Shown here one piece after another: positions 1 through 411 of a stretch of DNA of 411 nucleotides. How positions within the stretch are numbered: position 1 is the first letter of the stretch; every line of letters starts with the position of its first letter. The DNA lies in the NCBI RefSeq assembly GCF_003334335.1, contig NZ_QOWQ01000194.1, one strand, 5' to 3'. The notes under the pieces are model-generated. The model was given only the letters and a program-made list of their open reading frames with translations. It was not told where the DNA came from and did no database searches. Source of the stretch: Escherichia coli. GTDB taxonomy: Bacteria > Pseudomonadota > Gammaproteobacteria > Enterobacterales > Enterobacteriaceae. Position numbers and translations under genes: made by a program.

Positions 1-21
1 ATTGTGAAGTTAGTCACAAAA
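1..21. promoter_or_regulatory. Candidate CRP (cAMP receptor protein) binding site; core TGTGA-N6-TCACA at 3-18
   Basis: Seen in sequence: TGTGA at 3-7, 6-bp spacer agttag at 8-13, TCACA at 14-18. Both half-sites match the established CRP consensus with the canonical 6-bp spacing; the right flank is A-rich rather than T-rich. The left flank of the full 22-bp site runs off the window start. The target promoter and its orientation cannot be determined. Confidence 0.5.
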
Positions 22-42
22 AGAAGAAAGTCAAATAATCAA

Positions 43-72
43 ATTGTGCTTAACTGTTTACATCAGCACAAT
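43..72. repeat. Perfect 8-bp inverted repeat ATTGTGCT / AGCACAAT with 14-bp spacer
   Basis: Seen in sequence: 43-50 attgtgct and 65-72 agcacaat are exact reverse complements; spacer 51-64 is taactgtttacatc. No T-tract follows on either strand, so it is unlikely to be a terminator. It could be a protein-binding operator or an RNA hairpin. Confidence 0.6.
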
Positions 73-78
73 CTGATG
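61..78. repeat. Perfect 6-bp inverted repeat CATCAG / CTGATG with 6-bp spacer, overlapping the right arm of the 43-72 inverted repeat
   Basis: Seen in sequence: 61-66 catcag and 73-78 ctgatg are exact reverse complements; spacer 67-72 is cacaat. It shares bases 65-72 with the previous inverted repeat, so the two structures or sites are mutually exclusive. Confidence 0.55.
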
Positions 79-98
79 ACCATTGAATGACCATTGAA
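77..98. repeat. Perfect tandem direct repeat, 2 x 11 bp (tgaccattgaa tgaccattgaa)
   Basis: Seen in sequence: 77-87 and 88-98 are identical 11-mers in head-to-tail arrangement. An 11-bp period is about one helical turn, which places the two copies on the same DNA face; this is the arrangement used by direct-repeat-binding regulators such as OmpR/PhoB-family response regulators. No specific regulator is identified. Confidence 0.7.
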
Positions 99-133
99 GG
101 ACGCACTAAATTATTTTCAGCAATCCCTCAGCC

Positions 134-256
134 TACGAAAATTCTGCATCCCCTGAATGTTTAATTTACACTCTTTTTATGCAATTATTCTTTCGACTAT
201 AAAAACACCACTATCTCATGTATGACCTTGGGGAGCGTGCCGTCTCCCCGTTTTTT
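134..256 (+). ncRNA. Candidate small RNA, copy A (5' end not determined; 3' end at the intrinsic terminator)
   Basis: Inference: a non-coding region ending in a strong intrinsic terminator, with a duplicated paralogous unit downstream and a 13-nt block (134-146) perfectly conserved between copies. No convincing sigma70 -35/-10 pair was found; TATAAA at 198-203 and TAAATT at 107-112 are weak candidates, so the start coordinate is a placeholder. I could not match the sequence to any sRNA I can recall (Spot42, CyaR, McaS, OmrA/B, RyhB, RprA, MicF and others were compared from memory). Confidence 0.3.
230..256 (+). terminator. Rho-independent (intrinsic) terminator: 6-bp GC-rich stem, 8-nt loop, 6-T tract
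   Basis: Seen in sequence: GGGGAG 230-235 pairs with CTCCCC 244-249 (five G:C pairs and one A:T); loop cgtgccgt 236-243; g250 then tttttt 251-256. The - strand has no T-tract after the hairpin (it is followed by aaggtcat), so the terminator is oriented for + strand transcription. Confidence 0.6.
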
Positions 257-304
257 CGCTTACAGTTTCATGACGACTTTCAGTTTCAGGAATCAGCAGT
301 TACC

Positions 305-331
305 ATGCAATACGAAAATTCTGTATTGCAT
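305..331. repeat. Perfect 9-bp-arm palindrome ATGCAATAC-N9-GTATTGCAT, present in unit B only
   Basis: Seen in sequence: 305-313 atgcaatac and 323-331 gtattgcat are exact reverse complements; spacer 314-322 is gaaaattct. It overlaps the unit-B copy of the conserved 13-mer (311-323). The equivalent left arm in unit A (cagcctac, 129-136) does not pair with gcatcc. It could be a dimeric-regulator operator or a 5' stem-loop of RNA B. Confidence 0.6.
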
Positions 332-411
332 CCGCGCCCTCATCTCAATATCTTTGTCGCCGGATAAAAATAACTATCAACCACAAGTATCATGCTCTCG
401 GGGAGCACGCA
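311..411 (+). ncRNA. Candidate small RNA, copy B (paralog of copy A; 3' end lies beyond the window)
   Basis: Inference from the tandem duplication: the conserved 13-mer is at 311-323, the conserved A-rich block at 362-370, and the start of a terminator-like 5' stem arm GGGGAG is at 400-405 (ggggagcacgca, cut by the window end). The matching CTCCCC arm and T-tract would lie just past position 411. Confidence 0.25.

What the first reader, a model, noticed from the sequence alone, without database searches (positions are those of the whole stretch)
1..21. Near-consensus CRP site at the upstream edge of the sRNA-like cluster
Both half-sites (TGTGA and TCACA) are perfect with the canonical 6-bp spacer, which is uncommon by chance in 411 bp. 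CRP is known to control several sRNAs (Spot 42, CyaR, McaS), so catabolite control of this locus or of a divergent upstream gene is plausible. The site is centred near position 10.5; a class II arrangement would put a start site near 52 and a class I arrangement near 72, but no strong -10 element is evident at either place.
Basis: partly seen in the sequence, partly recalled or inferred. Interest (0 to 1): 0.4.

Follow-up and report, generated by a model that had tools for sequence, protein, structure and literature searches.

The report
CRP site upstream of prophage Eib adhesin
The perfect TGTGA-N6-TCACA dyad is real and looks like a genuine binding site for the sugar-sensing regulator CRP, but it most likely belongs to the control region of the neighbouring prophage adhesin gene (eib, just left of the window) rather than to the small-RNA-like units; this predicts untested glucose control of Eib adhesins.

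Summary
Observation confirmed. TGTGAAGTTAGTCACA lies at window 3-18, centre 10.5. About 0.0004 perfect cores are expected per 411-nt window.

The window is the intergenic region of an E. coli Eib prophage (P-EibA type). It lies between a tail-fibre-assembly gene and an eibA-like YadA-family adhesin gene, both on the minus strand. The eib ATG is 264.5 bp left of the dyad centre.

Against a matrix built from 77 CRP ChIP-seq motif instances, the site scores 15.5 of 20.8 bits, rank 8 of 77.

The key evidence is comparative. In five upstream-region groups whose flanks are essentially unalignable (33-38% identity), a CRP-like dyad sits at the same place, -259.5 to -276.5 from the eib ATG. Its half-sites are 83% conserved and its spacer is free. 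Four hold-out loci gave the same result.

The site stays with eib whether or not the plus-strand sRNA-like units are present. No canonical class I or II promoter lies next to it on either strand. The only positionally conserved -10-like hexamer puts it near -125.

Published Eib levels drop in both glucose-containing media tested.

Verdict: a probable cAMP-CRP site controlling eib from a distance, not shown by experiment. It is a new member of a known kind and of moderate interest.

The parts
3..18 (.). CRP-type dyad TGTGA-AGTTAG-TCACA, centre 10.5 (L001 8003-8018). It lies 264.5 bp upstream of the eib-like ATG, which is on the minus strand at L001 7746, outside the window.
   Evidence: Exact match. 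PWM score 15.5 of 20.8 bits, rank 8 of 77 ChIP-seq motif instances. A dyad at the homologous position in all eib upstream groups except one. Pairwise identity between groups: half-sites 83%, spacer 33%, flanks 35-38%.
19..77 (-). Minus-strand hairpin (arms 77-65 and 50-38) followed on that strand by a U-rich tract (37-19) that runs up to the dyad. It is a putative terminator or insulator that ends late-operon (tail fibre) transcription just before the eib control region.
   Evidence: Inverted repeat of 13 nt, 92% complementary. The minus strand folds at -20 kcal/mol, z = -3.4; the + strand folds at -12.6 kcal/mol, z = -1.4. Invariant in all group A loci. The function is inferred. The tool's terminator pattern did not flag it, because the loop is 14 nt.
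11..39 (+). Weak sigma-70-like match TAGTCA-17-AATAAT that overlaps the right half-site. This is the only candidate + strand promoter next to the dyad and belongs to a rival reading.
   Evidence: 9 of 12 matches; the count is no higher than in shuffles (1 found against a mean of 1.1). Not positionally conserved in the other eib groups.

Best explanation
The dyad is a binding site for cAMP-CRP. It forms the distal edge of the regulatory region of a prophage 'moron', the eib gene, which encodes a YadA-family trimeric autotransporter (immunoglobulin-binding adhesin) and is read on the minus strand, leftwards out of the window.

Order of elements on the minus strand:
- tail-fibre-assembly gene;
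- in this variant, antisense sRNA-like units;
- hairpin with a U-tract;
- CRP dyad;
- a conserved TGTAA(C/G) block exactly 16.5 bp from the dyad centre;
- about 90 bp of unconserved AT-rich DNA;
- a conserved TAnnnT -10-like hexamer with no usable -35;
- a leader of about 150 nt;
- eib.

Proposed mechanism (inferred): when glucose is absent and cAMP is high, CRP binds about 125 bp upstream of a weak, activator-dependent promoter. It raises eib transcription by bending DNA, by cooperating with a second factor at the adjacent conserved block, and/or by relieving H-NS silencing of this 32-38% GC island, as CRP does at pap. Glucose would then lower Eib levels.

Shown: the sequence, its matrix score, its positional conservation and its linkage to eib. 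Inferred: CRP occupancy, the promoter position, the sign of regulation and the mechanism.
For: 1. Context. The window is 99.8% identical to E. coli prophage DNA found in 27 of 5426 complete genomes. It is 93-98% identical to phages including P-EibA of ECOR-9. The flanking genes are a DUF4376 tail-fibre-assembly gene and a YadA-like gene, both on the minus strand. The product has a YadA_anchor domain, E = 1e-15.

2. Site strength. It scores 15.5 bits on a matrix from 77 EAEC 042 CRP ChIP-seq motif instances, rank 8 of 77. It differs at 2 spacer positions from the proP site TGTGAAGTTGATCACA.

3. Specificity. In 167.6 kb of held prophage DNA, 28 16-mers score at least 12.5 bits. Of these, 22 lie at the homologous spot, -259.5 to -276.5 from an eib ATG.

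4. Footprint. Between five upstream groups, half-site identity is 83/100, spacer 20/60 and the 30-nt flanks 35-38%. Mean column information is 1.66 bits for the core, 0.79 for the spacer and 1.10 overall. This is the best dyad-shaped window in the distal region.

5. Replication. Four further eib loci were fetched independently. In each, the top matrix hit of the intergenic region falls at -261.5, -265.5 or -276.5; one has a perfect core (16.4 bits) with a different spacer.

6. Linkage to eib. The TGTAA(C/G) block is at +16.5 in every group. The only positionally conserved TAnnnT is at +111.5 to +116.5 on the eib strand. The + strand units vary or are absent while the dyad stays.

7. Physiology. 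Eib levels, including ECOR-9 EibA/C/D/E, are highest in LB. They fall considerably in M9 with 1% glucose and in yeast-extract medium with 2% glucose, and rise towards stationary phase (PMC5450701).

8. Precedent. CRP acts from -215 at papBA and displaces H-NS there (PMC11316696). ChIP-mapped CRP sites lie 200-490 bp upstream of start codons at several genes, and one controls a putative adhesin gene in EAEC.

9. The eib 5' half and its upstream region are 32-38% GC, against 49-58% in the tail genes.
Against: - There are no binding, transcription-start or crp-mutant data for any eib gene, and no paper found links CRP to eib.
- The site is not at a class I or class II distance from any recognisable promoter.
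- The predicted distance to the conserved -10-like hexamer varies by 5 bp between groups (-123.5 to -128.5), which is half a helical turn. That argues against strict face-of-helix contact with RNA polymerase.
- The -10 assignment rests on conservation alone.
- One group (D) has a weak version, TGAGA-N6-TCATA, at 7.7 bits. One distant YadA-like locus (L028) has none.
- Position 18 of the right half-site, a CRP contact base, varies freely among groups (C, A, T or G).
- The medium effect was attributed by its authors to nutrient limitation, and the comparison changes more than glucose.
- The groups share ancestry, so the conservation statistics are descriptive.
Confidence: 0.55

Rival explanations
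1. The CRP site controls a + strand promoter, divergent from eib, that drives the sRNA-like or antisense transcripts. CRP would repress a promoter that overlaps its right half-site, or activate a start site 35-55 bp downstream.
For: A TAGTCA-17-AATAAT match at window 11-39 overlaps the site. Three + strand intrinsic terminators follow within 550 bp, so + strand transcription of this spacer is likely. In groups D and E, a TACAAT, TAAAAT or TAATAT hexamer lies 39.5-41.5 bp from the dyad centre on this strand. CRP is known to control sRNAs such as Spot 42, CyaR and McaS (established knowledge).
Against: The implied CRP positions (-35.5 in group A, about -51.5 in D/E, none in B) are neither canonical nor conserved. 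The promoter match is no better than in shuffles. The terminated units lie 190-540 bp away and have their own A/T-rich -10-like sequences. The units are deleted, degenerate or absent in loci that keep the dyad unchanged. The element at an invariant offset from the dyad, TGTAA(C/G), is on the eib side.
Confidence: 0.12
2. CRP binds here but nothing depends on it. The site would be one of the many bound but transcriptionally silent CRP sites, and its persistence would reflect shared ancestry or hitch-hiking with the eib cassette.
For: ChIP studies list many CRP sites with no detected regulation; for example, the 0225 target in EAEC 042 has a perfect core but no promoter activity. No canonical promoter geometry was found. 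All eib cassettes are related.
Against: Flanks and spacer have diverged to 33-38% identity while the ten half-site positions stay at 83%. The dyad keeps its position within about 15 bp of the ATG and exactly 16.5 bp from a second conserved block. Neutral decay would have erased a 10-position motif at that divergence. Hold-out loci show new spacer variants with intact or improved cores.
Confidence: 0.15
3. The dyad is the operator of a different protein that recognises TGTGA-N6-TCA-type dyads. Candidates are another CRP/FNR-family or phage- or island-encoded factor, such as one linked to the IbrAB activators of eib. Alternatively it is a composite site together with TGTAA(C/G), and only resembles a CRP site.
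For: Right half-site position 4 varies freely (TCACA, TCAAA, TCATA, TCAGA) although it is a CRP contact. A second block at a fixed offset suggests a multi-protein complex. eib genes are known to need IbrAB for full expression (Sandt et al. 2002, as cited in PMC7649339).
Against: In E. coli the TGTGA-N6-TCACA dyad with a 6-bp spacer is the CRP signature. Most variants score within the upper two-thirds of ChIP-supported CRP sites (12.8-16.4 bits). Natural CRP sites commonly have one degenerate half. No alternative binder with this specificity is known to me.
Confidence: 0.1
4. The dyad is a chance occurrence with no binding and no function.
For: About 5 perfect cores per genome are expected by chance. 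The region is AT-rich.
Against: Only 0.0004 are expected per window. CRP-like dyads recur at the homologous position in independently diverged sequences with different spacers. A perfect core in accessible intergenic DNA is very likely to be bound in vivo.
Confidence: 0.03

Closest known systems
CRP site of the pap (P pilus) regulatory region, which acts from -215.5 of papBA
   Same: A single strong CRP dyad lies far upstream of an adhesin promoter in AT-rich, horizontally acquired DNA. Activation there involves relief of H-NS repression and cooperation with other bound proteins. Glucose lowers expression (PMC11316696).
   Different: pap has divergent papI/papB promoters, Lrp/Dam phase variation and mapped start sites. 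None of these has been shown or seen here. The distance here is about 125 bp from a predicted promoter, not a mapped one. H-NS involvement is only inferred from base composition.
proP CRP site TGTGAAGTTGATCACA (E. coli K-12 and EAEC 042)
   Same: It is nearly the same 16-mer, with 14 of 16 positions identical and differences only in the spacer. It gives a ChIP-seq peak and lies 216.5 bp upstream of the start codon.
   Different: A different gene and promoter architecture. To my knowledge, the proP site overlaps the P1 promoter and represses it. Sequence similarity says nothing about the regulatory output.
CRP control of the putative adhesin gene EC042_0536 and other acquired virulence genes in EAEC 042
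   Same: The global regulator CRP has been recruited to strain-specific, horizontally acquired surface or virulence genes. The site there lies -120.5 from the start codon (PMC12360894).
   Different: At 0536, CRP represses and the site is imperfect (TGTGATGTAAAGCGCA). The gene is unrelated to eib. Those sites were validated by ChIP, EMSA and reporter assays; this one was not.
Class I and class II CRP-dependent promoters (lac, galP1, CC(-41.5))
   Same: The same recognition dyad. The spacer resembles the lac site (TGTGAGTTAGCTCACT, from memory).
   Different: No -10 element lies at the distance required for -41.5, -61.5 or -71.5 on either strand, and none is conserved there.
CRP-regulated sRNA genes (Spot 42, CyaR, McaS)
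   Same: A CRP dyad lies near terminated small transcription units.
   Different: Those sRNAs have CRP sites at canonical promoter distances that are conserved together with the sRNA. Here the dyad is conserved with eib, not with the units. The units match no Rfam family.

Membership tests
CRP (cAMP receptor protein) DNA site, E. coli type | 16-bp dyad TGTGA-N6-TCACA with a 6-bp spacer | tested here: met
   Perfect 10 of 10 core at window 3-18.
CRP (cAMP receptor protein) DNA site, E. coli type | Matrix score within the range of experimentally supported sites | tested here: met
   15.5 of 20.8 bits; rank 8 of 77 ChIP-seq motif instances from EAEC 042; the median instance scores 11.05. The matrix covers only the 16-mer and was built from 77 sites read from a supplement table.
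CRP (cAMP receptor protein) DNA site, E. coli type | Purifying selection on the half-sites but not the spacer in related sequences | tested here: met
   Core 83% against spacer 33% and flanks 35-38% pairwise identity between five groups. Confirmed in 4 of 4 hold-out loci. The sequences are related, so this is descriptive.
CRP (cAMP receptor protein) DNA site, E. coli type | The host encodes CRP and adenylate cyclase | not tested
   All matches are E. coli chromosomes or coliphages. That E. coli carries crp and cya is established knowledge; it was not checked in these genomes.
CRP (cAMP receptor protein) DNA site, E. coli type | cAMP-dependent binding by CRP (EMSA, footprint or ChIP) | not testable with these tools
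   No data found for eib-carrying strains.
CRP regulon member (target gene eib) | Expression changes with crp or cya mutation, cAMP or glucose | tested here: inconclusive
   Only indirect evidence. Eib levels are highest in LB and considerably lower in the two media that contain 1-2% glucose (PMC5450701). The media differ in more than glucose.
Class I / class II CRP-dependent promoter | Site centred at -41.5, or at -61.5, -71.5, -82.5 or -92.5, from a start site with a recognisable -10 | tested here: not met
   No such -10 on either strand. The only conserved TAnnnT places the site at -123.5 to -128.5.
Distal CRP site acting with co-factors or by antirepression (pap-like) | Site more than 100 bp upstream of the promoter, in AT-rich DNA, with a neighbouring conserved element for a partner protein | tested here: inconclusive
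   The predicted distance is about 125 bp. GC is 32-38%. A TGTAA(C/G) block lies at a fixed +16.5. The start site, the partner protein and H-NS binding are all unverified.
CRP-controlled sRNA gene | The dyad lies at promoter distance from the sRNA start and is conserved together with the sRNA | tested here: not met
   The units lie 190 bp or more away, and are variable or absent where the dyad is kept. No Rfam family matches.
Eib / YadA-family trimeric autotransporter (the proposed target) | C-terminal YadA membrane anchor; prophage location downstream of the tail-fibre genes | tested here: met
   PF03895, E = 1e-15. The C-terminal 166 aa are 59% identical to EibA. Same synteny as P-EibA. Immunoglobulin binding by this particular variant was not tested.

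The most novel reading that the evidence does not exclude
The dyad is the hub of a portable, bidirectional control cassette that travels with interchangeable Eib passenger domains. In this reading, cAMP-CRP (with a partner at the adjacent TGTAA(C/G) block) switches on the adhesin gene from about -125 by countering H-NS. It also governs a + strand array of uncharacterised prophage small RNAs that run antisense to the phage late operon. Adhesion and phage or host riboregulation would then both be tied to carbon status.
Probability: 0.1. Interest if true: 0.6.

Novelty: new member of a known kind. Interest (0 to 1): 0.4.

Why it matters
Eib proteins bind immunoglobulin, confer serum resistance and drive the chain-like adhesion of LEE-negative STEC. 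Their regulation is poorly understood: expression is high in static LB and low with shaking or in defined media, and depends on IbrAB.

A conserved, high-scoring CRP site at a fixed position upstream of nearly all eib variants gives a concrete and cheap hypothesis to test: catabolite control. It would reinterpret the published medium effect as glucose repression. It would also add a prophage 'moron' adhesin to the list of acquired virulence genes wired into the CRP regulon.

It is not a new kind of mechanism.

Tried and rejected
1. Rfam search of the window and of the whole 1-kb spacer found no family at E up to 1, including AgvB and AsxR.

2. I first suspected that the + strand units were AgvB-like anti-sRNAs or Pas sRNAs. 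This is not supported. Pas sRNAs sit near the Q and lysis genes or are far more widespread (PasB), and none is described next to eib.

3. A class I or class II promoter next to the dyad on either strand was not found and is not conserved.

4. No second, promoter-proximal CRP site (acs-like tandem arrangement) is conserved.

5. The leader stem-loop annotated in P-EibA folds well in this variant (-13.8 kcal/mol, z = -2.8). RNAalifold found no consensus structure or covariation across groups, so it could not be used to place the start site.

6. Pairing of sRNA-like units U1 and U2 with the eib leader and start codon was no better than in shuffles (p about 0.1 and 0.4).

7. The original eib papers (Sandt & Hill 2000; Sandt et al. 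2002; Lu et al. 2006) are not held. I therefore cannot exclude that they mention the dyad. The GenBank record for P-EibA annotates only stem-loops.

8. The PredCRP supplement table of 23 sites was too garbled by PDF extraction to build a matrix. The EAEC ChIP-seq table was used instead.

Full report
**1. Observation**

Window 3-18 reads TGTGA-AGTTAG-TCACA. Both pentamers are perfect, the spacer is 6 bp and the centre is 10.5. Only 4 of 200 dinucleotide-preserving shuffles gave a match with up to 1 mismatch. From the window's composition, 0.00043 perfect cores are expected per 411 nt and about 5 per 5.3-Mb genome. On its own it is improbable in one window but not decisive in a whole-genome scan.

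**2. Where the window comes from**

- The window is 99.8% identical to chromosomal prophage DNA present in only 27 of 5426 complete E. coli genomes.
- The surrounding 807-bp spacer is 93-98% identical to several temperate coliphages and to prophage P-EibA of ECOR-9.
- In every case the spacer lies between a DUF4376 tail-fibre-assembly gene (orf-191A in P-EibA) and a YadA-like gene (eibA in P-EibA). Both are on the minus strand of the window.
- In locus L001 the window is 8001-8411. The adhesin ATG is at 7746, so the dyad centre is 264.5 bp upstream of it. The tail-fibre-assembly stop codon is 143 bp beyond the right end of the window.
- The adhesin has a YadA_anchor domain (E = 1e-15). It matches EibA only over the C-terminal 166 residues, at 59% identity, although the upstream DNA is at least 93% identical.
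- The adhesin's 5' half and its upstream region are 32-38% GC, against 49-58% in the tail genes. This is the usual look of an acquired 'moron'.

**3. Is it CRP-like by more than the core?**

I built a symmetrised matrix from 77 motif instances under CRP ChIP-seq peaks in EAEC 042 (PMC12360894, Table S2).

- The window site scores 15.5 of a possible 20.8 bits. It ranks 8 of 77; the median instance scores 11.05.
- It differs from the ChIP-supported proP site TGTGAAGTTGATCACA at only two spacer positions.
- The spacer-edge positions (A at 9, G at 14) and the outer flanks are not consensus, so this is a strong site but not an optimal one.

**4. Comparative evidence (the main result)**

A search of IMG/VR with the adhesin protein returned 26 loci. 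The upstream regions fall into groups:

| Group | Loci | Dyad | Position from eib ATG | Matrix score (bits) |
|---|---|---|---|---|
| A (the window's type) | L005, L006, L011, L016, L026, L027, L029 | TGTGACTAACTTCACA | about -264.5 | 15.5 |
| B | L009, L013, L015 | TGTGACGCATATCAAA | about -265.5 | 14.4 |
| C | L012 | TGTGGTGCTTATCACA | -276.5 | 14.1 |
| D | L017-19 | TGAGATTTTTCTCATA | about -260.5 | 7.7 (weak) |
| E | L021-25 | TGTGATGTTGATCAGA, TGTAATTTTGTTCACA and others | -259.5 to -262.5 | 12.8-14.0 |

- Group A shares the whole 800-bp spacer at 88-99% identity, even where the adhesin proteins are only 36-68% identical. One group A locus has a spacer substitution.
- Groups B-E share only about 150 bp next to the ATG, at about 70% identity.
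- Every group nevertheless carries a CRP-like dyad at the same place. Only one distant YadA-like locus (L028) has none.
- In the alignment, the half-sites are conserved islands. Mean column information is 1.66 bits for the core, 0.79 for the spacer and 1.10 overall. This is the best dyad-shaped window in the distal part of the region.
- Pairwise identity between the five groups is 83/100 for the ten half-site positions, 20/60 for the spacer and 35-38% for the 30-nt flanks. The pairs are not independent, so I treat the small Fisher p-value as descriptive.
- Across all 167.6 kb of prophage DNA held, 28 16-mers reach 12.5 bits, and 22 of them are at this position.
- As a hold-out test I fetched four further loci: phage GER2 and three E. 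coli genomes. In all four, the top hit in the spacer fell at -276.5, -276.5, -265.5 and -261.5. The variants were new, and one had a perfect core with a different spacer, TGTGATGGTTATCACA at 16.4 bits.

This pattern of conserved half-sites, a free spacer and a fixed position is what a protein-binding dyad under selection looks like. The match to CRP is maintained, or re-created, in separate lineages.

**5. Which transcription unit does it serve?**

*On the eib side*

- A second conserved block, TGTAA(C/G), lies exactly 16.5 bp from the dyad centre in every group.
- The only positionally conserved TAnnnT hexamer within 135 bp lies 111.5-116.5 bp from the centre. It reads TATAGT, TACAGT, TAATGT, TAGGGT or TACACT, and is followed by a conserved AAG(A/G).AA.TCC.
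- It has no usable -35, so it looks like an activator-dependent promoter. It would start a leader of about 140-150 nt and put the dyad at -123.5 to -128.5.
- No -10 is conserved at class I or class II distances.
- No second, proximal CRP site exists.

- The only promoter-like match overlaps the site, TAGTCA-17-AATAAT at window 11-39. It is no better than in shuffles.
- Other groups have -10-like hexamers at different and non-canonical offsets, or none.
- The + strand units ending at the three intrinsic terminators (L001 8229-8256, 8400-8424, 8529-8553) are 190 bp or more away.
- Unit 1 is degenerate in some group A loci and deleted in P-EibA, L027 and L029, while the dyad and its neighbourhood are invariant.
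- Groups D and E have no such terminators.

*Directly beside the dyad*

- The 13-bp inverted repeat at window 38-77 folds much better as minus-strand RNA (-20 kcal/mol, z = -3.4) than as + strand RNA (-12.6 kcal/mol, z = -1.4). On the minus strand it is followed by a U-rich run ending at the dyad.
- I read it as a terminator or insulator that separates late-operon transcription from the eib control region. The dyad would then be the first element of that region.

**6. Physiology and literature**

- I found no paper that links CRP to eib. The GenBank record for P-EibA annotates only stem-loops. The original eib papers are not held.
- Published immunoblots show that EibG, and also EibA/C/D/E of ECOR-9 and EibF of ECOR-2, are highest in LB and rise into stationary phase. 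They are 'considerably' lower in the two other media used.
- Both of those media contain glucose: M9 with 1% and yeast-extract medium with 2% (PMC5450701). The authors ascribed the effect to nutrient deprivation.
- Catabolite repression through this site is an equally good reading, but the comparison is not controlled.
- There are precedents for a distal CRP site at an adhesin operon. CRP activates papBA from -215 and counteracts H-NS there (PMC11316696). CRP has also been recruited to acquired virulence and adhesin genes in EAEC.

**7. Explanation and its limits**

Most likely (about 0.55), this is a cAMP-CRP site that belongs to the eib regulatory cassette and couples adhesin expression to carbon status from about 125 bp upstream of a weak promoter. 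It would act through DNA bending, a partner at the TGTAA(C/G) block and/or relief of H-NS silencing.

- Shown here: sequence, score, context, positional conservation and linkage to eib rather than to the + strand units.
- Inferred: CRP occupancy, the promoter position, the direction of the effect and the mechanism.

Weak points:

- The CRP to -10 distance varies by half a helical turn between groups.
- Group D has a poor site.
- One contact position of the right half-site is unconstrained.
- The start site is unknown.

Rivals are control of a + strand promoter (0.12), binding without any regulatory output (0.15), a different binding protein (0.10) and chance (0.03).

**8. Novelty and score**

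A CRP site controlling an acquired adhesin gene is a known kind of arrangement. This instance appears to be undescribed and gives a direct, cheap experiment for a poorly understood virulence-associated family. Novelty: new member of a known kind. Interest: 0.4.

Noticed in passing
window 195-256 and 365-411, continuing to L001 8424; third unit at L001 8425-8553: There are three tandem + strand units. Each ends in a GC-rich hairpin plus a T-run (GGGGAGCGTGCCGTCTCCCC-T6, GGGGAGCACGCACTCCCC-AGT6, AGGGGCTGGAGCGCCCCT-CT7). They run antisense to the flanking phage and eib genes, and units 1 and 2 are paralogous (CTATC..ATGTATGAC / CTATC..AGTATCATGC). No Rfam family matches. Unit 1 is degenerate in some relatives and deleted in P-EibA. 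They may be an uncharacterised prophage sRNA family or antisense-transcription stops.
   Followed up: partly
L001 7994-7989, minus strand (7-12 bp left of window position 1): A TGTAA(C/G) block lies exactly 16.5 bp from the dyad centre in all eib upstream groups, with 83% pairwise identity against about 35% for the flanks. In groups D and E it is part of TTACAGTGTAAGCAGATGTGAA. That sequence contains a TTACA/TGTAA inverted repeat and resembles a CpxR box (GTAAA-N5-GTAAA, from memory). It may be a partner-protein site. Alkaline pH, a Cpx inducer, is reported to raise EibG.
   Followed up: partly
L001 7834-7757, minus strand (outside the window, between the dyad and the eib ATG): A 25-codon upstream ORF (MRAARHQIFFIYPMLSCFICIQIIL*) has a strong AGGAG Shine-Dalgarno and ends 10 nt before the eib ATG. 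Group B has a different 25-codon uORF that ends at the same TAG (...CIQIIS*). Group D has none. The 3' part overlaps a strongly conserved TTTGTATACAGATAAT block.
   Followed up: partly
L001 7747-8553 compared with L005-L029: The 800-bp regulatory spacer is 88-99% identical upstream of adhesin genes whose products are only 36-68% identical; EibA aligns only over the C-terminal anchor region. The control region thus behaves as a shared cassette joined to interchangeable passenger domains.
   Followed up: partly
window 76-97: A perfect 11-bp tandem duplication, ATGACCATTGA ATGACCATTGA, is present in this variant and in L001/L002. It is single-copy in P-EibA, PhiR5_1 and the IMG/VR group A loci.
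   Followed up: no
window 134-149 and 311-326 (wider: 305-331): The box TACGAAAATTCTG(C/T)AT is repeated 177 bp apart, upstream of units 1 and 2. In the second copy it sits inside a palindrome, ATGCAATAC-GAAAATTCT-GTATTGCAT. Its function is unknown.
   Followed up: no
L012 2127-2142, and the same position in L031 and L032 (group C eib loci): Group C carries a second CRP-like dyad, AGTGATGCCTGTCACA (13.3 bits), 89-90 bp upstream of the conserved one, at about -366 from the ATG.
   Followed up: no
L001 7912-7903, minus strand (between the dyad and the predicted -10): A perfect 10-bp palindrome, GTGATATCAC, lies in the spacer/-35 region of the predicted eib promoter. It is partly kept in groups C and D and could be an operator for another factor.
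   Followed up: no
L001 1989-2129 and L002 548-688: A Hok/Gef family toxin gene and, in L002, an Ail/Lom outer-membrane gene lie a few kb downstream of eib in the same prophage arm. In L001 a second YadA-like gene (445-1638) has no CRP-like dyad of at least 12.5 bits upstream.
   Followed up: no

What the first reader, a model, noticed from the sequence alone, without database searches (positions are those of the whole stretch)
1..411. Whole window is non-coding: a long, structured intergenic region
No frame on either strand is open for more than about 50 codons, and those that are open cross the terminator hairpin or lack a ribosome-binding site. A region of at least 411 bp with no coding sequence, dense in regulatory-looking repeats and containing duplicated terminators, is atypical for compact bacterial genomes. 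Such regions are a common home for sRNA genes, type I toxin-antitoxin loci or cis-regulatory leaders.
Basis: seen in the sequence. Interest (0 to 1): 0.3.

Follow-up and report, generated by a model that had tools for sequence, protein, structure and literature searches.

The report
Non-coding control region upstream of eib
The window is non-coding DNA from a rare E. coli prophage, lying upstream of an immunoglobulin-binding adhesin (eib) gene; it holds a conserved CRP-type regulator site and terminators that point away from the adhesin gene, which makes it a useful but fairly ordinary regulatory region.

Summary
The window is non-coding. It is 411 nt of an 807-nt gap between a tail-fibre-assembly gene (DUF4376) and an Eib/YadA-like adhesin gene in lambdoid E. 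coli prophages. Both genes are on the minus strand. The sequence occurs in 27 of 5,426 complete genomes and in no species-representative genome.

No ORF keeps its frame or length across 16 copies. Substitutions show no codon periodicity, + strand ORFs lack ribosome-binding sites, and no ORF matches a PHROGs or NCBIfam family. One detail is wrong: + frame 3 is open for 82 codons.

The duplicated terminators are real. T1 (229-256) and T2 (from 400, cut by the window end) close a diverged ~170-nt tandem duplication, and both face the + strand, antisense to the flanking genes.

Diversity is 6-11 times below synonymous sites of tfa in two islands (1-146 and 287-406). It is neutral in between, where T1 lies; T1 is degenerate or deleted in 11 of 16 copies.

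The best-supported element is a perfect CRP-type palindrome (3-18). Its position, ~255-277 nt from the eib ATG, is kept in five otherwise unalignable Eib upstream-region types.

Most likely this is a cis-regulatory region of the eib moron, plus terminators for a divergent non-coding transcript. An sRNA role is possible but unshown. No Rfam family matches, including AsxR and AgvB. Interest is modest.

The parts
1..411 (.). Non-coding segment of the 807-nt gap between tfa (DUF4376, minus strand, beyond the window's right end) and eib/YadA-like adhesin (minus strand, beyond the left end). Window = L001 8001-8411.
   Evidence: context; no annotated feature; no coding signal
3..18 (.). Perfect CRP-type palindrome TGTGAagttagTCACA, centred 264.5 nt upstream of the eib ATG
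   Evidence: 1 perfect match against 0.02 expected. Half-sites invariant in 16/16 copies. A CRP-like site at the same distance (centre 255-277 nt from the ATG) in four other, otherwise unalignable Eib upstream-region types; shuffles 6, 0, 85 and 7 of 5000. Invariant columns TG.GA-N6-TCA.A plus GTAA.
1..146 (.). Constrained island 1, which continues leftwards without a break to the eib start codon. Nucleotide diversity 0.008, against 0.090 at tfa third codon positions.
38..77 (.). Imperfect inverted repeat ATCAAATTGTGCT-N14-AGCACAATCTGAT, invariant in all copies. It forms a perfect 13-bp helix only as minus-strand RNA (G.U in place of A.C).
76..97 (.). 11-nt tandem repeat ATGACCATTGA x2. Copy number is polymorphic: 2 copies in 6 of 16 loci, 1 copy in 10 of 16.
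134..149 (.). Box 1, TACGAAAATTCTGCAT (TACGAAAATTCTGTAT in most copies). Conserved; function unknown.
87..256 (+). Unit A of the diverged ~170-nt tandem duplication, ending in T1
   Evidence: A vs B z = 6.6, 0/500 shuffles; 117 identical columns of 196
147..286 (.). Variable, apparently unconstrained middle (diversity 0.10-0.19) with two haplotypes, types I and II. This window is type I.
229..256 (+). T1: Rho-independent terminator-like hairpin GGGGAGCGTGCCGTCTCCCC plus T6 (dG -12.5 kcal/mol). Degenerate in the type II haplotype (-2.7) and absent from deletion copies.
213..329 (.). 117-nt segment deleted in 5 of 16 copies, including P-EibA. It removes T1, box 2 and the 305-331 inverted repeat, so these are dispensable.
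257..411 (+). Unit B of the tandem duplication. It continues to L001 8426, which is window position 426, outside the window.
305..331 (.). Inverted repeat ATGCAATAC-N9-GTATTGCAT enclosing box 2 (TACGAAAATTCTGTAT, 311-326)
287..406 (+). Constrained island 2 (diversity 0.00-0.04), which ends in the T2 hairpin. A weak homologue sits next to tfa in beta-type Eib loci.
400..411 (+). 5' arm and loop of T2 (GGGGAGCACGCACTCCCC plus T6, complete at L001 8400-8423; dG -11.6). Present in 16/16 copies; cut by the window's end.

Best explanation
The window is the distal part of the non-coding upstream control region of a prophage 'moron' that encodes an Eib (YadA-like, immunoglobulin-binding) trimeric autotransporter adhesin.

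Shown here:
- It is non-coding.
- It lies between tfa and eib, both on the minus strand.
- It contains a perfect CRP-type palindrome whose position relative to the eib start is conserved in all five Eib upstream-region types.
- Two sub-regions (1-146 and 287-406) are far less diverse than synonymous sites of the neighbouring gene.
- Three hairpin-plus-T-run terminators (T1, T2, T3) all face the + strand, away from eib and towards the tail-fibre genes.

Inferred mechanism:
- cAMP-CRP, possibly with another factor at the invariant GTAA 9 nt away and with the known activators IbrAB, binds about 265 nt upstream of the eib ATG. It activates or de-silences transcription of eib in this AT-rich (39% G+C) acquired DNA.
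- The same site may also drive a divergent + strand non-coding transcript.
- The + strand terminators stop that divergent or antisense transcription before it runs antisense into the phage tail-fibre genes.
- T1 and its surroundings (147-286) are a decaying duplicate of the T2 module and are dispensable.
For: - Context and synteny in every copy.
- Non-coding status.
- CRP-type site: perfect match against 0.02 expected. Half-sites invariant in 16/16. Same position in the beta, gamma, delta and epsilon gap types, which nhmmer aligns only over the ~165 nt nearest eib. Positional coincidence seen in 6, 0, 85 and 7 of 5000 shuffles. Invariant columns cluster at TG.GA-N6-TCA.A plus GTAA within a 59%-identity alignment.
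- Constraint: diversity is 0.008 (window 1-147) and 0.016 (331-411), against 0.090 at tfa third positions and 0.027 at first and second positions of the same loci. Fine profile.
- Terminators: 5 found against 0.9 expected, all on the + strand. Energies. T2 is kept in 16/16 and has a homologue against the tfa stop in beta-type loci. Gamma-type loci have an analogous + facing terminator.
- Literature: Eib proteins are highest in LB and lower in two media with 1-2% glucose, and are induced in static and stationary culture (PMC5450701, PMC4352079). IbrAB activates eib (cited in PMC7649339). eibG with 168 bp of upstream DNA is expressed from a plasmid (bioRxiv 10.64898/2025.12.25.695649), so the window is distal regulatory DNA and not the core promoter.
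Against: - No CRP binding or transcript data exist.
- Promoter geometry is unresolved. No -10 hexamer sits at a canonical class I or II distance on the eib side. On the + side it fits only in the beta and gamma types.
- A site about 265 nt from the ATG needs either a long (~200 nt) 5' UTR or action at a distance.
- The 168-bp construct shows the window is not required for expression from a multicopy plasmid.
- Low diversity could partly reflect recent recombination or gene conversion among the several copies per genome, rather than selection. The high-identity block also includes the tfa 3' half and the first codons of eib.
- The second half-site of the palindrome is degenerate in three of the five types.
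Confidence: 0.55

Rival explanations
1. The + strand encodes one or more trans-acting small RNAs, tandemly duplicated. They would start near the CRP-type site or at the TATAAA/GATAAA boxes 25-30 nt before each hairpin, end at T1 and/or T2, and regulate host or phage mRNAs, as other prophage moron-site sRNAs do.
For: - All strong terminators face the + strand, although both neighbours are on the minus strand.
- Constrained island 2 (window 287-406) ends at the T2 hairpin, and diversity rises right after it. That is the classic footprint of an sRNA 3' module.
- A T2-like 3' module is shared with beta-type loci while the upstream body differs. This recalls the conserved-3'/variable-5' design of AsxR and AgvB (PMC4104026).
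- The first + strand terminator lies 200-290 nt from the palindrome in the alpha-I, alpha-deletion, beta and gamma forms.
- -10-like hexamers sit at class-II-compatible offsets on the + side in the beta and gamma types.
Against: - No Rfam family matches at E <= 1 over the whole gap, while the same search finds AsxR, AgvB and STnc100 in a control locus.
- The only promoter-like site in this alpha type (TAGTCA-17-AATAAT) puts the palindrome at about -35.5, which is not a CRP-activating position.
- T1 is degenerate or deleted in 11 of 16 copies.
- The single units do not fold better than shuffles.
- No covariation is available, and no significant pairing with the eib leader was found.
- There is no expression evidence.
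Confidence: 0.25
2. The sequence has no function of its own. It is a mosaic-boundary homology block that has spread recently among Eib prophages by recombination. The terminators and palindromes are relics of an older arrangement, for example the end of a leftward operon into which the eib moron was inserted.
For: - The high-identity block is not limited to the gap. It runs from the first 30-160 nt of eib to at least 340 nt into tfa.
- There are several copies per genome (median 3), which allows gene conversion.
- The middle of the window is neutral, exists as two haplotypes, and is deleted in 5 of 16 copies.
- The element is rare: 0.5% of E. coli genomes, about 10 IMG/VR contigs, and no species-representative genome.
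Against: - Within one and the same block, diversity alternates sharply: low to window 146, neutral 147-286, low 287-406, neutral after 407. It is 6-11 times below tfa synonymous sites in the low parts.
- Copies in one genome are not homogenised: L032 and L034 differ.
- The palindrome and the T2-type terminator persist in much more diverged upstream-region types where the flanks are unalignable.
Confidence: 0.15
3. The window encodes small proteins: either the 49-aa ORFs called in some phage records, or a type I toxin-like or leader peptide (the 22-aa hydrophobic ORF at 157-225 just before T1).
For: - Phage records annotate hypothetical proteins here.
- The + strand is relatively open.
- A hydrophobic 22-aa ORF ends 4 nt before the T1 hairpin.
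Against: - The annotations contradict each other between records in strand and position, and PGAP calls nothing.
- ORF lengths and frames change between copies: 36/57/78/109 aa; 49/69 aa or absent; 91/47 aa; 22/24/31/69 aa.
- There is no codon periodicity (11/13/11), and the indels are not multiples of three.
- There is no SD and no family match.
- The mini-ORF lies in the neutral, dispensable part of the window.
Confidence: 0.03

Closest known systems
Phage 'moron' transcription units (e.g. lambda lom/bor; reviewed in PMC3594210), specifically the eib morons of prophages P-EibA/C/D/E (GenBank AF151091; Sandt & Hill 2000)
   Same: An accessory surface-protein gene sits after the tail-fibre genes of a lambdoid prophage, with its own upstream non-coding region and a downstream stem-loop. 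It is expressed in the lysogen. The window matches the P-EibA record at 90% over 72% of its length.
   Different: The upstream region is unusually long (807 nt) and carries terminators that face away from the moron gene. In AF151091 only a stem-loop outside the window is annotated. In the literature I could read, no element inside the window has been described.
The pap (P-pilus) regulatory region of uropathogenic E. coli, where one CRP site far upstream (about -215 from papBA) lies between divergent promoters (from my own knowledge; not checked here)
   Same: An adhesin gene in AT-rich acquired DNA, with a single strong CRP-type site more than 200 bp from the adhesin gene, and a possible divergent transcript on the other side.
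   Different: There are no GATC/Lrp phase-variation sites and no divergent regulatory protein gene here. CRP binding and the promoters are untested.
Prophage moron-site sRNAs AsxR and AgvB (Rfam RF02703, RF02702; Tree et al. 2014, PMC4104026)
   Same: Units ending in Rho-independent terminators, oriented antisense or convergent to neighbouring prophage genes at a moron insertion site. A conserved 3' module with a variable upstream part, and multiple related copies.
   Different: There is no sequence or structure match, although the control locus is detected. The site differs (end of the tail operon, not downstream of PR'), the putative RNAs would be longer, and no Hfq or expression data exist.
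Conserved boundary (linker) sequences between exchangeable modules of lambdoid phage genomes (from my own knowledge)
   Same: A highly conserved stretch flanked by much more divergent gene segments: Eib proteins 39-68% identical and Tfa 70-99%, with the gap at 88-99.5%.
   Different: Such linkers are usually short and lie at gene boundaries. Here the conservation is patchy within 800 nt and tracks recognisable regulatory motifs.

Membership tests
Protein-coding gene / small protein | ORF conserved in frame and length among homologous copies | tested here: not met
   every ORF changes length or frame between the 16 copies
Protein-coding gene / small protein | Codon-position bias of substitutions, and indels in multiples of three | tested here: not met
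   35 fixed differences fall 11/13/11; indels are 11, 2, 2 and 1 nt
Protein-coding gene / small protein | Ribosome-binding site and membership of a protein family | tested here: not met
   no SD before any + strand ORF; minus-strand SD-like motifs lie inside hairpin stems; no PHROGs or NCBIfam hit below E = 0.04
Rho-independent (intrinsic) terminator | G+C-rich stem-loop immediately followed by a T/U run | tested here: met
   T1 at 229-256 (-12.5 kcal/mol, T6); T2 at L001 8400-8423 (-11.6, T6); T3 at L001 8529-8552 (-11.6, T7). All on the + strand. The reverse strand has no T run.
Rho-independent (intrinsic) terminator | Conservation of the hairpin among copies | tested here: inconclusive
   T2 and T3 stems are kept in 16/16, and the T3 loop varies while its stem is kept. 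T1 is degenerate in type II (-2.7 kcal/mol) and deleted in 5 of 16. There are no compensatory changes.
Rho-independent (intrinsic) terminator | Actual termination of transcription | not testable with these tools
   Needs Term-seq or in vitro transcription
cAMP-CRP binding site | Match to TGTGA-N6-TCACA | tested here: met
   perfect match at 3-18; 0.02 expected even allowing one mismatch
cAMP-CRP binding site | Conservation of the site in homologous regulatory regions | tested here: met
   invariant half-sites in 16/16. The same position is kept in four further upstream-region types (0-2 mismatches; shuffles 0-85 of 5000). Invariant columns are TG.GA-N6-TCA.A.
cAMP-CRP binding site | Centre at an activating distance (-41.5, -61.5, ...) from a promoter | tested here: inconclusive
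   there is no clear -10 at a canonical distance on the eib side. The + side is compatible in the beta and gamma types only. The TSS is unknown.
cAMP-CRP binding site | CRP binding and crp/glucose dependence | not testable with these tools
   Only circumstantial: Eib is lower in glucose-containing media (PMC5450701)
AsxR / AgvB prophage anti-sRNAs (RF02703, RF02702) | Match to the family covariance model | tested here: not met
   no hit at E <= 1 in the whole gap. Positive control: AsxR 88 bits and AgvB 41 bits in the Sakai Sp5 prophage.
Trans-acting sRNA gene (generic) | Own promoter, intrinsic terminator, and a conservation island bounded by the terminator | tested here: inconclusive
   The terminator and the island ending at T2 are met. 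The promoter is not established. No structure signal is seen for single units.
Trans-acting sRNA gene (generic) | Detected transcript | not testable with these tools
   No RNA-seq data were available. No paper found describes one.
Type I toxin-antitoxin locus | Conserved small hydrophobic toxin ORF with an SD, plus an overlapping antisense RNA, or a match to a known family (hok/sok, ldr, ibs/sib, tisB, shoB, zor) | tested here: not met
   the mini-ORF is not conserved and has no SD; no Rfam hit; no family. A real Hok/Gef gene lies 6 kb away, outside the window.
Phage moron | Accessory gene between or after conserved phage genes, with its own promoter and terminator | tested here: met
   Position after the tail fibre and tfa genes in every copy. 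A downstream stem-loop is annotated in AF151091. An own promoter is inferred from the 168-bp plasmid construct (bioRxiv 10.64898/2025.12.25.695649). The promoter itself was not mapped.
Cis-regulatory leader RNA (riboswitch or attenuator) | Lies in the 5' UTR of the regulated gene and matches a known leader family, or shows alternative terminator/antiterminator structures on the sense strand | tested here: not met
   The terminators are on the strand opposite to eib. There is no Rfam leader. The window starts 255 nt upstream of the ATG. Whether any of it is transcribed with eib is unknown.

The most novel reading that the evidence does not exclude
The CRP-type site is a bidirectional switch. 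It co-activates the Eib adhesin gene and a divergent, previously undescribed prophage sRNA of about 200-400 nt, ending at T1 or T2. That sRNA's conserved 3' module (window 287-423) would be shared across Eib prophage types while its body varies. This would be a new family of moron-linked riboregulators tying adhesin expression to carbon status.
Probability: 0.15. Interest if true: 0.55.

Novelty: new member of a known kind. Interest (0 to 1): 0.3.

Why it matters
[quoted passage not shown] Their expression is strongly condition-dependent: static versus shaken culture, medium, and IbrAB. In the papers I could read, no cis element has been defined.

A position-conserved CRP-type operator and two constrained non-coding islands give concrete targets for mutagenesis. 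They could explain catabolite and growth-phase control. The + strand terminators point to a possible divergent non-coding RNA.

Practically, the result also shows that the 'hypothetical proteins' annotated in this gap in several phage records are gene-caller artefacts.

Tried and rejected
- Rfam, window and whole gap: only chance-level hits (snoRNAs, E >= 1.8). A positive control shows the search works for prophage sRNAs.
- Plasmid collection: no match.
- PHROGs and NCBIfam with seven conceptual ORFs: nothing below E = 0.04.
- Folding single units as RNAs: not better than shuffles. The whole gap is mildly better on both strands, so this does not point to either strand.
- Pairing of a putative + strand RNA with the eib leader: the first run timed out. 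The second gave an unconstrained full-length duplex no better than 37 of 100 shuffles, which is uninformative.
- Unit C (the T2-T3 interval) as a third repeat unit: unrelated, z about 0.
- Type I toxin or leader peptide before T1: rejected because its start codon, residues and length are not conserved.
- Search for the element outside E. coli: two patterns against 100,044 species-representative genomes gave no match.
- Test for the two islands occurring separately: they are always linked, in about 10 viral contigs.
- Promoter geometry around the palindrome: no consistent -10 at canonical CRP distances, so the direction of control is left open.
- Original papers of Sandt & Hill 2000 and Sandt et al. 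2002: not held, so I could not check what they wrote about the conserved upstream sequence.
- I did not use the large protein-homology searches. The frame and periodicity evidence already settles the coding question.
Full report
**Where the window is**

The 411-nt window (39% G+C) matches chromosomal prophage DNA at 99-99.8% identity.
- It is found in 27 of 5,426 complete E. coli genomes, with 71 places and a median of 3 per genome.
- It also matches induced phages PhiR5_2 (97%) and PhiR5_1/PhiR12 (87%), and the 2000 GenBank record of prophage P-EibA (90% over 72% of the window).
- It has no plasmid match.

In strain 2015C-3121 (locus L001) the window is 8001-8411 of an 807-nt gap (7747-8553). 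The gap lies between a DUF4376 tail-fibre-assembly gene (tfa) and a YadA-C-terminal-domain adhesin of the Eib family. Both genes, and the whole late/tail operon, are on the window's minus strand.

The order tail fibre, tfa, gap, eib, ORF-156 recurs in every copy examined. The window is therefore 255-665 nt upstream of the eib start codon.

**Is it non-coding? Yes, but not for the reason given**

Shuffled sequences of the same dinucleotide content have a longest open run of 70 +/- 17 codons, so ORF length is uninformative here.

The comparative evidence is decisive:
- PGAP annotates nothing in any genome.
- Phage records carry mutually contradictory 'hypothetical proteins': two 49-aa ORFs on the + strand in PhiR5_2, and 41- and 55-aa ORFs on the minus strand in PhiR5_1 and PhiR12_1.
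- Across 9 and then 16 aligned copies, each ORF changes length or frame through an 11-nt repeat insertion, small indels and a 117-nt deletion.
- The 35 fixed differences between the two haplotypes fall 11/13/11 on codon positions, and the indels are 11, 2, 2 and 1 nt.
- No + strand ORF has a Shine-Dalgarno sequence.
- No translation matches a PHROGs or NCBIfam family.

**Anatomy**

On the + strand the gap holds three hairpin-plus-T-run terminators:
- T1: window 229-256, -12.5 kcal/mol.
- T2: L001 8400-8423, -11.6 kcal/mol. Only its 5' arm and loop (400-411) are inside the window.
- T3: L001 8529-8552, abutting the tfa stop codon.

Five terminator-like sites were found against 0.9 expected, all on the + strand. 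On the minus strand the same hairpins have an A run before them and no T run after. They are therefore oriented antisense to both neighbours.

T1 and T2 close two units of a diverged ~170-nt tandem duplication: A at 87-256 and B at 257-426 in window coordinates. The alignment gives z = 6.6, with 0 of 500 shuffles as good. The T2-T3 interval is unrelated to these units.

Other features:
- A perfect CRP-type palindrome, TGTGAagttagTCACA, at 3-18 (1 match against 0.02 expected).
- An imperfect 13-bp inverted repeat at 38-77.
- An 11-nt tandem repeat at 76-97.
- A 16-nt box, TACGAAAATTCTGYAT, at 134 and 311. The second copy lies inside a 9-bp inverted repeat at 305-331.

Both strands of the gap fold somewhat better than shuffles (z = -3.5 and -2.8, from 20 shuffles). 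The single units do not.

**Conservation**

Loci that share the window have gaps 88-99.5% identical. Their Eib proteins are only 39-68% identical and their Tfa proteins 70-99%. However, the high-identity block also covers the first 30-160 nt of eib and the 3' half of tfa, so I used tfa as an internal yardstick.

Nucleotide diversity over 16 loci:

| Region | Diversity |
|---|---|
| tfa third codon positions | 0.090 |
| tfa first and second codon positions | 0.027 |
| Proximal gap | 0.016 |
| Window 1-147 | 0.008 |
| Window 148-330 | 0.104 |
| Window 331-411 | 0.016 |
| Distal gap | 0.083 |

The 20-nt profile puts the boundaries at window 146/147, 286/287 and 406/407. The second low-diversity island ends inside the T2 hairpin.

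The variable middle exists as two haplotypes:
- Type I (5 loci, including this window) has a strong T1.
- Type II (6 loci) has a degenerate T1 at -2.7 kcal/mol.
- Five further loci, including P-EibA, lack window 213-329 altogether.

T1, box 2 and the 305-331 repeat are therefore dispensable. T2 and T3 are present in all 16 copies.

Caveat: with several copies per genome, gene conversion could contribute to the low-diversity patches.

**Comparison with other Eib upstream regions**

Other Eib-like loci have shorter gaps (374-511 nt), which fall into four further types that I call beta to epsilon. A profile of the alpha-type gap aligns to them only over the ~165 nt nearest eib.

Each of these types nevertheless carries a CRP-like palindrome with 0-2 mismatches. 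Its centre is 255-277 nt from the eib ATG, against 264.5 nt here. Such a site falls in that 28-nt window in 6, 0, 85 and 7 of 5,000 shuffles of the four gap types.

In a joint alignment with 59% mean identity, the invariant columns are TG.GA-N6-TCA.A plus GTAA 9 nt further towards eib. This is the strongest evidence for a functional element in the window.

The beta type also has a recognisable homologue of the T2 module directly against the tfa stop. The gamma type has an analogous + facing terminator. An antisense-facing terminator is therefore an ancestral feature too.

**Distribution**

The two constrained islands always occur together, in about 10 IMG/VR contigs. Neither of two diagnostic patterns occurs in 100,044 species-representative genomes. 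The element is confined to a small set of E. coli prophages.

**Interpretation**

The best-supported reading (about 0.55) is that the window is the distal part of the cis-regulatory region of the eib moron. A CRP-family protein would bind at 3-18, perhaps with a partner at the GTAA motif and with the known activators IbrAB. It would control eib and possibly a divergent + strand transcript. The + strand terminators would confine that transcription so it does not run antisense into the tail-fibre genes.

Circumstantial support comes from the literature:
- All Eib proteins are highest in LB and lower in two media with 1-2% glucose, and are induced in static and stationary cultures (PMC5450701, PMC4352079).
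- eibG with only 168 bp of upstream DNA is still expressed from a multicopy plasmid (bioRxiv 10.64898/2025.12.25.695649). This places the core promoter outside the window and makes the window modulatory at most.

What is not shown: CRP binding, any transcription start site, or any + strand RNA. Promoter geometry is ambiguous on both sides of the palindrome.

**Rivals**

- *A trans-acting sRNA, or tandem sRNAs, on the + strand (about 0.25).* This fits the terminator orientation, the island ending at T2, and the precedent of terminator-ended sRNAs at prophage moron sites (PMC4104026). Against it: the whole gap has no Rfam match at E <= 1, although AsxR, AgvB and STnc100 are readily found in a control locus. 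There is no convincing promoter, no structure signal and no target pairing.
- *A functionless mosaic-boundary block (about 0.15).* This fits the extension of the block into both genes and the rarity of the element. It does not fit the alternating diversity pattern or the cross-type persistence of the palindrome and terminator.
- *Small proteins or a type I toxin (about 0.03).* This is contradicted by all the coding tests. A real Hok/Gef gene exists 6 kb away but is unrelated to the window.

**Verdict**

The feature is a new, uncharacterised member of known kinds: a moron regulatory region, a CRP-type operator and intrinsic terminators.

Its interest is modest. It gives a testable handle on Eib regulation and a candidate divergent non-coding RNA, but nothing here would greatly surprise a specialist.

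Noticed in passing
L001 1989-2129 (minus strand), about 6 kb from the window: A Hok/Gef family (type I toxin) gene lies between a second YadA-like adhesin gene (L001 445-1638) and a tail-tip-fibre pseudogene. This prophage end therefore carries two adhesin morons and a toxin gene.
   Followed up: no
window 76-97: The 11-nt unit ATGACCATTGA is present twice in 6 of 16 loci and once in 10 of 16, on all three haplotype backgrounds. That suggests recurrent slippage or recombination. It changes the spacing inside constrained island 1.
   Followed up: partly
window 213-329: A 117-nt deletion in 5 of 16 loci (P-EibA, KY176, 2013C-3033 and two contigs of IMG genome 643348545) has ATC microhomology at both ends. 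It derives from the duplicated form, because it keeps both pre-terminator TATAAAAA and GATAAAAA boxes.
   Followed up: partly
L001 7990-7993 (window -10 to -7); alignment A3: A GTAA motif 9 nt on the eib side of the CRP-like palindrome is invariant in all five Eib upstream-region types. It may be a second protein's site or a promoter element.
   Followed up: partly
window 38-77: This inverted repeat forms a perfect 13-bp helix only as minus-strand (eib-sense) RNA, with a G.U pair where the + strand has A.C (-16.5 vs -11.4 kcal/mol). That is a weak hint that eib-sense transcripts, such as late-operon read-through, may matter.
   Followed up: no
L002 8004-8153 and 8207-8356; L004 2701-2826 and 2957-3124; L005 2800-2925 and 3056-3223: Phage GenBank records annotate 'hypothetical proteins' in this gap on different strands and at different positions in closely related phages, while PGAP annotates none. 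These are almost certainly gene-caller artefacts.
   Followed up: yes
L001 7850-7887 (outside the window, 104-141 nt upstream of the eib ATG): A perfect 11-bp inverted repeat, GAAATTCCGAA-N16-TTCGGAATTTC, is invariant in the arms in all 16 copies and is annotated as a stem_loop in AF151091. It lies in the part of the gap shared by all Eib types, so it is a likely 5' UTR or promoter-proximal element of eib.
   Followed up: no
L014 and L020, gap positions ~436-498 (next to the tfa stop): Beta-type Eib loci carry a homologue of the T2 module (GATAAC..ATAAAC..GGGGAGCATCCGCTCCCC plus a T run) directly against the tfa stop. In the alpha type, an extra ~130 nt carrying T3 separates T2 from tfa.
   Followed up: partly
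L001 8440-8465 (outside the window): A hairpin built on AAGGAG/CTCCTT keeps its stem, or lengthens it to 8 bp in L010 and L008, while the loop sequence differs. On the minus strand it contains AAGGAGATG, but the 26-aa ORF that follows has no supporting evidence.
   Followed up: no
L049 1923-2233 (E. coli O157 Sakai prophage Sp5, control locus): Rfam finds STnc100 (208 bits) on the + strand abutting AsxR/AgvB on the minus strand, between stx2B and ECs_1207. This served as a positive control only.
   Followed up: no

What the first reader, a model, noticed from the sequence alone, without database searches (positions are those of the whole stretch)
43..78. Two overlapping, mutually exclusive perfect inverted repeats
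The 8-bp-arm inverted repeat (43-50 / 65-72) and the 6-bp-arm inverted repeat (61-66 / 73-78) share bases 65-72. If transcribed, only one hairpin can form at a time, which is a switch-like arrangement. If they are DNA sites, they are overlapping operators. The outer half-sites TGTGC...GCACA resemble CRP half-sites but with a 16-bp spacing, so this is not a CRP site.
Basis: seen in the sequence. Interest (0 to 1): 0.35.

Follow-up and report, generated by a model that had tools for sequence, protein, structure and literature searches.

The report
Stem-loop upstream of prophage eib gene
The two inverted repeats are real, but they behave as one dominant 13-bp stem-loop in the non-coding spacer about 300 bases upstream of a prophage adhesin gene (eib) in E. 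coli, most likely a weak transcription stop or insulator rather than a switch, so the feature is ordinary.

Summary
Both inverted repeats exist at the stated coordinates. The 8-bp repeat extends to 13-bp arms (38-50 / 65-77). Its one mismatch is A:C on the + strand and becomes G:U in minus-strand RNA. A 12-of-13 repeat occurs in about 1% of shuffled windows. The 6-bp repeat is compatible with chance (18% of shuffles) and has an equilibrium probability of at most 1e-4 on either strand, so a balanced switch is not supported.

The window is the spacer between a tail-fibre-assembly gene and an eib gene (Ig-binding YadA-like adhesin) in Eib prophages. It occurs in 27 of 5426 complete E. coli genomes. 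Both flanking genes lie on the minus strand. The stem-loop sits about 290-330 nt upstream of the eib ATG and next to a perfect CRP core site (3-18). It is beyond the 168 bp used for plasmid complementation.

Positions 35-75 are invariant in 61 copies, so there is no covariation to test. Five other eib-type upstream allele classes lack this stem.

On the minus (eib-sense) strand the stem is -16 kcal/mol and is followed by a U-rich tail. The best reading is a weak intrinsic terminator or insulator (confidence about 0.4). Rivals are a non-selected quasi-palindrome and a protein operator. Interest is low.

The parts
65..77 (-). 5' arm of the dominant stem-loop as read on the minus (eib-sense) strand: AUCAGAUUGUGCU
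   Evidence: It pairs with 50-38 as 13 contiguous pairs, including one G:U, in minus-strand RNA.
51..64 (-). 14-nt loop of the dominant stem-loop. It contains the core AAACAGTTAA, which is shared with another eib-type allele class.
   Evidence: It is invariant in 61 copies.
38..50 (-). 3' arm of the dominant stem-loop (minus strand: AGCACAAUUUGAU)
15..37 (-). U-rich tract 3' of the stem on the minus strand (UAUUUGACUUUCUUCUUUUUGUG)
   Evidence: The tail score is -3.55, within the range of the three canonical terminators of the spacer (-2.9 to -3.9) and reached by only 6% of minus-strand positions in the spacer. The + strand tail scores -1.62.
61..66 (.). 5' arm (+ strand) of the minor 6-bp hairpin, CATCAG
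   Evidence: It is compatible with chance and thermodynamically negligible.
73..78 (.). 3' arm (+ strand) of the minor 6-bp hairpin, CTGATG. Position 78 is A in 13 of 61 copies.
3..18 (.). Neighbouring CRP-like site TGTGAAGTTAGTCACA. It is context for the stem, not part of it.
   Evidence: for the sequence. Searches show a CRP-like site kept in six diverged allele classes, 113-116 nt from a conserved TAxxxT hexamer.

Best explanation
Positions 38-77 are one dominant stem-loop rather than a two-state element. The element lies in the roughly 800-nt non-coding spacer between the tail-fibre-assembly gene and the eib adhesin gene of Eib prophages. Both genes are on the window's minus strand. The hairpin lies 477 nt past the tfa stop codon and 292-331 nt before the eib ATG. 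Any transcript coming from the tail-fibre genes carries the minus-strand version. That version is a 13-bp stem of about -16 kcal/mol followed by a U-rich tract. I infer that it acts as a weak factor-independent terminator or pause site. It would stop RNA polymerase that is not antiterminated before it runs into the CRP-like site and the eib promoter region. In a lysogen, eib would then be driven by its own control region, while Q-modified late transcription would read through. What is shown: the location, the strand asymmetry, the energies and the invariance. What is inferred: that this strand is transcribed, and that termination occurs.
For: In phage PhiR5_2 the eib cassette sits inside the block of same-strand tail genes, so eib-sense transcription across the spacer is expected during lytic growth. 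Minus-strand RNA folds to -16.5 kcal/mol (z -4.7, 0 of 200 shuffles as good). Plus-strand RNA folds to -11.4 kcal/mol (z -3.2). Both imperfect positions (42:73, and G78A for the small stem) are G:U on the minus strand and A:C on the plus strand. The minus-strand tail scores -3.55, like the three canonical terminators of the same spacer, whereas the plus-strand tail scores -1.62. The consensus scan finds no minus-strand terminator between tfa and eib; its five terminator-like hits, which mark three convincing terminators, all point the other way, so this is the only terminator-like element in the eib sense. The 12/13 repeat arises in 1% of shuffles. Positions 35-75 show 0 variable columns in 47 distinct sequences, against 2.5-4.6 expected from the flanks.
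Against: The loop is 14 nt, whereas typical terminators have 3-8 nt, and the tool's own terminator scan does not call it. The base of the stem is A:U/G:U-rich, and only 4 of the first 8 tail bases are U. Five other eib-type upstream allele classes have no comparable eib-sense hairpin plus tail at this position, so the element is not a conserved requirement of eib control. eibG with only 168 bp of upstream sequence complements a deletion from a plasmid (bioRxiv 10.64898/2025.12.25.695649). No transcript data were available. The loop is as invariant as the arms, which a purely structural element does not require.
Confidence: 0.4

Rival explanations
1. It is a non-selected quasi-palindrome. The repeat would have been produced by mutation, for example template switching that makes an imperfect repeat more perfect. 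It would look conserved only because the eib cassette spread recently among prophages. Any hairpin it forms would have no consequence.
For: The closest other allele class (L024) shares the core GCTGAnnTAAACAGTTAA and the outer ATCA...TGAT. It lacks matching 4-5-nt blocks on both arms that make up the GC core of the stem here. Symmetric gain of that kind is what template-switch mutation produces. All copies are at least 98% identical over -255..+145, so zero variable sites in 41 nt is only P of about 0.01-0.08. The stem is absent from the five other allele classes. The spacer to the right of position 146 is a plastic mosaic with duplications and deletions. It is not needed for plasmid complementation.
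Against: The repeat lies inside the block that stays conserved (-255..+145), while the spacer beyond 146 is scrambled. Invariance is somewhat greater than in the flanks. The wobble pairs and the U-rich tail both favour the transcribed strand.
Confidence: 0.3
2. It is a DNA operator. The 13-bp arms, with centres 27 bp apart, would bind a dimeric or tetrameric regulator. Candidates are IbrA/IbrB, the RcsB-like ORF-156 encoded just downstream of eib, or a CRP-family protein. The regulator would control eib or a divergent + strand promoter (TAGTCA-17-AATAAT, 11-39) whose start would fall in the left arm.
For: The loop is as invariant as the arms, which suits sequence-specific recognition. The element is adjacent to a conserved CRP-like site. 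The arms carry TTGTG/CACAA, like the CRP half-sites. Every convincing intrinsic terminator in the spacer is + strand oriented, which hints at + strand transcription starting near here. ORF-156 folds like RcsB/EvgA/FixJ regulators. The ibrA and ibrB genes are on the same phage. The stem_loop annotated upstream of eibA has the same 27-bp centre-to-centre spacing (11-bp arms plus 16 nt).
Against: The arm motif is not enriched elsewhere in the complete phage (11 hits versus 12.9 expected at one mismatch). The + strand promoter match is at chance level (1 found, 1.1 expected). The element is not conserved in the other allele classes, although the CRP-like site and the RcsAB-box-like motif are. The same arms with any 14-nt loop occur only at chance level in 100,044 species genomes, and the one Enterobacteriaceae hit is not conserved as a repeat in E. 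coli. The 16-bp half-site spacing excludes CRP itself.
Confidence: 0.2
3. It is an RNA switch or attenuator. In an eib-sense leader the small hairpin (78-73: 66-61) would act as antiterminator and the large hairpin as terminator. A factor would stabilise the small one.
For: The topology is right. On the minus strand the small hairpin is transcribed first, it shares 77-73 and 66-65 with the terminator's 5' arm, and it holds 72-67 in its loop. G78A keeps a G:U pair on that strand.
Against: The small hairpin is 10 kcal/mol weaker on the minus strand and has an equilibrium probability of about 0. It is expected by chance in 18% of shuffles. No convincing promoter was found at 79-145 in the eib sense. 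There is no Rfam match, no covariation and no known factor.
Confidence: 0.05

Closest known systems
Rho-independent (intrinsic) terminators that bound 'moron' transcription units in lambdoid prophages
   Same: A stable RNA stem (-16 kcal/mol) is followed by a U-rich tract on the strand of the surrounding genes. It sits between the phage tail-fibre module and an accessory (moron) gene that has its own control region.
   Different: The loop is 14 nt, the base of the stem is A:U-rich, and the U-tract is interrupted. It lies upstream of the moron's promoter rather than downstream of the moron. It is not detected by the consensus terminator scan and is not conserved in the other eib-type alleles.
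The stem_loop annotated upstream of eibA in GenBank AF151091 (3777-3814), here called IR2
   Same: It lies in the same upstream region of the same gene family. It is a long-spacer inverted repeat (11-bp arms with a 16-nt spacer, against 13-bp arms with a 14-nt spacer here), so both have arm centres 27 bp apart. Its substitutions fall mainly in the loop (3 of 4 variable columns).
   Different: IR2 lies about 110-150 nt before the ATG. That is at or just after the conserved -10-like hexamer and overlapping an RcsAB-box-like motif, so it is probably in the 5' UTR or promoter. The present stem is about 180 nt further upstream and was not annotated by the depositors. The arm sequences are unrelated apart from AAATT.
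Terminator/antiterminator leaders such as the bgl RAT-terminator or trp-type attenuators
   Same: There are two mutually exclusive hairpins. The upstream one shares a strand with the 5' arm of a U-tailed stem.
   Different: The alternative hairpin is far weaker, and no leader promoter, leader peptide, binding protein or ligand is evident. There is no conservation or covariation, and the arrangement is expected by chance in about 1 in 5 cases.
CRP binding sites (TGTGA-N6-TCACA)
   Same: The arms contain TGTGC and GCACA, each a 4-of-5 match to a CRP half-site.
   Different: The spacing is 16 bp rather than 6 bp, so this is not a CRP site. A true consensus core lies 27 bp to the left, at 3-18.

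Membership tests
Intrinsic (Rho-independent) terminator | Stable stem of about 5-14 bp, usually G+C-rich, on the transcribed strand | tested here: met
   The minus-strand stem has 13 bp (5 G:C, 1 G:U) and folds at -16.1 to -16.5 kcal/mol, z -4.7. The three canonical terminators in the same spacer are -10 to -11 kcal/mol. Caveat: the five pairs at the base are A:U or G:U apart from one C:G.
Intrinsic (Rho-independent) terminator | Short loop (typically 3-8 nt) | tested here: not met
   The loop is 14 nt, which is outside the 3-8 range of the scan. The scan does not report the element.
Intrinsic (Rho-independent) terminator | U-tract immediately 3' of the stem | tested here: inconclusive
   The tail is UAUUUGACUUUCUUC, with 4 U in the first 8 bases. 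A decay-weighted tail score, implemented from memory of TransTermHP, gives -3.55. That is within the range of T1-T3 (-2.9 to -3.9) and in the top 6% of spacer positions. The scan's rule of at least 5 U in 8 is not met.
Intrinsic (Rho-independent) terminator | Transcripts end there | not testable with these tools
   No RNA-seq, Term-seq or RACE data were available, and the papers found contain no transcript mapping of eib loci.
RNA switch / attenuator with alternative hairpins | Two alternative structures of comparable stability, or a known factor that shifts the balance | tested here: not met
   The energy difference is 5.4 kcal/mol on the + strand and 9.7 kcal/mol on the - strand. The probability of the small hairpin is at most 1e-4. 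No factor is known.
RNA switch / attenuator with alternative hairpins | Conservation and covariation of both structures in relatives | tested here: inconclusive
   Positions 35-75 are invariant in 61 copies, so there is nothing to covary. G78A weakens the small stem. Both structures are absent from the five other allele classes.
RNA switch / attenuator with alternative hairpins | Match to a described RNA family | tested here: not met
   A search of Rfam 15 with an E-value cut-off of 10 found only chance-level snoRNA-type hits and nothing over 38-78 of relevance.
CRP binding site | TGTGA and TCACA pentamers separated by 6 bp | tested here: not met
   TGTGC is at 45-49 and GCACA at 66-70, separated by 16 bp. 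The feature is met instead by 3-18.
Palindromic operator of a phage or cassette regulator | The same half-site recurs at other controlled promoters of the element | tested here: not met
   In PhiR5_2 (61.5 kb), AATTGTGCT with up to 1 mismatch gives 11 hits against 12.9 expected. The only arm-length matches are the two arms themselves plus one 2-mismatch hit.
Palindromic operator of a phage or cassette regulator | Protein binding | not testable with these tools
   This needs a gel shift or footprint with CRP-cAMP, IbrAB or ORF-156.

The most novel reading that the evidence does not exclude
The stem-loop is the cis element through which a dedicated factor controls eib or a divergent unannotated + strand transcript. 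The factor could be IbrA/IbrB (ParB-like plus PAPS-reductase-like co-activators whose target site has never been defined) or the cassette's own RcsB-like ORF-156. It could act by binding the DNA palindrome next to the CRP-like site. It could instead stabilise the small hairpin so that polymerase reads through the large U-tailed stem.
Probability: 0.08. Interest if true: 0.5.

Novelty: new member of a known kind. Interest (0 to 1): 0.17.

Why it matters
As it stands it matters little. This is one more hairpin in a prophage intergenic spacer, restricted to 27 of 5426 complete E. coli genomes. The wider context is of modest interest. Eib proteins are immunoglobulin-binding, serum-resistance and chain-adhesion factors of LEE-negative STEC. 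I found no promoter or transcript mapping of eib loci in the papers I could reach. Comparison of six diverged upstream alleles shows several shared elements: a CRP-like site at fixed spacing, a -10-like hexamer, an RcsAB-box-like motif, 5'-UTR helices with compensatory changes, and an RcsB-like gene downstream. These give concrete, testable handles on eib regulation. The stem-loop examined here is not one of those shared elements.

Tried and rejected
(1) Known RNA family. Rfam with a permissive threshold gave only chance hits.

(2) Coding potential. The + and - strand ORFs across the spacer are inconsistent between alleles. Their frames are broken by the 11-bp duplication and by indels, they have no Shine-Dalgarno sequence, and they have no PHROG hit.

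(3) Covariation in close copies. I collected 61 copies from E. coli genomes, IMG/VR and 40 metagenome contigs, using a pattern that left 35-90 free. Positions 35-75 are invariant, so no test is possible.

(4) Distant homologues through the neighbouring ORF-156 gene. This gave five further eib-type upstream allele classes. They share the proximal region and the CRP-like site but not this stem. A terminator-like scan of the equivalent position in each was negative, so 'structure conserved without sequence' is not supported.

(5) Same arms with any 14-nt loop in 100,044 species genomes. There were 37 scattered hits in unrelated phyla, which is chance level. The one Enterobacteriaceae hit (Pluralibacter, upstream of dppA) is not kept as a repeat in E. 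coli dppA.

(6) Arm motif as a recurrent operator within a complete Eib phage. It is not enriched.

(7) A + strand small RNA running from about 46 to the terminator at 229-256. The promoter match is at chance level, the terminator is degenerate in the second haplotype, and 146-400 is a recombining mosaic. I consider it unlikely, though not excluded.

(8) Literature. The Sandt and Hill papers and Lu et al. 2006 are not in the library. The papers that are held give no promoter mapping. The only relevant detail is that 168 bp upstream of eibG was used for complementation.

Full report
**The observation**

The window contains ATTGTGCT (43-50) facing AGCACAAT (65-72), and CATCAG (61-66) facing CTGATG (73-78), exactly as reported. 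The repeat finder shows that the first repeat is longer than reported. Its arms are 38-50 (ATCAAATTGTGCT) and 65-77 (AGCACAATCTGAT), 12 of 13 positions complementary, with a 14-nt spacer.

The single mismatch (42:73) is A:C on the + strand and U:G on the minus strand. Minus-strand RNA therefore forms 13 contiguous pairs (-16.5 kcal/mol, z -4.7, 0 of 200 shuffles as stable). Plus-strand RNA gives -11.4 kcal/mol (z -3.2).

The two perfect repeats share only bases 65-66. Bases 67-72 are the loop of the small hairpin, and 73-77 are shared once the large stem is extended.

**Chance and energetics**

- A 12/13 repeat with a 3-30 nt loop occurs in 1% of 400 dinucleotide shuffles of the window. A perfect repeat of 8 bp or more occurs in 18%.
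- When the 8-bp arms are held fixed and the rest of 30-90 is shuffled, another perfect repeat of at least 6 bp that overlaps an arm appears in 18% of trials. The 'overlapping pair' is therefore not remarkable.
- The small hairpin is -6.0 (+) and -6.4 (-) kcal/mol, against -11.4 and -16.1 for the large one. Its equilibrium probability is at most 1e-4 on either strand.
- On the + strand the large stem is complete before the 3' arm of the small one is made. Only on the minus strand could the small hairpin form first, and then only transiently. Nothing indicates a balanced switch.

**Where the window lies**

The window matches 27 of 5426 complete E. coli genomes, with 1-5 copies each and always on the chromosome. 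It also matches eight phage records, including P-EibA and the PhiR5/PhiR12 phages.

In every locus examined it is the spacer between a tail-fibre-assembly gene (DUF4376) and a YadA-C-terminal-domain gene, that is, an eib immunoglobulin-binding adhesin. Both genes are on the window's minus strand. The eib ATG is 255 nt to the left of window position 1, and the tfa stop is 142 nt to the right of the window end. The stem-loop is therefore 292-331 nt upstream of eib and 477 nt downstream of tfa.

In phage PhiR5_2 the cassette is embedded among same-strand tail genes, and ibrA and ibrB lie on the same phage. Late transcription is therefore expected to cross the element in the eib sense. This is an inference, since no transcript data were available.

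**Conservation in close copies**

I gathered 61 copies from genomes, IMG/VR contigs and 40 metagenome contigs. The metagenome contigs were fetched with a pattern that fixed only 13-34 and 91-106. All 61 have identical sequence at 36-77. In the 47 distinct extended sequences no column in 35-75 varies. The only nearby polymorphisms are G78A (13 copies) and an 11-bp tandem duplication at 76-86 (19 copies).

Among the 47 distinct extended sequences, 28 of about 255 columns vary to the left of the window and 6 of 40 vary at 107-146. None of the 41 columns at 35-75 varies. Between 2.5 and 4.6 variable columns would be expected, giving P of roughly 0.01-0.08. This is mild evidence of constraint. It applies to the loop as much as to the arms, and it leaves nothing to covary.

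The block from the eib ATG to about window 145 is nearly invariant. To the right of 146 the spacer is a mosaic of two haplotypes and of a duplicated module of about 170 nt, with recombinant and deleted forms.

**Conservation in distant relatives**

Using the conserved gene downstream of eib (ORF-156) as a handle, I recovered five further classes of eib-type upstream regions. All six classes share these elements:

- a CRP-like site (a perfect TGTGA-N6-TCACA core here at 3-18, with weaker variants elsewhere), at a constant 113-116 nt from a conserved TAxxxT hexamer (TATAGT here, 150 nt before the ATG);
- a motif resembling the RcsAB box (TAAGnnnnnTCCnA; the published consensus is TaAGaatatTCcta, PMC4325325);
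- 5'-UTR helices with compensatory changes, one of which pairs with the eib Shine-Dalgarno sequence.

The stem-loop examined here is not among these shared elements. One class (L024) is homologous around the loop core GCTGAnnTAAACAGTTAA and the outer ATCA...TGAT. It lacks matching 4-5-nt blocks on both arms that form the GC core here, and it carries a different long-spacer repeat. A terminator-like scan of the equivalent position found a strong eib-sense hairpin plus U-tail only in the window's class.

A preprint reports that eibG with only 168 bp of upstream DNA complements a deletion from a plasmid. The stem is therefore not needed for expression in that setting.

**Most likely function**

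On the eib-sense strand the stem is followed by UAUUUGACUUUCUUCUUUUUG. A decay-weighted tail score, which I implemented from memory of TransTermHP, is -3.55. That is comparable with the three canonical terminators in the same spacer (-2.9 to -3.9) and is reached by only 6% of spacer positions. The + strand tail scores -1.62.

Every terminator-like site that the consensus scan finds between tfa and eib is + strand oriented (5 found against 0.9 expected). The stem is therefore the only terminator-like element in the direction of the flanking genes.

My best reading, at a confidence of about 0.4, is a weak intrinsic terminator or pause hairpin. It would insulate the eib control region from read-through that is not antiterminated, while being ignored by Q-modified late transcription.

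The evidence against this reading:

- the loop is 14 nt;
- the base of the stem is A:U-rich;
- the U-tract is interrupted;
- the consensus scan does not call it;
- it is absent from the other allele classes.

**Rival explanations**

*A non-selected quasi-palindrome (0.3).* This is consistent with the symmetric indels relative to the L024 class, the recent spread of the cassette, and the plasticity of the spacer.

*A DNA operator next to the CRP-like site (0.2).*
- Evidence for: the loop is invariant. ORF-156 folds like RcsB, EvgA and FixJ (pLDDT 80; Foldseek probability up to 0.92 but E-values of 0.01 or higher; weak GerE/LuxR HMM hits). The ibrA and ibrB genes are on the same phage.
- Evidence against: the arm motif is not enriched elsewhere in the phage (11 hits versus 12.9 expected). 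The same arms with any loop occur only at chance level across 100,044 species genomes. The single Enterobacteriaceae hit, upstream of Pluralibacter dppA, is not kept as a repeat in E. coli.

*An RNA switch (0.05).* The topology allows it, but the energetics, the chance expectation and the lack of a leader promoter or Rfam match do not support it.

**Comparison with what is known, and verdict**

The element works most like a moron-flanking intrinsic terminator, but it fails the short-loop criterion, and its U-tract is borderline. It is not a CRP site, because the half-site spacing is 16 bp rather than 6 bp. It is not a member of any Rfam family.

GenBank AF151091 annotates a different stem_loop nearer to eibA, here called IR2. 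IR2 has 11-bp arms and a 16-nt spacer, and it is not the stem examined here.

The finding is a real but ordinary hairpin of uncertain importance. The 'two-state' aspect is probably coincidental.

Noticed in passing
window 3-18 (extends to L001 7999-8020): TGTGAAGTTAGTCACA is a perfect CRP core consensus (TGTGA-N6-TCACA). A CRP-like site is kept in six diverged eib-type upstream allele classes. It lies a constant 113-116 nt from a conserved TAxxxT hexamer and about 260-276 nt before the ATG, an unusual distance for CRP activation.
   Followed up: partly
L001 7896-7878 (window coordinates about -104 to -122): A conserved -10-like hexamer (TATAGT, TACAGT, TACACT or TAATGT) lies 147-160 nt before the eib ATG. 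It is followed directly by TAAGGAAATTCCGA, which resembles the RcsAB box consensus TaAGaatatTCcta. TAAG...TCC is kept in all six allele classes.
   Followed up: partly
L001 6069-6542 (minus strand), the gene just downstream of eib (ORF-156): It has no Pfam or NCBIfam hit. The AlphaFold model (pLDDT 80) matches the NarL/FixJ-type regulators RcsB, EvgA, StyR and FixJ, and the C-terminus gives weak GerE/LuxR HTH hits. It is probably a receiver-like plus LuxR-HTH regulator encoded within the eib cassette. Homologues at 62% identity or less also follow tail-fibre genes where no eib is present.
   Followed up: partly
L001 7747-7850 (5' UTR of eib): A consensus fold of eight alleles pairs GGAATAyCC with the eib Shine-Dalgarno region AGGrTAT, with a compensatory C:G to U:A change. 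A hairpin CAUCAG...CyGAUG also shows compensatory changes. A 25-codon upstream ORF with a good Shine-Dalgarno sequence is present in some alleles only.
   Followed up: partly
window 229-256, 397-411 (continues to L001 8430), and L001 8529-8555: There are three canonical intrinsic terminators, all oriented for the + strand, although both flanking genes are on the minus strand (the scan reported 5 hits against 0.9 expected). The one at 229-256 is degenerate in the second haplotype. The source of the + strand transcription they would stop is unknown.
   Followed up: partly
window 115-256 versus 284-411+: A module of about 170 nt is duplicated in tandem (repeats D1, D3, D5 and D7). P-EibA and some other copies have lost one module through recombination between the copies. 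Positions 146-230 exist as two haplotypes that recombine.
   Followed up: partly
window 76-97: ATGACCATTGA is duplicated in perfect tandem. The duplication is present in 19 of 61 copies and absent from the rest.
   Followed up: yes
window 305-313 / 323-331: ATGCAATAC-N9-GTATTGCAT is a 9-bp perfect inverted repeat and the longest perfect one in the window. The equivalent place in the first module lacks it.
   Followed up: no
L001 7850-7887 (window -150 to -113): GAAATTCCGAA-N16-TTCGGAATTTC is annotated as stem_loop in AF151091. Its substitutions fall mainly in the loop (3 of 4 variable columns). Its arm centres are 27 bp apart, the same spacing as in the stem studied here.
   Followed up: partly
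L168 25883-27696 (PV340546 57883-59696): Phage PhiR5_2 carries ibrB and ibrA, the co-activators of eib expression, on the same genome as the eib cassette. The cassette sits inside the tail-gene block.
   Followed up: no
L095 1036-1067: A Pluralibacter MAG has AAATTGTGCT-N14-AGCACAAT about 300 nt upstream of dppA, with a third AATTGTGCT 50 nt away. The E. coli dppA region keeps only an imperfect version. I judge this a coincidence.
   Followed up: yes

Follow-up and report, generated by a model that had tools for sequence, protein, structure and literature searches.

Prophage small RNAs and a candidate tandem sRNA pair

EHEC prophages encode 51–60-nt, Hfq-bound small RNAs (sRNAs) that converge on phage genes at the sites where morons are inserted (PMC4104026). 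AgvB and AsxR (EcOnc01-03 of EHEC; Tree et al. 2014, PMC4104026; RF02702, RF02703) lie at a prophage moron boundary on the strand that converges on the late genes, begin with an unstructured 5′ part, end in a Rho-independent terminator and have related copies. The 411-nt stretch of Escherichia coli DNA analyzed here, called the window, carries two tandem units, A and B, that share all of these features with AgvB and AsxR. If the weak −10-like blocks of the units are real, their transcripts would be similarly very short, ~58–65 nt compared with 51–60 nt. The units differ from AgvB and AsxR in that no sequence or structure match in Rfam and no complementarity of the GcvB-mimic type was found, and in their site, which is tfa–eib rather than downstream of PR′ and Q. 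Expression and Hfq binding are shown for AgvB and AsxR, whereas the units are candidates.

OmrA/OmrB and PrrF1/PrrF2 resemble the units in being head-to-tail paralogues that each end in their own intrinsic terminator and share conserved blocks in a fixed order. These established pairs have mapped promoters and a clearly conserved seed and are kept in all strains, whereas promoters are undetected in the units, the part common to all copies upstream of the terminators consists only of short AU-rich blocks, and some members of the population have a decayed copy or lack one. STnc100/PasD (RF02076; Zhu, Shabalina and Storz 2026, bioRxiv 10.64898/2026.05.13.724894) is also a prophage intergenic RNA, and STnc100 is reported beside a prophage tail-fiber chaperone gene, a location of the same kind. 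The units differ from it in having no Rfam match in the window, in the reference locus L001 or at 11 other tfa loci, and the Pas sRNAs have roughly a thousand or more database matches each, compared with 27–32 of 5,426 complete genomes for the eib unit.

Units A and B are a real element that is undescribed as far as Rfam and the searchable literature show. They form a plausible sRNA pair or, equally plausibly, a stack of boundary terminators. We tentatively favor the first reading, in which non-coding + strand transcription units that end at positions 256 and 426 may well be sibling sRNAs. If they are sRNAs, they form a new family of a known kind.

The window is the tfa–eib intergenic region of Eib prophages

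The Eib adhesins are trimeric autotransporters that are encoded on prophages and bind immunoglobulins. One of them, EibG, drives LEE-negative STEC to adhere in chains. EibG is also reported to be responsive to culture agitation (PMC4352079). Expression of eib in lysogens reportedly requires the unlinked ibrAB genes. The window is the intergenic region between tfa and eib in Eib prophages. It corresponds to L001 8001–8411 in strain 2015C-3121, and window positions equal L001 coordinates minus 8000. An 807-nt gap between the two genes (L001 7747–8553) encloses it (Table 1).

Table 1. Features in and around the tfa–eib gap. Numbers marked L001 are locus coordinates; all others are window positions.
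Feature	Position	Strand	Basis or remark
'YadA C-terminal domain' gene	L001 6631–7746	−	Flank of the gap; annotated eibA (immunoglobulin-binding protein) in P-EibA
11-bp tandem duplication, ATGACCATTGA ×2	76–97		5′ edge of unit A; copy number varies
Unit A, first copy of ~170-nt repeat	87–256	+	Alignment with unit B, ~60% identity
16-nt core of unit A, TACGAAAATTCTGYAT	134–149		Longest exact A/B block; C at 144 in the window, T in L001
Weak −10-like hexamer TATTCT, candidate	186–191	+	With TTTACA at 165–170, 15-nt spacer; 5.3 bits
Intrinsic terminator T1, GGGGAGCG-TGC-CGTCTCCCC then T6	229–256	+	Terminator scan and energy
Unit B, second copy	257–426 (L001 8257–8426)	+	Alignment with unit A; the window stops at 411
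27-bp near-perfect palindrome, ATGCAATAC-GAAAATTCT-GTATTGCAT	305–331		Read from the sequence; encloses core B (311–326)
Weak −10-like hexamer TATCTT, candidate	349–354	+	With TTGCAT at 326–331, 17-nt spacer; 7.5 bits
T2, left arm and loop	400–411	+	CTCCCC right arm and T6 at 412–426, past the window end
Fourth + strand hairpin	L001 8440–8465	+	Terminator scan; in segment 427–553
T3	L001 8529–8553	+	Terminator scan; T-run touches the tfa stop codon; unrelated to A/B
tfa, DUF4376 tail-fiber-assembly (tail-fiber chaperone) gene	L001 8554–9135	−	Other flank of the gap

All annotated genes within 8 kb on either side of the gap, tfa and eib included, lie on the − strand, so the + strand terminators of the gap are not part of any coding gene. 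Because both neighbors are on the opposite strand, these terminators would stop non-coding transcription that comes from the eib control region and heads for the tail genes. The sequence-only reading had named an upstream gene's 3′ UTR as an explanation that would undo its proposal of sibling sRNAs. This is excluded for the same reason, since no + strand gene is annotated within that distance. The order tfa–gap–eib is common to podovirus-like prophages (N4-gp56 capsid) and lambdoid ones (J, lom, stf, tfa), which indicates that the segment moves as a cassette.

The ~150 nt adjoining eib are ~70% identical across all eib-like loci and contain a −10-like hexamer (TATAGT/TACAGT) on the eib strand. 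A plasmid carrying eibG with 168 bp of upstream DNA complements a deletion (bioRxiv 10.64898/2025.12.25.695649). Taken together, the conserved segment and the complementation suggest that the eib transcript does not include units A and B, which would be situated upstream of it. The units would be cis-antisense to eib mRNA only if read-through of the late operon extends to eib.

Units A and B are tandem copies that end in intrinsic terminators

Two tandem head-to-tail units with conserved blocks in the same order had been proposed from the sequence alone, and pairwise alignment bears this out at ~60% identity. Global alignment of A with B gives 117 identical columns of 196 (z = 7.5) and local alignment gives 111 of 180 (z = 10.8), and none of 500 shuffles scored as high in either comparison. 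The tandem arrangement stood, and the start of the first unit moved from position 100 to nearer 87. A repeat search recovered the same blocks in the same order in both units at spacings of 169–177 nt, and the exact common blocks are, in order, TTTCAG, TACGAAAATTCTGTAT, ATAAAAA, ACTAT, GGGGAGC, CTCCCC and GTTTTTT. The homology of A and B rests on pairwise alignment against shuffles, since a single-sequence nhmmer search made no link between the two units. The third segment of the gap (427–553) has no homology to A or B. The 11-mer at the 5′ edge of unit A is present in one or three copies in other alleles. The ~60% identity between A and B might reflect neutral decay after duplication, which would count against the sRNA reading.

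Each unit ends in a GC-rich hairpin followed by a U-tract on the + strand only, as expected of an intrinsic (Rho-independent) terminator. The T1 stem spans 229/230–250 with its T-run extending to 256, and the T-run is absent from the other strand. Its energy of −12.5 kcal/mol was equaled by none of 200 shuffles, which substantiates the terminator first predicted at 230–256. The GGGGAG at 400–405 had been taken as the start of a second terminator, and the lack of a CTCCCC arm and T-tract past 411 had been named as a finding that would refute the sRNA pair. Both elements are present. The sequence continues beyond the window as GGGGAGCACGCACTCCCCAGTTTTTT, which completes T2 at L001 8400–8426 with an energy of −11.6 kcal/mol. 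A terminator scan of the window found 2 sites compared with 0.3 ± 0.5 in shuffles, and a scan of L001 7600–8700 found 5 terminator-like sites, all on the + strand, compared with 0.9 ± 1.0 in shuffles. Strong orphan terminators on one strand, unattached to any coding gene, are classically taken as a sign of sRNA genes.

The unit family is specific to eib cassettes

The window matches 27 of 5,426 complete E. coli genomes, on chromosomes only and at 1–5 places per genome, and the element as such is counted in 27–32 of these genomes (~0.5%). All loci inspected individually, a subset of these places, lie between tfa and eib in a prophage, and the plasmid collection contained no match to the window. 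Eight phage records match the window, comprising PhiR5_2 at 97%, PhiR5_1 and the PhiR12 series at 87%, and P-EibA (ECOR-9) at 72% coverage. A scan of genome contigs with the 16-mer core gave, among the matches listed, only chance ones in unrelated taxa, the pattern being too short for 298 Gb. A gapped pattern of the unit run against viral contigs picked out the Eib loci already known and, besides these, environmental-phage terminators that are unrelated to the unit. A dispersed repeat of the REP or ERIC type, also named at the outset as an explanation that would displace the sRNA pair, is excluded. At all loci inspected the units are confined to the stretch between tfa and eib in Eib prophages and are therefore not REP/BIME or ERIC/IRU elements.

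The alleles of the two units differ in their state of preservation. Unit A is intact in the allele of the window, hap1. In hap2 (PhiR5_1 and loci L170 and L007) the 3′ half of unit A is ~25% different, the left arm of T1 is gone, the energy is −2.7 kcal/mol, and the candidate −10 block is altered. A G402T substitution in T2, found at L170 and L245 in two backgrounds, leaves an energy of −6.0 kcal/mol. L170 has both terminator defects, and its fourth hairpin is stronger at −14.8 versus −9.6 kcal/mol. P-EibA carries a single hybrid unit in which the 5′ two-thirds of A continue directly into the 3′ part of B, a deletion having removed T1 and the beginning of B. Unit B from ~329 onward is nearly invariant in all alleles, the single-unit P-EibA included. 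Unit B is the better sRNA candidate, and unit A is a paralogue that is intact here and decayed elsewhere.

Loci encoding Eib relatives were taken from IMG/VR and fall into four groups, which are the A+B form, the single hybrid of P-EibA, loci that by BLAST share only the ~150 nt by the eib start, and loci that are unit-less. Within the third group, one class whose eib product is 49–58% identical to the one here (L174, L175 and L178–L180), as well as L177, has a single unit homologous to A and B, which is likewise placed between tfa and eib and points the same way. L182–185 and L189/190 are without a unit. Local alignment of the L174/L180 unit gives z = 8.2–8.9 against B and 5.7 against A, and the L177 unit gives z = 4.6 against A. 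The T-run of the L174/L180/L177 unit abuts the tfa stop codon, and the counterparts of the 16-nt core in these units are only loose. Other eib-like cassettes thus carry one diverged homologous unit at the tfa stop codon, which shows that the unit family is specific to eib cassettes and indicates that the A/B pair arose by duplication. Strain 2015C-3121 has the tandem and the single-unit forms in two sister prophages with identical flanking genes, and this comparison too makes the single unit look like the older state and the A/B pair like its duplication.

A covariance model of the 3′ 80 nt of the unit, R1, matches its training types by construction. In 240 kb around 74 tfa/eib loci it found nothing beyond these types, the best outside score being 20.5 bits (E ~1), and it misses unit A as found in hap2. 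Terminators that abut tfa in other prophages were considered as members of the family and rejected, as they are unmatched by R1.

The units are non-coding and match no recognized RNA family

The original reading saw no credible conserved ORF, and the comparison of alleles upholds this. The ORFs of the window are all short, and the one at 157–225 has no counterpart in unit B, L174 or L177. The longest + strand ORF is 36, 57, 78, 109 or 138 codons depending on the allele. The number of 11-bp copies (1, 2 or 3) shifts the + strand frame, and hap1 and hap2 of unit A use different frames; in hap2 the ORF persists, but its frame differs over most of its length. The coding reading was rejected because the frame and length of the + strand ORF vary between alleles, and a type I toxin-antitoxin locus was set aside because ORF length and frame differ between alleles and between units. 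It is accordingly very improbable that the gap encodes a small protein or a type I toxin-antitoxin pair, that is, a short hydrophobic ORF with an antisense RNA, even though the 157–225 ORF ends just before T1 and hap2 with one 11-mer copy has a + strand ORF of 78 codons, from an upstream TTG, that includes the hydrophobic stretch LYLMIVLFALFLC. A Shine-Dalgarno sequence is absent upstream. Neither RefSeq nor the gene caller of the sequence collection calls a gene in the 807-nt gap, and two phage submissions call differing ORFs there, on differing strands.

The first impression that the units belong to no recognized RNA family holds up against Rfam. The best matches in the window scored 11–21 bits against gathering thresholds of 34–53 (E = 1.8–9.4) and were eukaryotic snoRNAs or unrelated elements. 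There was no match at E ≤ 5 in L001 7000–9200 and none at E ≤ 1 in 11 related tfa loci that include the L174 and L177 types. AgvB (RF02702), AsxR (RF02703), STnc100 (RF02076) and Sok (RF01794) are all in Rfam and the window is unmatched, so it belongs to none of these families. Literature searches turned up neither a report of these sequences nor one of an sRNA at eib.

Terminators at the tfa boundary

An inward-pointing boundary terminator is a general design of the related prophages, as judged from 25 of 33 sequence classes of DUF4376-tfa loci, which have an opposite-strand terminator 7–19 nt from the tfa stop codon, and from the L272-type loci, where tfa is the last prophage gene and faces a convergent host gene. 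A same-strand terminator at tfa is found in only 8 of the 33 classes. Because a terminator opposite tfa near its stop is so general, it is possible, and nearly as likely as the sRNA reading, that units A and B are stacked boundary or insulating terminators with no role in trans, which shield the tail-gene block from antisense transcription arising at the prophage end, in morons or in the AT-rich eib control region. By this account, recombination at the junction perhaps created A and B by duplicating an old boundary unit and brought in a new tfa together with its terminator T3; the RNAs would be by-products and redundant copies would decay. The homologous unit of L174/L180/L177 sits exactly at the tfa-abutting position, which in the lineage of the window is occupied by the unrelated T3, and this arrangement agrees with such a history. 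Turnover of terminators is also visible among the alleles, T1 being lost in hap2, T2 weakened, and the fourth hairpin strengthened from −9.6 to −14.8 kcal/mol where T1 and T2 are weak. The failure of the promoter scan to find a site points in the same direction.

Other features of the units are harder to reconcile with insulation. T3 alone would be enough for it, yet unit B is near-invariant in every allele, the deletion form included. The 16-nt core and other ordered blocks common to A and B lie outside the terminators. The unit travels with eib rather than with tfa generally, and R1 finds none at other tfa loci. Ordinary boundary intrinsic terminators share with the units a GC-rich stem of 6–8 bp followed by a T-run, and their position by the tfa stop and opposite orientation are those of the 25 tfa locus classes. 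Units A and B are unlike them in being homologous over ~170 nt, in having conserved non-terminator blocks, in being displaced from the tfa stop and in being eib-cassette-specific. If the units are only stacked terminators, they exemplify a common, little-noted design in which the tail-gene block is ended by an inward-pointing terminator, and they show recombination at the tfa–eib junction leaving tandem relics.

The core is conserved as sequence

An exact run of 16 identical positions such as the core has a probability of ~0.02 given the overall identity of A and B, and within 490 kb of related prophage DNA the core was seen only in the units. The palindrome around core B is a predicted hairpin in the fold of unit B. 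Unit A keeps only the inner 15 nt of the palindrome, so its core forms no stable hairpin and the core is conserved as sequence, not as a stem. The fold energies of whole units are ordinary (z = +0.3 for A and −1.8 for B), and fold energy of the units gave no detectable structure beyond the terminator hairpins.

These properties recall a DNA-level control module, in which the palindromic cores (134–149 and 305–331) are operators for a dimeric DNA-binding protein, such as an IbrAB-dependent factor or a phage regulator, that controls eib or divergent + strand transcription, with the terminators incidental. The core is the best-conserved A/B block and unique to the units, the palindrome of unit B overlaps the candidate −35 TTGCAT, and eib expression in lysogens is said to depend on ibrAB. 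We nevertheless regard an operator as improbable. The distance from the cores to the eib start codon downstream is 390 and 565 bp, eibG is complemented from a plasmid with only 168 bp of upstream DNA (bioRxiv 10.64898/2025.12.25.695649), the core counterparts in L174/L180 and L177 are only loose, and there is no known binding protein.

Candidate promoters and predicted transcripts

The sequence-only reading went from this structure to a pair of sibling sRNAs. The structural claims stand, and the step to sRNAs is not carried by the present data, which gave no promoter, fold or target signal and revealed alleles whose terminators are lost. A promoter scan and an approximate sigma-70 weight matrix together gave no promoter-like site above shuffles on either strand of L001, L170, L174, L177, L180 or L182 and no position-conserved promoter site among these loci. 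The scan itself reported no site inside units A and B. Both −10-like candidates of Table 1 score below the median best score of shuffles by position-weight matrix (9.3 bits). The TATCTT site is the top + strand site in allele L170. The best + strand promoter-like site (83–112) owes its existence to the variable 11-bp duplication, and other alleles lack it. Inspection by eye gave no convincing match to sigma-54, sigma-E or sigma-28 sites. The candidate hexamers fall in a block, AAT(A)T(T)CTTT, that precedes the terminator stem by 38–47 nt in each of A, B, L174/L180 and L177.

Complementarity was assessed by RNA duplex energy, a crude test that allows long internal loops. Complementarity of the units to the eib leader and translation-initiation region, to 15 neighboring translation-initiation regions and to GcvB, as in an AgvB-style mimic, was at or worse than the shuffle means.

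In the favored reading, A and B are diverged tandem copies of a non-coding element at the tfa-side (upstream) boundary of the eib cassette. RNA polymerase on the + strand would leave the eib control region behind, head for the tail genes and be released at 256 and 426, which would yield short non-coding RNAs. Use of the weak hexamers at 186–191 and 349–354 would give RNAs of ~58–65 nt, and the AAT(A)T(T)CTTT block as a −10 element across the units would give ~58–68 nt. If transcription starts near position 46, the RNA would be ~210 nt or longer. A trans-acting regulatory role would be a further step beyond transcription. A broader proposal, which we consider unlikely, sees in the units and their single-copy relatives a new prophage sRNA family whose very short members accompany the eib moron. 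In this proposal a core-binding protein would switch them, possibly within the IbrAB-dependent circuit of eib activation, and their targets in trans would be mRNAs or sRNAs of the host or the phage, so that expression of an adhesin and serum-resistance factor would be linked to host physiology.

With either an sRNA pair or an operator-terminator module physically joined to the eib cassette, eib regulation, including the ibrAB requirement, would gain a concrete point of access. If the sRNA reading is true, the region downstream of tfa would become a second moron site at which prophages are known to carry regulatory RNAs. Upstream of the terminators, all copies of the unit share only short AU-rich blocks (ATAAAAA and ACTAT / ATAACKAT). 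The hap1 and hap2 versions of unit A have in common an 18-nt run, CACCACTATCTCATGTAT, with a chance probability estimated by hand at ~0.07.

Terminators opposite to tfa

Just downstream of the stop codon of tfa, the DUF4376 tail-fibre chaperone gene, 25 of the 33 sequence classes of DUF4376 tfa loci from IMG/VR (L250–L329) carry an opposite-strand intrinsic terminator, which ends 7–19 nt away from the stop codon. A same-strand terminator follows tfa in just 8 of the 33 classes. The most frequent form of the tfa-end terminator is ATGGGGGAGGTGATGGTCCCCCATCTTTTT, and a megablast search with a 126-nt query containing this sequence returned matches in 118 of 5,426 E. coli genomes. The tfa-end terminators of the IMG/VR loci gave zero matches to Rfam or to model R1, the covariance model of the 3′ 80 nt of the unit. 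The third segment of the tfa-eib gap in L001 (the extended locus of strain 2015C-3121) carries terminator T3 and has no homology to unit A or unit B. In allele L170, the hairpin of this segment at L001 8440–8465 reaches −14.8 kcal/mol, carries compensatory changes and has a T-rich tail.

Repeats and promoter-like sites around the units

The palindrome in unit B is centered on a 16-nt core common to both units, and the candidate −35 hexamer of unit B, TTGCAT, sits within its right arm. The 11-bp repeat at the 5′ edge of unit A is present in two copies in the window and L001, in one copy in the PhiR5_2, PhiR5_1, P-EibA and L170 alleles, and in three copies of a variant form, ATGACTATTGA, in allele L248. 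The top-scoring + strand promoter-like site (window 83–112) is a product of this repeat, which also shifts the frame of the only long + strand ORF.

The arms of the inverted repeat upstream of unit A are 92% complementary, are separated by 14 nt and do not vary in any allele. The best − strand promoter-like site consists of TTGACT (34..29) and TAACTT (12..7) and scores 10.4 bits. The inverted repeat is placed between this site and unit A, and given this position it may act as an operator or form an RNA hairpin.

Sequence features of the tfa-eib gap
Feature	Sequence	Coordinates	Strand
13-nt inverted repeat	ATCAAATTGTGCT / AGCACAATCTGAT	window 38-50 + 65-77	
11-bp tandem repeat, copy number variable	ATGACCATTGA	window 76-97	
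27-bp near-perfect palindrome	ATGCAATAC-GAAAATTCT-GTATTGCAT	window 305-331	
Third segment, two further + strand hairpins		L001 8427-8553 (window 427-553, outside window)	
Terminator T3, touching tfa stop codon		L001 8529-8553	+

The region adjoining the eib start (L001 7747–7900; window −254 to −100) keeps ~70% identity in all eib-like loci. It contains a −10-like hexamer (TATAGT/TACAGT) on the eib strand and a hairpin with an 11-bp stem, GAAATTCCGAA...TTCGGAATTTC, that is annotated as a stem_loop in AF151091. This region is likely the eib promoter and leader.

Sister prophages

Strain 2015C-3121 carries two sister prophages (L001 and L330, NZ_CP027340.1 4974089–4984263) that are identical in the capsid, adaptor and downstream genes and diverge in the tail-fibre, tfa, intergenic and eib segments. 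The tfa-eib gap consists of unit A, unit B and the third segment in one sister and a single unit in the other. The differences confined between identical flanks therefore identify the tail-fibre/tfa/intergenic/eib segment as a recombination hot spot. The same prophage end in L001 also carries a Hok/Gef toxin gene (1989–2129) and a second YadA-like adhesin gene (445–1638), with a truncated lambdoid tail-tip-fibre gene lying upstream. This arrangement suggests that the prophage end is a composite of two phage ends.

Follow-up and report, generated by a model that had tools for sequence, protein, structure and literature searches.

A repeated 16-nt box in tandem, terminator-bearing units upstream of the eib adhesin gene of Escherichia coli prophages: a candidate RNA or operator element

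Introduction

In the 411-nt stretch of Escherichia coli DNA analysed here (the window), a 13-mer, TACGAAAATTCTG, occurs in two exact copies on the + strand, one in each of two tandem units that are true diverged duplicates of each other. Based on the comparison of these units, we suggest that the repeated box, which is real, is probably functional. As to its mode of action, we tentatively take it to be an RNA-level recognition element within a CRP-linked + strand RNA, and we consider this reading somewhat likelier to be wrong than right. The preliminary description of this DNA had proposed that the block is the target-pairing seed of an RNA or, alternatively, a protein-binding site. The case for a seed is weak, the box could about equally well be an operator bound by a helix-turn-helix dimer, and the sequence by itself does not tell an RNA element from a protein-binding DNA site.

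Results

Genomic setting

Chromosomal prophage DNA 99.8% identical to the window is present at 71 places in 27 of the 5,426 complete E. coli genomes, and eight phage records (PhiR5_x, PhiR12_x and P-EibA of ECOR-9) match it at 87-97% identity. The elements that host it are prophages of E. coli, lambdoid or 933W-like. In them it is always found between eib, the gene of a YadA-type immunoglobulin-binding adhesin, and a tail-fibre-assembly gene (DUF4376), and it begins 254 nt upstream of the eib ATG. All genes within 6 kb on either side are on the - strand; since eib and the tail-fibre-assembly gene are both encoded there, the + strand of the window is antisense to them. Closer to eib, an inverted repeat with 11-bp arms, GAAATTCCGAA...TTCGGAATTTC, is located ~100-140 nt upstream of the ATG (L001 5847-5887). 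It is the annotated stem_loop in AF151091, and its ATTCC...GGAAT core recurs in other cassette types.

The window is undescribed in the sources that we searched. Under its E. coli matches RefSeq annotates no feature, the plasmid collection contained no match to it, and the unit B pattern gave no match in representative genomes of 100,044 species. When Rfam 15 was run on the window, the best E-values were 1.8-9.4 and belonged to unrelated snoRNA and frameshift models, and the 4 kb around the locus yielded no Rfam hits at E <= 1. In the literature searched, there is no description of the eib upstream region and none of these sequences, and cis-control of eib expression is described only as activation by IbrAB.

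Two homologous units closed by terminators

Units A and B (Table 1) are homologous over ~175 nt, with a global alignment score of 47 compared with 6.9 +/- 3.8 (maximum 24) for shuffles. Each ends in an intrinsic terminator on the + strand, which supports the preliminary interpretation. The terminator scan gave five hits, including an overlapping pair at terminator A, whereas shuffles gave 0.9 on average. Four terminator-like hairpins follow one another on the + strand (L001 6229-6546, window 229 to ~546), the last abutting the stop codon of the tail-fibre-assembly gene, and the scan found none on the - strand of the intergenic region. Since the terminators are confined to the + strand and all neighbouring genes are on the - strand, these hairpins imply local + strand transcription, and they would have a purpose only if it began within the intergenic region. 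Both units also contain an ACTAT box whose strand is ambiguous, reading TATAAA on the + strand and TATAGT/GATAGT on the - strand. The equal 177-bp register of the repeated box and the ACTAT box is probably coincidental, other blocks being found at offsets of 163-174.

Table 1. Features of the window and variability of its segments among 24 sequence variants
Feature	Position	Strand	Remark
Perfect CRP consensus site	3..18	.	TGTGA-N6-TCACA, TGTGAAGTTAGTCACA; read directly from the sequence
Candidate promoter	11..45	+	TAGTCA-17-AATAAT (-10 at 34-39) or -10 CAAATT (40-45)
Unit A	80..256	+	Homologous to unit B; ends in terminator A
13-mer, copy A	134..146	+	Usually the 16-mer 134-149; 3' edge of the near-invariant block 1-149
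Unit A candidate promoter	start near 179	+	CTGTAT-17-TACACT
A-rich ACTAT box, unit A	196..215	+	ACTATAAAAACACCACTATC; start of the deeper-conserved 3' module
Intrinsic terminator A	229..256	+	GGGGAG-loop-CTCCCC, then G, T6
Unit B	257..411	+	Cut by the window end; reaches ~427 in homologous loci
Perfect palindrome around copy B	305..331	.	ATGCAATAC-GAAAATTCT-GTATTGCAT; candidate RNA hairpin or DNA operator
13-mer, copy B	311..323	+	16-mer at 311-326
Unit B candidate promoter	start near 361	+	TTGCAT-17-TATCTT; palindrome centre at ~-43
ACTAT box, unit B	363..378	+	GATAAAAATAACTATC; counterpart of the unit A box
Intrinsic terminator B, start	399..411	+	GGGGAGCACGCACTCCCC AG T6; full 399-427, L001 6400-6427
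Segment 5' of 16-mer A	1..133		Variable columns 7.5%
16-mer A	134..149		Variable columns 6%
Segment between 16-mer A and unit B	150..256		Variable columns 27%
Segment 5' of 16-mer B	257..310		Variable columns 22%
16-mer B	311..326		Variable columns 6%
Segment 3' of 16-mer B	327..398		Variable columns 4% (least variable stretch)

Two further features of the window were noted. An 11-nt unit, ATGACCATTGA (window 76-97), is tandemly repeated with a varying copy number, namely one in most loci, two in the window, L001, L008 and L010, and three in L076. A small protein from the + strand ORF at 87-164 (25 aa) was rejected, as neither start, stop nor frame is conserved: the ATG is changed to ATA in the type II haplotype described below, the stop differs by haplotype, and the frame differs between units A and B.

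The repeated box

The 13-nt core is exact in both copies, at the positions first given for it, and no further copy is present in the window even when up to two mismatches are allowed. By chance 0.01 matches would be expected, and none of 200 dinucleotide shuffles gave two. The core had been called the longest exact identity between the units. This is correct and slightly understated, the identity between the copies in homologous loci being 16 nt, TACGAAAATTCTGTAT, rather than 13 nt. Copy A is the 16-mer in 23 of the 24 sequence variants, and the T-to-C at 147 is a minority change that is carried by the window and by phage PhiR5_2 (L002).

The main argument for function of the box comes from this paralogue comparison, in which the 16-nt run stands against a next-longest identical run of only 7 nt between A and B. 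The similarity of the flanks is close to random, 17 of 49 positions agreeing by hand count from the box to the ACTAT box, and the A/B alignment contains many indels, consistent with the earlier statement that the flanks diverged with indels. How improbable the run appears varies because the background identity assumed varies: with the 69% that the gapped alignment gives, an inflated figure, P is 0.11, and with roughly 50% it is ~1e-3 by our own estimate. When the box was compared with Rfam families, known operators and published sequences, no match was found. It was also rejected as a general phage motif, since 19-20 of 30 exact 16-mer stretches in IMG/VR are outside eib loci, have unrelated flanks and look like chance occurrences.

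Copy B lies within a perfect palindrome and copy A is predicted to be unstructured, both as originally noted. The arms of the palindrome (305-313 and 323-331) are 9 nt each, 100% complementary and separated by a 9-nt spacer, and copy B of the 13-mer takes in the whole spacer, together with 3 nt from the left arm and 1 nt from the right. When the RNA was folded, copy A fell in a 12-nt loop and is effectively unstructured because this loop is closed by 3 bp only. Copy B contributes 9 nt to the loop and 4 nt to the inner stem of a hairpin of 8-9 bp; the prediction leaves copy A open and exposes copy B in the loop. The fold z-scores, -0.59 for unit A and -1.75 for unit B, are not significant. No covariation or compensatory changes were seen among the variants, and in L020 the left palindrome arm is altered without compensation. 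The 17-mer ATACGAAAATTCTGTAT of copy B has six of eight symmetric pairs and copy A has five of eight (hand counts). Since the dyad is kept in copy A although its RNA stem would be only 3 bp, the symmetry is a better fit to a DNA site.

Conservation among eib prophages

We compared 24 distinct variants of the region, drawn from metagenomes, phages and E. coli genomes. Copy A is retained in all of them and intact in 23, and copy B is intact in 18, carries one substitution in one and is deleted in five. In the lineage with the substitution, the palindrome stem is altered as well, without compensation. The deletion spans 117 nt (window 213-329 equivalent) in L003, L010, L011, L019/L046 and L048, and P-EibA of ECOR-9 is included. 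It shows AT microhomology at the junction, removes terminator A together with copy B, and joins the 5' part of unit A to the 3' part of unit B. A second haplotype (type II; L004, L005, L008, L009 and L020) diverges by ~25-27% in 150-256, with a boundary that coincides with the end of the 16-mer and with a decayed terminator A (GGGGAG to GGG). The variation thus outlines conserved domains on the 5' side (1-149) and the 3' side (327-398), with a middle (150-310) that varies or can be deleted, an arrangement that would fit one transcription unit. Copy A is invariant among close loci and its surroundings are equally invariant; since the boxes lie at the inner edges of the two conserved domains, conservation among loci cannot single out the box.

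In other eib-like genes, found by anchoring loci on the Eib protein, only the first 150-165 nt upstream of the ATG are shared, at 70-75% identity, and the window sequence is missing. Since eib with its proximal 150-165 nt occurs without the window, the window is a separable module and not the eib core promoter. A published study found 168 bp upstream of eibG enough for plasmid complementation. Three of the loci examined (L028, L034 and L031) have a single antisense unit between eib and the tail-fibre-assembly gene, and its last 60 nt are homologous to units A and B. When the L028/L034 units were aligned with A and B, homology was confined to this 3' 60 nt, from ATAACTAT(A/C)AAC to the T-run (score ~25 vs 17.5 +/- 2.5), and the box region is absent from L028, L034 and L031. 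We designate the 3' module by its sequence, AACUAUCAACCACAAG, and the shared 3' ends define a small family of terminator-bearing modules. The terminator of L034 is GGGGAGCATCCGCTCCCC.

These comparisons bear directly on the proposed seed. The expectation that the block would be the most conserved part of homologous loci failed, only the 3' 60 nt being shared by the three distant loci. Lack of conservation in orthologous loci, named beforehand as evidence against the proposal, was seen in part, copy B being lost in five of 24 variants and mutated in one. As a seed, the box has in its favour that it stands out as the conserved element between the units; against this, it is missing in the distant homologues and copy B is dispensable. 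Since the distant homologues share the 3' module, the box is probably not the main seed of the family, and a family seed, if any, is more likely to be in the 3' module.

CRP site and the candidate + strand RNA

TAGTCA-17-AATAAT (11-39) is the only + strand sigma-70 match above the scan threshold, and it overlaps the perfect CRP site. When the weak CAAATT (3/6) is taken as the -10, the CRP centre is positioned at -41.5, which is class II spacing; the stronger AATAAT places CRP at -35.5. Copy A is downstream of this sole consensus-grade + strand promoter and could be in RNA, as had been supposed, and a + strand non-coding RNA containing copy A is plausible. For copy B we found no convincing promoter upstream, the best + strand candidate placing copy B at ~-50 to -38, in promoter DNA. 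A 13-nt inverted repeat (window 38-50 and 65-77; 12/13 complementary, 14-nt spacer) is invariant in all loci and overlaps the candidate + strand -10 and start, where it could be an operator or a 5' hairpin.

The arrangement recurs elsewhere. In three diverged cassette types, a CRP-like site with no more than one mismatch is located 257-269 nt away from the eib ATG. In L028/L032-L034 and L031, a -10-like hexamer on the antisense strand sets the CRP centre at -42.5 or -43.5, and a terminator is present 193-238 nt beyond the CRP-like site in three eib cassette types. We regard this recurrent layout across diverged sequence as the best evidence for a predicted CRP-linked + strand RNA of ~160-205 nt, and the spacing of the CRP site suggests catabolite control of eib and/or of the divergent RNA.

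Similar arrangements are known. CyaR, McaS and Spot 42 are CRP-controlled sRNAs, and at the eib locus a CRP site likewise lies upstream of a terminator-bounded non-coding stretch. The locus also resembles CRP class II promoters in its perfect TGTGA-N6-TCACA, its -10-like hexamer and its CRP centre at ~-41.5. This likeness concerns the neighbouring candidate promoter and not the 13-mer.

Discussion

A possible RNA-level element

Based on these observations, we propose the following model. The CRP-linked promoter (CRP site 3-18, start near 46-52) would drive a + strand non-coding RNA, which would end at terminator A (~205 nt) or read through to terminator B. Within this RNA copy A would occupy ~+83 to +101, where the fold is open, and copy B would be displayed in the read-through or extended RNA as a 9-nt loop, GAAAAUUCU, on a 9-bp hairpin. 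The box would then act as an exposed A/U-rich RNA element, through base pairing or through an RNA-binding protein. When the box was paired with the translation start region of eib, the duplex energy was -12.9 kcal/mol against a null of -9.5 +/- 2.5 (p = 0.09), which is not significant, and no near-perfect complement of the box was found in the 61.5-kb phage PhiR5_2.

Several families of sRNAs invite comparison. OmrA/OmrB, Qrr1-4 and PrrF1/2 are sibling sRNAs that share a seed, and this block is conserved among orthologues of different species and has mapped targets. They are alike to the present units in having one short identical block in otherwise diverged units; they differ in that the box at the eib locus is missing in distant homologous units and one copy is dispensable. 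Judged by analogy, the units look like a newly noticed prophage non-coding RNA locus of the accessory-gene-associated sRNA kind. Such short Hfq-binding sRNAs, AgvB/EcOnc01, AsxR/EcOnc02 and EcOnc03, have been described in association with prophage 'morons' of EHEC (Tree et al. 2014, PMC4104026). They too were unannotated terminator-bearing units adjoining an accessory gene of a lambdoid prophage, are convergent with or antisense to phage late genes, and exist as related copies in which the 3' part is conserved and the 5' part varies (PMC4104026). However, AgvB, AsxR and EcOnc03 follow PR' and are 51-60 nt long, whereas the RNA of the eib locus is predicted, follows the tail-fibre-assembly gene and would be ~160-205 nt. 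They also show no match to it in sequence or structure, and the Rfam models of AgvB, AsxR, Esr41 and STnc100 gave no match when run against the locus.

The Pas sRNAs (PasA-D) of EPEC prophages, which were validated by RIL-seq and Northern blots, are likewise intergenic in prophages, restricted to some Escherichia lineages, present as copy-number and sequence variants and provided with 3' intrinsic terminators (bioRxiv 10.64898/2026.05.13.724894). Their genes differ in location, being near Q, lysis or esterase genes or within structural operons, and the Pas paper leaves eib, YadA and tail-fibre genes unmentioned (bioRxiv 10.64898/2026.05.13.724894).

A possible DNA operator

Dyad symmetry is a reason to consider the box as DNA. 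A helix-turn-helix dimer might bind the 16-17 bp dyad (A/C)TAC-GAAAATTCT-GTAT once per unit and control the weak downstream promoters or the short 3' modules, with a NarL/FixJ-type regulator (host RcsB with or without ORF-156) or IbrA/IbrB as the binder. We consider this possible but rather doubtful. The protein-binding site first offered as the alternative to a seed is as likely as the seed itself; dyad symmetry speaks for it, and the box matches no known operator consensus. By eye, we know of no fit of the box to the consensus of sigma-54, sigma-28, LexA, Fur, ArgR, PurR, NarL, IHF, Fis or Lrp. The symmetry is kept where no stable hairpin would form, copy B extends to a perfect 27-bp palindrome, the box is outside the deeper-conserved 3' module, and in a position-weight scan the right arm of palindrome B becomes a -35. 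However, the candidate downstream promoters are weak, in the global A/B alignment the two units differ by 12-14 bp in how far the ACTAT box is from the repeated box, and copy B is dispensable. A CI/Cro-type repressor operator or a phage-wide motif was rejected, as a search of PhiR5_2 (61,526 bp) with up to two mismatches in the 13-mer and three in the 16-mer revealed no further copy. The lack of other copies in this phage, together with none beyond chance in other phage contexts, also counts against the operator reading.

A candidate binder is encoded nearby. Downstream of eib, each cassette encodes a 156-aa protein (ORF-156; L002 3928-4398 on the - strand, L001 4069-4542) whose AlphaFold model (pLDDT 90.5) matches full-length RcsB, EvgA, FixJ and DesR. 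The model comprises a receiver-like domain and a LuxR-type helix-turn-helix, and it lacks the acidic pair that usually closes strand 1. Pfam, NCBIfam and PHROG assigned no function to ORF-156 or ORF-60, and a PDB sequence search returned nothing. Since the model matches response regulators, ORF-156 is a candidate unannotated LuxR-type DNA-binding regulator. It is, however, present in every eib cassette type, box-less ones included, so that its co-occurrence lends no support to a link with the box; co-occurrence of ORF-156 variants with the box was likewise looked for and not seen. The genome of PhiR5_2 contains both the eib cassette and ibrA/ibrB (L023 25883-27696; PV340546.1 57883-59696), annotated as co-activators of prophage gene expression.

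Published RcsB and RcsAB boxes, TN(G/A)GAN4TC(T/C)NA and TaAGaatatTCctA, are pseudo-palindromes of ~14-16 bp with a GA-N4-TC core (PMC7913699, PMC3950696). The repeated box shares this size and core, and a protein with a predicted RcsB/EvgA fold is encoded in the eib cassette. When TACGAAAATTCTGT was compared with TN(G/A)GAN4TC(T/C)NA (PMC7913699), T, G, A, T, C and Y matched, and C at the R position and T at the final A did not. With six of eight specified positions matched, it is not an RcsB box by the published definition, and the resemblance, which is one of sequence, is weak evidence because the core is short.

It is an improbable extension of the operator reading that the boxes are the operators of a self-contained eib-cassette switch, in which ORF-156 with or without host RcsB, or IbrA/IbrB, would bind the dyads and, with CRP, set the balance between the divergent RNA and the adhesin. 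If true, such a switch would account for the way in which eib expression depends on strain background, which has long gone unexplained.

A possible relic or - strand element

The box could also be without function, as the best-preserved remnant of an old tandem duplication, with its conservation among loci due to recent ancestry and recombination between eib prophages. We consider this unlikely. The loci are all 87-100% identical, so that conservation among them weighs little, and the box, at 6%, varies as much as the conserved segments next to it (7.5% in 1-133 and 4% in 327-398). The P of 0.11 for the 16-nt run at gapped-alignment identity and the loss or mutation of copy B in six of 24 variants also agree with a relic. 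Neutral decay, however, does not predict the dyad symmetry and the perfect palindrome of copy B, and a relic would have to account for a run so much longer than the next-longest of 7 nt, set between flanks of near random similarity.

Alternatively, the box may belong to the - strand and serve the control of eib, either as an upstream element of a CRP-dependent distal promoter or within a long eib leader. Such a leader would start at TATAGT/GATAGT, the reverse complement of ACTAT(A/C), and would carry the box ~45-70 nt in. Both forms strike us as very unlikely. The distance of the CRP site to the eib ATG is kept in three cassette types, and two - strand promoter candidates are present, TTGACT-16-TAACTT, with a start near window position 0, and TTGAGT-17-GATAAT. 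In every variant (TATAGT, GATAGT and TATCGT), the ACTAT box read on the - strand retains A(-11) and T(-7), whereas the + strand reading (TATAAA, TATCAA) is without T(-7). Every T-run, however, follows its hairpin on the + strand only, the -35 regions for the - strand boxes are poor, and eib cassettes function without the window module, the 168 bp upstream of eibG having sufficed on a plasmid. The right half of the box and the arms of the inverted repeat near eib agree at 10 of 12 positions (hand count), but this similarity is at chance level (~0.1 expected, by our own estimate). A third, degenerate inverted copy of the box in that stem-loop, with 13 of 17 positions matching, was rejected on the same ground (~0.1 expected by chance, by our own estimate).

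Significance

In Shiga-toxin-producing and commensal E. coli, Eib proteins serve as factors of serum resistance and chain adhesion. The region upstream of their gene appears to hold three unannotated elements, namely a CRP site that is conserved in position, a non-coding unit divergent from eib, and the repeated dyad box. Should it prove to be an RNA element or an operator, the box would provide a direct handle on how a prophage adhesin is wired into the catabolite and envelope signalling of the host. If it is a relic, the locus would still be a candidate prophage sRNA gene.

Follow-up and report, generated by a model that had tools for sequence, protein, structure and literature searches.

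The question raised by this locus is what a cluster of short direct repeats is doing in the spacer between two tandem units of an Escherichia coli prophage. The first-pass annotation of the window (the whole 411-nt stretch of DNA that was analysed) had placed these repeats where the promoter of the second unit should be, and had offered two readings of them, as remnants of a duplication junction or as promoter elements. The window is part of the tfa–eib intergenic region of P-Eib-type E. coli prophages. This region is 807 bp long and lies between two genes of the opposite strand, a DUF4376 tail-fibre-assembly gene (tfa) and the YadA-like eib, which serves serum resistance and adhesion in LEE-negative STEC and ECOR strains. 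The window was matched in 27 of 5,426 complete E. coli genomes (0.5%), at 1–5 places per genome and always on the chromosome, with the best genome matches reaching 99.8% identity, and a search of a plasmid collection with it gave no match. The eib-proximal, middle and tfa-proximal parts of the intergenic region occur together in the same 27 genomes. Eib phages also carry the window sequence, including P-EibA of ECOR-9 and the PhiR5 and PhiR12 phages.

On the plus strand, antisense to the late and adhesin genes on either side, two units of ~120 nt follow each other head to tail, separated by the spacer:

134–256, plus strand: unit A, with the 13-mer TACGAAAATTCTG at 134–146, an AU-rich body, a terminator stem at 229–250 and a T-run at 251–256
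257–310, plus strand: inter-unit spacer, found as two main alleles and one recombinant, and absent from fused-unit variants
311–411, plus strand: unit B, with the 13-mer at 311–323, a body and a terminator stem from 400 that is cut by the window end

Both units open with the same 16-mer, TACGAAAATTCTGYAT (134–149 and 311–326), and the 16-mer and the terminators repeat at a distance of 170–177 nt. A profile of the unit matched unit A at 134–257 with E = 3e-33 and unit B with E = 4e-26. The global alignment of A with B scores ~6 sd above shuffles, which argues that the units are an old duplication and bears out the earlier statement that the repeats lie in a spacer between homologous tandem units. 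The units have otherwise diverged, and it is the 13-mer and the terminator that are best preserved between them. In longer loci the unit B terminator is complete, with its stem reaching 417 and the T-run ending at ~425 (L001 8400–8417, then T6). Terminators of the kind looked for in the sibling-sRNA class are thus present at 229–256 and 400–~425, with T6 tails and on the plus strand only. Apart from these terminators, the folded unit RNAs are AU-rich with no significant structure, and in unit A the terminator hairpin is the only robust element. The 13-mer, identical in the two units, is unpaired in the unit A fold and lies inside a 9–10 bp palindrome in unit B. From this anatomy we infer that the units would be transcribed as sRNAs.

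A terminator scan of the intergenic region found none on the gene strand. On the plus strand, the stretch corresponding to window positions 229–~553 (L001 8229–8553) carries three canonical intrinsic terminators and a fourth, weaker one within ~320 nt. The last plus-strand terminator abuts the tfa stop codon, and a diverged eib-like cassette (L081) keeps a terminator there without the units.

Rfam gave no meaningful match at E up to 1 on the window or up to 10 on the surrounding 2.2 kb, and a literature search for the unit motif returned only an unrelated rice paper. A profile built from units A1, A2 and B revealed no third unit beside tfa and no copies elsewhere in the phage. A unit signature (13-mer, 70–100 nt, GGGGAGC) was scanned across 100,044 species-representative genomes and gave only four chance matches in unrelated taxa, and thus no evidence of the unit outside E. 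coli prophages. A viral scan with the 16-mer returned mostly single chance matches; BLAST confirmed 10 real loci, each of which is nearly the same as one of the two known alleles or as the form with a single fused unit. When the 61.5-kb phage and the 16-kb locus were searched for complementary targets of the 13-mer or 16-mer, none was found beyond the shuffled-genome level or the unit's own antisense. We know of no convincing match of the 13-mer to invertase crossover sites, to the Lrp, IHF, ArgR or Cra consensus, or to core sRNA seeds.

Coding explanations of the units were considered and rejected. A coding remnant, such as an inverted tfa cassette, was tried by blastx of the intergenic region against the neighbouring proteins, with a best E of 0.58. 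The short ORFs (22 and 24 aa in unit A; 20 and 49 aa over unit B) were rejected by inspection because they have no Shine–Dalgarno sequence, their frames differ between alleles and they are not common to both units. The unit A ORF (window 157–225 and its allele 2 equivalent) ends at the same stop in both alleles; its product has 22 aa in allele 1, MFNLHSFYAIILSTIKTPLSHV, and 24 aa in allele 2, MIVLFALFLCSHSVAYKKAPLSHV, with a hydrophobic N-terminus. The frames differ over most of their length and the start codon is lost in P-EibA. This short ORF is probably not a gene.

Within and around the spacer, the following features bear on the repeats:

115–125, plus strand: unit A block TTTCAGCAATC, 10/11 identical to 284–294 and 8 nt closer to its own 13-mer
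259–276 and 277–294, plus strand: imperfect 18-bp tandem duplication, 13/18 identical by direct reading
265–294, plus strand: weak hairpin, in which 269–277 pairs with 283–290 and the outer pairs are 265–267/292–294
279–284 and 301–306, plus strand: TTCAGT, a 16-nt spacer and TACCAT, the best, weak sigma-70-like candidate for unit B, with a predicted start at ~313
284–294, plus strand: unit B block TTTCAGGAATC, read directly
305–313 and 323–331: perfect 9-bp palindrome with arms ATGCAATAC and GTATTGCAT, enclosing the unit B 13-mer, with its left arm at the right edge of the spacer

The positions given for the repeats proved accurate: CAGTTTCA (cagtttca) stands at 263–270 and 281–288, and the tandem tttcag, TTTCAGTTTCAG, at 278–289. 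The duplication at 259–294 includes both octamers as well as the tandem hexamer, and the octamers sit within a longer 13/15 direct repeat (259–273 versus 277–291, spacing 18). To gauge chance, the window was shuffled 500 times with its dinucleotide composition preserved: 15% of the shuffles contained an exact 8-mer repeat within 30 nt, 8% a tandem hexamer and 2.4% a 13/15 match within 30 nt. The spacer repeats are real but only marginally beyond chance, as comparable features appear in 2–15% of shuffles. The suggestion that they are a duplication remnant fits what was found, and they are best read as the leftover of a local duplication, the imperfect 18-bp tandem.

The same annotation had described a conserved block, TTTCAGSAATC, shared by the two units at 284–294 and 114–124. 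The first coordinate pair holds; the second reads TTTTCAGCAAT and is off by one, the true site being 115–125. A 10/11 match at an offset of 160–185 nt is found in 5.6% of shuffles, and local alignment of the region upstream of A (60–133) with the spacer (258–310) recovers the 11-nt block only, with p ~0.03. The block was further said to occupy the same relative position in both units, about 17–20 bp before the 13-mer. This is not the case, since it starts 19 nt before the 13-mer in A (115/134) and 27 nt before it in B (284/311), and a promoter element common to A and B should stand at an equal distance. With the 13-mers aligned without a shift, the upstream regions agree at 10 of 44 positions, which is the chance level. 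The caveat that the block does not resemble a sigma-70 −10 hexamer was correct. Among orthologues, whose sequences differ very little, the A copy hardly varies outside one fused-unit locus (L080), and the B copy reads TTCAGTTGCCGGAATC in allele 2, retaining only TTCAG and GGAATC. On the reading that we favour, TTTCAGSAATC is a patch of residual duplication homology and not a shared −10 element.

If the repeats were promoter elements of unit B, sigma-70, another sigma factor or an activator would read TTTCAG or CAGTTTCA, and the block would be common to unit A. The case for this begins with the strong terminator directly upstream of the spacer in allele 1, the allele of the window, which means that independent transcription of unit B must start within 257–310. 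A consensus sigma-70 scan found no site there. The sole plus-strand consensus site in the window is a weak TAGTCA-17-AATAAT at 11–39, no more than shuffles give. In a position-weight scan the top site was TTGAAT-18-TAAATT (83–112), whose score of 11.1 equals the mean best site of shuffles (11.1, sd 1.7), and nowhere in the intergenic region does a sigma-70-like site outscore the best one from shuffles. The consensus sigma-70 promoter has TTGACA at −35, a 17-bp spacer and TATAAT at −10. Like it, TTCAGT-16-TACCAT has the critical A2 and T6 of the −10 hexamer and the correct distance to the 13-mer; unlike it, the candidate matches at only 3/6 and 4/6 positions, below the scan threshold, and its score of 7.1 falls short of the shuffle best-site mean of 11.1 (sd 1.7). 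Should unit B be independently transcribed, this weak site would nevertheless be the only promoter candidate in the 54 nt.

Both hexamers of the candidate are retained in both alleles, and its −35 falls inside the second repeat copy. Since TTCAGT and TACCAT are conserved and would place the start at the 13-mer, a weak but real promoter that uses part of the repeat may exist here. Unit A has nothing equivalent to TTCAGT-16-TACCAT and no −10-like hexamer at the corresponding position. Scans for sigma-E, sigma-32, sigma-28 and sigma-54 sites near 134 and 311, of the kind proposed along with the promoter reading, gave best matches at 6–10 of 11–16 positions, which 68%–99% of shuffles equal, so that these alternative sigma factors stay at or below the shuffle level. 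The promoter reading thus has in its favour the upstream terminator, the retained hexamers with a start at the 13-mer and the block match, and against it the chance-level sigma scans and the 8-nt offset, which leaves no promoter geometry common to the units. The natural variation described below adds that the octamers are not conserved in allele 2 and that the spacer is deleted in some phages. On this balance we regard it as unlikely.

Two further observations concern promoter-like sequences outside the spacer. An 11-bp unit, ATGACCATTGA (76–97), is present in two copies in the window, in one copy in most related loci and in three in L062. The second copy creates TTGAAT(83)-18-TAAATT(107), and a single copy leaves only CTGATG-17-TAAATT; the copy number could be a switch for unit A expression, or just slippage. 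On the minus strand, which is the eib strand, 7–34 holds a promoter-like TTGACT(34–29)-16-TAACTT(12–7) that overlaps the plus-strand TAGTCA-17-AATAAT (11–39). Its predicted start is at about window position 0, which would give an eib leader of ~254 nt with the stem-loop annotated in AF151091.

Natural variation of the spacer was examined in 37 two-unit-spacer loci, recovered with flank-anchored patterns from genomes, phages, viral contigs and metagenomes. Allele 1, which contains CAGTTTCATGACGACTTTCAGTTTCAGGAATC, is found in 27 of the 37 loci. Allele 2, which contains CAGATGCCGGGCAACATTCAGTTGCCGGAATC, is found in nine (five, plus four of a one-base subvariant), and the remaining locus, L051, is a recombinant with its left half from allele 2 and its right half from allele 1. 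In allele 2 the octamers read cagatgcc and cagttgcc at the same 18-nt spacing, and the two repeat copies differ between alleles by the same pair of substitutions, T to G and A to C. By a rough estimate such parallel changes would have a probability of ~2% if independent, which hints at concerted evolution rather than pure neutrality, whether by gene conversion or because a hairpin or a paired binding site is under selection. The spacer is part of a mosaic segment (~150–290) that differs strongly between the two haplotypes, with nearly identical flanks. Allele 2 also differs in terminator A (L003 2701–2823, corresponding to window 134–257), where the 5′ arm is mutated and shortened and a 4-bp stem is left; in allele 2 phages unit A would probably read through into unit B.

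Five further loci carry a single fused unit: P-EibA (L004 3123–3300), L015, L016, L032 and L080. Here positions 1–84 of unit A are joined out of register to positions 21–125 of unit B at a 3-nt microhomology (ATC), and the fusion deletes terminator A, the whole spacer and the 13-mer of B. The diverged cassette L081 has neither unit. Conservation of the repeats in orthologues, which would be expected of promoter elements, is therefore not what is found, as the octamers differ in allele 2 and natural single-unit variants delete the spacer. For the same two reasons we infer that the octamer has no sequence-specific role. Diversity is very low, with essentially two haplotypes, and arguments from conservation are accordingly weak. 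The parallel substitutions, together with a hairpin register that is kept between alleles, leave some room for an RNA hairpin or a paired protein site.

The hairpin follows from the duplication itself, whose core is partly self-complementary, so that its halves also pair into a small hairpin. As a functional feature, the hairpin at 265–294 in the plus-strand RNA would be a 5′ stabiliser or processing signal of the unit B RNA, and transcription would have to cover the spacer, either by running through terminator A or by starting at about 260–273. In allele 1 its folding energy is −6.2 kcal/mol (z −0.7; also −4.6, z −0.3), no better than shuffles, and in the recombinant L051 it is weakened to −4.5 kcal/mol. 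In allele 2 it is stable, at −13.4 kcal/mol (z −2.9), and the decayed terminator A of that allele would allow read-through. The G–U pairs of the window allele favour the plus strand, with −6.2 against −3.7 kcal/mol on the minus strand. The two alleles pair in the same register, with a shifted bulge; 93% of cells pair in this register versus 11–46% when it is slid, with one compensatory GC/UA pair among four haplotypes. The shuffle control for this pairing is not significant (247/500), being uninformative with only four haplotypes, and the fused variants do without the hairpin altogether. A functional hairpin is for these reasons a distinctly improbable explanation of the repeats.

The palindrome at 305–331 is a stronger feature than the spacer repeats. 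As RNA it folds at −10.2 kcal/mol (z −4.8), and inverted repeats that are perfect over 9 bp turn up in only 2.3% of shuffles. The palindrome (ATGCAATAC-N9-GTATTGCAT) is missing from unit A, and in L028-type copies it has a G307T change without a compensating partner. Lying over the candidate start site, it could serve as an operator; were transcription to begin further upstream, it would act in the RNA as a hairpin with GAAAAUUCU in its loop. A second inverted repeat, of 13 bp (ATCAAATTGTGCT/AGCACAATCTGAT) with a 14-nt loop (z −3.7), lies at 38–77, ahead of unit A, and shows no variation across the loci. PhiR5_2, a phage that carries the eib cassette, also encodes IbrA and IbrB (L083 23883–25696), which are annotated as co-activators of prophage eib expression and are candidate regulators for the intergenic palindromes and repeats.

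These features bear on the idea that the repeat copies are tandem binding sites for a phage or host regulator, with allele-specific specificity, that controls unit B or, at long range, eib. The parallel base changes in both copies between alleles would be expected of such sites, significant operator-like palindromes lie nearby at 305–331 and 38–77, and the genes for the eib co-activators IbrA and IbrB are on the same phage. Against this, a spacing of 18 bp does not make a whole number of helical turns, L051 combines a copy of one type with a copy of the other, some natural variants have lost the spacer and no candidate protein emerged. The EibG preprint describes an eibG clone with only 168 bp of upstream DNA, a stretch that stops short of the window, which restored the phenotype. 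This suggests, though only weakly given that transcription may have come from the pGEM vector, that eib expression does not require the window. Paired binding sites are thus very unlikely, more so than any other reading considered here.

A different possibility is that the whole tandem array is non-functional, decaying DNA in a moron intergenic region, with terminators that merely insulate the late operon from stray antisense transcription. No convincing plus-strand promoter, no Rfam family and no complementary phage target beyond the unit's own antisense were found, all of which would agree with decay. Terminator A has decayed in allele 2, out-of-register fusions are tolerated, and L081 has kept the plus-strand terminator next to tfa without any units. 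However, the presence of three canonical terminators on the plus strand inside 320 nt points to genuine transcription of that strand, and the 13-mer and the terminator being best kept between diverged units is the pattern of sibling sRNAs. We consider wholesale decay about as improbable as a functional hairpin.

The sibling-sRNA pattern invites comparison with OmrA/B, which have OmpR sites, and with PrrF1/2, which have Fur boxes. OmrA/OmrB of E. coli and PrrF1/PrrF2 of Pseudomonas are named as tandem duplicates (bioRxiv 10.64898/2026.05.13.724894). Like them, the eib-locus units are adjacent, on the same strand and each ended by a Rho-independent terminator with a U-tail; conservation is concentrated in the 5′ block and the terminator, on either side of a diverged middle, and the second promoter has to fit into a short spacer. 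Unlike them, they have no recognisable regulated promoter and no Rfam match, are predicted from sequence and belong to a prophage found in only 0.5% of complete E. coli genomes.

Two groups of prophage sRNAs are closer in setting. AsxR and AgvB are prophage anti-sRNAs at the PR′ moron site of lambdoid EHEC prophages (Tree et al. 2014, PMC4104026). The eib units would resemble them as small terminator-ended RNA genes beside a moron virulence gene of a lambdoid prophage, antisense to late transcription, and as related groups with one conserved and one variable part. AsxR and AgvB are 51–60 nt long and lie downstream of Q/PR′ beside stx in convergent pairs, with a conserved 3′ and a variable 5′ part (PMC4104026), whereas the eib units are ~120 nt long, lie between tfa and eib, are in tandem and have their conserved 13-mer at the 5′ end. 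The two are set apart by description, and the sole evidence against their relatedness is the missing Rfam match. The Pas sRNAs (PasA–D) are found in EPEC and EHEC prophages as scattered copies, separated by at least 22 kb and expressly described as not tandem, and the main text of the preprint mentions no Eib, YadA or tail-fibre context (bioRxiv 10.64898/2026.05.13.724894). Like PasA–D, the eib units are prophage-borne, restricted to pathogen lineages and variable in copy number, with variants that have a conserved putative seed and terminator. STnc100, a structural relative of the Pas sRNAs, gave no match in the Rfam scan of the eib locus. Locus, context and arrangement differ between the eib units and PasA–D, and here too the separation is by description.

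To explain the repeats, we favour, at roughly even confidence, a local duplication in the spacer with incidental self-complementarity, an octamer without evident sequence-specific constraint and a spacer that is dispensable in nature. The spacer at 257–310 separates two plus-strand, terminator-ended units resembling sibling small-RNA genes, and the short repeats would be the two halves of an old, imperfect 18-bp tandem duplication, an allele-specific leftover whose self-complementarity is incidental. The repeats would then be functionally neutral. What the analysis directly shows is the layout of the locus, its alleles and deletion variant, and the absence of any consensus promoter. A more far-reaching version, which we hold to be possible but doubtful, is that the units are a new prophage sibling sRNA pair with the 5′ seed UACGAAAAUUCUG, carried with the cassette of the immunoglobulin-binding adhesin eib and transcribed antisense to the late operon. 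The spacer repeat or hairpin and the 27-bp palindrome would in that case provide allele-specific control, unit B being expressed independently in one allele and by read-through in the other.

Taken by themselves, the repeats are ordinary and matter little: they define no promoter, and natural phages manage without them. The unannotated, sRNA-like pair immediately upstream of eib is the more notable candidate and a modest lead. If the units are expressed, they would be an addition to the moron-associated prophage sRNAs, and they would come with ready-made genetic controls in the spacer alleles, the decayed terminator A, the fused unit and the one, two or three copies of the 11-bp unit.

What the first reader, a model, noticed from the sequence alone, without database searches (positions are those of the whole stretch)
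305..331. Copy-specific 27-bp palindrome overlapping the conserved core in unit B only
ATGCAATAC-gaaaattct-GTATTGCAT is a perfect 9-bp-arm inverted repeat, but the equivalent region in unit A is not palindromic. Either unit B acquired an operator for a dimeric regulator, giving the two paralogs different regulation, or RNA B has a 5' stem-loop that sequesters the core and RNA A does not. Either would be a mechanism for functional divergence of sibling sRNAs. It is not a LexA box (CTGT at 321-324 has no partner ACAG at the required spacing) and it has no sigma54 -24 GG.
Basis: partly seen in the sequence, partly recalled or inferred. Interest (0 to 1): 0.5.

Follow-up and report, generated by a model that had tools for sequence, protein, structure and literature searches.

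The report
Copy-specific palindrome in Eib-prophage spacer
A perfect 27-bp inverted repeat really exists in one of two small repeated non-coding units of a rare E. coli prophage, but related copies give no sign that its pairing is selected, so it is most likely an ordinary, possibly incidental, piece of promoter-region DNA.

Summary
ATGCAATAC-GAAAATTCT-GTATTGCAT (305-313/323-331) is a perfect 9-bp-arm inverted repeat, and the matching stretch of unit A is not palindromic. The window is the non-coding spacer between the tail-fibre-assembly gene and the eib adhesin gene of lambdoid prophages. It occurs in 27 of 5,426 complete E. coli genomes and nowhere else searched. It carries two small + strand units, each with a shared 16-bp core and an intrinsic terminator.

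An inverted repeat this long appears in 3.9% of shuffled windows. It is, however, centred on the shared core. The chance that the flanks extend the core's 3-bp dyad by six pairs is about 3e-4.

Comparative data give no support for function:
- 38 copies are identical.
- 4 copies carry a one-sided arm change with no compensation.
- 19 copies lack the palindrome through a deletion.
- 1 copy is a core-to-core recombinant.
- SNP density in the palindrome equals that of its flanks.

The best promoter model puts the right arm (TTGCAT) at the -35 of unit B, so the palindrome is promoter DNA rather than RNA. The most likely reading (about 0.5) is an unselected inverted repeat. An operator (about 0.25) or an RNA hairpin (about 0.17 for the two strands together) is not excluded. 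Interest is low.

The parts
305..313 (.). Left arm of the palindrome (ATGCAATAC). Its outer 6 nt lie in a stretch that is 8 bp longer in unit B than in unit A.
   Evidence: I4; 16 nt (295-310) separate TTTCAGGAATC from TAC in unit B, against 8 nt (126-133) in unit A.
314..322 (.). Non-palindromic 9-nt centre (GAAAATTCT), which is the middle of the shared core. It would be the loop if transcribed.
323..331 (.). Right arm (GTATTGCAT). 7 of its 9 bases are shared with unit A of the PhiR5_1/P-EibA lineage (GTATTTGAT). TTGCAT at 326-331 is the -35-like hexamer of the predicted unit-B promoter.
311..326 (+). Core copy B (TACGAAAATTCTGTAT).
   Evidence: (D1). The core occurs nowhere else in the first 50 kb of the 51-kb phage PhiR5_1.
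134..149 (+). Core copy A (TACGAAAATTCTGCAT in this window; T at 147 in 47 of 48 haplotypes). Its flanks are not complementary.
349..354 (+). Predicted -10 of unit B (TATCTT), 17 bp after TTGCAT, giving a predicted start near 361. It is homologous to TATTCT at 186-191 in unit A.
   Evidence: PWM score 6.9, weak; A/B alignment. This is inference, not mapped.
165..191 (+). Predicted unit-A promoter, TTTACA-15-TATTCT, giving a start near 198.
   Evidence: PWM score 6.0, weak. Inference.
363..370 (+). GATAAAAA block conserved between the units (TATAAAAA at 198-205 in unit A). It is either an alternative -10 or the 5' end of the RNA.
229..256 (+). Intrinsic terminator of unit A.
400..411 (+). Start of the unit-B intrinsic terminator (GGGGAGCACGCACTCCCC followed by AG and six T). 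It is cut by the window end and is complete in L001 at 8400-8425.
284..294 (+). Upstream block TTTCAGGAATC, shared with unit A (115-125, TTTCAGCAATC).
   Evidence: D5.

Best explanation
The palindrome is a real inverted repeat, specific to unit B, in non-coding DNA of Eib-type lambdoid prophages. It lies in the upstream/promoter DNA of the second of two small + strand units that each end in a terminator. These units are probably about 55-65-nt RNAs, though that is not shown.

The centre of the palindrome is the 16-bp core that both units share. Its right arm is largely ancestral and supplies TTGCAT, the best -35-like hexamer for unit B. The predicted promoter is TTGCAT-17-TATCTT, with a start near 361, which places the palindrome centre near -43.

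The perfect pairing itself is most likely not selected. The left arm lies in a stretch of unit B's upstream flank that is 8 bp longer than in unit A, and its last six bases complement the right arm. They may have been copied from it by a template-switch replication error, or they may match by chance. All surviving copies are too recent (under 3% divergence) for the pairing to have been tested by drift.

The anatomy, distribution and variation are shown. The promoter placement, the origin of the left arm and the lack of function are inferred.
For: Context: the window is the tfa-eib spacer of lambdoid prophages. Both flanking genes are on the opposite strand.

Rarity: the sequence is in 27 of 5,426 complete E. 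coli genomes and 8 phage records, in no plasmid, and in no other species representative.

Copy census: 38 copies intact and identical; 4 with one-sided G307T plus loop change T320C; 19 with a deletion of about 215-329; 1 core-to-core recombinant.

Variation in 48 haplotypes: the palindrome has 2 variable sites in 27 nt, both in one lineage. The adjacent 332-411 has 6 in 80 nt. The densities are the same.

The G307T lineage, along with three deletion-type haplotypes, carries G402T, which breaks the unit-B terminator stem without compensation. That points to drift rather than constraint.

The core and the arm sequence do not recur as a regulatory motif elsewhere in the first 50 kb of the 51-kb phage.

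The right arm matches unit A of the PhiR5_1/P-EibA lineage at 7 of 9 positions. The left arm matches at only 3 of 9, and its outer six bases lie in the stretch that is 8 bp longer in unit B.

Perfect inverted repeats of at least 9 bp are fairly common in this phage: 11 in 50 kb against about 3 in shuffles, most of them inside genes.

Rfam gives no hit.
Against: With the centre fixed on the shared core, the chance that six flanking pairs match is about 3e-4. Pure chance is therefore a poor account, and either templated mutation or selection is needed.

Two of the phage's 11 long perfect inverted repeats lie in this 0.8-kb spacer. Intergenic inverted repeats are often functional.

The palindrome overlaps the best -35 candidate and is centred near -43, a classic position for an activator or repressor.

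The comparative test has very low power: it rests on one mutational event in the arms.
Confidence: 0.5

Rival explanations
1. DNA operator or activator site. A dimeric DNA-binding protein, from the host or from an island such as IbrAB, recognises the two 9-bp arms. Because the site overlaps the -35 of the unit-B promoter (centre near -43), the protein represses or activates unit B only, giving the two sibling units different regulation.
For: The perfect dyad is centred on the shared core; the chance of that extension is about 3e-4. The right arm is the TTGCAT -35 candidate, followed after 17 bp by TATCTT. The palindrome is unchanged in 38 copies. The outer half-sites ATGCAA/TTGCAT resemble the TTGCA-type half-sites of LacI-family proteins such as CytR; this is from my own knowledge and was not tested.
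Against: What the two units share is the asymmetric centre, not the arms. Unit A has no left half-site.

The hexamers ATGCAA and TTGCAT are about 21 bp apart centre to centre, and the 9-bp arms 18 bp. A single LacI-type dimer usually spans abutting half-sites, apart from flexible CytR, and no CRP sites flank the palindrome.

The motif is absent from the first 50 kb of the 51-kb phage. There is a one-sided arm mutation, and 19 deletion copies persist. Conservation is no higher than in the flanks. No regulator has been identified.
Confidence: 0.25
2. RNA hairpin on the + strand. Unit B is transcribed from upstream of 305, either from its own promoter or by read-through of terminator A. The 9-10-bp stem then forms a 5' stem-loop that stabilises the RNA or displays the core (GAAAAUUCU) in its loop for a kissing interaction. 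RNA A lacks this structure.
For: The hairpin folds at -10.2 kcal/mol (z = -3.9) and persists when the 147-nt stretch L001 8284-8430 is folded as one RNA. A weak + strand promoter candidate, GTGCCG-18-TACAGT, predicts a start near 273.
Against: That promoter candidate is not conserved in the PhiR5_1 lineage, where TACAGT is TACAGA. A strong terminator lies just upstream at 229-256. The blocks conserved between units A and B fit a start near 361 or 376, downstream of the palindrome. There is no compensatory change; the one arm change breaks a pair. Rfam gives no hit.
Confidence: 0.1
3. RNA hairpin on the - strand. Q-antiterminated late transcripts, or a long eib leader, run from tfa through this spacer. 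The palindrome then folds in that RNA as a processing or stability element, for example an RNase III site.
For: The - strand hairpin folds at -11.0 kcal/mol, z = -3.5. tfa and eib are both on the - strand with no - strand terminator between them. A second long inverted repeat lies in the same spacer, nearer eib.
Against: The best eib promoter candidate is proximal: TTGAGT-17-GATAAT, about 10 nt before the ATG, far downstream of the palindrome on that strand. There is no covariation. The palindrome is deleted in 19 copies that keep eib.
Confidence: 0.07

Closest known systems
Operator-type inverted repeats overlapping a sigma-70 -35 element (class II activator or repressor sites such as CRP/FNR at -41.5 or lambda cI at PRM)
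   Same: A perfect dyad in non-coding DNA, centred about 43 bp upstream of a predicted start and overlapping the -35-like hexamer.
   Different: No protein is known. The arms (9 bp) and the asymmetric spacer (9 bp) are unlike CRP or FNR sites. The start site is only predicted. There is no comparative evidence of constraint.
Short prophage-encoded Hfq-binding anti-sRNAs AgvB and AsxR of EHEC (Tree et al. 2014, PMC4104026)
   Same: The surrounding units look similar in design. They are small sibling units in a lambdoid prophage, with a predicted single-stranded CA-rich 5' end of about 20-40 nt followed by a GC-rich terminator and a U tail.
   Different: AgvB and AsxR lie in the moron site downstream of PR', in convergent pairs. 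These units lie between tfa and eib. There is no blastn similarity, since only 27 genomes match. Pairing with GcvB is no better than for shuffled sequences. Expression and Hfq binding are untested.
Quasi-palindrome correction by template switching (a mutational process that turns imperfect inverted repeats into perfect ones; from my own knowledge of the replication-error literature)
   Same: A cluster of changes plus extra length on one side of a pre-existing 3-bp dyad yields a perfect complement of the other side.
   Different: The event cannot be reconstructed. No intermediate haplotype was found among 48.
CytR / LacI-family operators (TTGCA-type half-sites; from my own knowledge)
   Same: The arms contain ATGCAA and TTGCAT in inverted orientation.
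   Different: 15 bp separate the hexamers. There are no flanking CRP sites; the only CRP-type site is 300 bp away at 3-18. No motif library was available to score it.

Membership tests
LexA (SOS) box | CTGT-N8-ACAG dyad | tested here: not met
   CTGT lies at 321-324. Positions 333-336 are CGCG, not ACAG.
Sigma-54 promoter | -24 GG and -12 GC elements (TGGCAC-N5-TTGCW) | tested here: not met
   TTGCA at 326-330 fits the -12 element, but 315-320 is AAAATT, so there is no GG.
Intrinsic (Rho-independent) terminator | G+C-rich stem directly followed by a U run | tested here: not met
   The terminator scans do not list it. The stem has only 2 G-C pairs in 9. It is followed by CCGCGCCC on the + strand and GGTAACTG on the - strand.
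CRP/FNR-type site | TGTGA-N6-TCACA (or TTGAT-N4-ATCAA) | tested here: not met
   The only match in the window is at 3-18, not in the palindrome.
CytR / LacI-family operator | Inverted TTGCA-type half-sites; for CytR, a position between two cAMP-CRP sites | tested here: inconclusive
   Half-site-like ATGCAA and TTGCAT are present. No CRP sites flank them. The consensus is from memory and no scoring matrix was available.
Phage-wide operator set for a phage-encoded regulator | The same motif recurs at several promoters of the phage | tested here: not met
   The core (up to 3 mismatches) and the exact 9-mer arm occur only at this locus in the first 50 kb of the 51-kb PhiR5_1 genome; the one-mismatch arm matches elsewhere are isolated and unpaired.
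Structured RNA with selected stem | Compensatory (pair-preserving) substitutions in the stem across relatives | tested here: not met
   48 haplotypes show one arm substitution, G307T, which is one-sided and breaks a pair. There are no double changes. Power is very low.
Any curated RNA family (Rfam 15) | Covariance-model match | tested here: not met
   No match at E up to 1 in the window, or at E up to 5 in 2.3 kb around it.
AgvB/AsxR prophage anti-sRNAs | Location in the PR' moron site in convergent pairs | tested here: not met
   The units lie between tfa and eib, about 30 kb from Q/PR'.
AgvB/AsxR prophage anti-sRNAs | 5' end complementary to the seed of a core sRNA (GcvB R1 for AgvB) | tested here: not met
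   RNAduplex energies against GcvB are no better than for shuffles; the fraction of shuffles at or below the observed energy is 0.20-0.67. The GcvB sequence was verified at 206/206 in E. coli.
AgvB/AsxR prophage anti-sRNAs | Expressed 51-60-nt Hfq-bound RNA | not testable with these tools
   Only the architecture is predicted.
Type I toxin-antitoxin locus | Conserved small hydrophobic ORF with a ribosome-binding site, plus an antisense RNA | tested here: not met
   ORF 157-225 has no Shine-Dalgarno sequence. It is read in a different frame in the PhiR5_1 lineage (start shifted, 2-nt indel). The - strand 55-aa ORF after tfa is lost or truncated in several lineages.
Lambda nut boxB | 5-bp stem with a GAAAA/GAAGA pentaloop, preceded by boxA | tested here: not met
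   Here the stem is 9-10 bp and the loop 7-9 nt. There is no CGCTCTTA boxA nearby. The consensus is from memory.

The most novel reading that the evidence does not exclude
The two units are previously undescribed sibling small RNAs of Eib-type prophages, encoded beside the eib serum-resistance/adhesin gene. On this reading the 27-bp palindrome is the operator of a dedicated dimeric regulator, for example the IbrAB activator of eib or a CytR-like host protein, that switches only the second RNA. That would be a compact example of regulatory divergence of duplicated phage sRNAs.
Probability: 0.1. Interest if true: 0.45.

Novelty: new member of a known kind. Interest (0 to 1): 0.15.

Why it matters
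If the palindrome were an operator or an RNA switch, it would show how one of two duplicated prophage small-RNA units acquires its own regulation next to a virulence-associated adhesin gene (eib). It would also give a handle on how eib-region transcription is controlled.

As the evidence stands, it is an ordinary inverted repeat in a rare, recently spread prophage spacer. The more useful result is the map of the spacer:
- two, possibly three, terminator-ended + strand units;
- a shared 16-bp core;
- a perfect CRP-type site;
- natural deletion variants that can serve as ready-made mutants.

Tried and rejected
- **Known RNA family:** no Rfam hit in the window or in 2.3 kb around it.
- **AgvB-like GcvB sponge** (suggested by the CA-rich 5' ends AACCACAAG and ACACCAC): duplex energies are no better than shuffles, and the genomic position differs.
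- **Small proteins or a type I toxin:** + strand ORF 157-225 and the - strand 55-aa ORF coupled to tfa are not conserved in frame.
- **Phage-wide operator:** the motif is absent from the first 50 kb of the 51-kb PhiR5_1 genome.
- **Trans targets in the phage:** only 10-14-nt chance-level complementarities apart from the cis-antisense self match. By eye, unit A pairs with the eib start region over only 7 bp.
- **Distant homologs for a covariation test:** none exist.
  - The core-plus-ATAAAAA scan of 100,044 species genomes gave 3 chance hits.
  - Three IMG/VR scans and one metagenome scan returned only copies that are at least 85% identical overall, and at least 97% in the palindrome segment.
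  - No plasmid matched.
- **Literature:** no paper contains these sequences, and none links Eib prophages with sRNAs. The Sandt & Hill papers on eib and ibrAB are not held.
- **Other motifs:** LexA box, sigma-54, sigma-E, sigma-28, P2 Ogr-type TGT-N12-ACA, LysR T-N11-A, invertase crossover sites and nut boxB were checked by eye against remembered consensus sequences. None fits.
- **Larger dyad symmetry:** the symmetric spacing of four TTGCAT hexamers (126 bp on each side) is not backed by any longer inverted repeat.

Full report
**1. The observation**

The window reads ATGCAATAC (305-313), GAAAATTCT (314-322), GTATTGCAT (323-331). The repeat finder reports this as a 9-nt, 100% complementary inverted pair with a 9-nt gap (I4). 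It is the longest perfect inverted repeat in the window.

The same call shows the 16-nt direct repeat TACGAAAATTCTG[C/T]AT at 134-149 and 311-326. This is the "core" shared by the two units. The flanks of the unit-A copy are not complementary. As RNA, the unit-A stretch folds at -0.6 kcal/mol (+ strand) and -4.8 (- strand), with z about 0. The unit-B stretch folds at -10.2 and -11.0, with z of -3.9 and -3.5.

**2. Is it more than chance?**

Two estimates point in different directions.
- 3.9% of 5,000 dinucleotide-preserving shuffles of the window contain a perfect inverted repeat of at least 9 bp with a loop of up to 20 nt. For a scan over many windows this is unremarkable.
- The palindrome centre (318) coincides with the centre of the core (318.5). 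The core already holds a 3-bp dyad (TAC/GTA). With the centre fixed, the chance that six more flanking pairs are complementary is about 3e-4. This statistic is post hoc.

The core is a real repeat. It is 13 nt exact in this window and 16 nt in 47 of 48 haplotypes. No block longer than 12 nt appeared in 1,000 shuffles.

For scale, the lambdoid phage PhiR5_1 (first 50 kb of its 51-kb genome scanned) has 11 perfect inverted repeats of this size, against about 3 in shuffles. Most are inside genes. Two of the 11 lie in the 0.8-kb spacer studied here.

**3. Where the window comes from**

The sequence occurs in 27 of 5,426 complete E. coli genomes. It is always chromosomal, with 1-5 places per genome. 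It is also in eight phage records: PhiR5_1, PhiR5_2, five PhiR12 phages, and prophage P-EibA of ECOR-9. It is absent from plasmids.

In every annotated case it is the non-coding spacer between the tail-fibre-assembly gene (tfa; ORF-191A or DUF4376) and a YadA-like eib immunoglobulin-binding adhesin gene. This is the right end of a lambda-like genome, with the order J, lom, stf, tfa, spacer, eib, and dinI at the far end in some prophages.

Both flanking genes are on the - strand of the window. tfa ends about 140 bp to the right, and the eib ATG is about 255 bp to the left.

**4. Anatomy of the spacer**

Four terminator-like hairpins lie on the + strand, at L001 8229, 8400, 8440 and 8529. There are none on the - strand. 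Five sites were found against 0.5 expected.

Units A and B align as follows:
- TTTCAG[C/G]AATC;
- 8 nt (A) or 16 nt (B);
- the core;
- 48 nt (A) or 36 nt (B) of weakly similar sequence, containing CAATTATTCTTT in A and CAATATCTTTG in B;
- [T/G]ATAAAAA;
- ACTATC, then a CA-rich stretch, then CATG;
- a GGGGAGC...CTCCCC hairpin and a run of six T.

Rfam has no match. The small ORFs are not conserved. The units therefore look like two sibling small non-coding transcription units on the strand opposite to the phage late genes. Their expression is not shown.

**5. Promoter placement (inference)**

A simple sigma-70 matrix gives only weak candidates. The only pair that is homologous between the units is TTTACA-15-TATTCT in A (165-191, start near 198) and TTGCAT-17-TATCTT in B (326-354, start near 361). 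With these, the conserved [T/G]ATAAAAA block is the 5' end of RNAs of about 58-65 nt.

The alternative uses [T/G]ATAAA as the -10. It gives starts near 210 and 376 but has no -35.

In both models the palindrome lies upstream of the RNA. In the first, its right arm is the -35 hexamer and its centre is at about -43.

A + strand start upstream of 305 has only one weak candidate, with a predicted start near 273. That candidate is not conserved.

If the palindrome were transcribed, 7-9 of the 16 core bases would sit in the loop, so the core would be displayed rather than sequestered.

**6. Relatives and variation**

No homolog was found outside these prophages. A scan of one genome for each of 100,044 species, for the core plus ATAAAAA, found three chance hits, in Treponema, a Flavobacteriaceae bacterium and Legionella. 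Three IMG/VR scans and one metagenome scan found only near-identical copies.

The census, taken at an invariant anchor just downstream of the palindrome, gives the following:

| State of the palindrome | Copies |
|---|---|
| Intact and identical | 38 |
| ATTCAATAC-GAAAATCCT-GTATTGCAT (G307T in the left arm, no change in the right arm; T320C in the core/loop) | 4 |
| Deletion of about 215-329 (the P-EibA type) | 19 |
| Core-to-core recombinant (L060), with unit A's left flank and unit B's right arm | 1 |

The P-EibA-type deletion removes the unit-A RNA and the palindrome but keeps unit B from ATCCGCG onward.

Among 48 distinct full-length haplotypes, the variable sites in 284-331 are 294, 307 and 320, all in one lineage. 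The next 80 nt have six variable sites. The palindrome is thus no more conserved than its flanks.

The G307T lineage, along with three deletion-type haplotypes, carries G402T. This breaks the unit-B terminator stem without compensation and is present in 7 of the 48 haplotypes.

It is met, but on a single event.

**7. Origin of the arms**

The right arm (GTATTGCAT) matches unit A of the PhiR5_1/P-EibA lineage (GTATTTGAT) at 7 of 9 positions, so it is largely ancestral to the duplication.

The left arm matches unit A (TCAGCCTAC) only at the core's TAC. Its outer six bases lie in the stretch that is 8 bp longer in unit B.

A templated replication error (template switching, known to perfect quasi-palindromes; from my own knowledge) would produce exactly such a one-sided, perfectly complementary patch. 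This is inference. No intermediate haplotype was found.

**8. What it most likely is**

I put about 0.5 on an unselected inverted repeat in the promoter region of unit B. On this reading, only the TTGCAT of the right arm (as the -35) and the core matter.

About 0.25 goes to a true operator or activator site for a dimeric protein. The points for and against are:
- For: the dyad centred on the core, the position near -43, and the overlap with the -35.
- Against: the units share the asymmetric centre rather than the arms. No other copy exists in the first 50 kb of the 51-kb phage. No regulator is known. Conservation is no higher than in the flanks.

About 0.1 goes to a + strand RNA hairpin and about 0.07 to a - strand RNA element in late or eib-leader transcripts.

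**9. Comparison with known systems**

The palindrome is not a LexA box, a sigma-54 promoter, a terminator, or a CRP site. It is not part of a phage-wide operator set.

The surrounding units resemble the short prophage anti-sRNAs AgvB and AsxR in design. They differ in location, they are not sequence relatives, and they do not pair with GcvB better than shuffled sequence does.

The arms contain TTGCA-type half-sites like those of CytR/LacI-family operators. This is a lead from memory only. The 15-bp gap and the lack of flanking CRP sites argue against it.

**10. Verdict**

The sequence feature is real and specific to unit B, but it is ordinary. Neither of the proposed regulatory meanings is supported or excluded by the data available. 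The limited comparative evidence leans towards no selection on the pairing. Start-site mapping and arm-mutant reporters would settle the question quickly.

Noticed in passing
window 3-18: A perfect CRP-type site, TGTGA-AGTTAG-TCACA (0 of 200 shuffles contain one). It is invariant in all 48 haplotypes. It lies about 265 bp upstream of the eib ATG on the other strand and overlaps a weak + strand promoter candidate (TAGTCA-17-AATAAT).
   Followed up: partly
window 38-50 / 65-77: A 13-bp, 92% inverted repeat (ATCAAATTGTGCT / AGCACAATCTGAT) in the fully conserved left third of the window. Function unknown.
   Followed up: no
window 76-97: The 11-bp tandem duplication ATGACCATTGA x2 is polymorphic. 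It is present in the window and in strain 2015C-3121. PhiR5_1, PhiR5_2, P-EibA and L028 have a single copy.
   Followed up: partly
L001 7848-7890 (window about -153 to -111): An 11-bp perfect inverted repeat, GAAATTCCGAA-N16-TTCGGAATTTC, upstream of eib. It is annotated as a stem_loop in AF151091. It is one of only 11 long perfect inverted repeats in the phage, and the second one in this spacer.
   Followed up: partly
L001 8229-8546 (window 229-546): Four + strand terminator-like hairpins in a row between eib and tfa, and none on the - strand (5 sites found against 0.5 expected). The last one abuts the tfa stop codon and keeps its stem, with a changed loop, in the divergent L028 lineage. A possible third + strand unit lies at window about 430-553.
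   Followed up: partly
window 402 (terminator B stem): G402T in 7 of 48 haplotypes puts a mismatch in the middle of the unit-B terminator stem. There is no compensating change at position 415.
   Followed up: partly
window about 215-329; loci L002, L016, L032 and 16 metagenome contigs: A natural deletion (the P-EibA type) with ATC microhomology fuses the start of unit A to unit B downstream of the palindrome. One contig (L060) is a core-to-core recombinant that removes unit A's RNA.
   Followed up: yes
window 147: This window and PhiR5_2 have C at 147 (TGCAT), where 47 of 48 haplotypes have T. This shortens the exact shared core from 16 to 13 nt and breaks even the 3-bp dyad of unit A.
   Followed up: yes
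L001 7764-7792 (window about -237 to -209), - strand: The best sigma-70-like promoter in the whole spacer is TTGAGT-17-GATAAT, about 10 nt upstream of the eib start codon. It is probably the proximal eib promoter.
   Followed up: no
L001 8179, 8305, 8326, 8452 (window 179, 305, 326, 452): Four TTGCAT/ATGCAA hexamers are placed symmetrically about the palindrome centre, 126 bp apart on each side. No longer symmetry supports this, so it is probably coincidence.
   Followed up: partly
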